IMG/VR virus record: IMGVR_UViG_3300045970_000591
Location: 1-64,000 of that record
DNA length: 64,000 bases
Direction: 5' to 3' (one strand)
Source of the DNA: a virus
The position numbers were made by a program, and so were the translations under genes. The notes under the pieces are model-generated. The model saw only the letters and a program-made list of their open reading frames with translations. It ran no database searches and was not told the origin of the DNA. Within the stretch, counting starts at the first letter, position 1, and the number at the start of each line of letters is the position of its first letter. This document shows positions 1 through 64,000 of this stretch, one piece after another.

Positions 1-181
1 TGTTAGGGCTTAAACTTAAATAGCGAGATTAATCTTTGTGCCTAAACCCTAGAGATAAAACCTGCAACCAGATTTGGTTTTGCGCGTGACATTTGTGCGT
101 GCATTATACACACAAGTTATGCGCGTGTATGTGTGTATACAGATATATGTATATACCTGTACAGCTTTGACACCTAGACAT

Positions 182-234
182 AGAGTTCGTGCTAGTTTAG
201 ATCTAATGCCTGCAGGCCTACAAGCACGAACTCT
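182..234. repeat. Perfect 12-bp inverted repeat AGAGTTCGTGCT / AGCACGAACTCT enclosing palindromes TTAGATCTAA and GCCTGCAGGC
   Basis: Seen directly: arms at 182-193 and 223-234. Confidence 0.85.
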
Positions 235-753
235 CTGAGACTTTGTCGATCTTTTGTCTGTCTTTTGCGTATTCTCGTAGACGACATCTGTTTATGTCTG
301 TTAGTTGTAGAACCTTAGCGAGAGTGTTCTGGACGTACGGCCGTAGGTAAGGCTGCAACTGCATTTATTGTTAGATTTTACAGGAAACCACAGACTTTGT
401 CAACAACTTTTGTCAAACAAATGTAAGATCGCGTTCTTAGCTTTGTGCCTAAGTTTAAGGTATCTCTACAGTAGCGAGATACTGTGCTTGATCAGACAAA
501 GATCGTATTAGTTCGTGCAGGTGGTTCTGAAGAACGATAGATCTACATTAGCAAGAACAGTCTAAAGCATAGGGAAAAAGTTAAACATTAATAGCTTATG
601 TATGTGTTTTGCTTAGTCAAAACGCATAGTAAGTGCTTACTTACATACGCCTTTGAGCGCGTTCGCGTTTGGTCGACATGGGCGTGCGCCTAAACGAGCG
701 AGACCATTTTACATAAGCTCTCGCTTGGTCATTTTAGGACAAAGACTAGGGCA

Positions 754-817
754 AGCGTGAACTTAAAGTGCAACAAAGTGTAACACTGCACTAAATACAC
801 AAAAAATAGTTTATAAT
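754..817 (+). promoter_or_regulatory. 64-bp promoter cassette, copy 1 (TGCAACA/TGTAACA boxes, TATAAT -10)
   Basis: Identical to 4223-4286 and near-identical to 3200-3263; ends in TATAAT upstream of ORF 849. Confidence 0.8.
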
Positions 818-848
818 GTTTACTTAGCAACAAACAAAGTAGCAAAAA

Positions 849-1130
849 ATGCAAAAAGCAAACACACTGTTTTACAAAGTGCAAATGCAAAAAAACAACA
901 GCGCGTTGTTTATTGTGTTTAGCTTTGCGGAGCCCGTGCAGCAGCGCACAGCGCACAGCGTTGTAACGCACGCGAAAACGCTTACAAGCGCAAAGTTAGC
1001 GCAGCTTGTTGCCGTGCAAGCAAAGTTTGACAACGCAGCTGACACGCTCGATGTTAGCAGCACTGCAATGTGCAAGTTGTTGCAAAAAAACGACACTTAC
1101 GCAGCAGCACAGCAAGTCGCGTACTACTAA
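849..1130 (+). CDS. Hypothetical early protein, strongly depleted in GA/GG/TC/CC (93 aa, no G or W)
   Basis: ORF directly downstream of the promoter cassette; only a handful of TC/CC/GA/GG dinucleotides. Confidence 0.65.
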   Translation: MQKANTLFYKVQMQKNNSALFIVFSFAEPVQQRTAHSVVTHAKTLTSAKLAQLVAVQAKFDNAADTLDVSSTAMCKLLQKNDTYAAAQQVAYY

Positions 1131-1168
1131 CGCGCAGCAGTTGCAGCAGCAAGCAAGATGCTGCACTG

Positions 1169-1217
1169 TGTAACAAATGTAACAGTGCTTGCAAAAGCAC
1201 TGTTTCTGCGTTATAAT
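1169..1217 (+). promoter_or_regulatory. Sigma70-like promoter TTGCAA-17-TATAAT with two upstream TGTAACA boxes
   Basis: Boxes 1169-1175 and 1178-1184, -35 at 1189-1194, -10 at 1212-1217; ATG follows 5 nt later (leaderless). Confidence 0.75.
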
Positions 1218-1222
1218 ACACT

Positions 1223-1420
1223 ATGGTTACAAAAACATTCTCCTCCTTTACTGCATACATGCAGGCACTCTCGAAGTTAAAGGCTGCTGGATACATCCAC
1301 GTAAACGAGAGCTGGGAGGACAACCGGAAAACTGGCGGAAGTATGTTTGTTGCAACAACTCACGCAGGTTGTCTATTTATTGATGTGTGTATGCCCGAAA
1401 GTGCGCTTTCTGCGTTATAA
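1223..1420 (+). CDS. Hypothetical early protein (65 aa)
   Basis: ORF starts right after the promoter. Confidence 0.6.
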   Translation: MVTKTFSSFTAYMQALSKLKAAGYIHVNESWEDNRKTGGSMFVATTHAGCLFIDVCMPESALSAL

Positions 1421-1426
1421 TACATT

Positions 1427-1603
1427 ATGAACAAAGCACAAAAGATTGAGCGGCTTAAAGACATTTACAGGAAACTGTATGCTAACGAGCCCGCGGACAC
1501 ATACGACCTCGATGCTGCGGAAGAGTATTGGGCGAGTTTGAGCGAGGCACTGCTTGACATTGAGTTGGGTTTTGCAACACTTTATGACGCACTGGAAGGA
1601 TAA
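1427..1603 (+). CDS. Small acidic hypothetical protein (58 aa, MNKAQKIERL...YDALEG); not in the ORF track
   Basis: Translated by hand; TATAAT lies 5 nt upstream of the ATG (leaderless). Confidence 0.65.
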   Translation: MNKAQKIERLKDIYRKLYANEPADTYDLDAAEEYWASLSEALLDIELGFATLYDALEG

Positions 1604-1607
1604 GCAA

Positions 1608-1763
1608 ATGAGTAAACAACAACGCAACGCTAAGGTAAAGGAAGCACTCGCCTTGCTGGATAAGGCTGAGACATTGTACTGGGAGTTGCACGGCGATGCA
1701 GACGACGATGTACACAGCGAGTTTGAAGTTGTGCGTGAAGCATTGGAGGCAGAAGCAAAATGA
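1608..1763 (+). CDS. Small acidic helical hypothetical protein (51 aa, MSKQQRNAKV...)
   Basis: Start at ATG 1608 after the previous stop is more plausible than the track start 1554; ATGA overlap with the next gene. Confidence 0.65.
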   Translation: MSKQQRNAKVKEALALLDKAETLYWELHGDADDDVHSEFEVVREALEAEAK

Positions 1764-1957
1764 AAGAAAAACTCAAAACCTTGGAGAACCTGACCAGACT
1801 CCTCTATCAGGAACTCAAGATTGCAACATACGACACCACGCTCTGTGACAATGCCCACGCGCTCCTCAAAGAGGCATCAGTGGATGCAATCAACCTCCAG
1901 CGCAAGATTGAATCGGCGCGTTCCTGGCAAACCATAAAAGATGTAACAAAGGATTGA
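1760..1957 (+). CDS. Hypothetical protein (65 aa)
   Basis: ATGA-coupled ORF with amphipathic helical pattern. Confidence 0.65.
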   Translation: MKEKLKTLENLTRLLYQELKIATYDTTLCDNAHALLKEASVDAINLQRKIESARSWQTIKDVTKD

Positions 1958-1982
1958 CAACCCTGTTCCTTTGTTGTATAAT
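1942..1982 (+). promoter_or_regulatory. Consensus sigma70 promoter TTGACA-17-TATAAT with upstream TGTAACA box
   Basis: Box 1942-1948, -35 at 1954-1959, -10 at 1977-1982. Confidence 0.85.
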
Positions 1983-2008
1983 AAAGACTTAGCAACAAAG
2001 GAAACAAA

Positions 2009-2218
2009 ATGGAATACTTCATCTTTATTGTGTGTTTGGCGTTAATCGCTGCACCTGTCCTGTGTGTCTGGTTGTTCTACCGTCCGCTTACCCAGAAGCC
2101 TTCCGCAACCATTCAGCGTGCGGCAAAGAACATTATCAACCTTGCCAGCCAACTGGGCATGCCGGCAGCAGTTGACGCGAAGTGGAACCTGGTAGCTAAG
2201 GAGTTAGACGCAACTTAG
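2009..2218 (+). CDS. Small membrane-anchored protein (69 aa)
   Basis: AAGGA SD-like site; N-terminal hydrophobic stretch YFIFIVCLALIAAPVLCVWLFY. Confidence 0.7.
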   Translation: MEYFIFIVCLALIAAPVLCVWLFYRPLTQKPSATIQRAAKNIINLASQLGMPAAVDAKWNLVAKELDAT

Positions 2219-2226
2219 TCCTGGCA

Positions 2227-2260
2227 CACGCAGAGGCATTTAACCTATATGCCCTGCGTG
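2227..2260 (+). terminator. GC-rich hairpin after ORF 2009 (CACGCAG-AGGCAT / ATGCC-CTGCGTG)
   Basis: Inverted repeat is visible but there is no U-tract, so terminator function is uncertain. Confidence 0.35.
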
Positions 2261-2491
2261 ACAATCCTAATTAGGAAAACCAACCTAACCTGCACGCCTA
2301 AACTGCACAGAAAATTCTCCCAGATGGTTTTGGTTTTTTAGGTAGGAAATGTGCCTAAGCAGCAAGATTGAAAAGTTGCCTATAGGCCTATAGACGAGCA
2401 GGCGCTAAGGTAAGCGGCCTAGGGCTTGTTCGCGCTAATAATACCTAACCTAACGCACGCAGCTGGCACGACACGCATAAGCACAGGAATG

Positions 2492-2540
2492 TGTAACAGT
2501 GTGTAACAGTGCAGCTAACACAAAATATTTGCTGTATAAT
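2492..2540 (+). promoter_or_regulatory. Promoter with two TGTAACA boxes and TATAAT, no consensus -35
   Basis: Boxes 2492-2498 and 2502-2508; -10 at 2535-2540. Confidence 0.65.
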
Positions 2541-2570
2541 AAACACTTAGCAACAAAAAGGGTTAGCGAA

Positions 2571-2852
2571 ATGTTTGATGCAGCACATAAAGCAAACAAC
2601 GGTGTAATGGTGCAATACGTTGATATGGGCACGGAGTACACACATAACGGGCATACGATGCTGTTTGTTGGCGAACAGCAGAGCGGTGAAGTTGTTGTGG
2701 ACGGCGTGTACTACGCGGAGTATATGTACAACGACGAAAGCGATACAAACAGCTTGTACAACGACGAGCGTGGCGACGAAGCGTTTGCGACGATTGGTAA
2801 CACAGATGAAGCGTATGAAGCGTATGCGTTACAAGTGTTACAAGCACTGTAG
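2571..2852 (+). CDS. Highly acidic early protein (93 aa; 17 D/E versus 2 K/R); sense strand has no TC or CC
   Basis: ATG 2571 lies downstream of the promoter (track start 2499 lies within the promoter); residues counted by hand. Confidence 0.7.
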   Translation: MFDAAHKANNGVMVQYVDMGTEYTHNGHTMLFVGEQQSGEVVVDGVYYAEYMYNDESDTNSLYNDERGDEAFATIGNTDEAYEAYALQVLQAL

Positions 2853-2860
2853 CGTTTAGG

Positions 2861-2920
2861 CAACAGTTACAAACTGTTACACAAGTTACGTCTTGTTACA
2901 AGTTTTACAACTTGTTACAA
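2861..2920. repeat. Cluster of about six GTTAC(A)-type motifs
   Basis: caacagttac aaactgttac acaagttacg tcttgttaca agttttacaa cttgttacaa. Confidence 0.75.
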
Positions 2921-3076
2921 TTCGTGCGCGTGCAGCAGCTTCTTTAAAGTTCTGCAGCGCGAACGTCTTGCAGCTACTTTTATGGTTAAGCACGTCTGTG
3001 TAGCGCGGGTCGTCGTGCTACTTGCTTGCTTGTTGTTATGTATTAAGCGCGACAAGCTGTGTGTTTTATTTGTTTG

Positions 3077-3091
3077 CATAGTTGTATTATA
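3077..3091 (-). promoter_or_regulatory. Minus-strand TATAAT-acaact-ATG element facing gene 2571
   Basis: Same TATAATACAACTATG string as the + strand start of gene 4293. Confidence 0.55.
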
Positions 3092-3199
3092 TACCCAACA
3101 TCCTCTAGTCGCGCTGTTTGGGTTAGGATTTTTTATGCCTGCAGCGCGAAGCAATAAAAACAGCTCGCGCAACTTTTAACACAAAAGCTATTTAAAAAC

Positions 3200-3263
3200 A
3201 GCGTGAACTTAAAGTGTAACAATATGTAATACAGCACAAAATACACAAAAAATAGTTTATAAT
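3200..3263 (+). promoter_or_regulatory. 64-bp promoter cassette, copy 2 (diverged)
   Basis: Same length and ends as copies 1 and 3, with a few substitutions. Confidence 0.75.
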
Positions 3264-3315
3264 ACAAGCTACAGGCAAAAGCAATAACGCACAAGCTGTT
3301 AAAATGTAAAGCAAT

Positions 3316-3927
3316 ATGCACACATTAACATTAGCACAAGCGCAAAACGCAATAGCGTTGCACGCAAACAACACTGTTGTAACTGCACAACAAATACAAA
3401 ATATGCTGCAAAACGTAAGCGTTACGTTTGCACAAATTACTTACGTTACGCAAGTAGCGTTAGCAGCGCAGCACAAAGCGCAAAACATACAAAAAGTAAC
3501 AACTGCAAACGTAATACTGTGCAGCAACATTAAAGCACACACAAGCGTTTACGCAAACAAAGTAAAGCGTAGCGCAGCAGCTATTAGCAGCAACAATGCA
3601 CAAGCTGTAGCAGCGTTTACAGCGCAGCAAAACTACTTTACGCACACAGCAACGCATTGCATTGTGCAGCATACACAGCACGCAAACAAAATGTATTTGT
3701 ATGCTATTTACAACAACGCACAAAGCGTGTATATGCACAATAACGCTGTTGTAAGCAAACAACACGTTGCAGCATACTGCACAAAAAGCGCAGCAGCAAC
3801 ATTGTTGCAACAAAGCAACGTTGTTGTAAATAAAACACACAACATAGCGCACACTGTGCAAGTGCGTACTATTGCGTTAAGCAACATAGTAAGCATTAAA
3901 GCGCGTAAGCAGCTACTTACAGTGTAG
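3316..3927 (+). CDS. 203-aa early protein with no D, E, G, P or W
   Basis: Longest ORF of the block; preceded by the promoter cassette and followed by a terminator; the gene has no GA, GG, TC or CC. Confidence 0.8.
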   Translation: MHTLTLAQAQNAIALHANNTVVTAQQIQNMLQNVSVTFAQITYVTQVALAAQHKAQNIQKVTTANVILCSNIKAHTSVYANKVKRSAAAISSNNAQAVAAFTAQQNYFTHTATHCIVQHTQHANKMYLYAIYNNAQSVYMHNNAVVSKQHVAAYCTKSAAATLLQQSNVVVNKTHNIAHTVQVRTIALSNIVSIKARKQLLTV

Positions 3928-3964
3928 CAAATAAACAACTGTTGCAGCAATGCAACAGTGTGCA

Positions 3965-4000
3965 AGCGCAGCTAGTTCACGCTAGTTGCGCTATTTTTTT
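3965..4000 (+). terminator. Rho-independent terminator
   Basis: Stem AGCGCAGCTAG / CTAGTTGCGCT followed by a T7 tract. Confidence 0.85.
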
Positions 4001-4222
4001 AACTAAAACAGCGCGACCAAATATTGCACACAAATATGAGACCTTGTTTTATATTTTTAAATTTTAAAATTAAATAGCGCGGTCAAATTTACTTTTTGTC
4101 GTGCGTTTTTGGGGGCAAAAACCATCCTAAAAATGCACGGTGGTTCGCGCTACAACTTTTGAGGACACATGTTCTTTGCAGCGCGATACCCGTGCGTGCT
4201 GTGTTAGCTTGCGTGCAAAAGT

Positions 4223-4286
4223 AGCGTGAACTTAAAGTGCAACAAAGTGTAACACTGCACTAAATACACAAAAAATAGTTTATAAT
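4223..4286 (+). promoter_or_regulatory. 64-bp promoter cassette, copy 3
   Basis: Identical to 754-817; ATG 6 nt after TATAAT (leaderless). Confidence 0.8.
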
Positions 4287-4292
4287 ACAACT

Positions 4293-4619
4293 ATGCAAAA
4301 CACTACACAGCAAATAACTTATACGCAGCACTGCAAAGTAAAGCACAAAAAGCACTTTAGCATTGCACAACGCAACGCACGCAATGCTATGTATGCTGCA
4401 CTGTATAGCGCAGCACAGCAAGCAGTAGCGCAGCAAGTAGCGCAAGCACTGCAAGCACTGTATTTTAAGCAGCGCGTTAATATTAACTACAACGCAAAAA
4501 GCATTAGCGTGCAACTGCAAAACGCAACAGCAACGCAAGCAGTGCAGTATATTGCACGCACGCACAACGCAAGCATTAAGCAAACACAAAACAACATATT
4601 GTTACACTTGTTTGCATAA
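4293..4619 (+). CDS. 108-aa basic early protein with no D, E, G, P or W
   Basis: Leaderless ORF after the promoter cassette; the gene has no GA, GG, TC or CC. Confidence 0.75.
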   Translation: MQNTTQQITYTQHCKVKHKKHFSIAQRNARNAMYAALYSAAQQAVAQQVAQALQALYFKQRVNINYNAKSISVQLQNATATQAVQYIARTHNASIKQTQNNILLHLFA

Positions 4620-4630
4620 AGCAACAACTA

Positions 4631-4700
4631 CAAGTTGTAACAACTGTTGCAACTTGTTACAACTGTAACAACTTGTAACTGTAACATTTTGTAACAGTTC
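4631..4700. repeat. Cluster of about seven TGTAAC/GTTAC motifs
   Basis: caagttgtaa caactgttgc aacttgttac aactgtaaca acttgtaact gtaacatttt gtaacag. Confidence 0.75.
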
Positions 4701-4733
4701 GTGCGCGTTGTTGTATGCGTGCTACACTTTTGT

Positions 4734-4830
4734 GCGCGAACCCCTTGCAACATACAGCGTTGCGTGCTATAATAGTAGCGCGAACCCCTTGCAGCTTGTT
4801 GCTTGTTTGTTATAATAGTAGCGCGAACAT
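4734..4830 (+). promoter_or_regulatory. Tandem ~43-bp units GCGCGAACCCC-TTGCA(A/G)-16/17-TATAAT (two promoters plus a partial third)
   Basis: TTGCAA 4745-4750 / TATAAT 4768-4773; TTGCAG 4789-4794 / TATAAT 4811-4816. Confidence 0.65.
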
Positions 4831-4867
4831 CTTGTTGCTTACAGCAGCAGCGTATTGTATTTGTGTG

Positions 4868-4882
4868 CATAGTTGTATTATA
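4868..4882 (-). promoter_or_regulatory. Minus-strand TATAAT-acaact-ATG element facing gene 4293
   Basis: Same string as the element at 3077-3091. Confidence 0.55.
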
Positions 4883-4995
4883 CACTATATTTGTCTCTGC
4901 CGCGCAGCTTAGGGCTGAGAAATCATGTTCTTTGTAGCAAGGGGTTCGCGTAGGATGGTTATAAAATCCTAACCTAAACAGCGCGAACGCTCATT

Positions 4996-5044
4996 TGTAA
5001 CAGTTGTAACAGTGCTTGCACTTTAACAAAACTTGTGCTATAAT
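4996..5044 (+). promoter_or_regulatory. Promoter TTGCAC-17-TATAAT with two TGTAACA boxes and no ORF immediately downstream
   Basis: Boxes 4996-5002 and 5005-5011, -35 at 5016-5021, -10 at 5039-5044. Confidence 0.7.
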
Positions 5045-5108
5045 ACAAGTCAGCACTATAAATAGCGAGGCGAACAGTTTTACGAGAGCGCGGGTAAGCA
5101 CGCCCTAG

Positions 5109-5199
5109 ATTTTTCTCCTATCTCTATAGGTCCCACCCTAAGCTGAAATTTTTCTCCTATCTCTATAGGTCCCACCCTATCTCTATAGGTCCCACCCTA
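5109..5199. repeat. Pyrimidine-rich direct repeats (ATTTTTCTCCTATCTCTATAGGTCCCACCCTA x2 plus a partial third)
   Basis: Seen directly; each unit contains the CCTAT-CTCT-ATAGG hairpin. Confidence 0.9.
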
Positions 5200-5213
5200 A
5201 CTCTATGCGTCCG

Positions 5214-5242
5214 TTGACTTCTAACGTAAGACCATATATACT
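5214..5242 (+). promoter_or_regulatory. Sigma70-like promoter TTGACT-17-TATACT driving array block 1
   Basis: ATG 5249 lies 6 nt after the -10 (leaderless). Confidence 0.8.
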
Positions 5243-5248
5243 AACAGT

Positions 5249-5485
5249 ATGTCTACCGATTCTTATTCATATCCACATTCCAGTCATTTCTATCAGACGC
5301 TAGTCAGGCGTTATAAAAATGTCACGAATGATATGATGACTGAATCCCGCAATATGAAGATATGGTTGATTGCTAATGTGGTAGATCATGAATATGGTTG
5401 TTATTCAAACGGATTACTTATGGAAGTAGTTTGTTTCAAGAACCCAAAAGACTTGGTAGCCTTCAAGTTAAAGTTTGGAGTATAG
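5249..5485 (+). CDS. FKLKFG-family paralogue 1
   Basis: Ends DLVAFKLKFGV. Confidence 0.8.
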   Translation: MSTDSYSYPHSSHFYQTLVRRYKNVTNDMMTESRNMKIWLIANVVDHEYGCYSNGLLMEVVCFKNPKDLVAFKLKFGV

Positions 5486-5486
5486 T

Positions 5487-5672
5487 ATGGATTGGCCTAT
5501 TACTGTTTACATACCATATGACAACAAAACACTCAGTGTATTAGCATGGATGCACGCATATGTTGGTCAGGTAGGTGTTGATTGGGATTACATGCATATT
5601 GATAACATAAACTATATATGCTTTTCCAATGAGTTGGATCGTATGACTTGTAAGTTAAAGTTTGGAGTATAG
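5487..5672 (+). CDS. FKLKFG-family paralogue 2
   Basis: ATG 5487 (track start is a TTG); ends TCKLKFGV. Confidence 0.8.
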   Translation: MDWPITVYIPYDNKTLSVLAWMHAYVGQVGVDWDYMHIDNINYICFSNELDRMTCKLKFGV

Positions 5673-5673
5673 T

Positions 5674-5859
5674 ATGGATTGGCCTATTATAGTTAACATA
5701 TCCTATACACTTAACGCAGCTGATATACTCGACTGGTTGGAAGAGTGTGTAGGTGAAATAGATATTAGTTGGGATTGGCAACATATTAATAATAGAAACT
5801 ATGTATGCTTTGCCAGTGAAGAAGATCTATTAGCTTGTAAGTTAAAGTTTGGTATATAA
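5674..5859 (+). CDS. FKLKFG-family paralogue 3
   Basis: ATG 5674; ends ACKLKFGI. Confidence 0.8.
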   Translation: MDWPIIVNISYTLNAADILDWLEECVGEIDISWDWQHINNRNYVCFASEEDLLACKLKFGI

Positions 5860-6044
5860 TGGAATACTTGTTATTTGTAGATATTAGTATAATGATAGAA
5901 GCATTTCCGTGGTTGTTGGATAATGTGGGACCACTGGATGTAGATTGGCAGTTAGAGGATGCGCCACCGAAGTTCAAGAAGATATTTATATACTTTAATA
6001 AGGGTGAGGATGTGGTAGCATTCAAGTTAAAGTTTGGATTATAA
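5859..6044 (+). CDS. FKLKFG-family paralogue 4
   Basis: Ends DVVAFKLKFGL. Confidence 0.8.
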   Translation: MEYLLFVDISIMIEAFPWLLDNVGPLDVDWQLEDAPPKFKKIFIYFNKGEDVVAFKLKFGL

Positions 6045-6097
6045 ACTTCAAGGTATGGATTTTCAAGACAGTAAGAAATTTTTTACAGGAATTTTTC

Positions 6098-6304
6098 ATG
6101 GTTAGTAACATGGGCACCTTATATGTTAGTATACCCACTGGGCGGGCCGAGGGCTGTTCGTTTTGGGCTAAGGAATATTGTCCTAGTTATATTACTTGTG
6201 ATTTACACATGGATGGATATAATACACATGATTCTACCAGGATTGATTACTTCTTTGGTGACGCGGAAGATGCTGTAGCGTTTAAACTAAAGTTTAGTGT
6301 ATGA
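6098..6304 (+). CDS. FKLKFG-family paralogue 5
   Basis: Ends DAVAFKLKFSV. Confidence 0.8.
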   Translation: MVSNMGTLYVSIPTGRAEGCSFWAKEYCPSYITCDLHMDGYNTHDSTRIDYFFGDAEDAVAFKLKFSV

Positions 6305-6483
6305 TACAAGTAACAATAAAAGAAAGAGTTACCTGGGTTGAACAGATAAGTTGGATTACAACAAACTGTACTGGTGCGAAAGACATGACAAACTGGACGA
6401 TGTGGTCTTTAGGTTTAGATGATATTCTTTATATGATGGAAGAGAATGATGCAGTGTATTTTAGACTAAAGTTTGGTGTATGA
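6301..6483 (+). CDS. FKLKFG-family paralogue 6
   Basis: Ends DAVYFRLKFGV. Confidence 0.8.
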   Translation: MIQVTIKERVTWVEQISWITTNCTGAKDMTNWTMWSLGLDDILYMMEENDAVYFRLKFGV

Positions 6484-6650
6484 TACAAGTAAATCTAGGT
6501 CATGGTGTGTCGAGATATTTTGAAATACTCGACTGGTTGAATAGTGAAGATATAGAGTACACGATTACAGGAAGTGATATTGATTGGCCATGTATTTTGG
6601 AAATGGAAGAGGTAGACGCTGTGGCATTAAAGATAAAGTTTGGATTATAG
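6480..6650 (+). CDS. FKLKFG-family paralogue 7 (56 aa, not in the track)
   Basis: Translated by hand: MIQVNLGHG...DAVALKIKFGL. Confidence 0.8.
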   Translation: MIQVNLGHGVSRYFEILDWLNSEDIEYTITGSDIDWPCILEMEEVDAVALKIKFGL

Positions 6651-6651
6651 T

Positions 6652-6885
6652 ATGGTTATTGTTAATGTCCCACTAACGGAAAATATACAGTATGATGATA
6701 TGTGTGAATGGATAGAAAATAATATGGATTTAGTTTCTGTCTTGGCTGGGCCTTCTATAGTCACATATTACATTAATGGTAAGCCAGTGCCAGGGCGTGG
6801 CTGTAGTGGGAAGTCTATCTTTAATGGATTATTATTTGGTGATGAACAAGATGCAGTGTACTTTAAACTGAAGTTTGGAATATGA
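6652..6885 (+). CDS. FKLKFG-family paralogue 8
   Basis: ATG 6652; ends DAVYFKLKFGI. Confidence 0.8.
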   Translation: MVIVNVPLTENIQYDDMCEWIENNMDLVSVLAGPSIVTYYINGKPVPGRGCSGKSIFNGLLFGDEQDAVYFKLKFGI

Positions 6886-7079
6886 CATACTTACATTTTA
6901 TGACAGGATGGGATGCTTATGTGGAAGCTGCGACGATAGATCGGAATATTATGTATAGCGTGTGGGTTGAACAGTTTGGAGCAAAAGTTGTTGATGTAGG
7001 GCTATTAAGACCTGTCGCAATGTTAGAGTTTCTAAACAAAGGCGATGCAGTGTATTTTAAACTAAAGTGTAGAACATGA
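6882..7079 (+). CDS. FKLKFG-family paralogue 9
   Basis: Ends DAVYFKLKCRT. Confidence 0.8.
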   Translation: MTYLHFMTGWDAYVEAATIDRNIMYSVWVEQFGAKVVDVGLLRPVAMLEFLNKGDAVYFKLKCRT

Positions 7080-7270
7080 CATACTTACCTTATATGACTG
7101 GATTTAATGATTACCACGGTGAAATGGAAAGAACAAGTGGTAAGTTCCTTGCATATAGAGACTGGGTTAAACAGTACGGTGGAGAAGTTGTTACGACGCA
7201 AACACTTGCTAGACTAGAGTTTGAAGATGAAGGAGACGCAGTGTATTTTAAACTAAAGTGTAGAACATGA
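7076..7270 (+). CDS. FKLKFG-family paralogue 10
   Basis: Ends DAVYFKLKCRT. Confidence 0.8.
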   Translation: MTYLPYMTGFNDYHGEMERTSGKFLAYRDWVKQYGGEVVTTQTLARLEFEDEGDAVYFKLKCRT

Positions 7271-7488
7271 CATACTTACCTTATATGACTGGCCATAATG
7301 CTTATGCATCTATAAACGGAGGCCCGCTGACCGTCGCAGGCAGAGGATGGTTCCACCGAGATTGTTGGGTATGGTTAGATCTACGTGGAGGCAAAGTTAT
7401 TAATACAGATCTACCTATATCAGAATGGAAGATAGAGTTTAAAGATGATGCCGATGCAGTGTATTTTAAACTAAAGTATAGAACATGA
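7267..7488 (+). CDS. FKLKFG-family paralogue 11
   Basis: Ends DAVYFKLKYRT. Confidence 0.8.
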   Translation: MTYLPYMTGHNAYASINGGPLTVAGRGWFHRDCWVWLDLRGGKVINTDLPISEWKIEFKDDADAVYFKLKYRT

Positions 7489-7697
7489 CATACTTACCGT
7501 ATCCATATGGTTGGAGTGATTATAGTAAGGAGTATCCTATGGCTGTGGTATCGGGAGGCGGCAAGCTATGTTACTGGCAATGGGTTGAACAATATGGAGG
7601 AAAGGTTGTTGACCAGGAATTACATGTTGTTAAATGGAGATTAGAGTTTAAGAACGATGAAGATGCGGTAGTGTTTAAACTAAAGTTTGGAAAATGA
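7485..7697 (+). CDS. FKLKFG-family paralogue 12
   Basis: Ends DAVVFKLKFGK. Confidence 0.8.
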   Translation: MTYLPYPYGWSDYSKEYPMAVVSGGGKLCYWQWVEQYGGKVVDQELHVVKWRLEFKNDEDAVVFKLKFGK

Positions 7698-7906
7698 AAC
7701 ACATTTCTTTTAAACAGTCTGCCCTATATGGTAGAGTTTCTGAGTTTATAAGATGGAAAGAAGAATGTGGTGGTACAGTGGCTTATGCTTATGCATATAC
7801 TGAATATACCGGATATGTTTTTGATCCACCCGCCGGTACATTTGATGGGTTAGTATTTTCTAATGACGAAGACGCAGTAGCATTTAGATTAAAGTTTGGA
7901 ATATGA
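7694..7906 (+). CDS. FKLKFG-family paralogue 13
   Basis: Ends DAVAFRLKFGI. Confidence 0.8.
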   Translation: MKHISFKQSALYGRVSEFIRWKEECGGTVAYAYAYTEYTGYVFDPPAGTFDGLVFSNDEDAVAFRLKFGI

Positions 7907-8091
7907 CAGATATTATTTTTACACATGATAGGCTTTATGGTAAAGTTTCTGCCGTAGCAAACTGGATAGCAACCATTGAAAATAAGGTATATGCTGTCTA
8001 TGAGACACGAGGTAACAAGAGTATATTTAATGGATTACGATTTGTGGATGAAGCTGATGCAGTAGCATTTAGATTAAAGTTCGGAATATGA
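7903..8091 (+). CDS. FKLKFG-family paralogue 14
   Basis: Ends DAVAFRLKFGI. Confidence 0.8.
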   Translation: MTDIIFTHDRLYGKVSAVANWIATIENKVYAVYETRGNKSIFNGLRFVDEADAVAFRLKFGI

Positions 8092-8270
8092 CAAAAGTAA
8101 AATGGCCGATGAATGATAAGGTACCCGATTCTGTAGTATGCGATTGGTTGGAAGATCTAGTAGAACAATCTCCCGGCGAGTTGGTGTTTACATATGCTAC
8201 TGCCGAAACAACCTTATGCTTTGTAAGAGAAGTAGACGCAGTAGCATTTAGATTAAAGTTCGGAATATGA
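8088..8270 (+). CDS. FKLKFG-family paralogue 15
   Basis: Ends DAVAFRLKFGI. Confidence 0.8.
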   Translation: MTKVKWPMNDKVPDSVVCDWLEDLVEQSPGELVFTYATAETTLCFVREVDAVAFRLKFGI

Positions 8271-8482
8271 GTACCATAGTAGAGATAGATTTACGAATCG
8301 ATAAATCTAAAGAATTAAATGGATTCGGCGTGTTAGATGTAGACCTCTACCTTAACATATTGGATTGGCTAATAAGGTATAAAATAGAATATACCCGAGT
8401 ACAAAATCGTGTTGCATGGGCGCCTGCATTTGAATTGGAAGATATTGACGCAGTAGCATTTAGATTAAAGTTTGGATTATGA
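8267..8482 (+). CDS. FKLKFG-family paralogue 16
   Basis: Ends DAVAFRLKFGL. Confidence 0.8.
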   Translation: MSTIVEIDLRIDKSKELNGFGVLDVDLYLNILDWLIRYKIEYTRVQNRVAWAPAFELEDIDAVAFRLKFGL

Positions 8483-8661
8483 CATACTTATTATATATGA
8501 CCGGAATGAAGGGCTATCTTAGAGATCCTAAACACTACGTAGAGTGGCTTGAGGAATATGGGGCAAGAATTATTGATACACATTTATCTATAATACAATG
8601 GCGGATACAGTTTAAGGATGCGGCAGATGCAGTAGCATTTAGATTAAAGTTTGGAATATGA
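8479..8661 (+). CDS. FKLKFG-family paralogue 17
   Basis: Ends DAVAFRLKFGI; N-terminus MTYL.YMTG as in members 9-12. Confidence 0.8.
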   Translation: MTYLLYMTGMKGYLRDPKHYVEWLEEYGARIIDTHLSIIQWRIQFKDAADAVAFRLKFGI

Positions 8662-8828
8662 CAATAATAAACTTAGGTCCGGGGTATGTGGACAGCATGA
8701 CCTTTACTGATATATTGGTATGGTTAACAATGAACGATTTATATTATGAATTTAAAAATACGTCGGATTGCATTATATCGGTAGACGACGAAGATGCAGT
8801 TGCACTAAAAATAAAGTTTGGATTATGA
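8658..8828 (+). CDS. FKLKFG-family paralogue 18 (56 aa, not in the track)
   Basis: Translated by hand: MTIINLGPG...DAVALKIKFGL. Confidence 0.8.
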   Translation: MTIINLGPGYVDSMTFTDILVWLTMNDLYYEFKNTSDCIISVDDEDAVALKIKFGL

Positions 8829-9025
8829 TACCTATTATAGTTAATGTTAGAACAAACATTGTCTGGTACGTCTTAGCCGATATAGCCGAGTGGGTGGTTA
8901 ATAATCCGGATATTGTATCTGTGTGCCCTAATGATGGATCCCTGCCCGTAACATCTATCTTTAACGGATTATTATTTGCTGATGAACAAGATGCAGTGTA
9001 CTTTAAACTAAAGTTCGGATTATAG
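8825..9025 (+). CDS. FKLKFG-family paralogue 19
   Basis: ATGA-coupled start at 8825; ends SIFNGLLFADEQDAVYFKLKFGL (close to member 8). Confidence 0.8.
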   Translation: MIPIIVNVRTNIVWYVLADIAEWVVNNPDIVSVCPNDGSLPVTSIFNGLLFADEQDAVYFKLKFGL

Positions 9026-9116
9026 TTTACGCGGTAAGTAAGATAGGTTATATGTGTATATAATAGGTGTGGAAAAATTTGGCTTACCGCGCTCTGCGCA
9101 CTGAAACCAAACCTGC

Positions 9117-10607
9117 CTAACCTACCTTAGGCTCGGTAATATTAGTGTATTCTAACCATACTATTTGATTCTGCTGTAGTTTATCAAGTATTTCTTCTGG
9201 TTTGGTTTTATCTTTTCTATATATCATTACTGCATATCTAAGCAGGTATTCCATTTCCGCATAAGCATTGTCGGCATCTGTTACATATTGTACCATTGCT
9301 GCTTCGCCTTGTTTAAATCGTGTCTTGAATAGATCTACATAATATAATGCTGCTTCACCGTCTTTGGCAATTTCAGATAATGCAAAAGATGGAATTTGTA
9401 GTTTGCATTTTCTAAATGCATTTATTAGGTTGCACATTTCATCTGTTTCCCAATCTTCTTCTGCATAAAAGGATTCAATAAGGGAGTTTTTGCAGACTTC
9501 AATCATTTCTTCTGTCAATGTATAACTATGCCCCCGCAATGTATATACTGATTTATAGTCGTGCCGTAATGCTGTAAGAATAGCCTTTTCACTAATACCT
9601 TCTGTAGAATAGCTAATATATTCAAACAATAATGAAAGCACGTCACCGGCATTATCGTCGGATCTATTACACCATGCTATTTGCACTGCTTCAGTAAGTG
9701 CTAATGGGTCCGTAGAAGAGGCTCCCGCTTGCAAAATTCCTTGTATTGTGTATATATTAAAGTTTGCGCAGGCCAATAGTACACCTTCGTTTATATAGCC
9801 ATTGTCTAAAAGATATAATGTGCGGCCGGGACTTTTTTCTATTTCATCTGCAACATCTTGCGGAGATATTTCTGTTCCTACAGCTAAAAACGGTTCATCA
9901 TCGTCATTATACATATCGGGGTGCAAAGAAAATATACCTTTTAGTTTTCTTGATTTATTTATGTTATTGGCCCATTCGACTACAGTGTTCGCAAACCACG
10001 GTGGTGCATTGCCGTATACTATACCATTTACTCCTAACGCAACATCTTTTCTACTATTAATAAATGGTTTTATTAATACTCGGGCAACAGGGCGCTCTAT
10101 ATTATTATCGTCTCTTTTTACAAGATAGGCAATGATCGTTCCTTCTCTCACATCAACTGCTACATATTTTTTATTTGAGCCTATGTTTATATTCATACAA
10201 GAGGACCAACCGCGGTTGGTACTCATTCCTGCTATATCATATGGGTGTCTACTTATGATAATTCTGTACTCTTTATTTTGCGTATTTGAGCCCGAGCGTG
10301 CCGGATCATTTGCGAACCGTTTTATTAAATCAGGATCGGTAATCAACTTTCCTATTCGTATTATTCTGCCTGTCTTTAGTGATTTTGCCAACCCCGCTGT
10401 GTAGTCGTGAATTTCATATCCCATTAACATAAGCTCTCGGTCTAAATATGGATCTGGTTTAATCTGTTTACGATCTTTATCAGGTGTAGGTAGCTCTATG
10501 CGATATTTCCCACCAAATATATCTTCATACTTAGTCTTATCCCAACCTTTCACATACTTTCTGTACTCGCTGGGTTTAAGTGCTTCTAATAGTTCATATA
10601 TTTTCAT
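9117..10607 (-). CDS. Hypothetical late protein (496 aa), possible head-internal protein
   Basis: Long ORF; GATAAATA late-type motif at 10612-10619; MKIYELLE N-terminus; RHPYDIAGMSTNRGWSSCM motif of unknown function. Confidence 0.75.
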   Translation of the reverse strand: MKIYELLEALKPSEYRKYVKGWDKTKYEDIFGGKYRIELPTPDKDRKQIKPDPYLDRELMLMGYEIHDYTAGLAKSLKTGRIIRIGKLITDPDLIKRFANDPARSGSNTQNKEYRIIISRHPYDIAGMSTNRGWSSCMNINIGSNKKYVAVDVREGTIIAYLVKRDDNNIERPVARVLIKPFINSRKDVALGVNGIVYGNAPPWFANTVVEWANNINKSRKLKGIFSLHPDMYNDDDEPFLAVGTEISPQDVADEIEKSPGRTLYLLDNGYINEGVLLACANFNIYTIQGILQAGASSTDPLALTEAVQIAWCNRSDDNAGDVLSLLFEYISYSTEGISEKAILTALRHDYKSVYTLRGHSYTLTEEMIEVCKNSLIESFYAEEDWETDEMCNLINAFRKCKLQIPSFALSEIAKDGEAALYYVDLFKTRFKQGEAAMVQYVTDADNAYAEMEYLLRYAVMIYRKDKTKPEEILDKLQQNQIVWLEYTNITEPKVG

Positions 10608-10611
10608 CTAC

Positions 10612-10650
10612 TATTTATCGACTTATTATATTTTAAATGAGTGATAAATA
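10612..10650. promoter_or_regulatory. Divergent pair of T4-late-type promoters (GATAAATA)
   Basis: The same motif lies upstream of many structural genes (20045, 34127, 41159, 48460, 56193, 62196); analogous to the gp55-dependent TATAAATA. Confidence 0.7.
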
Positions 10651-10656
10651 TGTGTT

Positions 10657-11616
10657 ATGAACTTAAAAGAAATACTTACCGAACTTAGAAGTAACCCTAA
10701 GCAAAATCTTCAGAAGATCGCCGGTCACCAAGAAGCGATACAATTTTTAAAGAGTAAAGGATGCACAAGGTATCACGACAATGGATATGCTGTTAGCATG
10801 ACTTCATTGCCAAAGTTAGGTGTTAATCCTAAAAGTCCGTATAATACACCAATCGGTATATACTTTTATGATGCAGCTCATTATATTGAAAGAAAGGAAG
10901 ATGATCACTATTTAAACTTTCAAGATGGTGCAGCATACATACAAATATTTAAGTATAGGGATGATGCTGAAATTATAAACATAGACGAGGTAGATGTAGA
11001 CGAATACAACCGTTACATACAAATGCTCTTTAGTAGTACAGAAATACCTACGATACTTGGTATAAGCCAAAAACAGGTAACAGATGTATTGGTCAAAGCA
11101 ATGGCAGAGTCACATGCGGAGGCTCGTATTAAATCCTATGGTGGATATTTATGGTATGTATTAATGTCACTTAGTCAATCGAGGGAAATAGGATCACGCA
11201 AGAACGCCGGTGTTGCATCGCGTTCAGCGGTAATATGGAACAGATTGATCAGAATACTGAAAATAGATGTTATAATAGATTATGGATCGAGCATAATACA
11301 TGAGAACGAGCCTGACCAAGGTGTGGTGCTCAATCCACGGGCTATAGTGCTGGTCAATACTATAGCAAATACCACACCTAGAAAGAGGCCTCCTGTTATA
11401 CCGGCAAAGAAAGGTTCCGTGCCGGCGAATAAAAAGAGTGAAGGAACTATTCATTATGCGGCCAAGTTTGCGTTTTATGATCAACTCCAAGGGAAATACC
11501 AAACAGAAACTATTAAGGTTTATGCACTTAATAACAAAGACGCAAAGGATATAGCATTCAACTTACTCGGCATAGATGTCAAAGATCTTGTGTCGACTAA
11601 GGTTACCCCGATATAA
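10657..11616 (+). CDS. Hypothetical late protein (319 aa), possibly ADP-ribosyltransferase-like fold
   Basis: Long ORF; GATAAATA at 10643-10650; TPIGIYFY and HENEPDQGVVLNP loosely recall ART-fold motifs (inference). Confidence 0.55.
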   Translation: MNLKEILTELRSNPKQNLQKIAGHQEAIQFLKSKGCTRYHDNGYAVSMTSLPKLGVNPKSPYNTPIGIYFYDAAHYIERKEDDHYLNFQDGAAYIQIFKYRDDAEIINIDEVDVDEYNRYIQMLFSSTEIPTILGISQKQVTDVLVKAMAESHAEARIKSYGGYLWYVLMSLSQSREIGSRKNAGVASRSAVIWNRLIRILKIDVIIDYGSSIIHENEPDQGVVLNPRAIVLVNTIANTTPRKRPPVIPAKKGSVPANKKSEGTIHYAAKFAFYDQLQGKYQTETIKVYALNNKDAKDIAFNLLGIDVKDLVSTKVTPI

Positions 11617-11627
11617 CTCTAACCTTA

Positions 11628-11656
11628 TTGACTTGTATCGTCATACAGTGTATAAT
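11628..11656 (+). promoter_or_regulatory. Sigma70-like promoter TTGACT-17-TATAAT driving array block 2
   Basis: Consensus match; ATG 8 nt after the -10. Confidence 0.8.
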
Positions 11657-11664
11657 GTCTAAAT

Positions 11665-11910
11665 ATGATACATTCAACCTTAAACTTATCGCAAGACGTT
11701 AAAACATATCCTCTTAGGATGTTGGTATGGGAGTACCCGGAAGTATATAAGGCGGCAGAAGAATGGCTAACCAAGTATTGTACGATTGGGTATTTTAACT
11801 ATATACACGGTTTGTCACACATCAACGGTACCCCGTATGCAAGAGCAGTTAGTTTCGTTAATGAAACTGACTACTTGGTATTCAAACTTAAATTCCCGGA
11901 ACTATGTTGA
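11665..11910 (+). CDS. FKLKFG-family paralogue 20
   Basis: Ends DYLVFKLKFPELC. Confidence 0.8.
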   Translation: MIHSTLNLSQDVKTYPLRMLVWEYPEVYKAAEEWLTKYCTIGYFNYIHGLSHINGTPYARAVSFVNETDYLVFKLKFPELC

Positions 11911-12110
11911 ATATACGAGCTACCATAGATGATTATAAAATATCACTATGCTATAAACACCAGCTTGGCCCCGATAGGTGTGCTATCGTCGAAGAGTGGT
12001 TGGCAGAAAATGTAGGCGTTGAGAATGTGGATTGGCATTGGGAAAGATTCACTATTGCATTAGATAGTAAAGAAGATATGGTTGCTCTTAAACTAAAGTT
12101 TGGATTATGA
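11904..12110 (+). CDS. FKLKFG-family paralogue 21
   Basis: Ends DMVALKLKFGL. Confidence 0.8.
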   Translation: MLNIRATIDDYKISLCYKHQLGPDRCAIVEEWLAENVGVENVDWHWERFTIALDSKEDMVALKLKFGL

Positions 12111-12277
12111 TTTTAAATATTGGAACACTTAAGGTCTCTGAGTGGGCGGCAGCTCAAAAATGGATGACAGATAATAATATTATGTCGTGGGAAGAATTCG
12201 ATAAATGGGATTGGCGATTTAATATTGAGATGAGTGAAGAAGATGCAATAGTATTTAAACTAAAGGTTGAACTATGA
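12107..12277 (+). CDS. FKLKFG-family paralogue 22 (56 aa, not in the track)
   Basis: Translated by hand: MILNIGTLK...DAIVFKLKVEL. Confidence 0.8.
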   Translation: MILNIGTLKVSEWAAAQKWMTDNNIMSWEEFDKWDWRFNIEMSEEDAIVFKLKVEL

Positions 12278-12504
12278 TTTTTCCTATCGCGCCGTATTGG
12301 CTATCTATCGTAGATCATTATTATAAGCAGGGCGGCCGCGAGGATAAGACTATCTGGAAAATGTTGGAAGAAGATTATTATGCTAAACGGTCACATCGAT
12401 ATAAAGGCGACACACATCGTAACTATTTAACAATCGACGAGCCTGAAGATTTGGTTGCATTCAAACTAAAATTCGCAGAACAACGATGTGACTTAAATAT
12501 ATGA
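12274..12504 (+). CDS. FKLKFG-family paralogue 23
   Basis: DLVAFKLKFAEQ near the C-terminus. Confidence 0.8.
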   Translation: MIFPIAPYWLSIVDHYYKQGGREDKTIWKMLEEDYYAKRSHRYKGDTHRNYLTIDEPEDLVAFKLKFAEQRCDLNI

Positions 12505-12704
12505 TTATAGCAGTAGAGCCATATTGGTTGTCTATCTTAGCATATTATTATGATGTTAGTCTTATTAGCCGCGGTATATCTATTTGGGATATGTTAGAGA
12601 AAGAATACTATGCTAAAAAAGTTCTTAGAAAAGATGCGATTCATTTAGAGTTTAAAGAGAAAGAGGATTTAGTTGCATTTATTTTAAAGTTTGCTAAAGA
12701 ATAA
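12501..12704 (+). CDS. FKLKFG-family paralogue 24
   Basis: Ends DLVAFILKFAKE; N-terminal PYWLSI shared with member 23. Confidence 0.8.
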   Translation: MIIAVEPYWLSILAYYYDVSLISRGISIWDMLEKEYYAKKVLRKDAIHLEFKEKEDLVAFILKFAKE

Positions 12705-12712
12705 ACAGATAT

Positions 12713-12919
12713 ATGATTTATGTTCCTATACTTCAGCCTACTGATAACAACATAGTAGGGGCCATCTCTCGATTTTCTGAATATGCTAAGTGGTGTGATG
12801 AGGTGGCTGGTGTGGAAGATACAGATTGGCGGTGGATGCGTGGAGATCTGTATGGCAAGGGTATATACTTTAAAGACGAGCAGGTAGCCGTAATGTTTAA
12901 ACTAAAGTTTCCTGTATGA
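12713..12919 (+). CDS. FKLKFG-family paralogue 25
   Basis: Ends VAVMFKLKFPV. Confidence 0.8.
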   Translation: MIYVPILQPTDNNIVGAISRFSEYAKWCDEVAGVEDTDWRWMRGDLYGKGIYFKDEQVAVMFKLKFPV

Positions 12920-13161
12920 TAACTATTCCGTATTTAGATAGGGCCGGTGTCTACGCCGGTGGTGAATACTATAGAAAGCACATACGAGGCTATTCCTGCC
13001 GTGAGTCAATACCGTCTTATCAGGAATGGATTAAAGAACAAGGCGGCAAGTTTGTGTCGGGATATAATAAAGAAACAAGGATAGGACACGAAAGCTGGTC
13101 GGCGTATATCGAGTTCGAGAGTGAAGAAGACGCGGTCGTGTTTAAGCTAAAATATGTATAG
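12916..13161 (+). CDS. FKLKFG-family paralogue 26
   Basis: Ends DAVVFKLKYV. Confidence 0.8.
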   Translation: MITIPYLDRAGVYAGGEYYRKHIRGYSCRESIPSYQEWIKEQGGKFVSGYNKETRIGHESWSAYIEFESEEDAVVFKLKYV

Positions 13162-13321
13162 TATATCTGTTCCTTTTAGCAGCAATGCGGGATTCTACGT
13201 AGAGCTTGCTACTTGGCTGATTGAGCGAGAGGTAGCATGTAGGTGGAACGATAACCAGTATAAGATTATATTTGCTAATGAGGAAGACGCAGTAGCATTT
13301 AGATTGAAGTTTGGATTATGA
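13154..13321 (+). CDS. FKLKFG-family paralogue 27 (55 aa, not in the track)
   Basis: Translated by hand: MYSISVPF...DAVAFRLKFGL. Confidence 0.8.
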   Translation: MYSISVPFSSNAGFYVELATWLIEREVACRWNDNQYKIIFANEEDAVAFRLKFGL

Positions 13322-13560
13322 CATTAGTTGAATATGACCATAAAAAGATAAGGCAATATTTTATAAAGAATATTATGCCTAACTATCCTGCATGGGATCC
13401 GGACAAAGACGGAGAAGAACTACCTATGGTAAAATGGTTGAGAGATATAGGTGCTAAGTTTGTTGTTAAAGAAGTAAATGAGATGGGTGAAGCAACAAGC
13501 CATCAACTACAGTTCGAAGATGAGGCAGATGCAGTAGTATTTAAGTTAATGATTGGATGA
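13318..13560 (+). CDS. FKLKFG-family paralogue 28
   Basis: Ends DAVVFKLMIG. Confidence 0.8.
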   Translation: MTLVEYDHKKIRQYFIKNIMPNYPAWDPDKDGEELPMVKWLRDIGAKFVVKEVNEMGEATSHQLQFEDEADAVVFKLMIG

Positions 13561-13847
13561 ATATGAGTTTAACACCAACGACAGAGGAGCTCGACTCTTT
13601 TATTAAACAGTTTAATATACAGAACTTTTCTGTCGATATACCACACGAAGATTTTAGTTCTCACGGGTATTCCTATGCTGTTAATACTGGTAATGCAAGA
13701 GTCAAGATGGCAGCAACTATGCCAGATTTCTATCACCTCGTTAATATAGTAAGTCAAAGAAACGAAGAACAGATGATAAGAGATAGATCAGAAACAGTTC
13801 GTAAGGCGTACGAAGAATATGTGATTTTACTGAAACTATCGAGATGA
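13557..13847 (+). CDS. Hypothetical protein inside the array lacking the full motif (96 aa)
   Basis: ATGA-coupled on both sides; ends YEEYVILLKLSR. Confidence 0.7.
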   Translation: MNMSLTPTTEELDSFIKQFNIQNFSVDIPHEDFSSHGYSYAVNTGNARVKMAATMPDFYHLVNIVSQRNEEQMIRDRSETVRKAYEEYVILLKLSR

Positions 13848-14290
13848 TTTCAAAATATTATCTTCAGTTTTACAACGATGATAGAACCTACTATGCACTG
13901 ACGCAGGTAGGCAAATGGCCGTTCAGCATTATACAAGAGGCACACAAGGCTTGGGTGGAAGACCATACAGGGAATATTAGAGAGATTAAGAACAGAGACG
14001 GGCCACACAACGGAAATATAACTCAGGAAGAGTATAAGACGCTTAAAGAAATAAGTCAGAGGATAGATATGATTTCAATAATACAGCGAACAAACGGAAC
14101 AGTTCAGTTGAACTTTCCATACAGTAAATATGAGAATAATATACCCGATGGTATGGTAGAATGGTTGATTGAAAATACAGAACAGAAATGGACATACGGT
14201 AAATGGCAAATGGGTGATGAGGCTAAACGGATTGGAATAGAAATAACACAAGAAGATTTGGTAGCACTTAAACTAAAGTTTTCATTATGA
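13844..14290 (+). CDS. FKLKFG-family paralogue 29 (148 aa, with extra N-terminal region)
   Basis: Ends DLVALKLKFSL. Confidence 0.8.
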   Translation: MISKYYLQFYNDDRTYYALTQVGKWPFSIIQEAHKAWVEDHTGNIREIKNRDGPHNGNITQEEYKTLKEISQRIDMISIIQRTNGTVQLNFPYSKYENNIPDGMVEWLIENTEQKWTYGKWQMGDEAKRIGIEITQEDLVALKLKFSL

Positions 14291-14535
14291 AATATTATCT
14301 GAAGTTGGCTGAACACCTATTTATGTGTCCTCAGTGCTGGCAAGGGTTTGTTAAATCACTCGATCACGTAGAGTCGCCCGAGTTGGACTTCGACGGTGGT
14401 TATTCAACAGCCTTTATTAATAAACACCTTACTCCGCACCACGCAGAATTTACTGACCTGGTTGAAGATATAAGTGCTTATGTGACATTCGAAACAGAAG
14501 CAGATGCTATAGTATTTAAGTTAAAGTATGGTTGA
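14287..14535 (+). CDS. FKLKFG-family paralogue 30
   Basis: Ends DAIVFKLKYG. Confidence 0.8.
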   Translation: MKYYLKLAEHLFMCPQCWQGFVKSLDHVESPELDFDGGYSTAFINKHLTPHHAEFTDLVEDISAYVTFETEADAIVFKLKYG

Positions 14536-14743
14536 TATTCCTATCTCTCGACATAACATTCACACTGTGCATCAGTGGTGTGAAAAGCATATATCGCCGA
14601 GGTCGTATTGGATGCATAACAAGATTGGTGGGCCGGGGTGGATATTACATTCTATGCCCCGTAATGAACAGGACTGGCGTGTTGCGTTTAATGATGACCA
14701 TGATGCTATTGTTTTTAAGCTATCAGTCCTGTTAGATGATTAG
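14528..14743 (+). CDS. FKLKFG-family paralogue 31
   Basis: DAIVFKLSV near the C-terminus. Confidence 0.75.
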   Translation: MVDIPISRHNIHTVHQWCEKHISPRSYWMHNKIGGPGWILHSMPRNEQDWRVAFNDDHDAIVFKLSVLLDD

Positions 14744-14824
14744 GTTGCTATACATCAAAATATAAGTTACAATAGCTTAACTTAGATTAATAGTTGACGG
14801 TCGGAAATACAGGTAAATAATAGT

Positions 14825-15007
14825 ATGACAACTATTACTATTATATCTACCATATGTATGGTTTTTATATTAGTATCAGAAAGAGTGGAAAAGAAGAAAG
14901 TAGAGCGGCTTAAAATAAATGCAGCAAGAAAACGAGCTCACGAAAAATATATGCTTAAGAAAGCAGCCAAGTTAGATAACACACAGAAAGACACAAATGT
15001 TAAATAG
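14825..15007 (+). CDS. Small membrane protein with basic tail (60 aa)
   Basis: N-terminal hydrophobic segment followed by a K/R-rich tail. Confidence 0.55.
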   Translation: MTTITIISTICMVFILVSERVEKKKVERLKINAARKRAHEKYMLKKAAKLDNTQKDTNVK

Positions 15008-15167
15008 AGAAGATGTTGAAAGAATAACACAGTTGGTGTTAAAACAACTAAAGATAGAAGTCATCGCGCAGACACGCTACAAAAGAACAATATACCTAAA
15101 ACTCGGCGACGAAGTTCTCACCCAGGCCGACCTCGATATAACTCCCGAAACTGTTTTCTTTCGTTGA
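14997..15167 (+). CDS. Hypothetical protein (56 aa, MLNREDVERI...; not in the track)
   Basis: Translated by hand; fills the gap between neighbouring genes. Confidence 0.55.
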   Translation: MLNREDVERITQLVLKQLKIEVIAQTRYKRTIYLKLGDEVLTQADLDITPETVFFR

Positions 15168-15169
15168 AT

Positions 15170-15439
15170 ATGGAAGATAAAAATAAAGTGTTGATAGCGC
15201 GTATCAAAGCTATGCCTGTAGAATCATTAATGGCATATAGTTATACCATGCCGTTGATAAGCAGAATATGTAATGTGTGTGGTGTAACTACCATGCTGGT
15301 TTGCATGTTTTTATATTCCTTACCTATACTTCTTGCAACAATATTATTGGTATGGTTCTTTAGTGCATTTGCTGTAAAGGCAGATATGATTAGACATATC
15401 GTAGAGGGCGAGTTAGCAAAATCGAACATAGGTAAATAG
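15170..15439 (+). CDS. Membrane protein (two hydrophobic segments)
   Basis: ATG 15170; hydrophobic stretch VTTMLVCMFLYSLPILLATILLVWFFSAF. Confidence 0.65.
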   Translation: MEDKNKVLIARIKAMPVESLMAYSYTMPLISRICNVCGVTTMLVCMFLYSLPILLATILLVWFFSAFAVKADMIRHIVEGELAKSNIGK

Positions 15440-15442
15440 TAT

Positions 15443-15856
15443 ATGGACTATCCTTATCCCTTACTAACTATAGCTACACCCGAAGGCACAATAGCACTTG
15501 GTGCAAATGTGCAAGCAGTTATCAACGCAATAAATGCAGACGCGGTTGCACCGTTTGGTAAGTTTGGTGGGCCTCACCTGTATTGGTTTCAGCCTGTAAA
15601 TAACGGGTTAGGTAATATCATATACACAGTGTTTGATAAGATTACCACTTTAGGGTTGGCAAGCTATACAGTAAGATATGGTGCGGCAACAACAATACAA
15701 CAAATATTATTTGAGCCTTTTCCGAAGACCGAGATTAAGTTGCAGTTTATTATACTTCCAAACATACCTGGTATAACAGATCCTGATCCAACGGTGGGTG
15801 GAGTTGGTCCTGTGCAACAACCATATAATATAGTACCACCAACAACAGTTTATTAA
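15443..15856 (+). CDS. Hypothetical late protein (137 aa)
   Basis: ORF preceded by GGTAAATA at 15431-15438. Confidence 0.65.
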   Translation: MDYPYPLLTIATPEGTIALGANVQAVINAINADAVAPFGKFGGPHLYWFQPVNNGLGNIIYTVFDKITTLGLASYTVRYGAATTIQQILFEPFPKTEIKLQFIILPNIPGITDPDPTVGGVGPVQQPYNIVPPTTVY

Positions 15857-15867
15857 GAAAGAAAAGT

Positions 15868-16389
15868 ATGAGTAGAGATGTAAGTATTGATGTCGAAAGC
15901 GACGGACCTTGCCCCGGTATGCACTCAATGATTTCCTTTGGGGCAGTTATAGTAGAGGCAGGGTTGCAGAGAACATTTTATGCAGAACTAAAACCTATAT
16001 CCCAACTATGGGTTCCGGAGGCATTAGCAGTAAGTGGCTTCACACGGGAACAAACAATGAAGTTTAAGGATCCGAGAGATGCTATGCAAAACTTCCTAAT
16101 ATGGCTTACTAAAAATGTTGAGGGGCGCCCAGTAGGTTGGTCAGATAATAACGGGTTCGACATGGGGTTCATGAACTATTATTTCTGGCAACAACTCGGC
16201 CATAATCCGTTTGGGTGGAGTTCTGCTAACATCGGTTCTTATTACAAAGGATTAAGAAAAGATACATATGCAACTTTTAAACATTTACGCGACACAAAGC
16301 ATACACACAATCCAGTGGATGATGCTAAAGGAAATGCAGAAGCATTACTAAAAATGTTCGATATGATGAAGAACGGAAATGTCTACTGA
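15868..16389 (+). CDS. DEDDh 3'-5' exonuclease
   Basis: Motifs IDVESDG, NGFD and HNPVDDA. Confidence 0.85.
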   Translation: MSRDVSIDVESDGPCPGMHSMISFGAVIVEAGLQRTFYAELKPISQLWVPEALAVSGFTREQTMKFKDPRDAMQNFLIWLTKNVEGRPVGWSDNNGFDMGFMNYYFWQQLGHNPFGWSSANIGSYYKGLRKDTYATFKHLRDTKHTHNPVDDAKGNAEALLKMFDMMKNGNVY

Positions 16390-16627
16390 TCTTGTATATG
16401 TTAAATGGATTGCTGCTAACTTACCGTGTGTAGGTATTCGCAGAACTGATGAGCGGCTGTATATGTCCAAGAGAGAACTGCTTGCTATGCGTGATGAAAT
16501 AAATGAGTTTATTGCGTATTATAAAGACAGTTTTGATTCTGATAACATCGACGAAAGCGTTGATAATGGTCCTTACTATGGCTGGGGTGTCAGCGAAGAC
16601 GGCCCCAACTGTACAGGCGAATCTTAG
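16379..16627 (+). CDS. Hypothetical protein (82 aa)
   Basis: Overlapping ORF downstream of the exonuclease. Confidence 0.6.
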   Translation: MSTDLVYVKWIAANLPCVGIRRTDERLYMSKRELLAMRDEINEFIAYYKDSFDSDNIDESVDNGPYYGWGVSEDGPNCTGES

Positions 16628-16637
16628 AAATGTTATA

Positions 16638-17018
16638 TTATAGTTTACCTGCTGCAATAAAAAGCTGATCTATCATATCATCAGTTAAATTCAGCGCAGC
16701 AGCCATTGCTGCCACAACAGGTGAGGATCTGTAGACCATGTTAGAAAATTCCCATTCTATCTGTATATTTTCGGGCGAAGATGCCACAACTGTCTGAACC
16801 TGAGAATACATGTTGGCAGCATATAAGGCAAGCCGGGCCTGCCGCATAGTGACAGACGTTGGTGGAATTTGTGCCATGCCTGCAGCCTTTGCGGCTAGCA
16901 AAGCAGCTAAGTCCGAGTCGTTAATAGGCACCGTATCGGTGCCTATTAACGAGTCTTGGCTTCCATCTAGCTCGTATGCGAAGATTTCTGATGTGGTTTG
17001 ATTTATATAATATTTCAT
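16638..17018 (-). CDS. Tail fibre assembly/chaperone-like protein
   Basis: Follows the tail fibre; VTMRQARLAL...EWEF pattern; likely start MKYY at 17018 after AAGGA. Confidence 0.65.
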   Translation of the reverse strand: MKYYINQTTSEIFAYELDGSQDSLIGTDTVPINDSDLAALLAAKAAGMAQIPPTSVTMRQARLALYAANMYSQVQTVVASSPENIQIEWEFSNMVYRSSPVVAAMAAALNLTDDMIDQLFIAAGKL

Positions 17019-17041
17019 GTTTTCCTTTAACAAAATTTGTT

Positions 17042-18370
17042 TTATCGTAACTCACACCATGCTGATATTCCATAGCTTGTGGCAAGTCTATAGTTCTGGC
17101 CATTCGGGACAATGAAGCTCAGTGTATTTACAGAGTTTACCATACTAGGTACATCCATGACAGTCACACCACCGATTGTTAAAAAAATCCCCAGGAATGC
17201 GTTGGTTAAAATCATAACCTGAATAGGCCTACCGGTACTATTAGTATAAGTGATACCCGGCACCCTGGTTAATGTAAGATCTTGCCAGGTCTGCCCAACA
17301 CCAACTACACCGTCCCCGTTTGATGCTGAGGTTACCCTACCTTGTGCATCAATCGTTATACTTGCATTTGTATAACTAGACGCACCCGGGCCCGTGTTAG
17401 GCATAGAAATAGTACCGGTAGTCGAAAATGTTCCGCCACTTAATCCAGTTCCCGCTGTAACAGAGGTAACTGTGCCACTTATTGTTCCGTTTGCAGCTGA
17501 TGTAATTCTACCATATGCATCTACAGTTATATTTGCATTTGTGTATGATGATGCTGTTACAGAAGTAGTTGGTAAATTTATTGTAAGTGTGCCTGACCCT
17601 GTTATAGGACCGCCACCCACTGTAACGGTTCCTGAGATAGAACTAACACCGACAGAAGTAACTGTGCCTATTCCACCAACAGTTATATCTGTTGTAGTGA
17701 CATTTGTCACCAATCCTTTTGCATTAACTGTTATAACTGGAACACTTGTTCCGCTTCCGTGTGTGCCTACTGTTGAATTAACTGTTGCCAGTGTTGCTAC
17801 AACCGAACCAGTACCGCTCGCAGTAATATCATTTGTAAGTGCTGTTATACCGCTGCCACCGCCGGAGCCGTTTGCTGCCGATGTAATTCTGCCATATGCA
17901 TCAACGGTTATATTTGCATTTGTATATGACGCTGCTGTTACAGCGGTAGTTGGTAAGGAAATAGTTCCTGTAGAAGTTATGGTTCCGCCAGATAACCCTG
18001 CCCCTGCCGTGACTGATGTTACGACACCAGAACTTCCAACAGTTAATATTTCTGACCATGTGCCCGGACCTGTGCTTGTCTTTACTTTTAATTTTCCTAC
18101 AGAAGAATCGAACCATGTTTGCCCCAATAGCGACTGTGTGTCGTTGGGCGTGGTGGGGCTGGCAAAATTCTCCATTAACTGCAGGAAATTCTGTGCTATT
18201 ACAGCACCGTAGCCCGGCTTTGCCTTGCCTACTAACTGCAGACCTGTGCCTGCACCACCCGACAGTCCTGCTCCTGCTGTACCGCTATATGTAGTGGCAG
18301 TATATATTGCTGCACCGGGTATTGTTAGTGTTGTTGCGCCGTCAGCATGATAGATTACATAATCAGCCAT
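17042..18370 (-). CDS. Tail fibre protein (442 aa)
   Basis: G/T/S-rich shaft with YTNANITVDAYGRIT repeats; C-terminal GVGQTWQD...YTNSTGRPI...WCELR tip typical of phage fibres. Confidence 0.85.
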   Translation of the reverse strand: MADYVIYHADGATTLTIPGAAIYTATTYSGTAGAGLSGGAGTGLQLVGKAKPGYGAVIAQNFLQLMENFASPTTPNDTQSLLGQTWFDSSVGKLKVKTSTGPGTWSEILTVGSSGVVTSVTAGAGLSGGTITSTGTISLPTTAVTAASYTNANITVDAYGRITSAANGSGGGSGITALTNDITASGTGSVVATLATVNSTVGTHGSGTSVPVITVNAKGLVTNVTTTDITVGGIGTVTSVGVSSISGTVTVGGGPITGSGTLTINLPTTSVTASSYTNANITVDAYGRITSAANGTISGTVTSVTAGTGLSGGTFSTTGTISMPNTGPGASSYTNASITIDAQGRVTSASNGDGVVGVGQTWQDLTLTRVPGITYTNSTGRPIQVMILTNAFLGIFLTIGGVTVMDVPSMVNSVNTLSFIVPNGQNYRLATSYGISAWCELR

Positions 18371-20025
18371 TATTTATTTCCTTTTAATACTTCTATCTCT
18401 GCTTTTAGTTCCTTAATAGCTTCGATTAATAATCCAACCATGTTGCCATATGCCACGCTATACATACCACTTTCTGTTTCTGTTACTACTTCCGGTAACA
18501 CCTTTAATACTTCTTGTGCCAACACACCAGCCTTTCTTGGAACGGTTATATCTGTGCGATCAAATGTATATCCGTTCAGCCGGCATACTTTGTTTAATGC
18601 ATCTGGGATTATTTCAAGATTAGTTTTAATCCTTGCGTCCGAGTATGCCGTAATATCACCGGTGTTTATTAATCCACCCGATGCAGAAATATTTAATGTT
18701 CCTGCGCCAATAGTGCCTGTACCGGGCCCGCAATCTAATCTAACATCATAGTCTGTTGCTGCACCAGTGCCGCCGTGCATATCAATATATCTACCAAGCT
18801 CTACTGTGCTACCTGCTGCTCCGCCCACTGCTGGTGCAGCATACCATGCTGTTCCGTTTGATGTTAAAACATACCCGGATGTGCCAGGAACGATTAAGTT
18901 AACAGTTCCAGCATCATTGCCACTCAACAATGCATTGGCCGTTAGTGTAGTTCTACCTGTTCCACCCTGTGGTACTGTTATTGCTGTTGTTAATCCCGTT
19001 AGTGATGTTATATCTGAGTTGGCACCACCTGTGGCAGACAACCCGTATGGCTGATATGTTATTACTTCTACAGTGTCAGTATCGATTGCGCGTAAGGTAA
19101 CATAGATAGGGTTGGTTGATGCCGGTATGGATACTCCGCCGGGGCATTGGAGTAAGCCACCGTGTGTAAGACCACATTTCGTTAGTTTGCATCTTATCAC
19201 TCTGCCTCTTACCACAGTGAACCCTGTTATAGATACAGGTGTGCCGGTGGGAGGGGATAGGAAAATATCGTCTGAATACGGTATGCTTGTTGTTAGATTT
19301 ACAACACCGCCTGTAGTGGTAATAGGCACCGCAACAGCCTGCGGCGCAACACTTAGATTAAATCTTGCACCATTTGCATCTGTTGCACCTGTACCACCTT
19401 GGCTGACTAATATAGTTCCACCGAGTGCACCACCCGAGCCGTTTGCTGCTGCTGTGATTCTACCTTTGCTGTCGATTGTTATATTTGCGTTTGTATATGC
19501 ACCTGCCGTTACTGCTGTGTTTGCTAGTGTGGCCATACCTGTTACATTATTTGTTCCATCAAATGCTGCAGATGTCCAGTCGATATCTCCTGTTGCAGAT
19601 ATAGTTCTTGCTGTGGTTAGTTTAGTTGCTGTTGCTGCGGAATCGGCAGATAGGGCATTTCCAGCATATTGACCTGGTGTTGTTTCGACGAAAATCTTTT
19701 GCCAGTCTGCTATAGATCCGTCGCCCGTACCAGTGACCTTTACATATAAGCTGCCGGCGGTTTCCGAATCTTTCTTAAACCATGTTTGCCCTTGTAACGA
19801 TGCTATCTTAAGTGGCGGTGTTGTGCTGGCAAAGTTTTCCACCAGTTGCACAAAGTTTTGTGCAACGTGCTTACCATAAGCTAATGCATTTTGGCCTAAT
19901 AGTTGAACACCTGTGGTGTGGCCCGCTACTGCCGCGTTAACAGATCCGGTGACGGGTGTTATCTGCGCATTACCTACGCCGATTGTCGATATGCCATCTG
20001 CTTTGTCTAGAGTATAATCTGCCAT
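18370..20025 (-). CDS. Tail fibre protein with C-terminal S74 intramolecular chaperone (551 aa)
   Basis: SDARIKTN...GVLAQEV...LPEVV...VAYGNMVGLLIEAIKEL motif. Confidence 0.85.
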   Translation of the reverse strand: MADYTLDKADGISTIGVGNAQITPVTGSVNAAVAGHTTGVQLLGQNALAYGKHVAQNFVQLVENFASTTPPLKIASLQGQTWFKKDSETAGSLYVKVTGTGDGSIADWQKIFVETTPGQYAGNALSADSAATATKLTTARTISATGDIDWTSAAFDGTNNVTGMATLANTAVTAGAYTNANITIDSKGRITAAANGSGGALGGTILVSQGGTGATDANGARFNLSVAPQAVAVPITTTGGVVNLTTSIPYSDDIFLSPPTGTPVSITGFTVVRGRVIRCKLTKCGLTHGGLLQCPGGVSIPASTNPIYVTLRAIDTDTVEVITYQPYGLSATGGANSDITSLTGLTTAITVPQGGTGRTTLTANALLSGNDAGTVNLIVPGTSGYVLTSNGTAWYAAPAVGGAAGSTVELGRYIDMHGGTGAATDYDVRLDCGPGTGTIGAGTLNISASGGLINTGDITAYSDARIKTNLEIIPDALNKVCRLNGYTFDRTDITVPRKAGVLAQEVLKVLPEVVTETESGMYSVAYGNMVGLLIEAIKELKAEIEVLKGNK

Positions 20026-20056
20026 AAAATTCCTTAATAAGTGCTATTTATCATAC

Positions 20057-20767
20057 TTACATCGCACCCATTTGTATTCTTAAGGTGTAAATAATCTCTA
20101 AAGATCTGTTTGCTGCTTTTTGTACTGGGTGAAAAATAGCGTGTGTTAGCATTGTTTTTGCGTCCGACCCTGTAAATGTTGTTACGTCCAAATCTGATTG
20201 GGTGTCATTATTCACAAATATATTGGTAGGCCCTGCAAATAACCCTATCTCATTAAATACTAAGGTGTTTGTTGCGCCCGATGTATAATCTGGTGTAGGT
20301 GTTACTCCGTCGGCAAATCCTACAAATGACGAATTATCTATAGCAGCCTGCGATATTGTGGCAAATGACGGTTCGCTGTAATCTAAGGTTACAGTGACAT
20401 CTATATCACCATAGTTTGTTCCCGGTGTAATACCTGAGTAAGAAGTATCCGATATTATACCGTTTGACTCATTCTTTATTTTCTTAACATATATAGTGTT
20501 GTATAAAACTTCATTCTGTGTATAAGTTGTATTTGTTACACCTTTTGAGTCTTTATATAAAATACCACTTATGTCTATATATGCGCCGCCGTTGCCGAAT
20601 GCCATGTATGTGAGGAAGTTATTGGTATCACCATTTAGTGCGCGGGCTAAAATAACTGACATATTCGCGTGTAGAACATCATTGTGTGTATCTACAAGAA
20701 TCTCGCCTGTGGCCTTATCCTTTATTTTTAGAAACCCCTGTATTGAACAGCGGACAGTATCAAGCAT
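20057..20767 (-). CDS. Virion structural protein (baseplate or fibre attachment)
   Basis: Position in the late tail operon; beta-rich; assignment from context. Confidence 0.6.
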   Translation of the reverse strand: MLDTVRCSIQGFLKIKDKATGEILVDTHNDVLHANMSVILARALNGDTNNFLTYMAFGNGGAYIDISGILYKDSKGVTNTTYTQNEVLYNTIYVKKIKNESNGIISDTSYSGITPGTNYGDIDVTVTLDYSEPSFATISQAAIDNSSFVGFADGVTPTPDYTSGATNTLVFNEIGLFAGPTNIFVNNDTQSDLDVTTFTGSDAKTMLTHAIFHPVQKAANRSLEIIYTLRIQMGAM

Positions 20768-20771
20768 CTTT

Positions 20772-20918
20772 TTAACCCCTTTTATTTACAAGAATTTCTC
20801 TTGTATCTTTATCTCTTATAAGAATACGACATTGAACATCTACTGGTACAACATCTACAAATCCGCTTTCTTTTGGTAGAGCCGGCGTTGTTTTATCTTT
20901 GTTTTCTTTATTTATCAT
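20772..20918 (-). CDS. Small hypothetical protein (48 aa, MINKENK...LVNKRG)
   Basis: Translated by hand; its C-terminus resembles the N-terminus of the next gene (IRDKDTREILV vs IKDKATGEILV). Confidence 0.55.
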   Translation of the reverse strand: MINKENKDKTTPALPKESGFVDVVPVDVQCRILIRDKDTREILVNKRG

Positions 20919-20952
20919 AATAGTTATATACCTATTTTATATAAGGGTTACA

Positions 20953-23900
20953 TTACAGTATAGTTGGTGACGCTTTTAAAAACTCTGCCTCCGGAGTAGC
21001 AGAATACCATAGGCCACCCGCTGTATCAATATATACATCCCAATCGTCTGTATCCCAATCCAGCGTATCTAATGAGCCTACTATATCTCCGGCTGTATTC
21101 CATAAGGTTGTGTCTGTTCCTGCATAGCTAAATGCATCACCGGTTATCGAGTTTCTATAATATGTTCTGGTGCCATTGCTGCTAACAGCCTGCACATAGG
21201 TTATACATATAGGTAATATTTCTACTGTGCCTACCCGAGTTGCATCATAGTTTGCGAACCACCCCGTGCCGTATGATCCGCCCGGTGAGGTAAGAAGCCA
21301 TGCATTTACAGCAGCAGACATCAGCGGATCCACATCTGATACTGTTTCGTTGTATGGTGCAAGTGGGTAATATCTATTGTCTTGTCGGAGGACAGGCAAC
21401 TTGGTAATAACTTTAATCCACTTAATAGAGTCTGTAGATCTATCGTTTGCTGTTGCAGGTGCAGGTGTTGTATCATATGTATAACCCGGTGTCGGTATGA
21501 TATCCCACGCAATAGCATCCCACGGTGCTACGCCGGCTGCATCCCACACACCCGGTGCAAGAGGTTCACTATAGGATGGACCCATTGCAACCGTGATTTT
21601 AAACTTTGTTGTGTCAGACACCAAACATTCAGCTATATTAGTAACTGTATTAGTGCTTGTATAATCTCTTATTTGAGTATGGTAAGGTTTGACATCAGTT
21701 ATATAATCAATGATGTTGGTTATTTGGTCTGATATATACCATGCATCTTGCGACAGAGGCATATTGTTTTCTTTTATGTAAATGTAAGACGATTTAAAAA
21801 CCCAGTCTGGGTGATTCTGTTCACTCATTACATAGTTTATCATAGCAACAAATAATATATTCTGATCTACAATATATTTGTTTACAAACACTGTTGTCCT
21901 TAATGCAGATAATATTAGCCTTAGTTCAACGGATAATGCATAAACATTGTTGGTTGTATATATTGTATCTAACAGTGCTATTGCGCCTAACTCTTCGCCC
22001 ACTTTTTGCCAGCTTTGTGTAGATGATGTTGCAGATATTTCCTGAACATTATACAGTATATAACCTCTCGATGTTCCTGCGGTAACCTCTACAATATCAC
22101 CGGTTCGTAATAGGTTAGAAGATAATGCCACATCTGCGTCATATTGAGTGGCAAATACCTTTGTCGGTGTTACATTTTCGAATCCTGTCAGATACCACGT
22201 TGTATATTTCCAATATGTATTTGTTGTTAACCCGACATCAGTTGCCCAGTTTGCATTTAAGTCATATACAGGAATATGTTGCAATAATGCATTTGCTGAT
22301 TGAACAAATATTTTTCTTGCCGTTTGCAGTTTTACAAACATAGTTTGACGGGGTCGATAATCTATTCCATACCTTTCGTCCTCGCCCAGTGTAGTCGCCG
22401 GTACTGGTAAAACTTCTTTACCATTATATTCTATACTATCACTCCATTCGTTTGATATAGGCAGTTCCTTTGTATATCCGCATAAGCTGTCAACCATTTT
22501 ATTCCAGAATCTATCTGCTACAAAAGATCTTGTATCATTTTCTCGTATAAATGACCACTGTGTGTGCTTTTGATCATCGCGGTCAGTTAAATAATAGTTT
22601 ACAGAAACATTGTTACCTTGATATGATAATATTTCTGTTGCATTATAGAACATATACGAGTTATTATTTGCTGTCTGTTGTATAGGAGTAAAGTAAGAGA
22701 AATTCTGACTCTTAGGAGACAGCAGCATACCTGCAACATCAGTGGCAGTCATTGTTCTATTTTCTATATTTGGTTTAGTTGTAGTGTTTTTAACCCAGAA
22801 ATAATAATGTATCTCGGATATGTTTGTGAATTTATTTGTTGTCACTAACTGAACATAATCTGTGGTGCTCTTAGGTGTTCCTGCGCCAGCATAATCCGCA
22901 GGTGGCACAGAACTTTTCGTCCATTCATATATGCTGATAGCACTACCCGGCATAATGCTACCCCAATATTGTCTTCTATACAATAACGAATCAGTTGGTG
23001 TTTCATCTATTGCGATAGGTTGTTCATAATATACATACCTGACATCGCTTAAATCCCACCATAGTTTTCCTACCTGTTGTTCACCGAATATAATATTAGG
23101 GCTATATAATCTTGTATCTGCGCTGACATTATATCTTGCCGGATCTCTTAATAACATATACGATATGTTTTGTTTTGCTGTACCCGGTAATATGCCCTTA
23201 AATGGATCATATACTGGCAACTGTGATATTCTTGTTTCGACTACTCTATAAAATATTTGGGCATTTTCAAATAAAGATGTATTAATGAGTGCTTCTTGTT
23301 CTCTGTATTTTGTAAACACAATGCCATTGTAAGTAGACACATTCCACTTACCAGTCGGATTATCAATCCACACCTTATCACCACTAACAATGTGTGATGG
23401 TACAGAAATAGGCGCTGTGCTGAATCTCATAGATTTAAACATAAGTAGATTCGTAAACTCGGCGTATGTACCTATATCTGTTACAGTGAGTGGTATTCCG
23501 TTTATGTCAACTAAAGAATAACTATTATATGTAATAGAATCGGTATGAATATATTCTCCATTTGCGGAAAACATAATGGCATAATTCTTTGTTGCATCAA
23601 CTACACTACCGGTTATTGTTTGTAGGCATAGCATATTACCGAGGTCTGTAAAGTCTGTACCACTTGTTGAAAGTTGTGGTGTTATTGTTTCGCCCACAGG
23701 CAATAAAAGTAATAGATTATCAGCAGCATCACCCACTACGCTCCAAGATGTTACAACCGTGTCTGTTAGTTTATAAACACCCCAGTCTTCTGTGAATGTT
23801 TTTGCAACCCATAATGTATTATTTATTGTTGGATTAAAAACAGTTGTACCCCACTTGGATACAGTATTTGCTATATCAAAAGAACTGTAAACAACATCAT

Positions 23901-26900
23901 TGAAATTTACATACCCTGCATTAGGCAATGTATAATCTATTACTGGTGTGGTCGGGAATACCAAAGATATTAACGGATCTGTCGGTCTTTCAACCCATGT
24001 CTCTGTATCATCTATATCTATATCAACTATGTTTTCTGCACTTGTATCGTGCGTAATCTCACCCTGCCATACTGCATATAATACATCGGGATTACTCAAT
24101 ATAGTCGGCGTAATACTGATTGTCGGTGCAGAAGTGTATCCATAACCTACATCAGACATATCTACGCGAGATATTACTCCGGTTGAATCTAACACAACAT
24201 AAGCCTTTGCTTGCCTATAGCCTGTTATTGTGGTGTCGGGCATTCCTATTACTATGGTAGGTACTGTAGTATATCTTGTCACTGCATTGAAAATGTTGAT
24301 TTGCTTAACAGTGCCAACAGTGGATGCAACAAAGTTTAATCTTGCAATAACTACTTCGCCTGCATTTAGTTCAGGTGTTACAACAAACTCTGTTGATACT
24401 TTTTCCACTGTATTTCCAAAGTTGCCCATCTTCAGCGCCCACTCTTCGTACACCTCAATAGTTTCGTTACTTTGCACCTTTGTAGATCTGAATAACTTAT
24501 CAAAAGATTGCACGGTGCCTTTCTGTTTAATAGCGCCCTGATAAAACAAATACTGCACATCATCCTCGACTTGCAGATTGTTTAGATATTCCTTGTTTTC
24601 AAATCCTATTAGGTGTCTGCCTAAACTTTCTAAACTTGTATTATCTATTGTATGATCGGGGTCGTAATAATATCTCATTGCATCAACAATGGAATCATAG
24701 TTTGGTATCATTTGATTATCTATAATCAAATAGCCCGGTGCTTCCATTTTGCCATACCAGCCGTTACTTCTGAATCCAGTAAACCTTAATCTATGTTGGC
24801 GAGCACGTAACAACGGGTCATATATAACATCGCTGAAACTGGTAGAGTTGTCAAATATTAATATGTGTTCTGTTTCAGCAGCACTTACCTGTAAGAAATA
24901 AATACCGCCCGACGATAAATCAACCGGCGATACCTTAATGGATTTACCGTCCCGCTCTGTTGATGTTCTGTCGGCCGTTATTGCTACACCGTATTTGTCA
25001 AGTGTGCTATATATTCCGTTTGATACTGTTTCTGTAGCATTAGGATATCCTGCATCTACTACCAGTGTTGCAGAATTAGCAGCGGGGCTAAGTTGTATTG
25101 CTGCATCAGGTGCCCAGCTTGTGTTCAGCCAATATAAGAATTGTTTTGCCGAATATAACCAGTCACTTAATATATTTGTTTCTGGTGTTACTTCGTTGAA
25201 ACTCCATCCTTGTGTTTCTAAGTATGCACCCCACCCTATTAACAAATCAAATACCTGTTGTGCGTTATTCAATACAGTTCCGTAAGGCACTCTTGTTGAT
25301 GTGTTTTCTGAAACAGGTCTATGTGTTACTGATATTCCACCAGTAATAGGTAGGGCGCTAAGTTTTTGCCATGTGTCTATATTAAACTTGGTAACTGTTT
25401 GATCGACACGACTATAATAATATACTCCGTTATATCTTACTATCTCGCCCACGACATAGAAATCACCAGCAGTATATGTTTTATACGGTGCAGGAGTACC
25501 ACCGATTGTTACATCAAATGCTTGTGAATTAGATCTATCTAACACAATAAATTCTGCGTTTAATAAATCATATCCATACACAACAAACTTACCGTTTTCT
25601 AATGCGCGAATAATAACTCCACTATAGGAGTATGTCTTAATCGGCTGACCTTTATGCAGCACAACGGTGTAGTTATTTGAAGGTATAGATAGGCTGGTTG
25701 TTGATGCGCCCGGTGTGATAGATTCTATATATGCCGCGGTGGTATCTTTGTTTGTAAATCCTGCAAACTTATTTGCTAAATTCACATCAAGTGTTCTAAC
25801 TTTATTACCAAATGCAGATGTTACATCAATTCCTAAGAATAGCAACCTATCGCTTATCCAACGCTGATAACCAAATCGTAGTTGTATCACATTATCTATA
25901 TCTTCGCCGTGTGTATACTGAAACTTATTCTTTGGTCTCATCCAAGCAAATGTCGGATCTGCGTTAGTATATACATCATTCTGGACATATTGCCAGTCGG
26001 CGAAAGATTGCACAGGAGTATCAACCCCTGCTACCGTGAAGTTTCCATAACATATTTCGGTGCCTAATGTGTCCCACAACAGCTCGCCGAATCGTGCAGG
26101 TTTCATAATGAACAAGAATTCTTGCACACTAAACGCATATTCGGATGTTGCCATCCACGCTTGTTCGACTGGCCCACCATCGCCATACACCCAGTCGTTA
26201 TCAAACCCGTCAAACGGTGATTGAACACTTGCAATAGTTATACCAAATATATCTGCAATAGTTCTTATCTCGCCGGTTGCATCTACGGGTAGTATGCTGC
26301 TCAACCCGGGTCTCGCCCACAGCGGATTAGGTAGTGCATGTGTTGTTAACGCAGGATTGAATATAGCAGTCGGTCCTTGTTGAATAACACCGTGTTCTAT
26401 ATCTGTCCACATTCCAATATTAGTAGATGTATAGTTTGTGCCATACACAGTCACCCACCAACTAGGTTGATTTGTAAAACCTAACATCTCCCACGGATGT
26501 GTGTTAGGGCGAACAGTATCATAATAATATTGATATATACCTTTCCAGTTACCCGGTAAATATGCACCTGCACTGTTTATAGCAGACGAATAGTTATATG
26601 ATTTCCATTCTGATCCTAATACATAGTTTATATCGTTTGAGCGATAGTTTGCCCTGTTTTTAGCTGACCATTTATTTAGATAAGATTGAGTTATTTCTAA
26701 ATACTCATCTCTAGAATATCCCGTATCACGGAAAGCGCCGGGCTTCACATTTTCTAATCTTAACGGGCTAGAGTATTGGTTTCTGTATTTCGGTTGTAAC
26801 AGATTATATATTCTTTTCTCTAGTTCTAATAATAAGTCATCCCTATAATCGCCGTACGCTACTGTTTTAGATCCGTCGTGCCCTATAATAACATTAATAG

Positions 26901-29841
26901 GTGTTATGTATGATCTGTCAAGTTCTATATGAGGAATATATGTGCCATACGCGCCTACTTTTGTTGGAGTGGATGCAATATACGCGGGCAGTGCATCCTT
27001 ATATAGTATAATAGATACAGTCGATATTGTTGGATTTAATATATGTATGTTTATATCAGTGGCAGTGAATGTAACTGTATATTCTTCATCTATTAATAAT
27101 ATTCTTTCCTGCGACGATGTGTCATACACATACATAGCATTTTTAAAGTCAGTAAGATCTACTACTTCCGTGCCCGTTAATGATATAATGCCGGATATTG
27201 GCACCGATTTAGCAAGAGTAATAAAAGGAGTACCGTTTGCTAACATATACGAATATGCAAACGACTTAGAAAATTCTTTAGATATATTTACAGTCTTTAG
27301 TATCTCATCGACCCAAGAATTTATTGATATAGTGTTATTATGGTACTGAAGTGGGTCAAACTCTCTGTTAATAAGTTGCAATGCGGTGCTTAAATACTTA
27401 TTCTTAAACTTAGTATATTCATCTTGACTAAATCTAATGCCAGATATAATATCTAACTCCGGTGTAGATGAAATCAACATAGATTTAAGGGCCGGTGACA
27501 CATTTTGTAATATGTAGTTACCCAATGATACATTTTTATCGGAGTCCCTATAGTTTGTAGGTCCGCCAAATGCAGTGCCACTAAATGTGGGCTGATTTTC
27601 TATAATAGATGCAAAGTGTTTCGTTAAGTTGCTACCACTTATATAATATACTTCTTGCTGTGTTGGATTAGCTTCTAATGATTGTGGTATTTCAAAATAG
27701 CCAGTAGAGTTGTCGCTTAACAAATCGCGAGTATATGTTTGTAGTTCAACAATAGGTGCTACGGTCTGCGTAGTTAAAAATAGTGATGTTAGTTCCGTAG
27801 TTAAATCAACATATAAGGCACCGTTCACGTTTAGTATATATGTATCGGTATCTACGTCTGCTATAACTACCTCTGTGTCATTAATATGCACAGTAATATC
27901 GCCTACAGTGTTTCCTGCCTCATAGCCCAGTGGCGTAACACTTAACTTAAACTTAAACTCTGTACCATATCCTACTACATATCGATCTATTACTCTCTGT
28001 TTACTTTGACCAGCGAAAGTCTCACCCGACGACGGTACATTTGCGTTATATGGTGAATATAGATTCCACCCGTTTGACATAAAAGGTTTTTGTGTAGAGT
28101 TATAGTAATAATATCCCTCAATAGGTGTTAGTGCTGCACTGTATGTATATCTGTTTGTTAGGAGATTATTTTCGAATACAATATCTGATGCTTGACCTAA
28201 GGATGTATAAACGATTGGCAGATTCAATATAGGATCTGTGTATGCGCCCGATGTTGTATTTTCTTTATATGAAAATATTTTGCTGCCTGTAAACGAACTT
28301 GCAGGATATACTGTTGCATCGTCTAACGATATACCGTTATGATCATATAGTTGAAATAATGGTGGCTGATTAACTGTTGTCTTATCATTCACTGCTTGTG
28401 CCCATACAGTGCCGTTATAATACCATGTTTCACCTTTTTGTGCAGAATATTTATGAAGAGAATCTTTCGGTCCGTCTACTGTGACAAATACAATATCTCC
28501 GGTCATAATCGGTTCTGACCACGGGTCACCACCTAATACCTGATAAGGGGTAAATGTTACAACGCCTGCTGTAATGGTTGCAACAAATATAAAGTTACTC
28601 ATTGACAGATTACCTGCGTCCCATGTGTTAGGATCGTCCCACCCCGGGTCTCCAAGTAGACCGGGTAAATCACTATCCCAATAATCAACTGACGCAGTAT
28701 CGTTAAAGAAACAAACTAAATCACCTGTTGAAAATGTAATACCTAACGCCGCAATAACGCTCGCAGCATCAAGCCCGTTTATATCTTCGAATAATACAGG
28801 TGCATTGGCTAAGTTATTTGCTAAACCATATTGTATTTCTTGTCTAAACTGTGTTCCTGAGTTGTATAATATAAGGTCTGCACTAAACTGAATAATAGGA
28901 CGCACTGCCCTTGTGGCATTAAGTGGAAATGCGGCACCTATGGCATTTGTAGTCGCTGTGATAGCACCTATGTGAACCCATTTATTTGTTCTGGACCATG
29001 CATTTCTATCTGCTGAACCTCGCTCTATAGTTATATAATCTGTGTTGCCCGGTTGCGACTGAGTATCCCACGGGTTAGCATCCCATTTTGTATTATCTAT
29101 TATCCTACTTGTAACTAATGTTGTAGAAGAATCCCATGGCAAATATTCAAACAGTGTTCCAGATGTATAATCAGGAAATAGAGGAACCAATCTGATACCA
29201 CCTGTTAAGGTACTTGTACCCGGATACTCACGATATCCTACATTCTCAACAGTATATACATCCGGATATTTTACTGATCCTGCAAACTGTACTTGCATAC
29301 CTGTTGTTAGTGTTAGATTAAGTGGCGTTACGGCACCTAATAGGGCTGTATTAGCTGTAGTAAATGATGACCTCCCAATAACAAGCGTGTCTATTTCGTT
29401 GTCGGTCATGCCCACTATTTGTATTGTTTGCAGCCCGTGTTCAACCCAGAAATAGTTATTGTAGTTAATAAACATATCAACATCAATGGGCGGTGACCAG
29501 CTATAGTATTCTGTTTCAAATAATCTATCTTGATTTAATGTATTACCACCAACATAGTTTATTTTGTTTAACAGATCTTCATAAAAGAATATGTTAGACT
29601 TTGTGTTATCTGTATTCCGCGCAAACGCAGTCGCCTCGAGCTGCCACCATGTGCGGTTCTTGGTAGGTTCGGGCAAATAAAAATCTGTTACAGGGTTATG
29701 TTTATTAGGTACTCGACGACCCAAATATCCGTGTATACGATCGCTATCTTTTTTCGAAAATACCTGATCTACAGTAGCATCGAAAAACTTCTTCTCTGTT
29801 GTTGTTTGGAAAACTGCTGGCAGTTTCTTTATCATTTGCAT
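20953..29841 (-). CDS. Giant baseplate wedge / virion structural protein (2962 aa)
   Basis: Uninterrupted 8.9-kb ORF directly downstream of gp6 in the baseplate cluster. Confidence 0.8.
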   Translation of the reverse strand: MQMIKKLPAVFQTTTEKKFFDATVDQVFSKKDSDRIHGYLGRRVPNKHNPVTDFYLPEPTKNRTWWQLEATAFARNTDNTKSNIFFYEDLLNKINYVGGNTLNQDRLFETEYYSWSPPIDVDMFINYNNYFWVEHGLQTIQIVGMTDNEIDTLVIGRSSFTTANTALLGAVTPLNLTLTTGMQVQFAGSVKYPDVYTVENVGYREYPGTSTLTGGIRLVPLFPDYTSGTLFEYLPWDSSTTLVTSRIIDNTKWDANPWDTQSQPGNTDYITIERGSADRNAWSRTNKWVHIGAITATTNAIGAAFPLNATRAVRPIIQFSADLILYNSGTQFRQEIQYGLANNLANAPVLFEDINGLDAASVIAALGITFSTGDLVCFFNDTASVDYWDSDLPGLLGDPGWDDPNTWDAGNLSMSNFIFVATITAGVVTFTPYQVLGGDPWSEPIMTGDIVFVTVDGPKDSLHKYSAQKGETWYYNGTVWAQAVNDKTTVNQPPLFQLYDHNGISLDDATVYPASSFTGSKIFSYKENTTSGAYTDPILNLPIVYTSLGQASDIVFENNLLTNRYTYSAALTPIEGYYYYNSTQKPFMSNGWNLYSPYNANVPSSGETFAGQSKQRVIDRYVVGYGTEFKFKLSVTPLGYEAGNTVGDITVHINDTEVVIADVDTDTYILNVNGALYVDLTTELTSLFLTTQTVAPIVELQTYTRDLLSDNSTGYFEIPQSLEANPTQQEVYYISGSNLTKHFASIIENQPTFSGTAFGGPTNYRDSDKNVSLGNYILQNVSPALKSMLISSTPELDIISGIRFSQDEYTKFKNKYLSTALQLINREFDPLQYHNNTISINSWVDEILKTVNISKEFSKSFAYSYMLANGTPFITLAKSVPISGIISLTGTEVVDLTDFKNAMYVYDTSSQERILLIDEEYTVTFTATDINIHILNPTISTVSIILYKDALPAYIASTPTKVGAYGTYIPHIELDRSYITPINVIIGHDGSKTVAYGDYRDDLLLELEKRIYNLLQPKYRNQYSSPLRLENVKPGAFRDTGYSRDEYLEITQSYLNKWSAKNRANYRSNDINYVLGSEWKSYNYSSAINSAGAYLPGNWKGIYQYYYDTVRPNTHPWEMLGFTNQPSWWVTVYGTNYTSTNIGMWTDIEHGVIQQGPTAIFNPALTTHALPNPLWARPGLSSILPVDATGEIRTIADIFGITIASVQSPFDGFDNDWVYGDGGPVEQAWMATSEYAFSVQEFLFIMKPARFGELLWDTLGTEICYGNFTVAGVDTPVQSFADWQYVQNDVYTNADPTFAWMRPKNKFQYTHGEDIDNVIQLRFGYQRWISDRLLFLGIDVTSAFGNKVRTLDVNLANKFAGFTNKDTTAAYIESITPGASTTSLSIPSNNYTVVLHKGQPIKTYSYSGVIIRALENGKFVVYGYDLLNAEFIVLDRSNSQAFDVTIGGTPAPYKTYTAGDFYVVGEIVRYNGVYYYSRVDQTVTKFNIDTWQKLSALPITGGISVTHRPVSENTSTRVPYGTVLNNAQQVFDLLIGWGAYLETQGWSFNEVTPETNILSDWLYSAKQFLYWLNTSWAPDAAIQLSPAANSATLVVDAGYPNATETVSNGIYSTLDKYGVAITADRTSTERDGKSIKVSPVDLSSGGIYFLQVSAAETEHILIFDNSTSFSDVIYDPLLRARQHRLRFTGFRSNGWYGKMEAPGYLIIDNQMIPNYDSIVDAMRYYYDPDHTIDNTSLESLGRHLIGFENKEYLNNLQVEDDVQYLFYQGAIKQKGTVQSFDKLFRSTKVQSNETIEVYEEWALKMGNFGNTVEKVSTEFVVTPELNAGEVVIARLNFVASTVGTVKQINIFNAVTRYTTVPTIVIGMPDTTITGYRQAKAYVVLDSTGVISRVDMSDVGYGYTSAPTISITPTILSNPDVLYAVWQGEITHDTSAENIVDIDIDDTETWVERPTDPLISLVFPTTPVIDYTLPNAGYVNFNDVVYSSFDIANTVSKWGTTVFNPTINNTLWVAKTFTEDWGVYKLTDTVVTSWSVVGDAADNLLLLLPVGETITPQLSTSGTDFTDLGNMLCLQTITGSVVDATKNYAIMFSANGEYIHTDSITYNSYSLVDINGIPLTVTDIGTYAEFTNLLMFKSMRFSTAPISVPSHIVSGDKVWIDNPTGKWNVSTYNGIVFTKYREQEALINTSLFENAQIFYRVVETRISQLPVYDPFKGILPGTAKQNISYMLLRDPARYNVSADTRLYSPNIIFGEQQVGKLWWDLSDVRYVYYEQPIAIDETPTDSLLYRRQYWGSIMPGSAISIYEWTKSSVPPADYAGAGTPKSTTDYVQLVTTNKFTNISEIHYYFWVKNTTTKPNIENRTMTATDVAGMLLSPKSQNFSYFTPIQQTANNNSYMFYNATEILSYQGNNVSVNYYLTDRDDQKHTQWSFIRENDTRSFVADRFWNKMVDSLCGYTKELPISNEWSDSIEYNGKEVLPVPATTLGEDERYGIDYRPRQTMFVKLQTARKIFVQSANALLQHIPVYDLNANWATDVGLTTNTYWKYTTWYLTGFENVTPTKVFATQYDADVALSSNLLRTGDIVEVTAGTSRGYILYNVQEISATSSTQSWQKVGEELGAIALLDTIYTTNNVYALSVELRLILSALRTTVFVNKYIVDQNILFVAMINYVMSEQNHPDWVFKSSYIYIKENNMPLSQDAWYISDQITNIIDYITDVKPYHTQIRDYTSTNTVTNIAECLVSDTTKFKITVAMGPSYSEPLAPGVWDAAGVAPWDAIAWDIIPTPGYTYDTTPAPATANDRSTDSIKWIKVITKLPVLRQDNRYYPLAPYNETVSDVDPLMSAAVNAWLLTSPGGSYGTGWFANYDATRVGTVEILPICITYVQAVSSNGTRTYYRNSITGDAFSYAGTDTTLWNTAGDIVGSLDTLDWDTDDWDVYIDTAGGLWYSATPEAEFLKASPTIL

Positions 29842-29898
29842 TATGTATGGTCCAGTTTATATCTATCTTATGTATTTATGCTATATGAAAATACCATA

Positions 29899-32800
29899 TT
29901 ATATCCGCAAGTTAGCATTGGTAAGATTTGATATAAGCTGCACATTATTTACTGTAGCAGTCGACATAAACAGTTGATTAGCACTTGCTGCAATCTCAAA
30001 TAAGTTACCAAACTGCGATCCCGCATTAGACGGCACAATCACAACAGAACTAATAAGTCTCGATAGTTGTTGATGTATAAATGCTGCTAATTCTGTGTAG
30101 AAGAATTTTTCACCAAAATCCCAGTTCCTTATATCAAAATAAGCATCAATGGCATCCACTACGCGAGTTTTAATTTCGTTATCGCTTACGCTCGTTGATG
30201 GCGATTTAACTACCTTGAATGTGCATTGCAATTCTGTTGCCGCCTGTGGGCCAAATAATATTTTGAATTCACCCGAGTTCCATATCATAGAATCACTAAC
30301 CATTTTATATTGTTCTAAGTCTTGGAACTGAATTCTTAATTCTTCAGTAGTAGGAGCAGCAGGCAATGTCGACAAACTACCTGCAACATTCTTCCATATT
30401 AACATATCTCTATAATAGCTATTTGTTATGGCAATCATATCTATGATATTTGTAACGGCAGGATCTATTCTTTGGTCGATAGGTGCATAATGATTCCACT
30501 TATAATATAATGGGAGTTGATTTACCGCAAGCATGTTTTGTGTAAATATCTTTCCATTTTTATCATAGTATCTTGTATCTTTTACCTTTGTGATCTTACC
30601 TGACGGATAAGTTCCTGTATCGGGGTTATATGCAAACTCAAATGTATAAAATTCGCCATAGCCGGGTTTTGCTCCATTTATAAGGAATGTTTTACTTATG
30701 AAACTGTTATTAACGATATACAGTTTATTTGTCATAGGACTATTGTAGAAGAAATCATTTAATGCATCTGCTATATTATCTAACTGTGATATGATAGGAA
30801 TAAGCATCAAATCGTAGTTATCCAAATATACAACGGGTGGCACAACACCTGATGATGTTGTTATTGAGGGGCCGGAATCAGATATGTTAGTTGACGACGG
30901 GGCGAACGGAAAGTCTACTGTCATTGTGCCTGTAAATGGCGGTATTGGATCTGCCGGCGGTGCAGGTTGTGCCGGCACAAGTTCCATGTTCCATCTTGCT
31001 ATCCACGGTCTTGTGCTTTGATAACCGGTCACTTCGTTTGTATAATATTCGAATACAACTCTATTATCGGCGCCGACGATTTTATCAAACCCTGTAGGGT
31101 CATCAGCTATACCATCATTGTTATTATCTATCAAGGATACTTCTACTTTTGACGAATCAACATATCCGTCGTCTTGTAAAAATATATCAGTTATATTAAA
31201 GTTTACAGCAGTGCTTAAAAATGCAGTAGACGGAGTAATAACCGAATCTATATTATTATCTACGGTGCTATTTGTGTTTACATACGGCATGATTTGAATA
31301 ATATCTTGTAATGCTTGCCCTGTTGTACTATCAACCACAATCTGGTTAGGTTCCCAATAAAACCGAGTATCTTTGTATGACTCGAAAACGTATGATCTAC
31401 CGCGTGCAGTTATATCGTATACCGAGGTTGTTAAGGTTACCGAAGTTATATTAACAAAAACTAACCCACCCGAATCAGCGTTCCAGTTTGATACGTACGA
31501 TGATATAGATGGTGCAGGGTACACAAATGCGTTGTTATATGCAGGAGATACAGACATACTGGTAGATGTATTCCACGTATCTGATATTAAATCGTAGTAC
31601 ATCCAAAAAGACATGCCTGCAGATATACGAGCATTAATGTTTATTCTTTCATCCGAAGTAAGTGTTGATCTAAATGCAGGACATATTTTTACTGCTTGGT
31701 TATTATCAGGTACTTCTGCACCTAACTCAACAGAACCCACAGTAGCATATGCTGCCGACGGATCAAGCACAAGCAACTCGCCTGCCTGAAGTACATGGAT
31801 TACAGGAACACTAACCTTAGGAGAAATACCGTTCCATACATGAGTGGTAGGGTCAACGCTTGCAAACTCAACAGCGGCACCGTCTTTTATAAATCCCCAC
31901 GGATTACTTGGTAAAGAGTTAATAAGAAGAGTATAGTCAGCTGATGCAAAATCACTACCAAAATATCCTGTGTCGTTTTTAAACTTTGTAGGTGCAGTTT
32001 TCCAATATAAGTGATCGGGGTTAGATGCAAGGTCGAGCATAGAGTATCCCAATGGTTGCACCTTAGCTTCAAACTGTGTTAGATATTCATCATAGAAGAA
32101 TGTTGAAGCTTTTTTATCTCGTAACATTTCTTGTATTGTGTCTATTATTGTTGTTGCTATTGTACCTTGATTTCCAGCATCCGATGTTAAACTTTGCAGT
32201 ATGTTTTGATCGTCTCTATACAATGCACCGTCTTGACCCAATATAGTTAAATCTTTATGGAACCCCGTAGGATCATTTAAGTCAATATACCTGCTTTGGC
32301 CACTGTATGTTCTGTCAAGTGCCTGCACTTTAAGAAGTTGATTTCCATACACCAACGGTAATACATTATAGTCGCTGCCATTTACCATTCGGGACTGTGT
32401 AGAAAATACCTCAGGGGCACGAAGCTTTATCTGTTCGTCTGTTTCTGACGCTGCTGCATTACCTATTGTCTGTTCTAAGTTGAACACCACTGACATTGTG
32501 TATCTTTGGCCATCCACACCTACATAAGGAATAGATAGCTGTAATCCACGGGCGTTGTCTGGCCTAATAATGATTGCTTGATTTGCACTTGTGCGAACCC
32601 ATGTTCTAAACAGTCCAGTAGGTACGTTACCAAAGTTACCGTCAGCAAACCTAATAGTAACCGTGTCGTTTGCACCAGTTATAACATCAAATACATTTCT
32701 CTGTGAAAAGTGTATGCTATTGTAAATAATGTTTTCACCCGACAGAGCAGGCACTTTAATCCATTTGTTTATAACATTACCTGATTGATCTGTTTCCTGT

Positions 32801-33678
32801 ACATACACATCATCTTGGTTAATATTCTGTATATCTATCGGGAATAACCTATTAGGCATAGGGAATTCAAAGTTGGCATCTACATTCATTAGCGTGCCTT
32901 GTTTGAAGAACAAGAAGAATCCTGTGTTTGCAGATGATACACCTAAGCTATCATTTCTGTATATGAAGTTGAATGCATTAGCAGGGTCAGGATCTCTTTC
33001 AAATATTGTTTGATTTGTTACAAAATCTGGATTGCATATATCGATTGGATATTGTTGGCCTGTAATAGAAACTGTTGTAGGATATGTTACTGATAGGTTT
33101 CTAACATTATTCAACTGATACAAATCAGTAGGTATACTTCCTATAGAGCCACTCTTTGTTGGGCGGCCGAACGGATTAAGCGTATTGAATCCTGCGTTAC
33201 ATATTTGCACAAACTGGTCAAACCAGTTGTTATTGTTTGAGTCATTCCAAAATACAGCAGTATTAGAAATAGCTACTCCGTTAGCATCGACTAAGGGTTG
33301 GTCTGTTTGCACTGCTGCAATCTTAAATAAACCACTGGCAGAAATATTTCTACGCGGAACATAGTTAACCATTTGCGCTAAACGGATAATACTTTCCCTA
33401 CGTTCTGCTGTATCTATAAAGTTTTCTCTGCTATTCAAGTCTGTTCTAAATGCTAAACTTGTGCCGAGGTATGCCAACAGCTCTATTATAGCAATAAACT
33501 CTGAACTTTCAATATAATCATTAAAGTCTTCTGGATAATATGTCTGAATATAATTCACCATCGCTTGTTTAAGCGTGTCAAAATCATATGCTGTATAATC
33601 TATGTATTGATAGGATTTAAATACCTTCTTATAGTCTTCTGCCGAAAACAGATTGGTTGTTCTTACTGATCCGCTCAT
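29899..33678 (-). CDS. gp6: Baseplate wedge subunit, gp6-like (1259 aa)
   Basis: N-terminal DFDTLKQAM...DFND...ELLAY...RENFIDTAERRESI..LA..VNY motif of T4 gp6. Confidence 0.85.
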   Translation of the reverse strand: MSGSVRTTNLFSAEDYKKVFKSYQYIDYTAYDFDTLKQAMVNYIQTYYPEDFNDYIESSEFIAIIELLAYLGTSLAFRTDLNSRENFIDTAERRESIIRLAQMVNYVPRRNISASGLFKIAAVQTDQPLVDANGVAISNTAVFWNDSNNNNWFDQFVQICNAGFNTLNPFGRPTKSGSIGSIPTDLYQLNNVRNLSVTYPTTVSITGQQYPIDICNPDFVTNQTIFERDPDPANAFNFIYRNDSLGVSSANTGFFLFFKQGTLMNVDANFEFPMPNRLFPIDIQNINQDDVYVQETDQSGNVINKWIKVPALSGENIIYNSIHFSQRNVFDVITGANDTVTIRFADGNFGNVPTGLFRTWVRTSANQAIIIRPDNARGLQLSIPYVGVDGQRYTMSVVFNLEQTIGNAAASETDEQIKLRAPEVFSTQSRMVNGSDYNVLPLVYGNQLLKVQALDRTYSGQSRYIDLNDPTGFHKDLTILGQDGALYRDDQNILQSLTSDAGNQGTIATTIIDTIQEMLRDKKASTFFYDEYLTQFEAKVQPLGYSMLDLASNPDHLYWKTAPTKFKNDTGYFGSDFASADYTLLINSLPSNPWGFIKDGAAVEFASVDPTTHVWNGISPKVSVPVIHVLQAGELLVLDPSAAYATVGSVELGAEVPDNNQAVKICPAFRSTLTSDERININARISAGMSFWMYYDLISDTWNTSTSMSVSPAYNNAFVYPAPSISSYVSNWNADSGGLVFVNITSVTLTTSVYDITARGRSYVFESYKDTRFYWEPNQIVVDSTTGQALQDIIQIMPYVNTNSTVDNNIDSVITPSTAFLSTAVNFNITDIFLQDDGYVDSSKVEVSLIDNNNDGIADDPTGFDKIVGADNRVVFEYYTNEVTGYQSTRPWIARWNMELVPAQPAPPADPIPPFTGTMTVDFPFAPSSTNISDSGPSITTSSGVVPPVVYLDNYDLMLIPIISQLDNIADALNDFFYNSPMTNKLYIVNNSFISKTFLINGAKPGYGEFYTFEFAYNPDTGTYPSGKITKVKDTRYYDKNGKIFTQNMLAVNQLPLYYKWNHYAPIDQRIDPAVTNIIDMIAITNSYYRDMLIWKNVAGSLSTLPAAPTTEELRIQFQDLEQYKMVSDSMIWNSGEFKILFGPQAATELQCTFKVVKSPSTSVSDNEIKTRVVDAIDAYFDIRNWDFGEKFFYTELAAFIHQQLSRLISSVVIVPSNAGSQFGNLFEIAASANQLFMSTATVNNVQLISNLTNANLRI

Positions 33679-33687
33679 ATCTATCCT

Positions 33688-34110
33688 TTAATTTGTATTT
33701 TGTTTATCGTTCAAAGAAAACGTAACAAATAAACTGTCTCTTATTGCATCGGGTTGAAACAATAGAACCATACTAACCGTTAATGTCTGATCTTCCTGAT
33801 ATGTGTCTATGCTAACAAGCGATACTCTCGGATCACTTGACACAACTCTTGTCGCATCTTCTATGATTGCGCTCTTTGTATATTCGTCGAACGGGTCGAA
33901 CAAATATTCGTGAATTTTTGTGCCGAAAAACGGTAGCATAACGCGAGATCCCATAGGCGTAGCAAAGTGATTTTGTAAATCCCGCTTTACTATATCTACA
34001 TTTGTTAATGCATATGGCGGATTTATTTGATCAACCGTATTAAACCCCACGAAATAGGGCTTTCGTGTGATTTGCGTTTTTATTATTTGATTGCGTTGTA
34101 TAGTTGACAT
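33688..34110 (-). CDS. gp25: Baseplate wedge subunit, gp25-like
   Basis: DLQNHFATPMGSRVMLPFFGT..YLFDP...DPRV motif. Confidence 0.9.
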   Translation of the reverse strand: MSTIQRNQIIKTQITRKPYFVGFNTVDQINPPYALTNVDIVKRDLQNHFATPMGSRVMLPFFGTKIHEYLFDPFDEYTKSAIIEDATRVVSSDPRVSLVSIDTYQEDQTLTVSMVLLFQPDAIRDSLFVTFSLNDKQNTN

Positions 34111-34165
34111 ATAATTCTCTTTTTGTTATTTATCAGGAAAATTATATGATGTTTTTATAAAGACG

Positions 34166-34981
34166 TTATCCGTAGCTGTGCAGGCCCGGGCTATACTGAT
34201 TTCTGTACATAGTCATTATTTTTGACGCATCTGAAACAGGTCGATTACCCGACGGTTTGAAACTTAGGTGATACCATACAAGCCCTGTCTTATCACTATG
34301 TTCGTATATAAACTGGTCATATGGAATATTATCCTTAACCCATGCTGCATTTTCCCAGTATCTTGCATAAGTCCATCCAGCAAACTGAATGTCCATTGCT
34401 TGCCCTAATATGTGTTGGCTTACCTTGTCGGGTTTTGTTGATGATTTATTTCTGAGTGCAGAGTTTATATTAAGTGCACCAAACTTTGCACGCATTGGTT
34501 CTGCCACATTTATTGCGAGTGCTTTAAGACAGTTAAATCTGGCATCAATACTACCTTGCCCGGCATACAGAGGAGGCAACGAACCGGTGTAAGTAATCAA
34601 CTCATTTTTAAATACAGCATTTATTGTGAAATGTCTAACCTTGTAATTCGTGCTAAGTTGCTCGTCATAAGATCCCGACCATACAGTTGATGTTGTTGCA
34701 ACAGGCGGAACAACTCGCGGCGGCGTTACAACACTCTTGGTAGCAGGTGCCGATATAGGTGGCGGCAAGGTTGTCTGCATAGCCGGTTGAGCTGTAGCAG
34801 GTATCTGCACACCTGTTTTACTCTGCGTATTATTGCCGTTGGCAATATTTTCGTCGTGTTCGTCTAAGGTAGGATCTCCATTATCACTACTAACAGTGTT
34901 CACTAATTCAGCGGAGTTTTCAAAATCGCTTGTAGAAAGTGTTACTCCGCCTACCGTAATTGTTGGTGCTGTGCAAGCCAT
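34166..34981 (-). CDS. Peptidase M15-family (Zn endopeptidase) protein
   Basis: INSALR...SQH..GQAMD...WYHLS motif. Confidence 0.75.
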   Translation of the reverse strand: MACTAPTITVGGVTLSTSDFENSAELVNTVSSDNGDPTLDEHDENIANGNNTQSKTGVQIPATAQPAMQTTLPPPISAPATKSVVTPPRVVPPVATTSTVWSGSYDEQLSTNYKVRHFTINAVFKNELITYTGSLPPLYAGQGSIDARFNCLKALAINVAEPMRAKFGALNINSALRNKSSTKPDKVSQHILGQAMDIQFAGWTYARYWENAAWVKDNIPYDQFIYEHSDKTGLVWYHLSFKPSGNRPVSDASKIMTMYRNQYSPGLHSYG

Positions 34982-34982
34982 A

Positions 34983-37601
34983 TTATCCTACCTTTGTCTT
35001 ATTTGTCGGATCTATATTATTTCCTATCATAGCACATATATTAGGACCTCGTTTTCCTACCTGTCTATACCACTTTGATGTTGATAATTCTATATCAGCC
35101 CTGGCAAAGTCTTTTGCTTTTATTGCAGCAAGAAACTTTACGAATTTAGATAACCCGCCCATACCGAGGTTATAAGCGAGATCGATTATACCTCGTTTTC
35201 TTATATCAGATAATTCATCCCATGTATCTCCTACCAACTTTTGTGCAATCTTTGTGGCAGAGCTTGAGTCGGCAGAATACCAGTTTTCTATCTGGTCAGT
35301 CTCGATGGGTGTCCCCACCGGATATAACGGTATTTCATTAACCCTCATTAAGTGGCCTATACCGCCTGTTATTAGTCCTACTGTATCAGTGTATGATTTA
35401 TCCTTAAGACCTTCGTGTATCACAAGTTGTTTCCTTAATGCAGATGTTAATATATTACTGGCTATGTTACTATCCGCTAATGAATCCCCTGTCACTGATT
35501 TGTTCGAGGAACCCGGATTTACAGCAGCAGGTGGCGGCGCGGGCGGGGAATATCCATACCCCGTCATACTCATTTGAGCGTGTGTGTTGCCGACACCTGC
35601 GGAGCCCATATATGTGGCATCGTCCGGTGTTATAACAGGTGCACCACCTGCCACATTGCCTTTGTTGAAGTTCTCATGCTCTGGACACGGTTCGTATGTA
35701 GGGAACCCCGAAACAATAGTCTGTATAGGAGCCGAGTTTCGTTTAAACTTAGATAGCGGCGTAGGCGTAACAGTTGTCCAGTTTGATGGATTAAATGCAC
35801 CCTTAGGTTGCGTTACTTTGCTCTTGTAAAATAACCCATCTGCTTCGTATTTCACTACATCGTCTACTTTATATGATACCGATGTAGAAAAGTATGTCCA
35901 GTTTGTGTCTGTAGGATCACTCCATGTTGCAAGAATGTTTAGTTTATTATTGAGGGGTTTAACTTCTGCAGGCCTTGCTGTACCAGCTGACATAGCACCT
36001 TCTGCGACAAGTGGAGTCTCTACCGCTGGTCCATCGGCGGACCCATCACTTGTTGCGCCGAGCCCGCCGGCAATATTTGCCCAGGTAGATTTCAGATTTG
36101 CAGTCTGTGACGACGAAATAATACCAGTGACCCCGAGGCTTCCGCCGATAAGAGTATTTGTGCCTATATTTAATGACGATGCATCTAACGACATAGATCC
36201 TGCAGCAGTTTCTATTATATTACTCATAGCATTTAAGCTCATATTTGAGTTAGTGCAAAATACAACATCACCCATACCCACCACAGATATCGTACCCTTT
36301 GATCCTACACGAATATTTCCTGTGGCTGATACATCTACTGCTGCATCTGTTGTTAGTTTTATACCCTTCTTAGAGTTGAAATCTTGGCCACCGTTTTGTG
36401 TAGTAACACTTAAAGAGTTACCTATTTTAACATTTATATCGTTTTCTACAGCAGTTAAGAATACACCTTTCTGCGATGTGCTCTGTAGGTTGTTGAGCGT
36501 CTGTAATACAATATTACCGCCGTCACCTTTACCTTCTCCAACATATCCCCACTCTGGTATATTTTTCGTGACTGGTGCATTATTAACATCGTATGTAAAT
36601 GTTGTTGTCTTTTCTTTTGTATCTTTAGCAGCCTTCATAAAGATATTCTGGCCTGCTTCTATATTGATATTCCTATCAGCACGGATATTGAAGTCTCTTT
36701 GGGCACGCATAGATATATTCTTTGCACCAAAAATATCTACATTTCCATCTTTATCCATTTGCACCCAGGATGTTCCGTCTCTGTTTATCATGTATATGAA
36801 TCCGTTAGATTCATTTATGTGTATCTGCGCACCGGATTTCGTGCTAAGTTGCACATACTCGCTGTTCTCTGCATCATCCATAACAAATGATGATCCACCT
36901 TTTCGTCTAATATCACTTTTATTCTTACTGCCTTTTATTACTGGCCCCGGAGTAGATATGCCGAATACCTCACTTGGAGATTCTCGGCGAGCGCTTGAGT
37001 TTGTTGATCCGCGAACAGGATCATTGATCAGTCCTTGATTTCCTACACCATTAAACTTTGTTGCATGGTATGGTTTTTTAACCGTATCTGCATCAGTGGT
37101 ATTACCTATTGATTTATTGTATTCTGCAACAGGTATATTCTTCCCCGGATATTGATAGTTATTTGCAGACGATGCTGTACCGGGTATGCTATTATTTACA
37201 AACTGGTTAAATAGGCTTCCTATCCACACCCCTTTACCCGGATTACCATTAATAAACATAACCAACACTATGTTGCCCAAATCGGGCGGCACCATCCACA
37301 TACCGTATGTTGTCTGTGTGCCTTCAAACTGTTGTGTGTTGTTTTTATCTATTGTAGCAACATTGGTTGATCCTGCAAAAGGAGAGCAATAGCTTACTGT
37401 TGTCCATCCTTTTTCGTTTTCGGGCGAAGAGGCAAACTCTGGAATCCATACCATCATTCTACCGTTCTTTTGCACATCTGCTGTATTCTTAACAATACCC
37501 ATATATAGGCCGAGGAGTAACGGAGATCTACCACCTGCCTGTAGGCTATCGTTTGTTGTTGCTGAAACTGTTCTATCGTTTGTATTTAAGTATGCTGTCA
37601 T
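34983..37601 (-). CDS. gp5: Baseplate hub/spike gp5-like protein with C-terminal phage lysozyme
   Basis: N-terminal OB-fold (GRMMVWIP, YGMWMVPPD.GN.VLV.F..G); C-terminal HEGLKDKSYTDTVG..TGGIGH T4-lysozyme-like motif. Confidence 0.85.
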   Translation of the reverse strand: MTAYLNTNDRTVSATTNDSLQAGGRSPLLLGLYMGIVKNTADVQKNGRMMVWIPEFASSPENEKGWTTVSYCSPFAGSTNVATIDKNNTQQFEGTQTTYGMWMVPPDLGNIVLVMFINGNPGKGVWIGSLFNQFVNNSIPGTASSANNYQYPGKNIPVAEYNKSIGNTTDADTVKKPYHATKFNGVGNQGLINDPVRGSTNSSARRESPSEVFGISTPGPVIKGSKNKSDIRRKGGSSFVMDDAENSEYVQLSTKSGAQIHINESNGFIYMINRDGTSWVQMDKDGNVDIFGAKNISMRAQRDFNIRADRNINIEAGQNIFMKAAKDTKEKTTTFTYDVNNAPVTKNIPEWGYVGEGKGDGGNIVLQTLNNLQSTSQKGVFLTAVENDINVKIGNSLSVTTQNGGQDFNSKKGIKLTTDAAVDVSATGNIRVGSKGTISVVGMGDVVFCTNSNMSLNAMSNIIETAAGSMSLDASSLNIGTNTLIGGSLGVTGIISSSQTANLKSTWANIAGGLGATSDGSADGPAVETPLVAEGAMSAGTARPAEVKPLNNKLNILATWSDPTDTNWTYFSTSVSYKVDDVVKYEADGLFYKSKVTQPKGAFNPSNWTTVTPTPLSKFKRNSAPIQTIVSGFPTYEPCPEHENFNKGNVAGGAPVITPDDATYMGSAGVGNTHAQMSMTGYGYSPPAPPPAAVNPGSSNKSVTGDSLADSNIASNILTSALRKQLVIHEGLKDKSYTDTVGLITGGIGHLMRVNEIPLYPVGTPIETDQIENWYSADSSSATKIAQKLVGDTWDELSDIRKRGIIDLAYNLGMGGLSKFVKFLAAIKAKDFARADIELSTSKWYRQVGKRGPNICAMIGNNIDPTNKTKVG

Positions 37602-37605
37602 AGTA

Positions 37606-40173
37606 TTATACGCCGCTTGCCCTTTCTGGACCTCTTGTTGAACTTCCTGAGCCAGGGCCCGGCGGTAATGCCCTGAGCGTGTCTAAAAAATCTACATATT
37701 TGAGTTTACCTGGCGCAGTTTTATCATACGGCACAAGACCCATTGATTCTCGTGTCGGATTTTTAACTGCGGCGGGCGGTATGGTTGTGTTAGATAGCTT
37801 CTCTGTTGCAATAGGTGTGTCTGCGGTATATGCAGCAGTCTTCATTTGTTTTAAGAAGCCTAATATATCTACCATAGGATCGATATTACAGGTAAGCTCT
37901 TGAGTAAACTTACCCATTTCAAACTTACTAAGTACGGAAATGACCTTATACACCCCACTAAAGGTTTCTATATTTTCAAATGAGTCAATCACACCTGTTT
38001 CGTCTATTGCCATTTGTGGTGTTCTAAACAATATGACAATAAAGTTATCTGTACCGTAAAAATTCACAGATGACGAATTTTTTCTATGACTGTTTTTGAT
38101 TTCGTCTATAGCAAGCGTTTTTGTATCCATCATAGACTTATATGGTAGTACAGTTATATTATGACCTACACTTCTCGGGAATAACCAAAATGGGTCACCT
38201 TTTATAAGCAACTTTACAATAGTAAGACTTGCATCTACTGTTGAGTATAATGCTGTTGAAAATATATTAGATACTCTGGCGCGACCACCCTCTGTAGTGG
38301 TGTCTATACCACCGGGCCCTACAGTGTTTTCTTGTGCTCCTTCTCTACGTGGGATAGGTCTTAGTTTGCTTCTTCTTGTGTCTATATTAGTTGATATTGC
38401 TGCCTTGGCGTCGGCTGATCCTGAATTTACGTCAGATATAAACTTATATCCATTCACAGGTTCTGCGAGAGATTTGGCTGTAATTTTTGTTTTCGTATCT
38501 GGCTCACCAGATCGTGTTGTTCCGCCTGCAGCTATTATGCTTGTTGTATGGTTGCGGCGGTCTGCTGGCCTAGCAGATTCCAACAGTTTATTATACCGCA
38601 GGGCCAACTCAGTATCTTTTAGTTTTGCATTATCTATTTCTGCTCGAGTTTCTGATATTTTCTTCAAGATATCTGTCTCACTCGTTGCATCATTTATGAA
38701 ATGTATTGCTTCTCTAAGTTTTTCCTTTAGCTTTTTTTCTGTTTCTCTGGCTTTATCTATATTAAGCCCAGTATCCGACGTCGACGAGTCCGAGTATACA
38801 CCGCCGAATCGGGCTAAGGTTGCGGCATACGCAAAATTCATAGTAAGATCGAACTGAAGTATCTGGTCATTCAGTCCGGTGAAAATATAACTATATTTTT
38901 TATTAAGTATTTTATTTTTTATATACTCATTTACTATTTTATTGGATAGTTTTGCTTCATCAGCAGATGTTGAAACTTCTTGAGTGTCATCTATAGCACC
39001 CATATCATATTGGACAATATAAATAGTGACTTCAACTGCATTATCCTGTCTCACAGGATCATACACAATGGGTCTAGTTTCAGTAACTATTCTCCATAAT
39101 TTTCTCATCGCCCACGGGATTTGATCTGCTTTTTTAACTTCGCCGTCCGGTGTATCTGTGCCTTGTAGTTGTGTCTGGTACTTTTCTGAGTTTGCCAATA
39201 AAGAATCTACTATCTTATCTATACTTGTACCGTCTTTATAGGTTGCGGATTTCTTCTTTAAATCAATAAAAGACCCGCCACGAGCAGTATTCTTAATCAT
39301 CGAGTCTGGTGCTAATACCAGTGGTGCTAGTTCATCATCAACTACTATGTTATACACATCGGGGATACTATAGTTATCGATTAGTTTTATATATTGATCA
39401 GCATTTATCTTGTCTGCCAACCTTTTCATAGAATCTTCAAATGTAGTTATGTTATCGAGTGTTATCGAATGCTGTATGCTAAAGTATGCATTGGCTTGTG
39501 CAAGCTCATTATAAACTATGCCGCTGAAATCGTATCGGGTACCTATATTAGCAACGTGCGCTTTTACATCAGTCACCTTAATGGGCCACACCCATAGTTG
39601 GTCTCCAAGGCCGCCCGGTGCAGATGATGGTATAGCGGTTGCTTCCTCTGGTGTTCTTCCTCTAAATTCTAACTGTAGAAAGCAAGGCATAACAAGCCAG
39701 TTACCTATACCTAGCGCACTTGCTTCTGCATACATTTTATCTAATAGACCAGCGCCGGATGGTTCAACAATTTCGAACTTAACAATAGTTTGGGTTCCTG
39801 TACCTGCTTCTACAGAAGGCACTGCGATACCGTTGAATTCTACCTTATCTATTGTTAAGTCAGTTACACCACTTTCTGCTATTATAGTTTGATTTTCAGG
39901 AGATAATACTGCACCGGAATTCGCATTAGCAGTGGATGTTATAAACAACTTCCAGTGATATGTATATGTGTCGTAGTTATCTAACATATTAGGTGAGAAA
40001 TCTAACTTATATACTTCTTTCTCTGTTGCGGGTAGGCTGTGCCTGTATGCGTTTATTTCTCCCGCGGTAGGACCACCGGCGCCGCCACGGCCGCTGCCGC
40101 CCTGAGTCTTTGGCTTCCATTTGCCACCGCTGCCCCAGTTTTTTGAACCACTTGATGAAGGTATACCTGCCAT
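37606..40173 (-). CDS. Baseplate hub / tail protein (855 aa)
   Basis: Between gp53-like and gp5; C-terminal IKGDPFWL...FSGVYKVISV...F..GKFTQ.L typical of hub proteins. Confidence 0.65.
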   Translation of the reverse strand: MAGIPSSSGSKNWGSGGKWKPKTQGGSGRGGAGGPTAGEINAYRHSLPATEKEVYKLDFSPNMLDNYDTYTYHWKLFITSTANANSGAVLSPENQTIIAESGVTDLTIDKVEFNGIAVPSVEAGTGTQTIVKFEIVEPSGAGLLDKMYAEASALGIGNWLVMPCFLQLEFRGRTPEEATAIPSSAPGGLGDQLWVWPIKVTDVKAHVANIGTRYDFSGIVYNELAQANAYFSIQHSITLDNITTFEDSMKRLADKINADQYIKLIDNYSIPDVYNIVVDDELAPLVLAPDSMIKNTARGGSFIDLKKKSATYKDGTSIDKIVDSLLANSEKYQTQLQGTDTPDGEVKKADQIPWAMRKLWRIVTETRPIVYDPVRQDNAVEVTIYIVQYDMGAIDDTQEVSTSADEAKLSNKIVNEYIKNKILNKKYSYIFTGLNDQILQFDLTMNFAYAATLARFGGVYSDSSTSDTGLNIDKARETEKKLKEKLREAIHFINDATSETDILKKISETRAEIDNAKLKDTELALRYNKLLESARPADRRNHTTSIIAAGGTTRSGEPDTKTKITAKSLAEPVNGYKFISDVNSGSADAKAAISTNIDTRRSKLRPIPRREGAQENTVGPGGIDTTTEGGRARVSNIFSTALYSTVDASLTIVKLLIKGDPFWLFPRSVGHNITVLPYKSMMDTKTLAIDEIKNSHRKNSSSVNFYGTDNFIVILFRTPQMAIDETGVIDSFENIETFSGVYKVISVLSKFEMGKFTQELTCNIDPMVDILGFLKQMKTAAYTADTPIATEKLSNTTIPPAAVKNPTRESMGLVPYDKTAPGKLKYVDFLDTLRALPPGPGSGSSTRGPERASGV

Positions 40174-40174
40174 A

Positions 40175-40456
40175 TTATTGTATCACACTGTCTGGCACAT
40201 AAATCTCTGTACCTGCTATAAAGTCGTTTATAGGGTCGATTAATGTGTCTGGATTTCTTACTGCAAACACCCACCACAATGATGGGGTACCATATTCGGC
40301 CTGACTTAGCAGATCGGGCCGCTGATCATACTCCGCAGGTATCTTAACAATCTTATCGTAGTCGCTTTTAGGCACCTTGAGTGTAGGCATTATATCTAAA
40401 TACCAATCATTAATAGGCGTGTTTACATAAGGACTCGATTTTTTAAACTGTGACAT
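40175..40456 (-). CDS. gp53: Baseplate wedge gp53-like / LysM protein
   Basis: YDQRPDLLS..EYGTPSLWWVFA.RN motif. Confidence 0.75.
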   Translation of the reverse strand: MSQFKKSSPYVNTPINDWYLDIMPTLKVPKSDYDKIVKIPAEYDQRPDLLSQAEYGTPSLWWVFAVRNPDTLIDPINDFIAGTEIYVPDSVIQ

Positions 40457-41136
40457 TAAATATATCCCCCGGTTATAAGATTGCCGCTACGGAATTTATC
40501 TAAGTTAAAGTTGTTTCTTGTTTTAATCGGTGTGTATTGTGTTTCTAGTTCTATTTCAACTTTTATGTGTGTAGGAACCCAAGAGTAGCCGTTGCTTTTT
40601 CCAGCCGGTAAAGATAGGCCGTCTCCGTTAGAGTTTAATCCTGCCGTATAAACAGGCACATAATCTACAGCAGCGTCTAAAGTATATCCGAAGGATTTCA
40701 CTACAACGGGAACATCATTAAACTGATGATCTCCTAAATAGTTAAATAATAACACAGGCGGAGGCGTGCCCGATGTTTTGTATGTTTGCACACCAAAATA
40801 AAGTTTAGTTGATGATTTAAAAAAGTGTATAACTGCTAACATATAGAATGCTTCAGCATCTGACTGTGCTGTAAACTCTGTAGATATGTTAATCGGCTTA
40901 GGATACGAACGAACATACGCATTATACCCGTAGTTAGAATGTATGAATGGACTTAAATCATACTCTGCTTGACTTCCTGCGGTAACAGACGGGGTATAAG
41001 GAAATAATATGCCATTAGTGGCATGGAGTGGCCAGAGTATATTTGATTGATCTGCAGGGCCTAATATGCCTGTTTCTGTTTTTGCCGCCGACACACTCTT
41101 CGGGCCTAATCTTGCTCTAAAATCTTGTCCTGCCAT
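40456..41136 (-). CDS. Tail tube initiator / baseplate-tube junction protein
   Basis: FPYTP...GTPPPVLLFNYLG..QF..VPVVV motif and position; family inferred. Confidence 0.6.
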   Translation of the reverse strand: MAGQDFRARLGPKSVSAAKTETGILGPADQSNILWPLHATNGILFPYTPSVTAGSQAEYDLSPFIHSNYGYNAYVRSYPKPINISTEFTAQSDAEAFYMLAVIHFFKSSTKLYFGVQTYKTSGTPPPVLLFNYLGDHQFNDVPVVVKSFGYTLDAAVDYVPVYTAGLNSNGDGLSLPAGKSNGYSWVPTHIKVEIELETQYTPIKTRNNFNLDKFRSGNLITGGYI

Positions 41137-41200
41137 AAATATATTCTCCTAACTTGCTTATTTACCAGAATAATAAACTACTGTTTTTATTAAGAAATCC

Positions 41201-41229
41201 TTGACCAAGCATGTTAGATATGTTATACT
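41201..41229 (+). promoter_or_regulatory. Sigma70-like promoter TTGACC-17-TATACT for gp55-gp47-gp46
   Basis: Consensus spacing upstream of GGAG-ATG 41256. Confidence 0.7.
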
Positions 41230-41255
41230 TATACGAAACCCACTTTGGAGAATCT

Positions 41256-42167
41256 ATGATAGAGTTTGATGACGACGAAGACAGTGAAGACATTATTCAG
41301 GAAGTTTCGGTATTTCCAGTTAAAAAGATTAACTATCTGAATAACAAGGATATGCTAAAAGAAATACACAAAAGTAAAAATTCATTTAGTGAGTATGTGG
41401 ATCCGAAGTACGAAGACTACGACGTTATAGTTGAAAAGGTAGAAGATATGTTGCTTGACGATACAATAACACGAGCAAAGGCTACTAGAGCATCAAGAAT
41501 AGCAGCAAGGAACTACGAAGCAGCGTTATTGGCAGCTGGTGTTGTTACTAAAGCTGATAAGCCAAAGTTAGCTGAATATAAAGTCAAGCCGGATACTATT
41601 TCAGTTGACGATCTTGTATTTCGTGTATTAGGGTTTGATCATATACCGATGGCACCAGGAAGAAAAAAATCTCCAAAATCTACTGCCGACGGTCATATGA
41701 AACTAAACTTCTTCCCATTTAAGCATTATATATTGGTAAATAGTATACCGGTAGAGGTTGGAAGATCACATTCCAAGAAAGGGGCATTTAGTTTAGATCA
41801 CGGGTCTATAACAAATAAACTTGCCAAAATGTTTATTCTTATGGTTAATAAGTATGGACAACGAGGTAACTGGCGCGGATATACCTATTTAGATGAAATG
41901 AAAGGGCAAGCATTGCTACAGCTATCTCATATGGGCTTACAGTTTGATGAATACAAATCTGACAACCCATTTTCGTATTATACTGCATCTGTAAGTAATA
42001 GCTTTACAAGAGTGTTTAACTTAGAAAAGAAAAGTCAAGATTTACGGGATGATTTACTAATAGATAGTGGTGCAAGTCCTAGCTTTACACGGCAACTTGA
42101 GTTAGAAACAGAAGTAAGACAACTAAGAGAGGATGCACAGGATGCTGCCAAACAAGGGATTATTTAA
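41256..42167 (+). CDS. gp55: Late transcription sigma factor, gp55-like
   Basis: NWRGYTYLDEM...FDEYKSDNPFSYYT...F.RV..LEKK motif; T4 synteny with gp47/gp46; start moved to ATG 41256 (GGAG SD). Confidence 0.8.
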   Translation: MIEFDDDEDSEDIIQEVSVFPVKKINYLNNKDMLKEIHKSKNSFSEYVDPKYEDYDVIVEKVEDMLLDDTITRAKATRASRIAARNYEAALLAAGVVTKADKPKLAEYKVKPDTISVDDLVFRVLGFDHIPMAPGRKKSPKSTADGHMKLNFFPFKHYILVNSIPVEVGRSHSKKGAFSLDHGSITNKLAKMFILMVNKYGQRGNWRGYTYLDEMKGQALLQLSHMGLQFDEYKSDNPFSYYTASVSNSFTRVFNLEKKSQDLRDDLLIDSGASPSFTRQLELETEVRQLREDAQDAAKQGII

Positions 42168-43161
42168 AAAGTGTGCTGTTTTTACAGATATACACCTCGG
42201 TCTAAAGCATAATTCTAAAGATCATAACGAAGATTGCATTGAGTTTTTAAAATGGTTTATCGCCCAAGCAAAAGCTAAGGGCGCCGAAACCTGTATATCA
42301 ATGGGTGATTTTCATCATCATAGAAACAGTGTAAATGCAGTTACACAAAACTACATGATAACTGCATTGCAAATGTTAAATGATAACTTTGAAAAGGTAT
42401 ATTTTCTCGTAGGTAATCATGATTTATATTTCAGGGAAAATAGATCAATAACAACATCAAGATTTGCTACATTATTTCCAAATGTCATAATGGTTGACCA
42501 GCCAATAATAATAGATGACACAGCACTTGTGCCATGGTTGGTAGAGGATGAGTGGAAAGACGTTGCCGAAATGAAAACAAAATATCTATTTGGCCACTTA
42601 GAATTGCCGGGCTTTAAAATGAATGCAATGATCGACATGCCGGATCACGGTATGTTAAATGCAACACACTTTGAATTTCAGGATTATGTGTTTTCAGGTC
42701 ATTTCCATTTACGCCAAACTAAGGGTAAAATAAACTACATAGGCAACCCGTTTGGACATAACTTTTCAGATGTGTGGGATTTCGATCGAGGTGCAATGTT
42801 TTTAGAGTGGAACGGAGAACCAGAGTATGTGAATTATGCAGACGGTCCGCGATTCATTAATATACCGTTATCATCGTTAATGGCCGATCCAGAAAAATAT
42901 CTATTACCAAAAACACACCTACAGGTTGTGTTAGATATAGATATTACATACGAAGAAGCAACATATTTACGAGAAACATTCATAGAGCAATATTCGATAC
43001 GAGAGTTTAAGCTAATACGAAGTAAAGAAGAAACTACCTCAACTGAAGGTAAAGATATCACTATGAAAACGGTAGATACTATTGTTATAGAGCAGTTACT
43101 AACTGTAGTAGATGGTACATGCACTGGCGCAAAGTTAATAGAAATATATAATAGGTTATAA
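42133..43161 (+). CDS. gp47: Recombination endonuclease subunit (Mre11/SbcD-like)
   Basis: TDIHLG, GDFHH, GNHD and SGHFH metallophosphoesterase motifs. Confidence 0.92.
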   Translation: MHRMLPNKGLFKKCAVFTDIHLGLKHNSKDHNEDCIEFLKWFIAQAKAKGAETCISMGDFHHHRNSVNAVTQNYMITALQMLNDNFEKVYFLVGNHDLYFRENRSITTSRFATLFPNVIMVDQPIIIDDTALVPWLVEDEWKDVAEMKTKYLFGHLELPGFKMNAMIDMPDHGMLNATHFEFQDYVFSGHFHLRQTKGKINYIGNPFGHNFSDVWDFDRGAMFLEWNGEPEYVNYADGPRFINIPLSSLMADPEKYLLPKTHLQVVLDIDITYEEATYLRETFIEQYSIREFKLIRSKEETTSTEGKDITMKTVDTIVIEQLLTVVDGTCTGAKLIEIYNRL

Positions 43162-43164
43162 TAA

Positions 43165-44964
43165 ATGCTCCAAATAAACAAACTAACAATACAAAACTTT
43201 CTATCTGTTGGAAATATAACCCAACAGGTGGAATTCAGCAGAAGTGAGCTTGTATTGGTATTAGGCGAGAATTTAGATTTAGGTGGAAATGACAATCGCA
43301 ACGGTGTCGGTAAGAGTGCCATTGTGAATGCATTATCTTATGCACTGTATGGCACAGCATTAACAAATATAAGAAAAGATAATCTTATAAATGTTTCTAA
43401 CTCAAAGAATATGTTGGTTACACTTACGTTCGATATTAATGGAAAAGCATACACTATTAAACGTGGTAGAAGACCTAATATATTTAAGTTTATAGAGGCA
43501 GGTAAAGAGACAGAGGAAGAAGATACATTAACCAAAGTAAAAGCTGCTGACATCGATGAATCGCAGGGCGAGGGTAGGAATACACAAGAAGAAATAGTAA
43601 GAACTATCGGCATAACGCACGACATGTTCAAGCACATCCTTGCGCTTAATACTTATATAGAACCGTTTCTTGCGTTACGCACAAATGATCAAAGGGTTCT
43701 GATAGAACAACTTTTAGGTATTACGAAGCTATCTGAAAAAGCTGAAAAGTTAAAGGAAGAGGCAAGGATTACAAAAGATGAAATTAAAGCGGAAGAATTT
43801 CGTATTGCGGCAGTTGCAGCGGCGAATAAAAGAATTGAAACTAATATTTCGGGATTGGAAACCAAATCGCTTACGTGGAACAGTGAAAAGACGAAAAAAA
43901 TAAATGAGTTACAAACTTCTATCTTAGAATTTATGGCAGTGGATATAGATAAAGAGATAGAGTTGCATAAATCTAAAAAAGAAGTAGAAGATCTTACTGC
44001 AGAATATAGGGCATTATCCCGTGAACTAACTGCGTTAGAAAAGGATGTGGTAGAATCTACCAAAGCAGTAGCGCGGCTTGATAAAATATTATCCACATCT
44101 GTAGAAAAAATATGTCCAACATGCTCTCAGGAAATGGACAAAGATACTCACGAACAAGTACACAACGAGTATGTAACCAGACAGAAAGACGAAAAAGACA
44201 AACTTGTTACAAAGAAACTCAAGAAAGAAGAAGTGTCAACACTTGCAACATCGGTTAAAGCAATCATCCCTATATTGCCTGACACATTTTACGACACAAT
44301 AGATGAGGCATATGAGCACAAAACAACACTTAGTAACCTCGGTAATAGCTTAGAGAGTGAATTAGCAACTGCTAATCCATATGTAGAGCAAATCGAATCC
44401 TTAAGAAAAGATGGTATTCAGGAGATTAAGTTCGATGTAATGAACGAGTTGGTTAAGCTAAAGGATCACCAGGATTTTCTTCTTAAACTATTAACTAATA
44501 AAGATAGTTTCATTCGTAAAAAGATTATCGACCAAAATCTAACATATTTAAATCATAGATTAGCACAGTATCTAATAGACATTGGGTTGCCCCACACAGT
44601 GAAGTTTAAGTCTGATCTTGAGGTAGAAATTACAATGTATGGAAAAGAGTTTGACTTTGATAATCTGAGTAGGGGAGAAAGAACGCGGCTTATATTATCA
44701 CTATCCTGGTCATTTAGGGATGTTTTCGAATCAATGAATGATAAGATAAATCTACTGTTTGTTGACGAGCTACTCGATAATGGGTTGGATACAAGTGGAG
44801 TGGAATCATCATTAGTTATATTGAAAAAGATGGCAAGGGATCATAAGAGGAATGTATTTTTGATTTCACACCGCGATGAATTAGTGGGTAGAATATCTAA
44901 TGTATTGAAAGTTGTCAAGGAAGGCGGGTTTACCAACATCGAAAGTGTCGAAAACGACGAATAA
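43165..44964 (+). CDS. gp46: Recombination ATPase subunit (Rad50/SbcC-like)
   Basis: Walker A NGVGKS, CPTC zinc hook, LSRGE signature, LFVDELLD. Confidence 0.92.
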   Translation: MLQINKLTIQNFLSVGNITQQVEFSRSELVLVLGENLDLGGNDNRNGVGKSAIVNALSYALYGTALTNIRKDNLINVSNSKNMLVTLTFDINGKAYTIKRGRRPNIFKFIEAGKETEEEDTLTKVKAADIDESQGEGRNTQEEIVRTIGITHDMFKHILALNTYIEPFLALRTNDQRVLIEQLLGITKLSEKAEKLKEEARITKDEIKAEEFRIAAVAAANKRIETNISGLETKSLTWNSEKTKKINELQTSILEFMAVDIDKEIELHKSKKEVEDLTAEYRALSRELTALEKDVVESTKAVARLDKILSTSVEKICPTCSQEMDKDTHEQVHNEYVTRQKDEKDKLVTKKLKKEEVSTLATSVKAIIPILPDTFYDTIDEAYEHKTTLSNLGNSLESELATANPYVEQIESLRKDGIQEIKFDVMNELVKLKDHQDFLLKLLTNKDSFIRKKIIDQNLTYLNHRLAQYLIDIGLPHTVKFKSDLEVEITMYGKEFDFDNLSRGERTRLILSLSWSFRDVFESMNDKINLLFVDELLDNGLDTSGVESSLVILKKMARDHKRNVFLISHRDELVGRISNVLKVVKEGGFTNIESVENDE

Positions 44965-44979
44965 GGAAGTATTAAATAA

Positions 44980-45948
44980 ATGAAACCATTATATATGTGG
45001 GCTGGTGGGAAAAACAAAATGATACAGAAATATCTGCTTGATCCGGGCATACCATACACGGGATATGACACCTATGTTGAACCATTTTTCGGCGGTGGCG
45101 CGATGATGATACATATTGCCGAAAATAATCCATCGGTTACTAAGTTTGTTCTTAATGACATAAATCCGGAAATAGTAGGGCTATATACCGCAATCAAACA
45201 TGATGTAAACAATTTTATTTTATACTGTGATCAGTTATGCAATCAGTATCTGCCATTAAGTAAAGAAGATCGTAAGGTATTTTTCTATAAGATAAGAAAA
45301 GAATACACAACAGATTATAAAAAATGGTCATCTGTTCAAGAATCAGCGACATTATATTTCTTAATGAAGACAGCATTCAATGGTATTTTTCAGAGTACCA
45401 TAGAAGCAAAAGGTAGATTTTGCACACCGTGTGGGTTGTTAAGTCATACAGATAAAGTATATGATAAAGACAATGTATTAGAGTGGAATATATTTTTACA
45501 AAAAGTAGACATCTATACAGGCAACTGGGAAGATTGTTGTGATAAGGTTGCAGGTAAGGCATTATATTTTCTCGACCCACCGTATCGTGGCAGTTTTACA
45601 CAATATGGGCAAGATTTTACAGATGCTAAACAACTAGAGGTTATTCATTTCTGTAAAAAAGCCACAGTAGACGGACATTTAGTAATGTTCTGTAATAGAG
45701 ATACAGGTGATTCTTTTTACACCGATAATAAAGGAAGCCTACTGATTAGTTATTACACTGTGACATACACTGCCGGGAGACGGGCAACTGACAAAGACGG
45801 AAATAGGTTAGCTAAGGCAGCGACGGAAATATTATTATATTCAGAAGATATTGTTAATATGAAATGTCAGCGAGTTATAGAAGCTAAGAAAGAAAAGAAA
45901 AAAGTAAAGAAAGAAAACGAATATAAGACACTTTTTCATGTTGTATAA
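44980..45948 (+). CDS. dam: DNA adenine methyltransferase (Dam/D12 class)
   Basis: WAGGK, YVEPFFGGGA, NDIN and DPPY motifs; target sequence not determinable. Confidence 0.85.
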   Translation: MKPLYMWAGGKNKMIQKYLLDPGIPYTGYDTYVEPFFGGGAMMIHIAENNPSVTKFVLNDINPEIVGLYTAIKHDVNNFILYCDQLCNQYLPLSKEDRKVFFYKIRKEYTTDYKKWSSVQESATLYFLMKTAFNGIFQSTIEAKGRFCTPCGLLSHTDKVYDKDNVLEWNIFLQKVDIYTGNWEDCCDKVAGKALYFLDPPYRGSFTQYGQDFTDAKQLEVIHFCKKATVDGHLVMFCNRDTGDSFYTDNKGSLLISYYTVTYTAGRRATDKDGNRLAKAATEILLYSEDIVNMKCQRVIEAKKEKKKVKKENEYKTLFHVV

Positions 45949-45969
45949 GATGATATGTATTTGATATTC

Positions 45970-45998
45970 TTGACTTTGTGATATGTTTACTACACAAT
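45970..45998 (+). promoter_or_regulatory. Possible promoter TTGACT-17-CACAAT
   Basis: Upstream of 46046, which has an AAGGAG SD. Confidence 0.5.
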
Positions 45999-46045
45999 AA
46001 CTACTGTCGTGCAGACACTATATTATTTAAACAAGGAGTTATATT

Positions 46046-46951
46046 ATGACAACATTTACATCATTTGATACAAAAGTGACTGATCTATTAAGTAAACGCG
46101 GTATGATTCCATCTGTAGGCACCGGCATAAAACATTTTGTTGATTATTTTCGGGCATTCTCGTGGTATGCTCATACCATACATGGCGACGGAGATAATAT
46201 GTTAGATATATTATTAGATGATAACAACTTAATCAGTAATGTTATTTTAGATTCTAATTTTCTTAAACCGTTGGCTAAATTTTATCCATCTGCGCTTTCT
46301 AATAATAATTCCTGGAAATATTTATTTGAAACACTATTAAGATACACCCCTAAGGGTGTTGGTGTAGGAGAACTATGTTTTCCGTTAATTATACAGGGAT
46401 GGTCTTGTATCGGAAATGGGGATGGTACACTATTTCGTGCAGGCGAAATACTTAGGCTAGAACTAAAGAAAAACGGTGCTAGTTTAAAACCTAATAGAGA
46501 AATTCTTCGTGTTCAGAAGGAGTTAAACCGCCGTGTTTTCGAAGGACACAGGGCTGGCCCAGCACGCAATTTTAAACAGCATAGGGACTGGATTAAAACA
46601 AAGCCTTCAGCAGAAACTATATATTTAGAATATTTCCCCAATCTATGGAGAGATTTTAAAGATTCTCCCGATGTAGAGCATATGTGCAAACGACTTGCAA
46701 CTATAGACGACTGTAAAATGTTCTACAATGTTATTGGTACAACAGTTTTAAAACAATATAAACAGATAGACGGATGGTATTCACTTATTGTTATTGATCC
46801 AACCAAGATGTTTATTGCCAATCTAGTTGATATATCCGATATAGGGTTACAGATATTTGGTGATAAGTTAGGATTTCGCTGGATTAGTGATTCAGGTAAA
46901 GATACACAGGCCGTTAGTGATGGATATGTAAATATCACGTTTAAAGAATAA
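46046..46951 (+). CDS. Hypothetical protein, probable PD-(D/E)xK nuclease fold (301 aa)
   Basis: GVGE....GDG......ELK pattern (inference). Confidence 0.5.
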   Translation: MTTFTSFDTKVTDLLSKRGMIPSVGTGIKHFVDYFRAFSWYAHTIHGDGDNMLDILLDDNNLISNVILDSNFLKPLAKFYPSALSNNNSWKYLFETLLRYTPKGVGVGELCFPLIIQGWSCIGNGDGTLFRAGEILRLELKKNGASLKPNREILRVQKELNRRVFEGHRAGPARNFKQHRDWIKTKPSAETIYLEYFPNLWRDFKDSPDVEHMCKRLATIDDCKMFYNVIGTTVLKQYKQIDGWYSLIVIDPTKMFIANLVDISDIGLQIFGDKLGFRWISDSGKDTQAVSDGYVNITFKE

Positions 46952-46958
46952 CACCCGA

Positions 46959-47480
46959 ATGTCCTATCCTATCGCTGAACGCCTTTGTCTTAAACACTTC
47001 ACCTTCCTGTGGCCGCTGGCATATCCTAATAGATCTACCGAATCATATTTCGATCATTATCAAACCGTCGCAGATGGTTCTTGGACAAACCTGGGATCAT
47101 TGCTAGAACATGCTATACATGTTACCGGCAGTATTTCTAAACATAATGCTGCTGGTGAGGATTTTCATGATGAATCAGATGCTAAACTTTCGTCTGTTAG
47201 GATATCCGGTAAGGGCACTAAATACGGGGCACCTATAACTAACCTACACAGGAAAGGTGGCTATATACGGGCAGTTGTGTATGAACGAAAACAAGATAAG
47301 TTTTATTTTTTCTTGATACCTTTTTCAGCATATTTTCATATTTCTAAAACAAGTAACATTGAAGTACCGTTCAATATGGACGGGTCGCCCAAAAAGAAAA
47401 ATAAATGTAAAGTGAATTGGTGGGATTACAATAAAGAAACATTTGACGAAATTTGTGTTCCAGTCGAACGTATTACATAA
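46959..47480 (+). CDS. Hypothetical protein, possible PD-(D/E)xK nuclease fold (173 aa)
   Basis: LEH...GEDF.D.SDAK pattern (inference). Confidence 0.45.
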   Translation: MSYPIAERLCLKHFTFLWPLAYPNRSTESYFDHYQTVADGSWTNLGSLLEHAIHVTGSISKHNAAGEDFHDESDAKLSSVRISGKGTKYGAPITNLHRKGGYIRAVVYERKQDKFYFFLIPFSAYFHISKTSNIEVPFNMDGSPKKKNKCKVNWWDYNKETFDEICVPVERIT

Positions 47481-47484
47481 TATT

Positions 47485-47994
47485 TTAAGTAGATAACAAA
47501 AAGAATAATGTGTTGTCTGACGCCAATACCGAAGTCAGTGTATAAGCATAATAACCCTTATACACTAATATCTCGTCTATCTCTAACTTATTTTTAACAA
47601 ATACAAATTCCGGGACATTATTATACTTTATTATAAGTAGTGGTAGTTTTCCGGCGCTTGTAGAATCTTGTTCTACCTGTTTGATCCACCCATCCCATTG
47701 TGTAACTTCTTTGTTTATAACTGATTGGAATGATGGTGCAGTTTTATAGTGTTTGCACTCGACTGAAAACTTAAAGTTGACAGGGCACATCAGGTCGCCA
47801 AATACTGCATGATCCATATCGTGCTTTTCTACTCTAAATACATTCTTTCCACCAAAATAGGAACCGCTATCCGAGTTTCTACGAAATCCTGTATCTATAC
47901 CTAAAAAATCTTTGAATCTTGCAGACAACAGATTAGCCATTTTTCTTTCAAATGTATTGCCCTTATTCTTTCCGTTTACTTTACCTGTTGCCAT
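47485..47994 (-). CDS. Holliday junction resolvase-like PD-(D/E)xK nuclease
   Basis: KGNTFER....RR..SG....GDL....SVECK motif of Hjc-like phage resolvases. Confidence 0.8.
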   Translation of the reverse strand: MATGKVNGKNKGNTFERKMANLLSARFKDFLGIDTGFRRNSDSGSYFGGKNVFRVEKHDMDHAVFGDLMCPVNFKFSVECKHYKTAPSFQSVINKEVTQWDGWIKQVEQDSTSAGKLPLLIIKYNNVPEFVFVKNKLEIDEILVYKGYYAYTLTSVLASDNTLFFLLST

Positions 47995-48009
47995 ATTATA
48001 ATATCTCTT

Positions 48010-48276
48010 TCAACTTTCTTGTAAATAACCTGTCGCCTTATTCTTTAACAACATGGTTGATTCATCTTCATTTAACTGCGCGTCAATAATTCGATTTATA
48101 TTATATTCTATCTGTTCGATTCTCGGTATCCAGAAGTTATTTCTGTGTGGGCTTTTTAGTTTTAGGAGTAATCTTAAAATTTCGGTGGCTTCTTTGAAAT
48201 CTGTATCTATATCAAGATTTATACCTGCTGTTACCGCCCAGGTTCGATCTAAATCATCTATTTCTTTTAATTTCAT
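48010..48276 (-). CDS. Hypothetical protein (88 aa)
   Basis: ORF in the late leftward unit; MKLKE N-terminus. Confidence 0.6.
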   Translation of the reverse strand: MKLKEIDDLDRTWAVTAGINLDIDTDFKEATEILRLLLKLKSPHRNNFWIPRIEQIEYNINRIIDAQLNEDESTMLLKNKATGYLQES

Positions 48277-48486
48277 TATTTTTCTTTTGTTCGTGTTGGA
48301 GGACTTCTTTACGGAGAGTATTTAATGCCTGGTTCCTTTCTGTTCTATTTGCAATAATGTCTTTCCGAATTTCTTCTAATATTTCGCTATTTGTCTTATT
48401 CTTAAGTTCTTTTATTAATTCTACCATAATAACTCCCTATTTAACATATTTACCATTTGGATAAATATGCTATTAGGGAGAAAGAT

Positions 48487-49068
48487 ATGTATTCGGACGC
48501 TTTCGAGGCTGCGATTAATCATGCCATGTTATATGAAGTCGGTGGATTTTGGAAAATGACCCCAGATGTTGAAGCAGGGCTTATATCTACTCCTCAACAG
48601 CGTAAAGCAGTGGGTTATGTAAATGACCCCGATGACTCGGGCGGCGAAACAAAGTTCGGGGTCGCAAAGAACGCGAATTTAGACTTAAATATAACCGATC
48701 TAACATGGGCACAGGCCAAAGCAGTCTATTACAAGCGATATTGGTTATTAGGCTCTTGCGACAAACTTTCTCCGCGTACCGGTATATTGCACTTAGATGG
48801 ATGCATCAATCACGGTGTAGGCAGAGCAAGTAAGTTTTTACAAAAGGCATTATTGGTAGAGGAAGATGGTAAGATAGGTCCTGCTACCTTAGAAAAAGCC
48901 ACTAATGCAGATCAGATTGTGCTATGCAACGCAATCTGTGATAACAGAGAACAGTTTTATCGTGACATTGCGGCCAATAAACCCACGCAAGAAAAGTTCT
49001 TGGCAGGGTGGCTTCGCCGTATAAAAGAGATGAGGGTTTTTACAACAGATCCCGAATCATTTAACTGA
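48487..49068 (+). CDS. Endolysin, glycoside hydrolase family 108 with peptidoglycan-binding C-terminus
   Basis: GYVNDPDDSGGETKFGV and FLAGWLRR motifs; start at ATG 48487 after GGGAG. Confidence 0.88.
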   Translation: MYSDAFEAAINHAMLYEVGGFWKMTPDVEAGLISTPQQRKAVGYVNDPDDSGGETKFGVAKNANLDLNITDLTWAQAKAVYYKRYWLLGSCDKLSPRTGILHLDGCINHGVGRASKFLQKALLVEEDGKIGPATLEKATNADQIVLCNAICDNREQFYRDIAANKPTQEKFLAGWLRRIKEMRVFTTDPESFN

Positions 49069-49149
49069 CTCAATATTATTAGCCATAGTTGTGTCGCGAT
49101 GATAAAATAGTATAACAACAAAAAGTTGTTCAATAACATTTAAATAATA

Positions 49150-49815
49150 AGTAGATAGCAGGACTGACGCGCCCTGTGAACTTTCAAAGACAAAAGCGTA
49201 AATCTTTCAAATCATTTCAAATCAATATAAATCAGCGCGTTGCGTATCACAGCGGTATGCGGCAAAGACATACATTATAAGGTTAGCGAGCCTAGTTAAA
49301 TATTTCGCAGGCGTGTCGTTCAGAATAGAGCGCAACAGCCAAGTCCGTTGAATGTACATCGGCAAGATCATATGAAAGATAGAGCTACAGAGGCTCGGGC
49401 GAACGGAGGAATCCATGCACGTCACAAGTAAGATGATCGAGTTTAAGTTTGCAGCAGGTATGTGAAAACAGGGTATGGCTTGCTGGTCGTGTAAATATTG
49501 TCTGAAAAGTATTTACATATGCGATGAGGACGTGTGGTGTTACAACACCTTGTCCCCCTTCCGAAACGCTATAAAGCAATAACCTAGCGCGTAGTTGACA
49601 TAATCAATCCAACACTACATAAATATTTCGGTTCAGAGTCTGGCGATGCTGTCAAGCATTTTCGGTATCCAAGGTTTTGGATACCCTTGGTCTGACTTCT
49701 ACCGTCAGGACACTTAAATACCGATCATCTTTCTTAAAAAGTTGTCTGAATAAATGCATCGCTGAGTTTACGAAGCGAAGGCATTTATGAAAGACTTGGT
49801 CTGTAAGACCGATTA
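49150..49815 (+). ncRNA. Candidate large structured non-coding RNA (~660 nt); strand inferred
   Basis: Gene-free gap with several perfect stems (49536-49549, 49664-49685, 49750-49788); no family recognised. Confidence 0.45.
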
Positions 49816-49821
49816 GTTGAG

Positions 49822-50325
49822 CTATATAGTTTTTCTATATATCTTCTTGAGTAGCTTTATTACTTCTGCATTTGTCTCTGCAGGCATAAGTGCTGATGAC
49901 TTAAGGGATATTGAGTATATATGTGAGCCTATAGTGGTCATTGATATGATACCTGAATATTTCTGGAAATACATAGATATGAATGCTGCTATTTGTAATT
50001 CTATATTGCCATTAATGGATACGAATGACTTTGAAGATATATCTAGTGATCTTGAATATTTGATCTCTCCCTTGACTATGCACAGCTCTGTAAGTATTTT
50101 ATCGCCAGTGGGTTCTTTGATAAAAATATGAGCAGGAAATATTTCGATATCTGTGTCTATATCTATACAAATAGCCGAATGAGTTAATGACTGGGTTTTA
50201 TATAAACTCCAATCTATATTCTGTGCATCTAGCAGTCTTGAAAGATCATAGACCCATCTATGCTTAGGGTATCTCTCCCAACATTCTATATCGTTTAAAG
50301 GAATATCAGTTTCTATCGTATCCAT
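49822..50325 (-). CDS. Hypothetical protein (167 aa)
   Basis: ORF coupled by TAATG to the upstream frame; AAGGAG SD. Confidence 0.7.
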   Translation of the reverse strand: MDTIETDIPLNDIECWERYPKHRWVYDLSRLLDAQNIDWSLYKTQSLTHSAICIDIDTDIEIFPAHIFIKEPTGDKILTELCIVKGEIKYSRSLDISSKSFVSINGNIELQIAAFISMYFQKYSGIISMTTIGSHIYSISLKSSALMPAETNAEVIKLLKKIYRKTI

Positions 50326-50558
50326 TACATATACTCCTTTGCATTAGGATTCTGTTCTTTTATCTTTTTGTTTATTACTCTTATTGCCATTTCTCTATCT
50401 GTAAAACACATTCTCCATGCCGATTCAAGTTCTATACCACCTTTCATGAAATAACATATTTCCATTACTTGTTCTTTCAACGCCCTTGTCTCAGCAGCAT
50501 ATGATTTAAGTAGGTCTTGAAGCTGCTCTGGTGGCAGGAAGATTAAAGACCTTATGAA
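50325..50558 (-). CDS. -1 frame extension of gp26 (gp51-like / tail chaperone T-like segment)
   Basis: 78-codon frame (FIRSLIFLPPEQ...ICYFMKGG...KEYM*) that begins at the slippery heptamer A AAT TTT. Confidence 0.6.
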   Translation of the reverse strand, partial: FIRSLIFLPPEQLQDLLKSYAAETRALKEQVMEICYFMKGGIELESAWRMCFTDREMAIRVINKKIKEQNPNAKEYM

Positions 50559-51430
50559 AAATTTACTGGATTAAAATCTATCTCACTCTCCCACGAATGT
50601 CCGCATTTATCGCAGTTGGCAATAAAAGATCTTTTTATACCTATTAGGTTTATTTCTTTTATTAGGTCTGATATTTTATCATATTCGGTTTTGTTAATAT
50701 TATTAAGAAACTCGGCTATAAATGCTCTATCAGTTACATTAATATTATTATTTTCATCTACTACCTTTATAACAGAGTTGCATAGTAGGTCTCTTGTTAT
50801 AACAATCATTTCTTTAAATGCATCCGAAAACATCTTCATTCTTTTATCTTCGTTGATTTCTTCATTGGCTATAGACCTTGATATTTTACTTTGTTCGAAC
50901 TGTGCGTGAAGTCCTTTTAGTAACTCTGGAAAACCGTAAGGCTTAACAAATATACTAACTCCACTGTCAAGATTAACTACATAGTCTTTTTCAAGATATG
51001 TCATGTTATCTATTGAATACTGTAAGTCTAGTTTAAATAAGTGTTGAGTTCCACACGACGGGCAAACTAGTTCTGTTTCAAGCGTATCCTCGTATGTGGC
51101 AAATCTTATAGCAGTGATTAACGCATCAATGTCGTTAGTAAGTAATGCTGTTGCTTTTTTAACGGCAGGCACACAACTATTAATAATCTCGACTAATGCC
51201 TCACCGTTTAGCAGTGCATCGGGGTTCTTTAATAGTAGTTCATCTTTACCTGTCATAGGCATAACACCTATTTCTCCGGTGGTAGTAAATTCTACAACAT
51301 TATCGGTATAGTATGATGTTCCGCTAGGTAGTTTCATATAAAGTTTAATCTGACGGAAATATTGTTTGAGTGGATTGTTAGCTTTTTGATCCATAATGCG
51401 CCTTATTTTATATTTGATAAATAGTATCAA
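50552..51430 (-). CDS. gp26: Baseplate hub assembly protein, gp26-like
   Basis: LPSG..Y, MTGKDE.LLK, CP.CG and C..CG motifs; adjacent to the tape measure gene. Confidence 0.8.
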   Translation of the reverse strand: MILFIKYKIRRIMDQKANNPLKQYFRQIKLYMKLPSGTSYYTDNVVEFTTTGEIGVMPMTGKDELLLKNPDALLNGEALVEIINSCVPAVKKATALLTNDIDALITAIRFATYEDTLETELVCPSCGTQHLFKLDLQYSIDNMTYLEKDYVVNLDSGVSIFVKPYGFPELLKGLHAQFEQSKISRSIANEEINEDKRMKMFSDAFKEMIVITRDLLCNSVIKVVDENNNINVTDRAFIAEFLNNINKTEYDKISDLIKEINLIGIKRSFIANCDKCGHSWESEIDFNPVNFS

Positions 51431-51475
51431 ATATGTATTACTTTTATTTATCTATATACTTAATTGCCGGAAATT

Positions 51476-53992
51476 ATGACTGAAAATGTTTTTATCGCAG
51501 GGTCGAATGCAGGGTCTCTCTTTGGCGCATTAGATGGATATCCTCCCTGGGCCACCGAGGCCACGGCTAACAGAATACAAACTCATTTAGCTCAAAGCCT
51601 GAAAATTCAGAATTTAACGCTGGGTCAGCTTATGAAAAGTGCTACAGGGAAAGGTTCGGCACTATCTCCTGCAGAGGTTAATAAGCTCGATGATGCATTA
51701 AAGCAGGTAATAAATGATGCCGTCGATTTAACAAAAGAGAATAAGAAACGACGTAAGTTTTGGGGCGAAGAAGAAAAAGAAGCCGATCAAATACGCAGAA
51801 GATGGGGTGAATGGAAATCAAATAATGTCATAAAGGTTGCACTATTTGCTTCTTTAATGAAGTTGGGCCAGAGTATTACCTCAACATTTAAAGAAAACTT
51901 CAATACATTTACTAAGTTAAATGAGGCAGGGTTAGCCGTAACAAGTGGATTTGCCGAAGGGACAAGCGGATTCGCTGCATTGCAAGGATTAGTTAAGGAA
52001 GCAGGAGTGAGATATACAGATTTATCGGCTGCTATGATGAAATATAGTAATGCGATAAATTTAATAGGCGTAAAGAAATTTGCCACTACAATATCGGGTG
52101 CTCAACAAGGGCTCAGCTCGTTTGGGTACTCTACAAAAGAGACAGCAGATTTATTGGGTGCAATGACGACTGCACAAATGGCCCATGCCGATGTCACAGC
52201 ATTGACAGATAAAGAAAGAAGCGATAGTTTAGTAAAACTGGGTGGTAGTATATTTAAGCTAACAATGGCAACCGGCATGGCCCGTGGCGCAATGCTTTCT
52301 AACCTAGAATCAATATCAAAGAGTACCGATGCAAACGTGTTGGCTGGTCGAATAGGTAATGAATCGGCGTTAGAGATGGAGACCTTTTTAGCATCATTCA
52401 AAGATCAAAATATAGCTAAACAGATTCTGAAGTTAATGTCTGACCCTATCAAGCCATTAAATGCTACGTTTATGAATTTACAAAAAGCAGGTATGGGCGG
52501 CTTCGCACAAAAGTTTACTGCCTTTACAAATACCTTGGGTGATATGCCTGCAGATTTGAAAGCCCAAGAGATGAAGTCTTTTGTTGCAGCAAACAGAATG
52601 GAATTCAGTGTAAAAAAACAACAGCTTGCCCTACTCGCCCAAGCAGGATCAGCCGAAGCACAAGCATCCTTAGACTTTATTGTTTCGTTAGAACAACAGG
52701 CCGATTCTACAAAGGCATTAACAGAAGAAGAGCGAAAATTACGAGACGCTCAAATGAAAACAAATGAAGTGAGGTCTAAGCTATCTACTGCATTAGATAA
52801 GCTATCTGCGAGTTTTCAACTACTATTTGCACCGACAGAAGGTATGATTAAAGGCTTTACGATGCTAGTAGACGGTATTAACTGGGTTGTTACTAAGATT
52901 TATGACATATTCGGCCCTACTGTACTTTCCTGGGCCGGTGCCCTAGTAGCAGGAACAGCAGCAATAGTTGCATTCGCTTCAGGATTCGGCGTAGTCATAG
53001 ACATGTTTGCTAAGTTTAAAGATTGGAGAGGTGGTAAGAAAGGTTCTGCATCAGACGGATGGACTACTTCTTTAGGCGCGGATGGATCCGGCGGCAAAAC
53101 AAAGGGCGGTAAGAAAGGTAAAGGCGGTGGATTGTTAGATGGATTGGGTGGACTTGACGGCGGTATGCTCGAAGGCCTTGCAGCAGGACTAAAGGCCTTC
53201 GGCACAGGCAGTCTTCTCATAATAAAAGGTGCCGCTGTATTAGCTGCCAGTATAACTATTATAAGCGCAGGTATAGCAGCATCGGCATATATAATCGGCT
53301 GGGCATTGCCGAAGTTAGCAGAGGGATTTGAAGCATTTACTAAGGTAGATGGAGCAAACTTAATTAAAGTGGCATTAGGTGTCGGTGCATTAGGCGTAGC
53401 ATTTGGTGTATTTGCCGCAGGTAGCGTAGCTAGTTCGTTCGGAATGGGACTGAGCACAATAGGCAACGGTTTCTCTAAACTGTTCGGCGATGGATCAATA
53501 CTAGACCAACTTACTAAACTTTCTGGCATGGGTGACTCATTACAAGTTACAGCAAGTTCGATGTCGTCTATAGCAACAGGTATGTCTACACTATCTTCTG
53601 CACTATCATCATTTACTGGGTTAAATACATTAAAAGGTATAGTAGAAACAGTCAACAGTATAAGTGTTGTAAAGGCAGCAGCATTTGCTGCGTTATCATT
53701 AACAGGTATAGGATTACCATCTCCTACATCCCCGTCGGGCGTATCTAATCCTACCTCGCCGAGATTAACTACTGTGTCTAGTCCTTCTGCAACACCGGCA
53801 GCAGCAGGTTTGTCGCCACCTTCTAGCGATTCGTCTATACCGTCGAAACCCGGAATAGAGAAGGCAGCAGACAAAACCGACATAAATAGCGTTATAGCAT
53901 ACCAAAGTTCTGTTTTAGAACAAATATTGTTGAGTACAAACAACTTAGTAAGCGTCAATAAAGACATACTAAGAGCATCGAAGAATCGATAA
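51476..53992 (+). CDS. Tape measure-like protein (~838 aa)
   Basis: Long Ala/Gly-rich helical ORF with hydrophobic segments; ATG 51476. Confidence 0.7.
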   Translation: MTENVFIAGSNAGSLFGALDGYPPWATEATANRIQTHLAQSLKIQNLTLGQLMKSATGKGSALSPAEVNKLDDALKQVINDAVDLTKENKKRRKFWGEEEKEADQIRRRWGEWKSNNVIKVALFASLMKLGQSITSTFKENFNTFTKLNEAGLAVTSGFAEGTSGFAALQGLVKEAGVRYTDLSAAMMKYSNAINLIGVKKFATTISGAQQGLSSFGYSTKETADLLGAMTTAQMAHADVTALTDKERSDSLVKLGGSIFKLTMATGMARGAMLSNLESISKSTDANVLAGRIGNESALEMETFLASFKDQNIAKQILKLMSDPIKPLNATFMNLQKAGMGGFAQKFTAFTNTLGDMPADLKAQEMKSFVAANRMEFSVKKQQLALLAQAGSAEAQASLDFIVSLEQQADSTKALTEEERKLRDAQMKTNEVRSKLSTALDKLSASFQLLFAPTEGMIKGFTMLVDGINWVVTKIYDIFGPTVLSWAGALVAGTAAIVAFASGFGVVIDMFAKFKDWRGGKKGSASDGWTTSLGADGSGGKTKGGKKGKGGGLLDGLGGLDGGMLEGLAAGLKAFGTGSLLIIKGAAVLAASITIISAGIAASAYIIGWALPKLAEGFEAFTKVDGANLIKVALGVGALGVAFGVFAAGSVASSFGMGLSTIGNGFSKLFGDGSILDQLTKLSGMGDSLQVTASSMSSIATGMSTLSSALSSFTGLNTLKGIVETVNSISVVKAAAFAALSLTGIGLPSPTSPSGVSNPTSPRLTTVSSPSATPAAAGLSPPSSDSSIPSKPGIEKAADKTDINSVIAYQSSVLEQILLSTNNLVSVNKDILRASKNR

Positions 53993-54006
53993 CATAGAGA
54001 AAACCA

Positions 54007-55767
54007 ATGTCATTTAAAAAATATTTCAAACCCGTTAATTCAGTGTTACCAGTTGCACAACGTGCAGTTGATAATACCGGTGCATATACAGCATCTAACA
54101 AATATAACAGTTGGTTACCAGAAGTGTACTCCGGCCCGCCAGATAGACTGCAACGATACACTGTATATGATCAAATGAATTATGATCACGAAATTAGCGC
54201 AGCACTGGACACTATTGCCGATTTCGGTGCCGAGCCCGATGAAGTAACAAAGTTACCGTTGTTGATAGAATATAACGACGAACCTACTCCTAGCGAAATA
54301 CAGATATTAGAAAAGACTTTAAGTCAGTGGGTTAGGTTGAATAAACTCAATCGAAGATTATGGAGAATGTTTCGCTCTACATTAGTATACGGAGATCAGT
54401 TCTTTTTACGAGACCCCGAAACATTTGAACTTTATTGGATTGATCCAGTTAAAGTAGAAAAGGTTATTGTCAACGAAAGCGAAGGTAAGAAAATAGAAAG
54501 CTATTTCATTAAAGATATTGATTTAAATCAGAAGAATTTAATAGCAACAAATCAACTAAACAAGCTATCTACACAAGCATTTGGATCTAATAGTATTGTA
54601 TTTTCCCCACCAATGGCAGGTAATATGAACTATGTATCGGGTGGGTTTGGCAGTGCAGGTTCTGCTAACTACCAAGACGGAAGTGCTACGGCAGTTGATG
54701 CAGCACACATTGTTCAACTATCGCTTACTGACGGAATGAATATAGCTTGGCCGTTTGGATTAAGTATACTAGAACAAATATACAAAGTTTATAAACAAAA
54801 AGAACTGCTCGAAGATGCTATTTTAATATATCGCATACACCGTGCTCCAGAAAGACGTATGTTCTTTATTGATGTGGGCACAATGCCACCTAATAAAGCA
54901 CAACAATATTTGGAACGTGTTCGTTATGAAGTTCAACAAAAGCGCGTGCCTAGTAGAACAGGTGGCGGTGCCAGTGTTGTTGATTCAACATACAATCCTA
55001 TGTCTATGCTAGAAGATTATTTCTTTGCTGTGACAAGTGAAGGCCGTGGTTCAAAAGTAGAAACATTACAAGGCGGAGATAACCTAGGTGATATCGATGA
55101 CTTAAAATATTTCAACAATAAGATGTTAAGGGCGCTCGGCGTTCCTAGTTCTTATCTACCTACAGGACCGGAAGACGGCACAGCAGCAATGGGCGACGGA
55201 AAAGTAGGTACAGCATTTATTCAGGAGTTTAGATTTTCAAAAGTAGTAACTAGGTATCAACAGCAGATAATAGAGCCTATAGATGATGAGTTTAAGTTAT
55301 TTCTTAAACATAAAGGAATAACAATAGATAATAGCTTGTTCCAGCTTACGTTTACTCCTGCACAATCTTTCTCTGAGTATAGACAGTTAGAACTAGATTC
55401 TGCTCGCATTAATACATTTCAGGCACTTACAGATATATCTTTTGTGTCTAAACGGTTTATTCTTAAAACGTATCTTGGTTGGACAGAAGCTCAACTTAAT
55501 GAAAACGAAGTTATGTGGAAAGAAGAACGTAGTAGACTCTCAAGGCCTTCTGCATCTGCAGGTGGCGGAGCAGGTGGCGGAGCAGGTGGCGGAGGCGGCA
55601 TGGGTGGTATGGGCGGCGGCTCTCCCGCAGCAGGCCTATCCGATGTTGGTATAACAAGTTCCGGAATCGACGGTATGGCACCTCCAGAAGAGGGTGATGG
55701 TATGGGAGATGACGCAGGTGGAGCCCCTGTGTCCGACACAGAAGTAAGCGGGTTCGGTAGTCAGTAA
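54007..55767 (+). CDS. gp20: Portal protein
   Basis: LLEDAILIYRIHRAPERRMFFIDVG, EDYFF, DDLKYF..K motifs of T4 gp20. Confidence 0.95.
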   Translation: MSFKKYFKPVNSVLPVAQRAVDNTGAYTASNKYNSWLPEVYSGPPDRLQRYTVYDQMNYDHEISAALDTIADFGAEPDEVTKLPLLIEYNDEPTPSEIQILEKTLSQWVRLNKLNRRLWRMFRSTLVYGDQFFLRDPETFELYWIDPVKVEKVIVNESEGKKIESYFIKDIDLNQKNLIATNQLNKLSTQAFGSNSIVFSPPMAGNMNYVSGGFGSAGSANYQDGSATAVDAAHIVQLSLTDGMNIAWPFGLSILEQIYKVYKQKELLEDAILIYRIHRAPERRMFFIDVGTMPPNKAQQYLERVRYEVQQKRVPSRTGGGASVVDSTYNPMSMLEDYFFAVTSEGRGSKVETLQGGDNLGDIDDLKYFNNKMLRALGVPSSYLPTGPEDGTAAMGDGKVGTAFIQEFRFSKVVTRYQQQIIEPIDDEFKLFLKHKGITIDNSLFQLTFTPAQSFSEYRQLELDSARINTFQALTDISFVSKRFILKTYLGWTEAQLNENEVMWKEERSRLSRPSASAGGGAGGGAGGGGGMGGMGGGSPAAGLSDVGITSSGIDGMAPPEEGDGMGDDAGGAPVSDTEVSGFGSQ

Positions 55768-56201
55768 TGAAAGCGGCAGAGTTTAGTATACCAGAGTCGC
55801 TTGATAGTGATATACAATCGACAGTAAGCGCTCATGCATCAGAGTTTAGAACAAGGGCAACTATAGGTAATAGAAATGTTGACTTCGAAGCATTAAAATA
55901 TAGCAGTGCCAACAAGTGGGAAATTGCGTTTACAGAGTCGCGCCCAGGTAGGAAATATGTCAGTAAAACAGGGTCGGGGAGCGAATTACAAGTTTTTTCT
56001 TTTGTGATTGCATCTATAAAAGACTTTATTGCTAGATATGCACCAGAGTCAGTTGAGTTTTCATCACACAAAGACGACGGCAACAGGACATCATTGTATA
56101 ACAGAATAATCAATCGTATTAAAATAGATGGTTATCATTTACAAGATGTAGAGTCTGGCACCTATGATGATAGATTTATTATTGTTCGAAATGATAAATA
56201 A
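55767..56201 (+). CDS. Hypothetical protein between portal and prohead genes (144 aa)
   Basis: TAATG-coupled ORF; G.G..LQVF..V...F....P....F......RTSLY pattern. Confidence 0.7.
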   Translation: MKAAEFSIPESLDSDIQSTVSAHASEFRTRATIGNRNVDFEALKYSSANKWEIAFTESRPGRKYVSKTGSGSELQVFSFVIASIKDFIARYAPESVEFSSHKDDGNRTSLYNRIINRIKIDGYHLQDVESGTYDDRFIIVRNDK

Positions 56202-56205
56202 CTGT

Positions 56206-56433
56206 ATGAATGTTAAAGAACTACTTTTCGAATTCTATGATCCTGCAGATGATCAAATGGGAATTACACACATGGATGATACAAGGCGTCCGCGACTAAC
56301 TATACTTCATTTACAGAAGCTAAGGAAGGCCCGCGATGTCGAAAAATACGAAACTGCACAGCATCTTAACTTCATTCCCGACATGTATGGACAGGCAGCA
56401 GCTCAGGAAGCTGGCGGCATGCCAGGCATGTAA
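56206..56433 (+). CDS. Small prohead-associated protein (75 aa)
   Basis: ATG 56206 after GATAAATA; position equivalent to T4 gp67/68. Confidence 0.65.
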   Translation: MNVKELLFEFYDPADDQMGITHMDDTRRPRLTILHLQKLRKARDVEKYETAQHLNFIPDMYGQAAAQEAGGMPGM

Positions 56434-56583
56434 TACTCCTGTTTTTTAGTAAATAACTAAAAAATATACAAAATGGCGTCTTTTATAGCCATTTCCACCT
56501 ACGATCGCGGCCATTTAGTTAAATAAGCTAGAACACCATTAATATGGGCTTTAAATTTTTAACTAAACAAGGAGAGGCTAGGC

Positions 56584-57633
56584 ATGTCACAACAAAAAAA
56601 GCTAGAACAGGTATTAGACCTTCTGTTATCAGAAGACTCGGACCGGGCTGCTGAATTACTACATTCTATCATTGTAGAAAAAGCAAGAACTATTTATGAA
56701 AGTATTGTCGACGAAGAAGATGACGTTGTAGGTGGCGAACCTAGCGAAGACTTCACAAACGATATCTCTGCAGATGCCGATGATATTGATTCGGACGAAC
56801 AAAACGACGGTGAAGCTGACGACAGCGAAGAAGGCGAAGAAGGCGACGATGAATTCGGCGGCGAAGAAGGCGAAGGCGAAGAAGGTGAAGGCGAAGAAGG
56901 ATCCGTGGAAGATAGGATCGAATCTTTGGAAGACCAACTTGCTCAACTAACTGCTGATTTTGAAGAAATCATGTCCGGTGGAGAAGGTGACGGCGATGCA
57001 GACGATTTCGGCGGCGAGCCTGACGGCGATGCAGACGATTTCGGCGGCGATGATGAGTTTGGTGGCGAAGAAGACTTCGGTGGCGAACAAGACTTTGGTG
57101 GCGAAGAAGACTTCGGTGGCGAACAAGACTTTGGTGGCGAAGACGGCGAAGAAAAAGTTATCGGCGAAATCACAGCAACAATGTTCGAGAAACAAAAAGC
57201 AAAGAAGGCAGTCGACGATAAGGCAGCAAAACTTAAACTTGCAGCACAAGCAAAAGACAAAAAGAAAGATAAGAAAGTCGACGAAGAAACAAAGTTTCTT
57301 AACGCAGTAGGCGATACAGGTCAAAAAGGCACAGCTAAGTTAGTCGGTACAGGTAAAGGTATGTCTTTGGGCGCTGAACAAAATCAGTCACCATATACAC
57401 ACGCACCTGCTAAGAAAGACTTCGGTGGCGGCCCAGTTAAGATTGGTAAAGGCACTGGCGGCGAGTATGGCAAATACCACGGTGATTCTGCAACAAATAA
57501 AACACCATCGGATAACGTAAAAGTAACACCGAAGAATGTTTCTACAAAAGCAGATACAACAGCTAAGTTTACCGGTGGTAAAGTAGCAGGCGATGGTTTT
57601 AGCAAATCTCCATTGTCAAAGAAACCAGCGTAA
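56584..57633 (+). CDS. Acidic prohead core / scaffold-like protein (349 aa)
   Basis: AGGAGAGG SD; D/E/G-rich centre and K-rich tail; between portal and protease. Confidence 0.75.
   Translation: MSQQKKLEQVLDLLLSEDSDRAAELLHSIIVEKARTIYESIVDEEDDVVGGEPSEDFTNDISADADDIDSDEQNDGEADDSEEGEEGDDEFGGEEGEGEEGEGEEGSVEDRIESLEDQLAQLTADFEEIMSGGEGDGDADDFGGEPDGDADDFGGDDEFGGEEDFGGEQDFGGEEDFGGEQDFGGEDGEEKVIGEITATMFEKQKAKKAVDDKAAKLKLAAQAKDKKKDKKVDEETKFLNAVGDTGQKGTAKLVGTGKGMSLGAEQNQSPYTHAPAKKDFGGGPVKIGKGTGGEYGKYHGDSATNKTPSDNVKVTPKNVSTKADTTAKFTGGKVAGDGFSKSPLSKKPA
57061..57140 (+). repeat. In-frame tandem repeats (GGEED-F/GGEQD-F, 18-bp units)
   Basis: ggtggcgaagaagacttcggtggcgaacaagacttt x2. Confidence 0.85.
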
Positions 57634-57645
57634 GGACTGACGTAA

Positions 57646-58278
57646 ATGGCAAATAAACTGTACGAATTCTTATCGTTTGATAAGGCGCATGTACAACTTC
57701 TTGAAGAAGATAACAAGATTGGTGGTAAAGATCTCTGCATGAAAGGGATCTTTATCCAAGGTGACGTAAGAAACCAAAACCAACGTGTATATCCTGCGAG
57801 AGAAATAGCCAAAGCAGTTCATTCGATTACAGAAAAGTTAAGTACCGGTCAATCAGTTATGGGCGAGCTCGACCATCCAGAAGAGCTCTCTATTAACCTA
57901 GACCGTGTTAGTCACCTCATTACAGAAATGTGGATGGAAGGTGCAGATGGATACGGTAAGCTGAAAATAGTCCCAACCCCGATGGGCAACATTATTAAGA
58001 CATTGTTGCAGTCGGGGGCGAAGTTGGGCGTTTCTTCCCGTGGTTCCGGTAATGTTGGTAATGACGGGGCAGTTTCCGAATTTGAGATTGTTACTGTTGA
58101 TATCGTTGCACAACCAAGTGCTCCAGATGCATTTCCGAGAACAGTATATGAAAGTCTTTATAACATGAAGGGTGGTTCAAATGTGATGCTGACCGCAAGA
58201 GCAGCGTTAACAGAGGCCTCTGCACAAAAACAGCTTGTTAAAGACATTCAGAGATTTATTCAAGAGTTAAAAATTTAG
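57646..58278 (+). CDS. gp21: Prohead protease
   Basis: NQNQRVYP, GELDHP, LGVSSRG and D.VA.PSAPDA motifs. Confidence 0.95.
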   Translation: MANKLYEFLSFDKAHVQLLEEDNKIGGKDLCMKGIFIQGDVRNQNQRVYPAREIAKAVHSITEKLSTGQSVMGELDHPEELSINLDRVSHLITEMWMEGADGYGKLKIVPTPMGNIIKTLLQSGAKLGVSSRGSGNVGNDGAVSEFEIVTVDIVAQPSAPDAFPRTVYESLYNMKGGSNVMLTARAALTEASAQKQLVKDIQRFIQELKI

Positions 58279-58289
58279 GAGAACTCAAG

Positions 58290-59408
58290 ATGGCAAAAAA
58301 GTTAGATGAACTCTTGAGTGAAAGCGTTGGATTATCCGAGGATACCAAAACTCAAATAGTTGGGTTATGGGAAACAAAGATCACCGAAGCGCGTGAAGAA
58401 GTTGCAGCAACACTCCGCGAGGAATTTGCACGTAAATTCGACCACGACAAAGGTGTTTTAGTTGAATCCATGGATAGGTTCTTAACAGACCAAGTCCGCG
58501 TCGAGCTCGAAGAATTCGCAGATGATAAGAGAAAACTTGTCGAAGAACGGGTAGCCTACAAAGGTAAGCTCGTAGAACACACAAAAATGTTAAACACATT
58601 TATCACAGAGTCCGTAGCTAAAGAAATGAAAGAGTTTTATTCTGAAAAGAAGGCGATGAAGGAAAACTTCACAAAACTTGAAAACTTTCTGTTGAAACAA
58701 CTTGCTGAAGAAATTCGCGAGTTCCGTGCTGATAAGAAGTCCCTTGTGGAACAAAAAGTCAAAATGGTCACAGAAGGCAAGAAGAAGCTACAAGAAACAA
58801 AGGTGAATTTTGTTAAGCGTGCAGCTCAGATTATCGAATCAAACATCGATAATACATTGCGTGCAGAAATTGGACAATTCAAAGATGACATCCGTGTCGC
58901 CCGCGAAAACGATTTCGGCCGTAAGATTTTTGAGAGCGTAGCAGCAGAATTTATGACTTCGTACTTAAACGAAGGTACAGAAATCAGCAAAATGCAAAAA
59001 ATGGTAGAATCTAAGACAAACGAATTGAAGGCAATGAGGGCGACAGTCCTTAAGAGCAAGCAACTTGTTGAATCGATGGATTCGAAGTTACGCGCATCCA
59101 AAGATTTAGTCGAAAGACAAACTGTGATGAACGAATTACTTGCCCCATTATCGAAAGATAAGCAAGGTGTAATGAAAGAATTGCTTGAGTCGGTGCAGAC
59201 AAAGAATTTACAAGGTTCGTATAACAAATACTTGCCAAGTGTTCTAAATGAAGCCGGAAATCGTAAACCTGTGTTTAAAACAACACAGTTAAATGAAGCA
59301 GCATTGTCAGCCAAGACAGGTGACAGAGCGAAGGTCGCTCAAACCGATGAAGAAACTCAAGATTCGTTGGAACTTAGTAGAATATTAGCCCTAGCCGGCA
59401 GAAAATAA
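58290..59408 (+). CDS. gp22: Prohead scaffolding protein
   Basis: Coiled-coil ORF between gp21 and gp23; AGGAG SD. Confidence 0.85.
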   Translation: MAKKLDELLSESVGLSEDTKTQIVGLWETKITEAREEVAATLREEFARKFDHDKGVLVESMDRFLTDQVRVELEEFADDKRKLVEERVAYKGKLVEHTKMLNTFITESVAKEMKEFYSEKKAMKENFTKLENFLLKQLAEEIREFRADKKSLVEQKVKMVTEGKKKLQETKVNFVKRAAQIIESNIDNTLRAEIGQFKDDIRVARENDFGRKIFESVAAEFMTSYLNEGTEISKMQKMVESKTNELKAMRATVLKSKQLVESMDSKLRASKDLVERQTVMNELLAPLSKDKQGVMKELLESVQTKNLQGSYNKYLPSVLNEAGNRKPVFKTTQLNEAALSAKTGDRAKVAQTDEETQDSLELSRILALAGRK

Positions 59409-59423
59409 TTTAGGAGAAAAATA

Positions 59424-60596
59424 ATGGCAACAAAGCTATTTGAATCAAACTGGGGCGCTACAAAACAAGCCCTTTTAGAAGGCCTATCAGGAACCCGCCG
59501 CCAATCCATGGACACAGTGTTTGAAAACACTCGTAGATATTTGGCAGAATCGGCAACTGCTGGTGCCACACAATCAGGTAATATTGCAGTTCTTAACAAA
59601 GTAATGCTACCTTTAATCCGTCGGGTTATGCCGACCGTTATCGCTAACGAAATCATGGGTGTTCAGCCTATGACAGGTCCTGTGGGTCAAATCCACACCC
59701 TGCGCGTTCGTTACGCTAACACTGCCGCTGGTGTAACAGCTGGTACAGAAGCACTTGGTCCATTCGAAATTGCTAAGGCATATTCGGGTAACGAAGTTGC
59801 TGCTAATGCCGCAGCCGCATCGACAGCACGTTTAGAAGGCGTACCAGGTAACAAGTTAAGCATCCAAATCTTGAAAGAGACCGTGGAAGCTAAGACACGT
59901 AAGTTATCAGCTCGCTGGACATTTGAAGCAGCACAAGATGCTAATGCTATTCATGGTATTGACATCGAAGCAGAAATCATGCAAGCTCTTGCACAAGAAA
60001 TCACTGTTGAAATCGACCAAGAAATGTTGTTCAAGTTAGGTAGCTTAGTGCCAGTTGCACCAACTACATTCAACCAAGCAGCAGTGTCTGGAACAGCTAC
60101 TTATGTTGGTGACGAAATGGCCGCTCTTGCAGTCATGATCAACCAGCAAGCAAACTTGATTTCCACTCGCACACGTCGCGGTGCAGCTAACTGGGCAGTT
60201 GTTTCGCCAACAGCGTTAACAATTCTTCAGTCTGCTACTACATCGACATTTGCTCGTACCACAGAAGGTACATTCGAAGCACCTACAAACACAAAGTTTG
60301 TTGGTACATTGAACAGCACAATGCGCGTGTATGTGAACCAATACGCAAGTGATGGCGACCCTATTTTGTTAGGTTACAAAGGCCCAACAGAAACAGACGC
60401 AGCAGCTTACTACTGCCCATACATTCCATTGATGAGCATCGGCCCAATCATGGATCCACAGACTTTCGAGCCAGTGGTTTCGTTCATGACACGCTATGGC
60501 TACTTGGAATTGACCAACACAGCAAACAGCTTCGGTAACGCAGCTGACTATTTGTCCAAGGTTGGAATAGACAGCAGCACATTGAAATTTTATTGA
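59424..60596 (+). CDS. gp23: Major capsid protein
   Basis: GVQPMTGP.GQI, RKLSARWTFE.AQD, E.DQE and MTRYG motifs. Confidence 0.97.
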   Translation: MATKLFESNWGATKQALLEGLSGTRRQSMDTVFENTRRYLAESATAGATQSGNIAVLNKVMLPLIRRVMPTVIANEIMGVQPMTGPVGQIHTLRVRYANTAAGVTAGTEALGPFEIAKAYSGNEVAANAAAASTARLEGVPGNKLSIQILKETVEAKTRKLSARWTFEAAQDANAIHGIDIEAEIMQALAQEITVEIDQEMLFKLGSLVPVAPTTFNQAAVSGTATYVGDEMAALAVMINQQANLISTRTRRGAANWAVVSPTALTILQSATTSTFARTTEGTFEAPTNTKFVGTLNSTMRVYVNQYASDGDPILLGYKGPTETDAAAYYCPYIPLMSIGPIMDPQTFEPVVSFMTRYGYLELTNTANSFGNAADYLSKVGIDSSTLKFY

Positions 60597-60640
60597 TCAA
60601 AAAGGAAGTATTCAACTACTTCCTCGGATAATAAAAATAA

Positions 60641-60668
60641 GAAGCCTCACTTTGTGGGGCTTTTTCTT
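60641..60668 (+). terminator. Rho-independent terminator after gp23
   Basis: AAGCCTCAC-TTT-GTGGGGCTT followed by TTTCTT. Confidence 0.85.
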
Positions 60669-60670
60669 GA

Positions 60671-62173
60671 CTATATTATATTTAATATCCATGTAGACTG
60701 GCCGCAATCCCAGTATCGTCTATACCCTGCCAAGAACATATTTTCAGCTTGAGATTTAGTTGAATCATAAGTTTTTAACCATTTCTGTAGTTGAGCTGTT
60801 TGACTTTTATGCCGCGATATAGGGTAGTTTCCGTCGGTCCAATAAAACCCTGGGGCAATATTTCTCGATAATGTAAATCCGAGTGTTTTATATAGTGCCC
60901 CTGTGAATTTACTCATGTCACAATATGATACTATTATTTTATTATTGAATATATTTTTAATGGCGTTAAATAACTTATGTGCGCCACCTACGACTATATA
61001 ATCTAATCTTGTGCATACTCTTAATAGTTCGATGTCTGCTATTTTAGAAAAACGAGATTTTCCTATGCTCATTAACATGCATAATTCATTATTAAAATAT
61101 AAACCAACGGCATACGACGATGCAATATACCCCTGCAAATGATTTCTATTTAGAAATGATTTTTCTTCTTCTTTGTCAACTTGCTTTAATACGAGTTTTC
61201 TTGCATATACCTTTGTTGAAATACCTACTTTTGTTTTGATTATAGATTTTATAATATCTGTTTTATTTGCCCACTCAAAATCGGTTATTTGTATAAGATT
61301 AATTCCAGTTTTAATAGCTAAATCGGTTTTATATTTGTGTTTATTCTTATCCTCGATTTTCGGTGTATGAGGGCAATAAGGGTTGTGCGAATGCCAATAC
61401 AGGCCATTTAATTCTATTCCCAATCTGTAATCGGAAATATAAATGTCGAGTTCTTTTGATTTTAACACCTCCCAATCACTGTGTATATATGATATGTCTA
61501 TGCTATCTAAAAATGCACAAATTTCTTTTTCTTGTATAGAGTATTGTGTTCTTTGTCGAATTGTGAAATTGTGCTTCCTACAATACTCACCCACAGTGCC
61601 ATAATATACATTTAGGTCCTGTGCAATTTCAGTTAATGATTTTTGTTTATCTATGTATTCTTTGTGCAGCCATTTTTCGTCATTTAATAATATTTCGTTT
61701 TCGGGCGTAAGTTTTGATTTTGATAATGTTTTTCTTACACTGTCTCTTTGCATACTAAAAGGTACACCGAATCGCTGAATCATTGTGTCCTCTCGTTTTT
61801 TATTTATTATATCATTTTCTTCTTTAGTAGTTTTGCTTTTTGTACTAATGACGCCTGCTGATATATTTTCCTTGGTACACTGACACTTATTTGCAGGTCC
61901 ACAACACACCCATCCTTCGGATATTCTATTGAGCGTTTTTTTATTACCGTATTTACAAATATTACTTTCGCCGTTTAGCGCAGAGTATATTACTGTAGGA
62001 TAATGAGTTGATTCGATTAACGTATTATTACTTACCCAAGATGACATATCACTTGATTTTTTAATAATCGATGAGTAATGTTTCGGTTTTTCTTTTATAA
62101 TATTTAAAATCTTAGCTCTCATATAACCTTTGATGTTACAGCTTATTATACCGTATTTATGACCTCTAATCAA
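60671..62173 (-). mobile_element. Free-standing Hef-like homing endonuclease gene (500 aa)
   Basis: HTH-like SLTEIAQDLNV; ELDIY....GIELNGLYWH nuclease motif; C-terminal FL..NHLQG...ELLR...GGA.KL...SY.D domain; antisense to the neighbouring capsid genes. Confidence 0.7.
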
Positions 62174-62222
62174 GAATCCTAATATTTAAAATGAAGATAA
62201 ATAAAGTAATCGGAGTTAATAA

Positions 62223-64000
62223 ATGGTAATCAAAGTCAGCACACTGCTAAAAAGCACTACATCACTATCAGCTGATCCAGCACCCAAACTATTTGCGCCA
62301 TTAGACACAAATAACTTTGCTATTGCAAACGGTGTAAATCCTGTAACAATATCATCAAATAAATATCCAACAACACAAGGCAGTAACGGACAAGTTTTAA
62401 CGACAGACGGCACAGGCAACCTATCTTGGGGTGCAGGTGGCGGAAGTGGCTATAGTGGCTATAGCGGATTTAGAGGCTTATCTGGATATTCGGGATTAAA
62501 TGGTACCTCTGTTGCATTAAAAGGATCTGTTGCAAACTTTGCAGCACTGCCGTTGGTTGCTACCGCAGGTGATTTATGGGTTACATTGGATACAGGTCAC
62601 GGTTGGGTGTCGGACGGTGCAAACGGCTGGTCAGATGTGGGGCAGATTCAAGGACCAACTGGTATAACAGGCACAAGCGGATATTCAGGTACAAGTGGAT
62701 ATAGCGGTACTAATGGTGCATTTGGTTTCAGTGGATTCAGCGGTACGTCGGGTTATAGTGGCTTTAGCGGTACATCTGGTTTAGATGGAACAAGTGGCTA
62801 CAGCGGTGTAAGTGGTTACAGCGGCATTGACGGTGCAGTGGGCACAAGTGGCTACAGCGGGTGGTCAGGTATTAGCGGCGCAAGCGGTTATAGTGGTGTA
62901 AGTGGTTCAAATGGAACTAATGGAACATCCGGTGTAAGTGGATATAGCGGCATCAGTGGAACAAATGGCTACAGTGGCGCAACAGGAACAAGTGGCTATA
63001 GTGGCGCAACAGGAACAAGCGGTTTCAGTGGTTATAGTGGTGCCGGTGCGGTATTAGGCACAGACATTCAGCGTTGCGGTTTCTTAAATCAGACAGAAAC
63101 AACTATTGCCTTCGATGGTACTAATACATTTACGTTAGGTGATGCAGGATCTGGTTGGTCATATTACCTAAACGGTACAAAATACACTGTTTCGGGTGCT
63201 AAGACTGTCACTTTAAGTGCCACACCTCCCGCTGCAAAAGCAGTTTATTTTATTAGTATTTCAAATAACACAACAGGTACATTAAGTGTTTCGACTACTG
63301 CCTGGGATTTAACTGATCCACTCACAATACCTGTTGCAATAGTTAACTGGGATAATTCACTAACTCCTAAGTTTTGGTTAGCAGATGAGCGCCACTCAAC
63401 TAAGATTGATCGTAGGGTGCATTATTACCTACACTCAACACAAGGTACAAAAGTACAGACAAGTGGTGCTATAGCAGGATATACTGTTTCACCAGCAGTT
63501 CCTACTAATGTAAACAATACATTCTCTATAGGCGCAACAGTAATCGAAGACGAAGATATTATTCTAAGTCTTGCAGCATTAGCAGACCCGAACGGCACTG
63601 CAACAGATTATGTAAATCTATATAGAACAGCAGCATCAACCTATGCATGGGCAGTATCTGCATTACCATATCCGTCATCTGCTACATTTATTCAATATGA
63701 TAATGCTGGCACACTAACAACAGGCGTTACAGGTAGATTCTATAACTCATATCTATTATATACTGACTACGAAGGTGCAGGACGTTACTTAATGGTGCCC
63801 GGTAGAGCCCAGTTTACAACTTTAGCCCTTGCACAAGCAGAGAGCCCATCAACATTTGATTGGACAGGTATTGGCATCTCTGAGTTTGTAATAGCCTACC
63901 AATTCACATGGTTTACTGATGTTGCATATACAACAACAGGTAGGGCTAGATTAGCAGCGACACCAGTTAAAGTAAATATATCAACAGTAAGCGCAACTGC
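62223..64000 (+). CDS. Fibre protein with Gly-X-Ser collagen-like repeats (truncated by the window end)
   Basis: ATG 62223 after GATAAATA and GGAG; long (G-Y/T/F-S)n run; frame appears open to 64000 in spot translation. Confidence 0.8.
   Translation, partial: MVIKVSTLLKSTTSLSADPAPKLFAPLDTNNFAIANGVNPVTISSNKYPTTQGSNGQVLTTDGTGNLSWGAGGGSGYSGYSGFRGLSGYSGLNGTSVALKGSVANFAALPLVATAGDLWVTLDTGHGWVSDGANGWSDVGQIQGPTGITGTSGYSGTSGYSGTNGAFGFSGFSGTSGYSGFSGTSGLDGTSGYSGVSGYSGIDGAVGTSGYSGWSGISGASGYSGVSGSNGTNGTSGVSGYSGISGTNGYSGATGTSGYSGATGTSGFSGYSGAGAVLGTDIQRCGFLNQTETTIAFDGTNTFTLGDAGSGWSYYLNGTKYTVSGAKTVTLSATPPAAKAVYFISISNNTTGTLSVSTTAWDLTDPLTIPVAIVNWDNSLTPKFWLADERHSTKIDRRVHYYLHSTQGTKVQTSGAIAGYTVSPAVPTNVNNTFSIGATVIEDEDIILSLAALADPNGTATDYVNLYRTAASTYAWAVSALPYPSSATFIQYDNAGTLTTGVTGRFYNSYLLYTDYEGAGRYLMVPGRAQFTTLALAQAESPSTFDWTGIGISEFVIAYQFTWFTDVAYTTTGRARLAATPVKVNISTVSAT

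What the first reader, a model, noticed from the sequence alone, without database searches (positions are those of the whole stretch)
2450..2891. Strand-asymmetric version of the rule: sense strand TC/CC-free but GA/GG-rich
Seen: 2450-2891 on the + strand has no TC or CC, yet gene 2571-2852 is full of GA and GG (17 D/E, several G). So when the protein needs acidic residues only one half of the rule is kept. Inference: the primary constraint is no YC on the non-template strand, equivalent to no GR on the template strand. This fits either a bulky modified G blocking RNA polymerase on the template, or a TC/CC deaminase acting on the exposed non-template strand. Genes at 1427-1763 show a weaker form of the same bias.
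Basis: partly seen in the sequence, partly recalled or inferred. Interest (0 to 1): 0.72.

Follow-up and report, generated by a model that had tools for sequence, protein, structure and literature searches.

The report
Sense-strand TC/CC ban in phage genes
A small early gene of an uncultured giant phage, together with its promoter and tail, has been rewritten by selection so that its coding strand holds no TC or CC while GA and GG stay normal; related phages show the same one-strand ban following gene direction, so something tied to transcription reads these two-letter steps on one DNA strand.

Summary
Observation confirmed. Window 2450-2891 holds 0 TC/CC (35 expected at the genome rate). Gene 2571-2852 has 0 against 9.8±2.8 in codon-resampled controls (0 of 20,000), while its GA+GG count (35) equals expectation (35.9; minimum possible 27).

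The pattern recurs in relatives. In 24 of 24 one-sided tracts from related metagenomic phages, the strand free of TC/CC carries the better reading frame, including two minus-strand genes. Among 65 homologs of the neighbouring 203-aa gene, 23 lack all four dinucleotides, 3 lack only sense TC/CC, and none lacks only GA/GG.

The mechanism is unresolved. Complementary steps co-vary (TC with GA, CC with GG), which points to DNA rather than RNA. The closest cultured relative, PA5oct, carries modified G at GA/GG. My best guess (0.4) is that the template strand of a few immediate-early genes is kept free of the phage's own G modification. PA5oct itself shows no such purge, so a simple polymerase block is unlikely. 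Rivals are a non-template-strand deaminase and Rho or RNA-targeting enzymes.

This scan has already noted the two-strand version on other genomes. I found no published description.

The parts
2450..2891 (+). Tract with no TC or CC on the + (sense) strand and a normal GA/GG content. It covers one whole cassette, from promoter to 3' hairpins.
   Evidence: 442 nt, YC 0 against 35 expected, GR 43 against 44 expected.
2488..2557 (+). Promoter module shared with three other cassettes (765, 3211, 4234). TATAAT lies at 2535-2540, with GTGTAACA repeats upstream.
   Evidence: repeat family D1 (71-81% identity); sequence read.
2557..2562 (+). Shine-Dalgarno-like AAAGGG, with its last G 8 nt before the start codon. 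This is possible only because GG is allowed on this strand.
   Evidence: Sequence read.
2571..2852 (+). Gene for a 93-aa acidic protein (pI 4.05; 17 D/E, 8 G, no P or W) of unknown function. The predicted fold is a beta sheet plus a C-terminal helix.
   Evidence: Five metagenomic homologs. AlphaFold2 pLDDT 88. No Pfam or PHROG match. No convincing fold match: best Z 6.4, BLIP-like, within noise.
2853..2918 (+). 3' untranslated region of GTTACA/TGTAAC repeats that fold into hairpins. The YC-free run continues to 2891.
   Evidence: D3, D9; fold -45.8 kcal/mol, z -3.5.
2919..2963 (.). Inverted-repeat element TTCGTGCGCG...GCGCGAAC on the right side of the cassette. Like elements bracket the other cassettes (2429, 3144, 4144, 4698, 4734, 4778, 4821, 4981).
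3166..3977 (+). Neighbouring cassette with the two-strand form of the rule (no TC, CC, GA or GG from 3275). It holds gene 3316-3927, a 203-aa protein lacking D, E, G, P and W, and terminator 3965-4002.
   Evidence: It is a real coding gene: differences from the 78%-identical homolog fall 36/32/79 by codon position. More than 260 homologs. pLDDT 90.
4191..4699 (+). Second two-strand cassette. Gene 4293-4619 (108 aa) starts 7 nt after TATAAT and is probably leaderless.
730..1130 (+). Cassette with the same promoter module and a partial two-strand purge (760-929 fully free). Gene 849-1130.
   Evidence: YC 5 against 15.5; GR 7 against 13.9.
1427..1763 (+). Two small acidic genes (1427-1603, 1608-1763) with a marginal lack of sense YC.
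   Evidence: 4 against 7.8 (P=0.06) and 2 against 5.4 (P=0.08).
1760..2218 (+). Two genes of the same island (1760-1957, 2009-2218) that are not purged and are in fact enriched in sense YC. The second has a perfect consensus promoter at 1954-1982.
   Evidence: (25 against 9.1; 24 against 15.4).

Best explanation
The tract is one complete early-promoter cassette (promoter, SD, 93-aa acidic protein, 3' hairpins) of a PA5oct-like giant myovirus.

Shown: selection keeps its sense strand absolutely free of TC and CC, so its template strand is free of GA and GG. Sense-strand GA/GG is left alone.

Shown: this is the one-strand form of a rule whose two-strand form bans all four dinucleotides in neighbouring cassettes. 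The one-strand form always spares the template strand. It can occur without the two-strand form, but never the reverse.

Inferred: the thing being avoided is a DNA duplex step, GA·TC or GG·CC, and it costs most on the strand that RNA polymerase reads. The most likely identity is the target motif of this phage group's own guanine hypermodification, reported as 'GA and/or GG' for PA5oct. A handful of immediate-early genes, probably counter-defence genes, would be kept free of modified G on the template strand. Host sigma-70 RNA polymerase could then read them from promoter to terminator on the incoming virion DNA, whatever happens at modified G elsewhere.

PA5oct's early genes are read despite template GR. 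The hazard is therefore more likely a lesion, nick or bound protein that a host enzyme makes at modified G (a glycosylase or a modification-dependent nuclease) than the modified base itself. Alternatively, this lineage may carry a bulkier modification. Proteins that need D, E or G keep only the template-strand half of the rule. Proteins that can do without them go to the two-strand form.
For: 1. Selection, not chance or composition: (0 of 20,000 resamples). Ser is coded only by AGC, and C-ending codons occur only as AAC, TAC, GAC, GGC and AGC. Across four one-sided genes TC+CC is 2 against 44 expected, AC and GC are raised, and CT and TT are unchanged.

2. The rule is maintained through divergence. 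The 78%-identical homolog of 3316-3927 differs at 147 bases without one violation. The homolog of gene 2571-2852 in L003 (9083-9358) also has YC 0.

3. The ban follows the sense strand. L001 has a 1009-nt YC-free, GR-rich tract with two + genes that ends 15 nt after their terminator, and a GR-free, YC-containing tract over a minus-strand gene. In 24 of 24 one-sided tracts the better reading frame is on the YC-free strand.

4. There is a hierarchy. Of 65 homologs, 23 are two-strand, 3 are sense-YC-only and 0 are sense-GR-only.

5. The level is DNA. Controlling for GC and the other dinucleotides, complementary steps co-vary (TC~GA 0.60, CC~GG 0.64), more than same-strand partners (TC~CC 0.40, GA~GG 0.18).

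6. The purge is limited to transcription units. Spacers between cassettes carry 9-10 such dinucleotides per 100 nt, and the rest of the 123-kb contig is normal.

7. An exact zero over 0.4-1.4 kb, bought at the price of conserved D, E, G and P residues, implies a cost per site.

8. Motif match. [quoted passage not shown] PTPS hits were confirmed in PA5oct and in a complete 364-kb relative. PA5oct depends on host RNA polymerase with TTGAC/TATAAT promoters (PMC7318152). The window's major capsid protein is 76% identical to PA5oct's.
Against: - PA5oct, the only relative with a measured modification, has no purged genes (longest four-free run 217 nt). Its early terminal-repeat genes are YC-enriched (observed/expected 1.22-1.29), yet they are transcribed at 5 min (PMC7318152).
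- A complete 364-kb relative with a PTPS gene has no purged tract at all.
- No modification gene was found on this contig. It is only 36% of a genome, so this is uninformative.
- The model does not explain why the purge starts 70-100 nt upstream of TATAAT with the same strand bias. Tandem upstream -10-like elements may account for this.
- It does not explain why the non-template half of the rule is all or nothing.
- The co-variation test ignores shared ancestry.
Confidence: 0.4

Rival explanations
1. An enzyme that acts on single-stranded DNA at TC/CC attacks the non-template strand exposed in transcription bubbles. Candidates are an APOBEC-like cytosine deaminase or another base-modifying defence enzyme of the host. 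The most heavily transcribed early cassettes have lost its targets, first on the exposed strand and in some genes on both.
For: - It predicts the same asymmetry and hierarchy.
- It predicts the same complementary co-variation.
- The link to transcription units is natural.
- A per-site cost is plausible.
- TC and CC are classical deaminase contexts (general knowledge of APOBEC3 and DddA-type enzymes, not tested here).
Against: - There is no mutational footprint. CT and TT are at expectation, while AC and GC are raised, and Ser was moved from TCN to AGC, which needs several non-C-to-T changes.
- Cassettes in the same island with equal or better promoters are YC-enriched (1760-2218).
- There is no YC depletion in the rest of the genome, although replication also exposes single strands.
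- I found no anti-phage ssDNA cytosine deaminase with this context in the literature searched.
- DarT needs TNT, which is not avoided here.
Confidence: 0.15
2. The constraint is on the RNA. Transcripts without YC dinucleotides offer no ligand to the primary binding sites of termination factor Rho, so they cannot be terminated before the phage has neutralised Rho. Alternatively they escape a dinucleotide-specific RNA-modifying or RNA-cleaving defence enzyme. The extra ban on GA/GG in other cassettes would come from a second RNA-level agent, such as a CmdT-like ADP-ribosyltransferase that modifies GA in mRNA.
For: - Rho's primary site binds 5'-YC, exactly the banned pair (established structural knowledge; reviewed in PMC12360218 and PMC6144790, found but not read).
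- The ban is on the sense strand and runs to the terminator.
- CmdT modifies GA in single-stranded RNA and blocks translation (bioRxiv 10.1101/2024.02.24.581662).
- The neighbouring 203-aa protein has an Sm-like barrel whose top structural match is the Rho inhibitor YaeO/Rof (Z 6.2, within noise).
Against: - Rho needs several YC in a stretch, so an exact zero over 1 kb is not expected.
- Rho gives no reason to ban GA/GG. That ban would in fact make antisense RNA Rho-proof.
- Two independent RNA agents would not be expected to ban exactly complementary sets (about 1 chance in 120).
- Complementary steps co-vary more than same-strand partners.
- CmdT does not act on GG.
- The purge includes 70-100 nt upstream of the main -10.
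- There are no convergent promoters behind two-strand cassettes.
Confidence: 0.15
3. The tract is an accident of amino-acid content, GC content or recent import from a genome of odd composition.
For: The protein has no Pro and few Ser, which lowers the expected YC count (expected count is only 9.8 in the gene).
Against: - 0 of 20,000 codon-resampled controls reach zero.
- The non-coding flanks are also YC-free (0 against 9.6 expected upstream).
- The same state is kept in diverged homologs and in many unrelated genes of related phages.
Confidence: 0.01

Closest known systems
Motif-specific guanine hypermodification of phage DNA: PA5oct (modified G at GA and/or GG), iggy dPreQ0 at GA, CAjan preQ0 at GA and GGC
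   Same: The banned template-strand steps GA and GG are the reported modification contexts (PMC12191111, PMC10484667, PMC7544227). The window's phage is a PA5oct relative (capsid 76% identical).
   Different: Those papers describe where the base is placed, not regions that avoid the motif. I found no mention of motif-free transcription units. PA5oct itself shows almost no purge. No modification gene has been seen on this partial contig.
Restriction-site or PAM avoidance in phage genomes (for example few restriction sites in first-entering DNA of T5 and T7; general knowledge)
   Same: Short sequence words are removed by selection from DNA that acts early in infection.
   Different: Classical avoidance is symmetric on the two strands, concerns 4-8-bp words, and spares protein sequence. 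Here the words are dinucleotides and the ban is on one strand that follows gene direction. It is confined to promoter-to-terminator units while the spacers are full of the words, and proteins are rewritten.
Rho utilisation sites (YC-rich RNA) and their absence in Rho-resistant transcripts
   Same: The banned pair on the RNA is exactly Rho's YC ligand.
   Different: Known Rho evasion works through antiterminators or inhibitors (N, Q, Psu, Rof), not through total recoding. It also does not explain the complementary GA/GG ban next door.
CmdTAC: ADP-ribosylation of GA in mRNA
   Same: A defence enzyme with dinucleotide specificity whose every site is harmful. Its authors judged escape by site loss implausible.
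   Different: Gene 2571-2852 is full of GA (21 in 282 nt), so CmdT-type attack cannot be what shapes this tract. GG and TC/CC are not CmdT targets.
Transcription-linked strand asymmetries and template-strand lesions that stop RNA polymerase (transcription-coupled repair; T4 Alc, which stops polymerase on unmodified C-DNA; base J as a stop signal in kinetoplastids; all general knowledge)
   Same: A base state matters more on the strand that the polymerase reads.
   Different: None of these is known to have produced motif-free genes.

Membership tests
Phage genomes with DpdA/7-deazaguanine-type motif-specific G modification | Genome encodes a DNA transglycosylase (TGT/DpdA-like) and preQ0-pathway enzymes (QueC, QueD/PTPS, QueE, FolE) | tested here: inconclusive
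   There are no TGT, QueC or PTPS hits on the contig, but it is only 36% of a genome. PTPS was found in PA5oct (2 hits) and in a complete 364-kb relative. TGT was found in none of them.
Phage genomes with DpdA/7-deazaguanine-type motif-specific G modification | Virion DNA carries modified G in a defined context (GA, GG or GGC) | not testable with these tools
   This is known only for PA5oct, from restriction patterns (PMC12191111). No raw reads or virion DNA exist for this phage. Only assembled contigs were found.
Classical restriction-site or PAM avoidance | The motif is depleted on both strands alike | tested here: not met
   Tract 2450-2891 has YC 0 but GR 43 (44 expected). GR in the gene is 35 against a possible minimum of 27.
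Classical restriction-site or PAM avoidance | Depletion covers the exposed DNA as a whole, non-coding DNA included | tested here: not met
   Spacers between cassettes carry 9-10 banned dinucleotides per 100 nt.
Rho-resistant (rut-less) transcripts | RNA lacks YC dimers over the transcribed region | tested here: met
   There are 0 YC from upstream of the promoter to 39 nt past the stop codon.
Rho-resistant (rut-less) transcripts | The constraint is on the RNA only, with no matching constraint on the complementary words | tested here: not met
   Sister cassettes and 23 of 65 homologs also ban GA/GG. Complementary steps co-vary.
Targets of a TC/CC-specific single-strand DNA deaminase | Mutational footprint: loss of YC with a gain of YT | tested here: not met
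   CT is 45 against 42.8 and TT is 78 against 79.8. AC and GC are raised instead.
Targets of a TC/CC-specific single-strand DNA deaminase | All strongly transcribed units are affected | tested here: not met
   Genes 1760-1957 and 2009-2218 are YC-enriched, and the second has a 12/12 consensus promoter.
CmdT-type GA-specific mRNA modification escape | mRNA lacks GA | tested here: not met
   Gene 2571-2852 has 21 GA, equal to expectation.

The most novel reading that the evidence does not exclude
The phage's own GA/GG-specific guanine modification doubles as a strand-specific code for gene expression on the incoming genome. Genes whose template strand is motif-free are the only ones readable at once. 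Unpurged cassettes with equally good promoters wait for replication. The inverted-repeat elements between cassettes, each carrying one isolated GA per strand, act as modification-dependent stops in both directions. This would be a timing and insulation mechanism written in dinucleotides, and it would have forced natural proteins into 15-letter and proline-free alphabets.
Probability: 0.12. Interest if true: 0.92.

Novelty: categorically new. Interest (0 to 1): 0.8.

Why it matters
The one-strand form is the most informative clue so far to a striking and apparently undescribed phenomenon: whole transcription units of giant freshwater phages, proteins included, rewritten to exclude two or four dinucleotides. 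It shows three things.

- The pressure is coupled to transcription.
- The pressure is per site.
- It acts first on the template strand (as GR), which is the same as acting on the sense strand (as YC).

This narrows the agent to a few testable classes: modified or attacked G on the template, a single-strand DNA enzyme on the non-template strand, or an RNA reader.

If the agent is the phage's own G modification, this would be the first case of a virus sparing chosen genes from its own DNA modification. It would give a purely computational way to read modification motifs and immediate-early counter-defence genes from metagenomes.

It also provides natural, well-folded proteins (pLDDT 88-90) built without Pro, or without D, E, G, P and W. 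These are of interest for protein evolution and design.

Tried and rejected
- **Nearest phage records.** blastn and tblastn of the island and of genes 2571-2852 and 3316-3927 against 50,697 GenBank phage records gave no match.
- **Protein families.** Pfam and PHROGs gave nothing credible for ten island proteins. The ESM Atlas gave nothing usable. A profile search of PDB sequences gave nothing.
- **Fold searches.** Foldseek against PDB gave no match for either model. VIA wide gave only noise-level Z values: 6.4 BLIP-like for the 93-aa protein, and 6.2 YaeO/Sm-like for the 203-aa protein.
- I therefore could not test whether purged lineages carry modification genes.
- **Sequencing runs.** No RNA holder was listed. 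Laying four pond and wetland DNA runs gave contigs only, with no strand or expression information.
- **Anti-END1.** tblastn found no homolog of PA5oct anti-END1 (gp52) in this contig or in three relatives. PA5oct gp52 itself is not purged.
- **Both strands transcribed.** The idea that two-strand cassettes are transcribed on both strands is not supported. Reverse-oriented TATAAT occurs 0.06 times per unit downstream, against 0.23 background, and promoter scans show nothing.
- **DarT.** Rejected, because its motif requires TNT, which is not avoided.
- **Codon-level causes.** tRNA-level or codon-level causes are rejected because codon junctions are avoided too (within-gene permutation).
- **My own error.** In some searches the second small gene was analysed one base out of frame (1609 instead of 1608). 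This was corrected.
- **A malformed query.** The word search of earlier findings was rejected for having too many words.

Full report
**What the window is.** The window is the first 64 kb of a 123,382-bp IMG/VR virus record that CheckV rates as 36% complete. It encodes T4-type portal, capsid, baseplate and tail-fibre proteins. Its major capsid protein is 76% identical to that of Pseudomonas jumbo phage PA5oct. The first 5 kb form an island of short cassettes, each with a strong sigma-70-type promoter, one or a few small genes and hairpins. Four cassettes share a 70-nt promoter module, and inverted-repeat elements (TTCG[C/T]GC...GCGCGAA) separate them.

**The observation.** Region 2450-2891 has no TC or CC on the + strand, and the coordinates are exact. 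The genome-wide rate predicts 35. The longest YC-free run in Markov simulations of the whole contig was 170 nt.

I ran it. Keeping the protein of 2571-2852 and redrawing synonymous codons from the contig's own usage gives 9.8±2.8 YC, and none of 20,000 draws reaches zero. Permuting the gene's own synonymous codons still gives 1.9 (P=0.03), so codon junctions are also policed. The 121-nt upstream flank is YC-free as well (9.6 expected).

GA+GG on the same strand is 35 in the gene. That equals the expected 35.9 and lies well above the 27 that synonymous choice could reach. One half of the rule is absolute and the other half is simply absent. The protein has 17 D/E, 8 G, no P or W, and pI 4.05.

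The 'weaker form' in 1427-1763 is marginal (P=0.06 and 0.08). Two further genes of the island (1760-1957, 2009-2218) are YC-enriched.

**It is a real, maintained feature.** The only runs of 80 nt or more without all four dinucleotides in 123 kb are 760-929, 3275-3977 and 4229-4699. Outside the island, sense-strand YC and GR are at expectation.

Gene 3316-3927 encodes a 203-aa protein without D, E, G, P or W. It has more than 260 metagenomic homologs of the same length. Against a 78%-identical homolog (locus L001) the 147 base differences fall 36/32/79 by codon position, which is the pattern of a coding gene under purifying selection. Neither copy has a single banned dinucleotide. More distant homologs keep up to about 28 D/E/G/P residues, so the purge is derived and graded.

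Both the 203-aa protein and the 93-aa protein of this finding fold confidently in AlphaFold2 (pLDDT 90 and 88). Neither has a recognisable family or a convincing fold match.

**The asymmetry follows the sense strand.** The related contig behind L001 holds a 1009-nt tract with no YC but normal GR. It carries two acidic + strand genes with AGGAG ribosome sites, and it ends 15 nt after their intrinsic terminator. Next to it lies a 342-nt tract with no GR but normal YC, over a minus-strand gene that has its own promoter and ribosome site.

A metagenome scan with a profile of the 203-aa family returned 78 loci. I scored reading frames with an amino-acid composition score that leaves out every residue fixed by the rule. 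In all 24 one-sided tracts, counting the window's own tract and the two in L001, the better frame lies on the YC-free strand. This includes a second minus-strand case, L069. Further one-sided genes with ribosome sites occur in L003 and L004, and one of them is a homolog of gene 2571-2852.

Among 65 homologs of the 203-aa gene:
- 23 have both classes at 1 per 100 nt or fewer;
- 3 have YC at 1 or fewer with GR at 4 or more (L106, L108, L111);
- none shows the reverse;
- 25 are unpurged.

All one-sided genes examined encode acidic proteins (pI 4.0-4.9), and the two-strand ones encode basic proteins (pI about 10).

**What kind of agent.** Four properties constrain it.

- It is tied to transcription units. 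Spacers between cassettes hold 9-10 banned dinucleotides per 100 nt, although non-coding DNA would be the cheapest to purge.
- It costs per site. The count is exactly zero over 0.4-1.4 kb, bought with replacements of conserved residues.
- It is selection, not mutation bias. TC+CC is 2 against 44 expected in four one-sided genes, while CT and TT are unchanged and AC and GC are raised. Ser is coded only by AGC.
- The two banned sets are exact reverse complements. Across the 65 homologs the complementary steps co-vary after controlling for GC and the other dinucleotides (TC~GA 0.60, CC~GG 0.64). Same-strand partners co-vary less (0.40, 0.18) and cross pairs negatively.

The fourth property points to duplex steps in DNA rather than to two RNA-level agents. 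The caveat is that this test ignores shared ancestry.

**Candidate mechanisms.** A note from an earlier follow-up on another genome led me to a preprint (PMC12191111). [quoted passage not shown] The authors read this as modified G in GA and/or GG, and they note that the phage has QueE-like and PTPS genes. I confirmed PTPS hits in PA5oct and in a complete 364-kb relative. PA5oct depends on host RNA polymerase and TTGAC/TATAAT promoters, with early transcription at 5 min (PMC7318152). Motif-specific G modification is also established for iggy (GA) and CAjan (GA, GGC). Those papers do not mention motif-free regions.

The match between 'GA/GG on the template' and the modification motif of the nearest cultured relative makes avoidance of the phage's own modified G my leading explanation.

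PA5oct itself contradicts the simplest version. It has no purged genes; its longest four-free run is 217 nt, directly upstream of its tRNA cluster. Its early terminal-repeat genes are YC-enriched (observed/expected 1.22-1.29). The complete 364-kb relative has no purged tract at all.

If modification is the cause, the hazard is therefore probably not the modified base as such. It is more likely what a host enzyme does at it, such as excision, nicking or binding by modification-dependent defences like the END nucleases of the same preprint. Alternatively this lineage may carry a different, bulkier modification. That reading would also fit the patchy distribution of the purge among close relatives. 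It is inference, not shown.

**Rivals.**

- A TC/CC-specific single-strand DNA enzyme on the exposed non-template strand predicts the same asymmetry and co-variation. It lacks a mutational footprint, does not explain unpurged neighbours with perfect promoters, and has no known example in phage defence. DarT does not fit, because its TNT motif is not avoided.
- Rho is attractive because its primary site binds exactly YC. It needs several YC per site, however, and it gives no reason for the complementary ban. The top structural match of the 203-aa protein to the Rho inhibitor YaeO (Z 6.2) is within noise.
- CmdT modifies GA in mRNA, but this tract is full of GA.
- I found no sign that two-strand cassettes are transcribed from both sides.

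**What remains unexplained.**

- The purge begins 70-100 nt upstream of the TATAAT box in every cassette, with the same strand bias. Three one-sided promoter regions have 0 sense YC and about 11 sense GR (my own counts from the sequences, against roughly 19 YC expected at the genome rate). Upstream TGnTACAAT-like -10 elements may mean that transcription starts earlier, but no start-site data exist.
- It is not clear why the non-template half of the rule is all or nothing.
- The function of the proteins is unknown.

**Novelty.** Seven full-text searches found no description of dinucleotide-free transcription units or of a strand-specific ban. This scan has already noted the two-strand form on this and other genomes. 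The one-strand form, its orientation rule and its hierarchy are new here.

Noticed in passing
window 700-5000: Contigs from four pond and wetland metagenomes join the island's cassettes in other orders. The joints lie at the shared promoter modules (for example 834 to 2493, 2002 to 2535, 2557 to 3194). The cassettes appear to be shuffled by recombination at the promoter repeats.
   Followed up: partly
window 2429, 2921, 2957, 3144, 4144, 4698, 4734, 4778, 4821, 4981; L001 3200-5900: Inverted-repeat elements bracket every cassette: TTCG[C/T]GC...GCGCGAA in the window, and GTTCGCACGTGC-N20-GCACGTGCGAAC arrays in L001. In L001 the purged tracts begin and end exactly at these arms. In otherwise motif-poor spacers the arms carry isolated GA/TC steps.
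   Followed up: partly
window 4281-4295, 1211-1225, 1415-1429; minus strand 3091-3077 and 4882-4868: TATAAT is followed after 6-7 nt by ATG, which suggests leaderless mRNAs. Two reverse-oriented copies of the module 'TATAATACAACTATGCA' face leftwards behind cassettes 2450-2891 and 4191-4699.
   Followed up: partly
window 3316-3927: The 203-aa protein written without D, E, G, P or W folds with pLDDT 90 into an Sm-like beta barrel with two insertions. The best structural matches are YaeO/Rof (a Rho inhibitor), Hfq/Sm and WYL domains, all at noise-level Z (6.2 or below).
   Followed up: partly
window 1760-2218: Two island genes are enriched in sense TC/CC (25 against 9 and 24 against 15 expected) and use C-ending codons such as CTC, ACC and TCC. 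This is the opposite dialect to their neighbours. Gene 2009-2218 has a perfect TTGACA-17-TATAAT promoter.
   Followed up: no
L106 1-604, L108 3236-3812, L111 8040-8606: In a distant branch (about 46% identity) the 203-aa gene family itself is in the one-strand state: no sense TC/CC, 19-22 D/E/G residues kept and no Pro.
   Followed up: yes
PA5oct NC_071039.1 267341-267557 (L011 30558-30774): The longest stretch of PA5oct without TC, CC, GA or GG (217 nt, against at most 81 in simulations) ends one base before its first tRNA gene. Gene gp099 (264942-265154) has sense YC 1 against 9.6, which is not significant after correction for 443 genes.
   Followed up: partly
L075 232-2672; L071 1-2418: The longest one-sided stretches seen are about 2.4 kb each, with only 3 sense TC/CC (L075) and a single short interruption (L071), while GA+GG runs at 8-14 per 100 nt.
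   Followed up: partly
window 5249-9025 and 11665-14743: A tandem family of small proteins ends in DAVxF(K/R)LKFG. Their sense YC is only slightly low (observed/expected 0.87-0.94), so they do not share the rule.
   Followed up: partly

What the first reader, a model, noticed from the sequence alone, without database searches (positions are those of the whole stretch)
3316..4619. Two proteins written in a 15-amino-acid alphabet (no D, E, G, P, W)
Seen: ORFs 3316-3927 (203 aa) and 4293-4619 (108 aa) lack every residue whose codon must contain GA, GG or CC, and use only AGY for Ser. The 203-aa protein has 22 Q and 12 H. Inference: E->Q and D->H need G->C changes, which cytosine deamination would not produce (it gives E->K, D->N). 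That points to selection remodelling the proteins to satisfy a DNA-level rule. Both genes have a promoter and the first has a clean terminator, so they look expressed. Folded proteins with no acidic residues, glycine or proline would be remarkable.
Basis: partly seen in the sequence, partly recalled or inferred. Interest (0 to 1): 0.8.

Follow-up and report, generated by a model that had tools for sequence, protein, structure and literature searches.

The report
Phage proteins rewritten in 15 letters
Two real, conserved early genes of an uncultured giant phage have been rewritten by natural selection so that their DNA contains no GA, TC, GG or CC, which leaves predicted folded proteins with no Asp, Glu, Gly, Pro or Trp and implies that something in the infected cell reads two-letter DNA steps.

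Summary
ORFs 3316-3927 and 4293-4619 lack D, E, G, P and W. They lie in 703- and 471-bp runs with no GA, TC, GG or CC, although these steps make up 17.5% of the genome.

Both ORFs are real genes.
- orfA has 260+ metagenomic homologues, dN/dS of 0.1-0.3 and a confident AlphaFold model (pLDDT 92).
- Some orfA orthologues use a normal alphabet and have Shine-Dalgarno sites.
- orfB has conserved homologues and a confident core model.

The rule acts on nucleotides and is kept by selection.
- No banned step occurs at a codon junction in orfA, where about 25 (GA/GG) and 18 (TC/CC) are expected.
- 147 differences from an orthologue never break the rule (P~1e-47).
- Replacements are conservative (D to N/S, E to Q/T/A, G to N/A/Q, P to A/K). 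D to H is not seen.

The rule is strand-symmetric. Neighbouring TC/CC-free genes keep GA/GG almost only in Asp/Glu/Gly codons. One relative bans only CC/GG. This argues against Rho avoidance as the sole cause. The modified phages PA5oct and CAjan show no such tracts. The agent that reads these steps remains unidentified.

This scan noted similar bans before on other giant-phage DNA. I found no published description.

The parts
3194..3267 (+). Promoter module of orfA. It is a repeated 74-nt element ending in TATAAT (3258-3263) and obeys the ban except for GA at 3206.
   Evidence: Repeat family D2 has copies at 748, 3194 and 4217. TATAAT list. No -35 consensus, so promoter function is inferred.
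3316..3927 (+). orfA: a 203-aa protein with a 15-letter alphabet (no D, E, G, P, W), net charge about +14, and no Shine-Dalgarno site.
   Evidence: Composition. 260 homologues. 178 clusters at 50% identity. dN/dS 0.1-0.3. AlphaFold pLDDT 91.8, pTM 0.85. Charge. Leader sequences.
3939..4000 (+). Two hairpins and a T-run: the intrinsic terminator of the orfA unit. The ban ends here; the first TC, at 3977, lies in the hairpin loop.
   Evidence: free energy -33.3 kcal/mol, z -5.1.
3207..3977 (.). Banned tract A: 771 bp with a single exception (GG at 3274-3275), where about 135 occurrences are expected.
4217..4290 (+). Promoter module of orfB (TATAAT 4281-4286). The ATG follows 6 nt after the -10 box, so the mRNA is probably leaderless.
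   Evidence: The same -10-to-ATG spacing occurs at the normal-alphabet ORFs starting at 1223 and 1427.
4293..4619 (+). orfB: a 108-aa protein with the same 15-letter alphabet. The predicted core (residues 24-108) is helix-helix-strand-strand-helix-strand-strand.
   Evidence: Composition. Nine close homologues, with no D, E, G, P or W seen on inspection of the printed sequences. More distant homologues at L008:7381-7728 and L016:9128-9502. AlphaFold pLDDT 81.6 overall, with block means of 90 or more over residues 31-108.
4229..4699 (.). Banned tract B: 471 bp with none of the four steps.
4630..4682 (.). Array of GTAACA/TGTTAC repeats after orfB. It is an inverted copy of the array at 2863-2915. 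Together with a leftward TATAAT at 4882 it forms a boundary module.
   Evidence: (repeats I1, D3, D10).
748..1130 (+). Third unit of the same kind: the same promoter module plus a 93-aa ORF (849-1130). The ban is nearly kept (4 D, 1 E, 1 P, no G or W).
   Evidence: GA/GG at codon junctions: 2 observed against 18 expected.

Best explanation
orfA and orfB are genuine early-gene products of an uncultured giant (jumbo-type) phage, and they belong to two protein families. Their 15-letter alphabet has no protein-level purpose. It is the by-product of a strand-symmetric ban on the DNA steps GA/TC and GG/CC. That ban covers whole small early gene cassettes: promoter module, leader, ORF and terminator.

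Shown:
- The ban is held by purifying selection at the nucleotide level.
- The proteins have been re-coded from normal-alphabet ancestors by conservative replacements (D to N/S, E to Q/T/A, G to N/A/Q, P to A/K), with loss of the Shine-Dalgarno site.
- The degree of purging has changed repeatedly within the family.
- The two complementary pairs, TC/GA and CC/GG, can be banned separately in different relatives.
- Neighbouring cassettes that look TC/CC-free only on the sense strand obey the same four-step rule. They keep GA/GG almost only where Asp, Glu or Gly must be encoded.

Inferred:
- The selective agent reads two-base steps on duplex DNA, or on both strands alike.
- It harms expression or integrity of first-expressed genes site by site, rather than cutting the genome. 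The spacers between cassettes keep the steps, which a genome-cutting agent would not allow.
- My leading guess (about 0.35) is a base-modifying or base-damaging host defence enzyme with nearest-neighbour specificity. Examples would be a deaminase-type reader of 5'-TC and 5'-CC, or a guanine-directed enzyme reading GA and GG.
- The proteins themselves are probably early takeover or counter-defence factors. orfA is basic and may contain an Sm/WYL-like barrel that binds nucleic acid. That reading is weak.
For: Real genes:
- orfA has 260 homologues of conserved length of about 203 aa and 178 clusters at 50% identity.
- dN/dS is 0.09-0.29.
- AlphaFold gives pLDDT 91.8 for orfA, and 81.6 for orfB with block means of 90 or more over residues 31-108.
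- Normal-alphabet orthologues have GGAGA or GGGAG Shine-Dalgarno sites.
- The BFVD library holds uncharacterised phage proteins with the same fold, TM 0.5-0.68.

Nucleotide-level selection:
- In orfA, GA/GG at codon junctions is 0 against 24.6+-2.5 expected. TC/CC is 0 against 17.7 expected. In orfB the expectations are 14.6 and 12.6 and both counts are 0.
- 147 differences from L003 keep the rule in both lineages, P~1e-47.
- The flanks obey the rule.

Re-coding map. Net charge rises from +2/+4 to +14/+16.

Labile state: the zero state needs at least 6 changes on the tree. Of 73 orthologues with DNA, 34 are fully purged and 12 are normal.

Symmetry:
- In 17 TC/CC-free cassettes of relatives, GA/GG at junctions is 101 against 236.5 expected. 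GA/GG sits almost only in D/E/G codons, and Pro is absent in 16 of the 17 (one Pro in the other).
- ORF2571 of the window has 9 against 19.1 expected.
- The L027 orthologue has CC 0 and GG 1, with TC 29 and GA 41. Junction GG is 0 against 17.2 expected, while junction GA is 17 against 16.6.
- TC and GA are the best-correlated pair across orthologues (r=0.86). No orthologue is in a state with TC/CC purged and GA/GG normal.

The ban is aligned with cassettes. Spacers after the terminators carry the steps.
Against: - No agent has been identified. No bacterial defence that edits or marks DNA at exactly these steps is known to me.
- Expression and folding are predicted only.
- The quick tree may be distorted by the shared odd composition.
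- In L015, TC/GA are absent from the spacers too, so cassette alignment is not universal.
- Two partly purged units of the window (ORFs at 1427 and 1608) show no junction depletion of GA/GG.
- Rho's exact 5'-YC specificity (PMC6144790, PMC13323073) may still contribute to the TC/CC half.
- The function of either protein is unknown. The best PDB matches are weak: Z 6.3 to YaeO/Rof and Z 7.5 to a designed protein.
Confidence: 0.75

Rival explanations
1. The rule acts on RNA. The transcripts are purged of UC/CC so that termination factor Rho, whose primary binding clefts hold 5'-YC, cannot load on poorly translated early mRNAs. GA/GG are purged to escape a second RNA-level agent, such as a CmdT-like ADP-ribosyltransferase that marks GA in single-stranded mRNA.
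For: - Rho recognises up to six UC or CC dinucleotides (PMC6144790; PMC13323073).
- CmdT modifies GA in ssRNA (10.1101/2024.02.24.581662).
- The cassettes run from promoter to terminator.
- The purged genes have no Shine-Dalgarno site or are leaderless, so their transcripts would be exposed.
- CC in the L015 spacers pairs with GG in hairpins.
Against: - The two banned sets are exact reverse complements.
- GA/GG are purged at codon junctions even in cassettes that keep D/E/G, which Rho avoidance does not predict. G-rich RNA in fact resists Rho.
- The L027 cassette bans CC/GG and keeps 29 TC.
- No orthologue has TC/CC purged with GA/GG normal.
- Promoter DNA upstream of the likely start site obeys the ban.
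- Antisense transcription cannot rescue the model. The same convergent leftward promoter follows both orfB and the GA/GG-rich ORF2571.
Confidence: 0.12
2. The cassettes are kept free of the phage's own motif-specific DNA hypermodification, for example a 7-deazaguanine placed at GA and GG. This would let host RNA polymerase read them from incoming virion DNA.
For: - PA5oct is inferred to carry modified G at GA and/or GG (10.1101/2025.03.31.646159).
- The motif matches, and the rule is strand-symmetric as a duplex modification would be.
- GTP cyclohydrolase I and QueD-like genes lie side by side in relative G001.
Against: - The first 50 kb of PA5oct and the whole CAjan genome, which encodes a transglycosylase and a preQ0 pathway, show no such tracts.
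- No TGT/DpdA, C5-methylase or N6/N4-methylase was found in G000-G004, including the complete 364-kb G001. Three of these records, including the window's own G000, are only 20-45% complete by CheckV's estimate.
- G001, which has the FolE and QueD genes, shows no ban.
Confidence: 0.15
3. The cassettes lack CRISPR PAMs. Losing CC/GG removes type I-F and II-A PAMs, and losing TC/GA removes TTC-type PAMs. Spacers could then be neither acquired from nor used against the first-expressed DNA.
For: - The rule is strand-symmetric.
- The components are separable: CC/GG alone in L027 and TC/GA mainly in L007, L048 and L050.
- Many contigs end within 1-3 kb of the gene, so it may lie near a genome end.
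Against: - All TC is banned, not only TTC.
- Spacers between cassettes and the rest of the genome keep the motifs, so the phage stays targetable.
Confidence: 0.07
4. The ORFs are chance open frames in low-complexity non-coding DNA, or the tract is a passive hypermutation footprint (cytosine deamination) without selection.
For: - Long open frames are common in this composition, and the minus strand has 133- and 109-aa frames.
- D to N is the commonest Asp replacement.
Against: - The family is conserved and includes normal-alphabet members. dN/dS is well below 1, and the fold models are confident.
- orfA has 0 in-frame stops against 17 and 7 in the other frames.
- E to K, G to S and P to L are rare.
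- There are no stop codons where Trp was lost.
- A is 39% and T is 19%, which is not the symmetric AT enrichment expected of deamination.
Confidence: 0.03

Closest known systems
Site-free first-entering or first-expressed phage DNA (T5/BF23 first-step-transfer region; T7 leading region)
   Same: Both are small early genes with strong host-type promoters, at or near a contig end. In both, the sequence itself is purged of the targets of a host activity before any protective protein exists. The purging is strand-symmetric.
   Different: Here the purged words are two bases long and are removed completely, at the cost of five amino acids. The purge follows single cassettes and leaves the spacers between them unpurged, so simple protection from cleavage does not fit.
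APOBEC3 footprints (TC depletion) in animal DNA viruses, and the 5'-TC preference of the DddA-type double-strand DNA deaminases (from my own knowledge)
   Same: The specificity is a nearest neighbour plus C (TC, CC), read on either strand. Viral genes are re-coded to lose the motif.
   Different: The footprints are partial and genome-wide. Here the loss is total and local, the replacement spectrum is not the deamination spectrum, and no such bacterial defence is known.
Rho-avoiding sense-strand composition (purine bias under runaway transcription, PMC13323073)
   Same: UC and CC are exactly the dinucleotides Rho reads. The purged mRNAs lack Shine-Dalgarno sites.
   Different: The ban is strand-symmetric. 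GA/GG are purged as well. A relative bans CC/GG alone.
Motif-specific guanine hypermodification of phage DNA (PA5oct GA and/or GG; CAjan, with motifs GA and GGC as I recall them)
   Same: The same two-base contexts of G occur on duplex DNA. The window shares PA5oct's layout of many small early genes followed by reverse-strand structural genes.
   Different: Neither PA5oct (first 50 kb) nor CAjan has motif-free cassettes. No transglycosylase was found here.
Engineered reduced-alphabet proteins (laboratory simplification studies; from my own knowledge)
   Same: Both are folded alpha/beta proteins built from far fewer than 20 residue types.
   Different: These are natural, widespread and under purifying selection. 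The missing set (D, E, G, P, W) is dictated by DNA steps, not by design.

Membership tests
Motif avoidance in early or leading phage DNA | Target words are absent far beyond chance in the first-expressed region | tested here: met
   Free runs of 703 and 471 bp against a 17.5% background, found only in the first 5 kb of the 123-kb record.
Motif avoidance in early or leading phage DNA | The avoidance is kept by selection in relatives | tested here: met
   34 of 73 orthologues are fully purged. 147 differences keep the rule.
Motif avoidance in early or leading phage DNA | The region enters the cell first (physical genome end) | not testable with these tools
   The window starts at base 1 of a fragment, and many contigs end near the gene. 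Repeats could equally break assemblies at this point.
Rho-avoiding transcripts | UC and CC are depleted on the sense strand | tested here: met
   No TC or CC in 3166-3977 or 4191-4699.
Rho-avoiding transcripts | The constraint is confined to the sense strand, with no pressure on GA/GG | tested here: not met
   Junction GA/GG is 0 against 24.6 expected in orfA, and 101 against 236.5 in 17 neighbouring-type cassettes.
Rho-avoiding transcripts | UC and CC are lost together | tested here: not met
   The L027 orthologue has CC 0 and TC 29. L011 has CC 27 and TC 6 per 600 nt.
Modification-free windows of a 7-deazaguanine phage | A DpdA/TGT transglycosylase is encoded | tested here: inconclusive
   No PF01702 match in G000-G004. 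G000 is only 36% complete, and divergent DpdA types may escape this model.
Modification-free windows of a 7-deazaguanine phage | Phages known or inferred to carry the modification show such windows | tested here: not met
   PA5oct 1-50 kb: longest all-four-free run 105 bp. CAjan: no TC/CC-free or GA/GG-free run above 112 bp.
Deaminase-type (5'-TC / 5'-CC) footprint | YC is lost on both strands, and TC and CC are separable | tested here: met
Deaminase-type (5'-TC / 5'-CC) footprint | Replacements follow C-to-T and G-to-A changes | tested here: not met
   E to K 4, G to S 5, P to L 1, against E to Q 61, G to N 51, P to A 37. This fits avoidance by selection, not passive editing.
Deaminase-type (5'-TC / 5'-CC) footprint | A matching enzyme exists in the host | not testable with these tools
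   The host is unknown. No hit in bacterial genome contigs.
WYL / Sm-like beta-barrel proteins (orfA) | Fold match to solved WYL, Hfq or Rof barrels | tested here: inconclusive
   VIA Z 4.5-6.3 over about 70 residues. An Atlas row of viral WYL_2 proteins has TM 0.65 by target. This is below the level that separates kin from a common arrangement.
WYL / Sm-like beta-barrel proteins (orfA) | Sequence match to Pfam WYL or Rof models | tested here: not met
   No Pfam family at E<=1, including for the normal-alphabet orthologues.

The most novel reading that the evidence does not exclude
A diversifying class of factors in infected cells reads two-base DNA steps. Its members differ in specificity (TC/GA, CC/GG or both). 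Giant phages have answered by rewriting their first-expressed cassettes into step-free DNA, which created natural, folded, conserved proteins that use only 15-17 amino acids. This would show that phages can escape an immunity that targets a 2-nt motif, which was called implausible for CmdT (10.1101/2024.02.24.581662). It would also hand protein science a natural series running from normal to reduced alphabet within one fold.
Probability: 0.4. Interest if true: 0.9.

Novelty: new variant of a known kind. Interest (0 to 1): 0.8.

Why it matters
First, it gives a natural evolutionary series within one protein family. The series runs from a normal alphabet, through CC/GG-free versions (no Pro, almost no Gly), to versions with no Asp, Glu, Gly, Pro or Trp. 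This makes a direct test of how much of the amino-acid alphabet an alpha/beta fold really needs.

Second, a total ban on two-base steps, held by selection and variable between relatives, points to an unidentified reader of dinucleotides in infected cells. The cassettes are ready-made probes for finding it.

Third, it corrects a tempting reading. The apparent sense-strand TC/CC ban in neighbouring genes is largely an effect of coding cost on a strand-symmetric rule.

Tried and rejected
Searches that found nothing:
- Megablast, blastn and tblastn of the region, orfA and the normal-alphabet orthologue against GenBank phages gave no match.
- Bacterial and archaeal genome contigs gave no relative.
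- An exact search for the promoter motif in viral contigs gave none.
- Pfam and PHROGs gave no family for either protein or for normal-alphabet orthologues.
- Foldseek against PDB gave nothing at E<=0.001. The VIA-wide search gave only middling Z. The ESM Atlas returned only hypothetical proteins plus one WYL_2 lead.
- Rfam and tRNA scans of 1-5400 were empty.

Ideas tested and dropped:
- ORF length as proof of coding. It is weak in this composition.
- Symmetric ban explained by antisense transcription. The same convergent leftward promoter follows a cassette that keeps GA/GG. A leftward terminator also guards the 3' end of orfA.
- 3'-end bias of residual TC/CC, as Rho would allow. None was seen.
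- Own-modification genes. No TGT or DNA methylases were found. There is only a FolE-QueD pair and a dCMP deaminase, both in relatives without a full ban.

As a result, DNA for most database homologues, including P0251, could not be fetched.
Full report
**What is there.** The window is the first 64 kb of a 123,382-bp IMG/VR virus record that CheckV rates 36% complete. That points to a genome of roughly 340 kb. Relatives sit on contigs of 326-365 kb.

ORF 3316-3927 (orfA, 203 aa) and ORF 4293-4619 (orfB, 108 aa) contain no Asp, Glu, Gly, Pro or Trp. Every Ser codon is AGC.

The cause lies in the DNA. GA, TC, GG and CC are absent from 3275-3977 (703 bp), 4229-4699 (471 bp) and 760-929 (170 bp). 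These steps make up 17.5% of all dinucleotides in the genome, and no free run elsewhere exceeds 46 bp.

The free tracts are wider than the ORFs. Each starts in a repeated 74-nt promoter module ending in TATAAT (copies at 748, 3194 and 4217). The orfA tract ends in a strong two-hairpin terminator with a T-run. The orfB ATG lies 6 nt after its -10 box. Two ordinary ORFs at 1223 and 1427 have the same spacing, so a leaderless mRNA is likely.

**Are the ORFs genes?** ORF length alone does not settle it. Random Markov-1 sequences of this make-up have a mean longest open run of 104 codons. The opposite strand also shows 133- and 109-aa frames. The comparative evidence does settle it.
- orfA has 260 homologues in the word-indexed protein collection, nearly all about 203 aa. 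A full HMM scan of 1.84 billion representatives finds 178 clusters at 50% identity.
- Pairwise dN/dS is 0.09-0.29.
- orfA has no in-frame stop, against 17 and 7 in the other two forward frames.
- AlphaFold2 with a 63-sequence alignment gives pLDDT 91.8 and pTM 0.85 for an alpha/beta fold.
- orfB has nine close homologues, in whose printed sequences I saw none of the five residues. It also has more distant ones next to orfA orthologues in L008 and L016. Its model has pLDDT 81.6 overall, with block means of 90 or more over residues 31-108.
- Neither protein matches any Pfam or PHROG family, nor any solved structure convincingly.
- The orfA fold recurs in uncharacterised phage proteins of BFVD (TM 0.5-0.68).
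- Weak hits point to an Sm/WYL-like barrel: Z 4.5-6.3 to YaeO/Rof, PafBC, BrxR and Hfq, and an Atlas row of viral WYL_2 proteins. I treat this as a lead only.

The family contains normal-alphabet members.
- Across 134 full-length cluster representatives, the median D+E+G+P+W content is 15.5%. Only 15 representatives lie below 5%.
- Orthologues in L016 (D5 E14 G6 P2), L017 and L006 have ordinary DNA and canonical Shine-Dalgarno sites (GGAGA, GGGAG). The purged versions have A-rich leaders without one.
- Column by column, Asp in relatives corresponds here to N (118) or S (81). Glu corresponds to Q (61), T (52) or A (27). Gly corresponds to N (51), A (34) or Q (31). Pro corresponds to A (37) or K (36).
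- These are the physico-chemically mild choices. The one-step deamination products are rare: E to K 4, G to S 5, P to L 1.
- Net charge rises from +2/+4 to +14/+16. It is only partly offset by fewer K and R.

**The rule is on nucleotides and is selected.**
- Given orfA's own codons, random codon orders would create 24.6+-2.5 GA/GG and 17.7+-2.8 TC/CC at codon junctions. The real gene has none. orfB likewise has none, against 14.6 and 12.6 expected.
- orfA differs from its L003 orthologue at 147 of 609 nucleotides without either copy breaking the rule. Yet 52% of possible single substitutions would break it (P about 1e-47).
- On a quick maximum-likelihood tree, the fully purged state needs at least six changes. 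Sister sequences differ sharply, for example L013 with 0 and L011 with 12 banned-type residues. The odd composition may distort that tree.
- Of 73 orthologues for which I obtained DNA, 34 are purged of all four steps and 12 are normal.

**One symmetric rule, not a sense-strand rule.** The window and its relatives also hold cassettes that are TC/CC-free on the sense strand and rich in GA/GG. Examples are 2450-2891 here and a minus-strand case in L003 where the pattern flips. I tested that reading directly.
- In 17 such cassettes of relatives, GA/GG at codon junctions is 101 against 236.5 expected.
- In those cassettes GA/GG sits almost only in the first two positions of Asp, Glu and Gly codons, and Pro is absent in 16 of the 17, with a single Pro in the other.
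- ORF2571 of this window shows 9 against 19.1.

These cassettes therefore obey the same four-step rule. They keep GA/GG only where an acidic protein needs them. The asymmetry follows gene direction because the genetic code makes sense-strand TC/CC cheap to lose and GA/GG costly. orfA and orfB are the cases where the protein could give up everything.

The two complementary pairs are also separable.
- The L027 orthologue and 1.6 kb around it have CC 0 and GG about 1, with TC and GA normal. Junction GG is 0 against 17.2, while junction GA is 17 against 16.6.
- L007, L048 and L050 are low in TC/GA with CC/GG normal.
- TC correlates best with GA (r=0.86).
- No orthologue is TC/CC-free with GA/GG normal.

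**What reads the steps?**
- *Rho* is attractive for TC/CC, because its primary site holds 5'-YC. It predicts no pressure on GA/GG and cannot explain a CC/GG-only ban that leaves 29 TC. Antisense transcription does not rescue it.
- *CmdT* shows that a defence can act on GA in mRNA. The exact reverse-complement symmetry speaks for DNA rather than RNA.
- *The phage's own motif-specific guanine modification* fits the motif; PA5oct is inferred to carry modified G at GA and/or GG. However, PA5oct's first 50 kb and the whole of CAjan have no such tracts. I also found no transglycosylase or DNA methylase in five related records, one of them complete. A FolE-QueD pair occurs in a relative without the ban.
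- *Cleavage-type threats* (restriction, CRISPR PAMs) fit poorly, because the spacers between cassettes and the rest of the genome keep the steps.

My best inference is a reader of nearest-neighbour steps on duplex DNA, or on both strands. Its hits would spoil expression or coding of the genes that must work first. A deaminase-like or guanine-directed base modifier is the leading guess. This part is inference. The agent is unidentified.

**Standing.** The phenomenon was noted several times by this scan on other giant-phage DNA, including CC/GG-only and other two-base bans. Those are unchecked AI notes.

Noticed in passing
window 748-1130: A third cassette has the same promoter module and a 93-aa ORF (849-1130). 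It is nearly purged (4 D, 1 E, 1 P). GA/GG at codon junctions is 2 against 18 expected.
   Followed up: partly
window 2863-3150 and 4620-4990: Two similar boundary modules follow ORF2571 and orfB. Each holds a GTAACA/TGTTAC repeat array (the two arrays are inverted relative to each other), AGCGCGAAC...CTTGCA boxes, and a leftward TATAAT followed 6 nt later by ATG (3091 and 4882, minus strand). Their function is unknown. They may be roadblock or regulator sites, or antisense promoters.
   Followed up: partly
window 812-5044, both strands: There are 13 perfect TATAAT boxes in 5.4 kb. Most lie behind a shared AACA..TGTAACA(G/C)TGC upstream motif. Several are followed by an ATG after 5-6 nt (1223, 1427, 4293), which suggests routine use of leaderless mRNAs.
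   Followed up: partly
window 5109-5199: Three copies of a 32-nt repeat very rich in TC/CC (ATTTTTCTCCTATCTCTATAGGTCCCACCCTA) mark the end of the early island, just before the array of small paralogous genes.
   Followed up: no
L003:6636-6941 (same as L002:4636-4941): A 101-aa ORF in the same 15-letter alphabet gives weak but convergent winged-helix/MarR hits (Pfam E 0.003-0.07; PHROG transcription regulator E 2e-4). It looks like a re-coded DNA-binding regulator.
   Followed up: partly
L015:3192-11600: An 8.4-kb run of at least 14 single-gene cassettes, each with its own promoter, leader hairpin and bidirectional-looking terminator. TC is essentially absent throughout. CC and GG occur only in spacer hairpins of the form GCCCCA...TGGGGC.
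   Followed up: partly
L027:1-1620: The early region of IMGVR_UViG_3300027969_003548 bans only CC/GG (0 to about 2 in 1.6 kb) and keeps TC/GA normal. The orfA orthologue there has no Pro and one Gly, but 24 Asp+Glu.
   Followed up: yes
L005, L010, L027, L039, L050, L057, L068, L073, L080: Many independent contigs end within about 0.2-3.5 kb of the orfA orthologue. Either the gene lies near a physical genome end, or the repeated promoter and spacer modules break assemblies there.
   Followed up: no
L022 (G001:111,649-114,379): Thymidylate synthase, GTP cyclohydrolase I and a QueD/PTPS-like gene lie side by side in the complete 364-kb relative. No QueE, QueC or transglycosylase lies next to them.
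   Followed up: partly
L008:2270-2551: A 93-aa normal-alphabet ORF shares a short stretch with the conserved helix of orfB (HMM E 7e-4). It may be a normal-alphabet paralogue of the orfB family.
   Followed up: no
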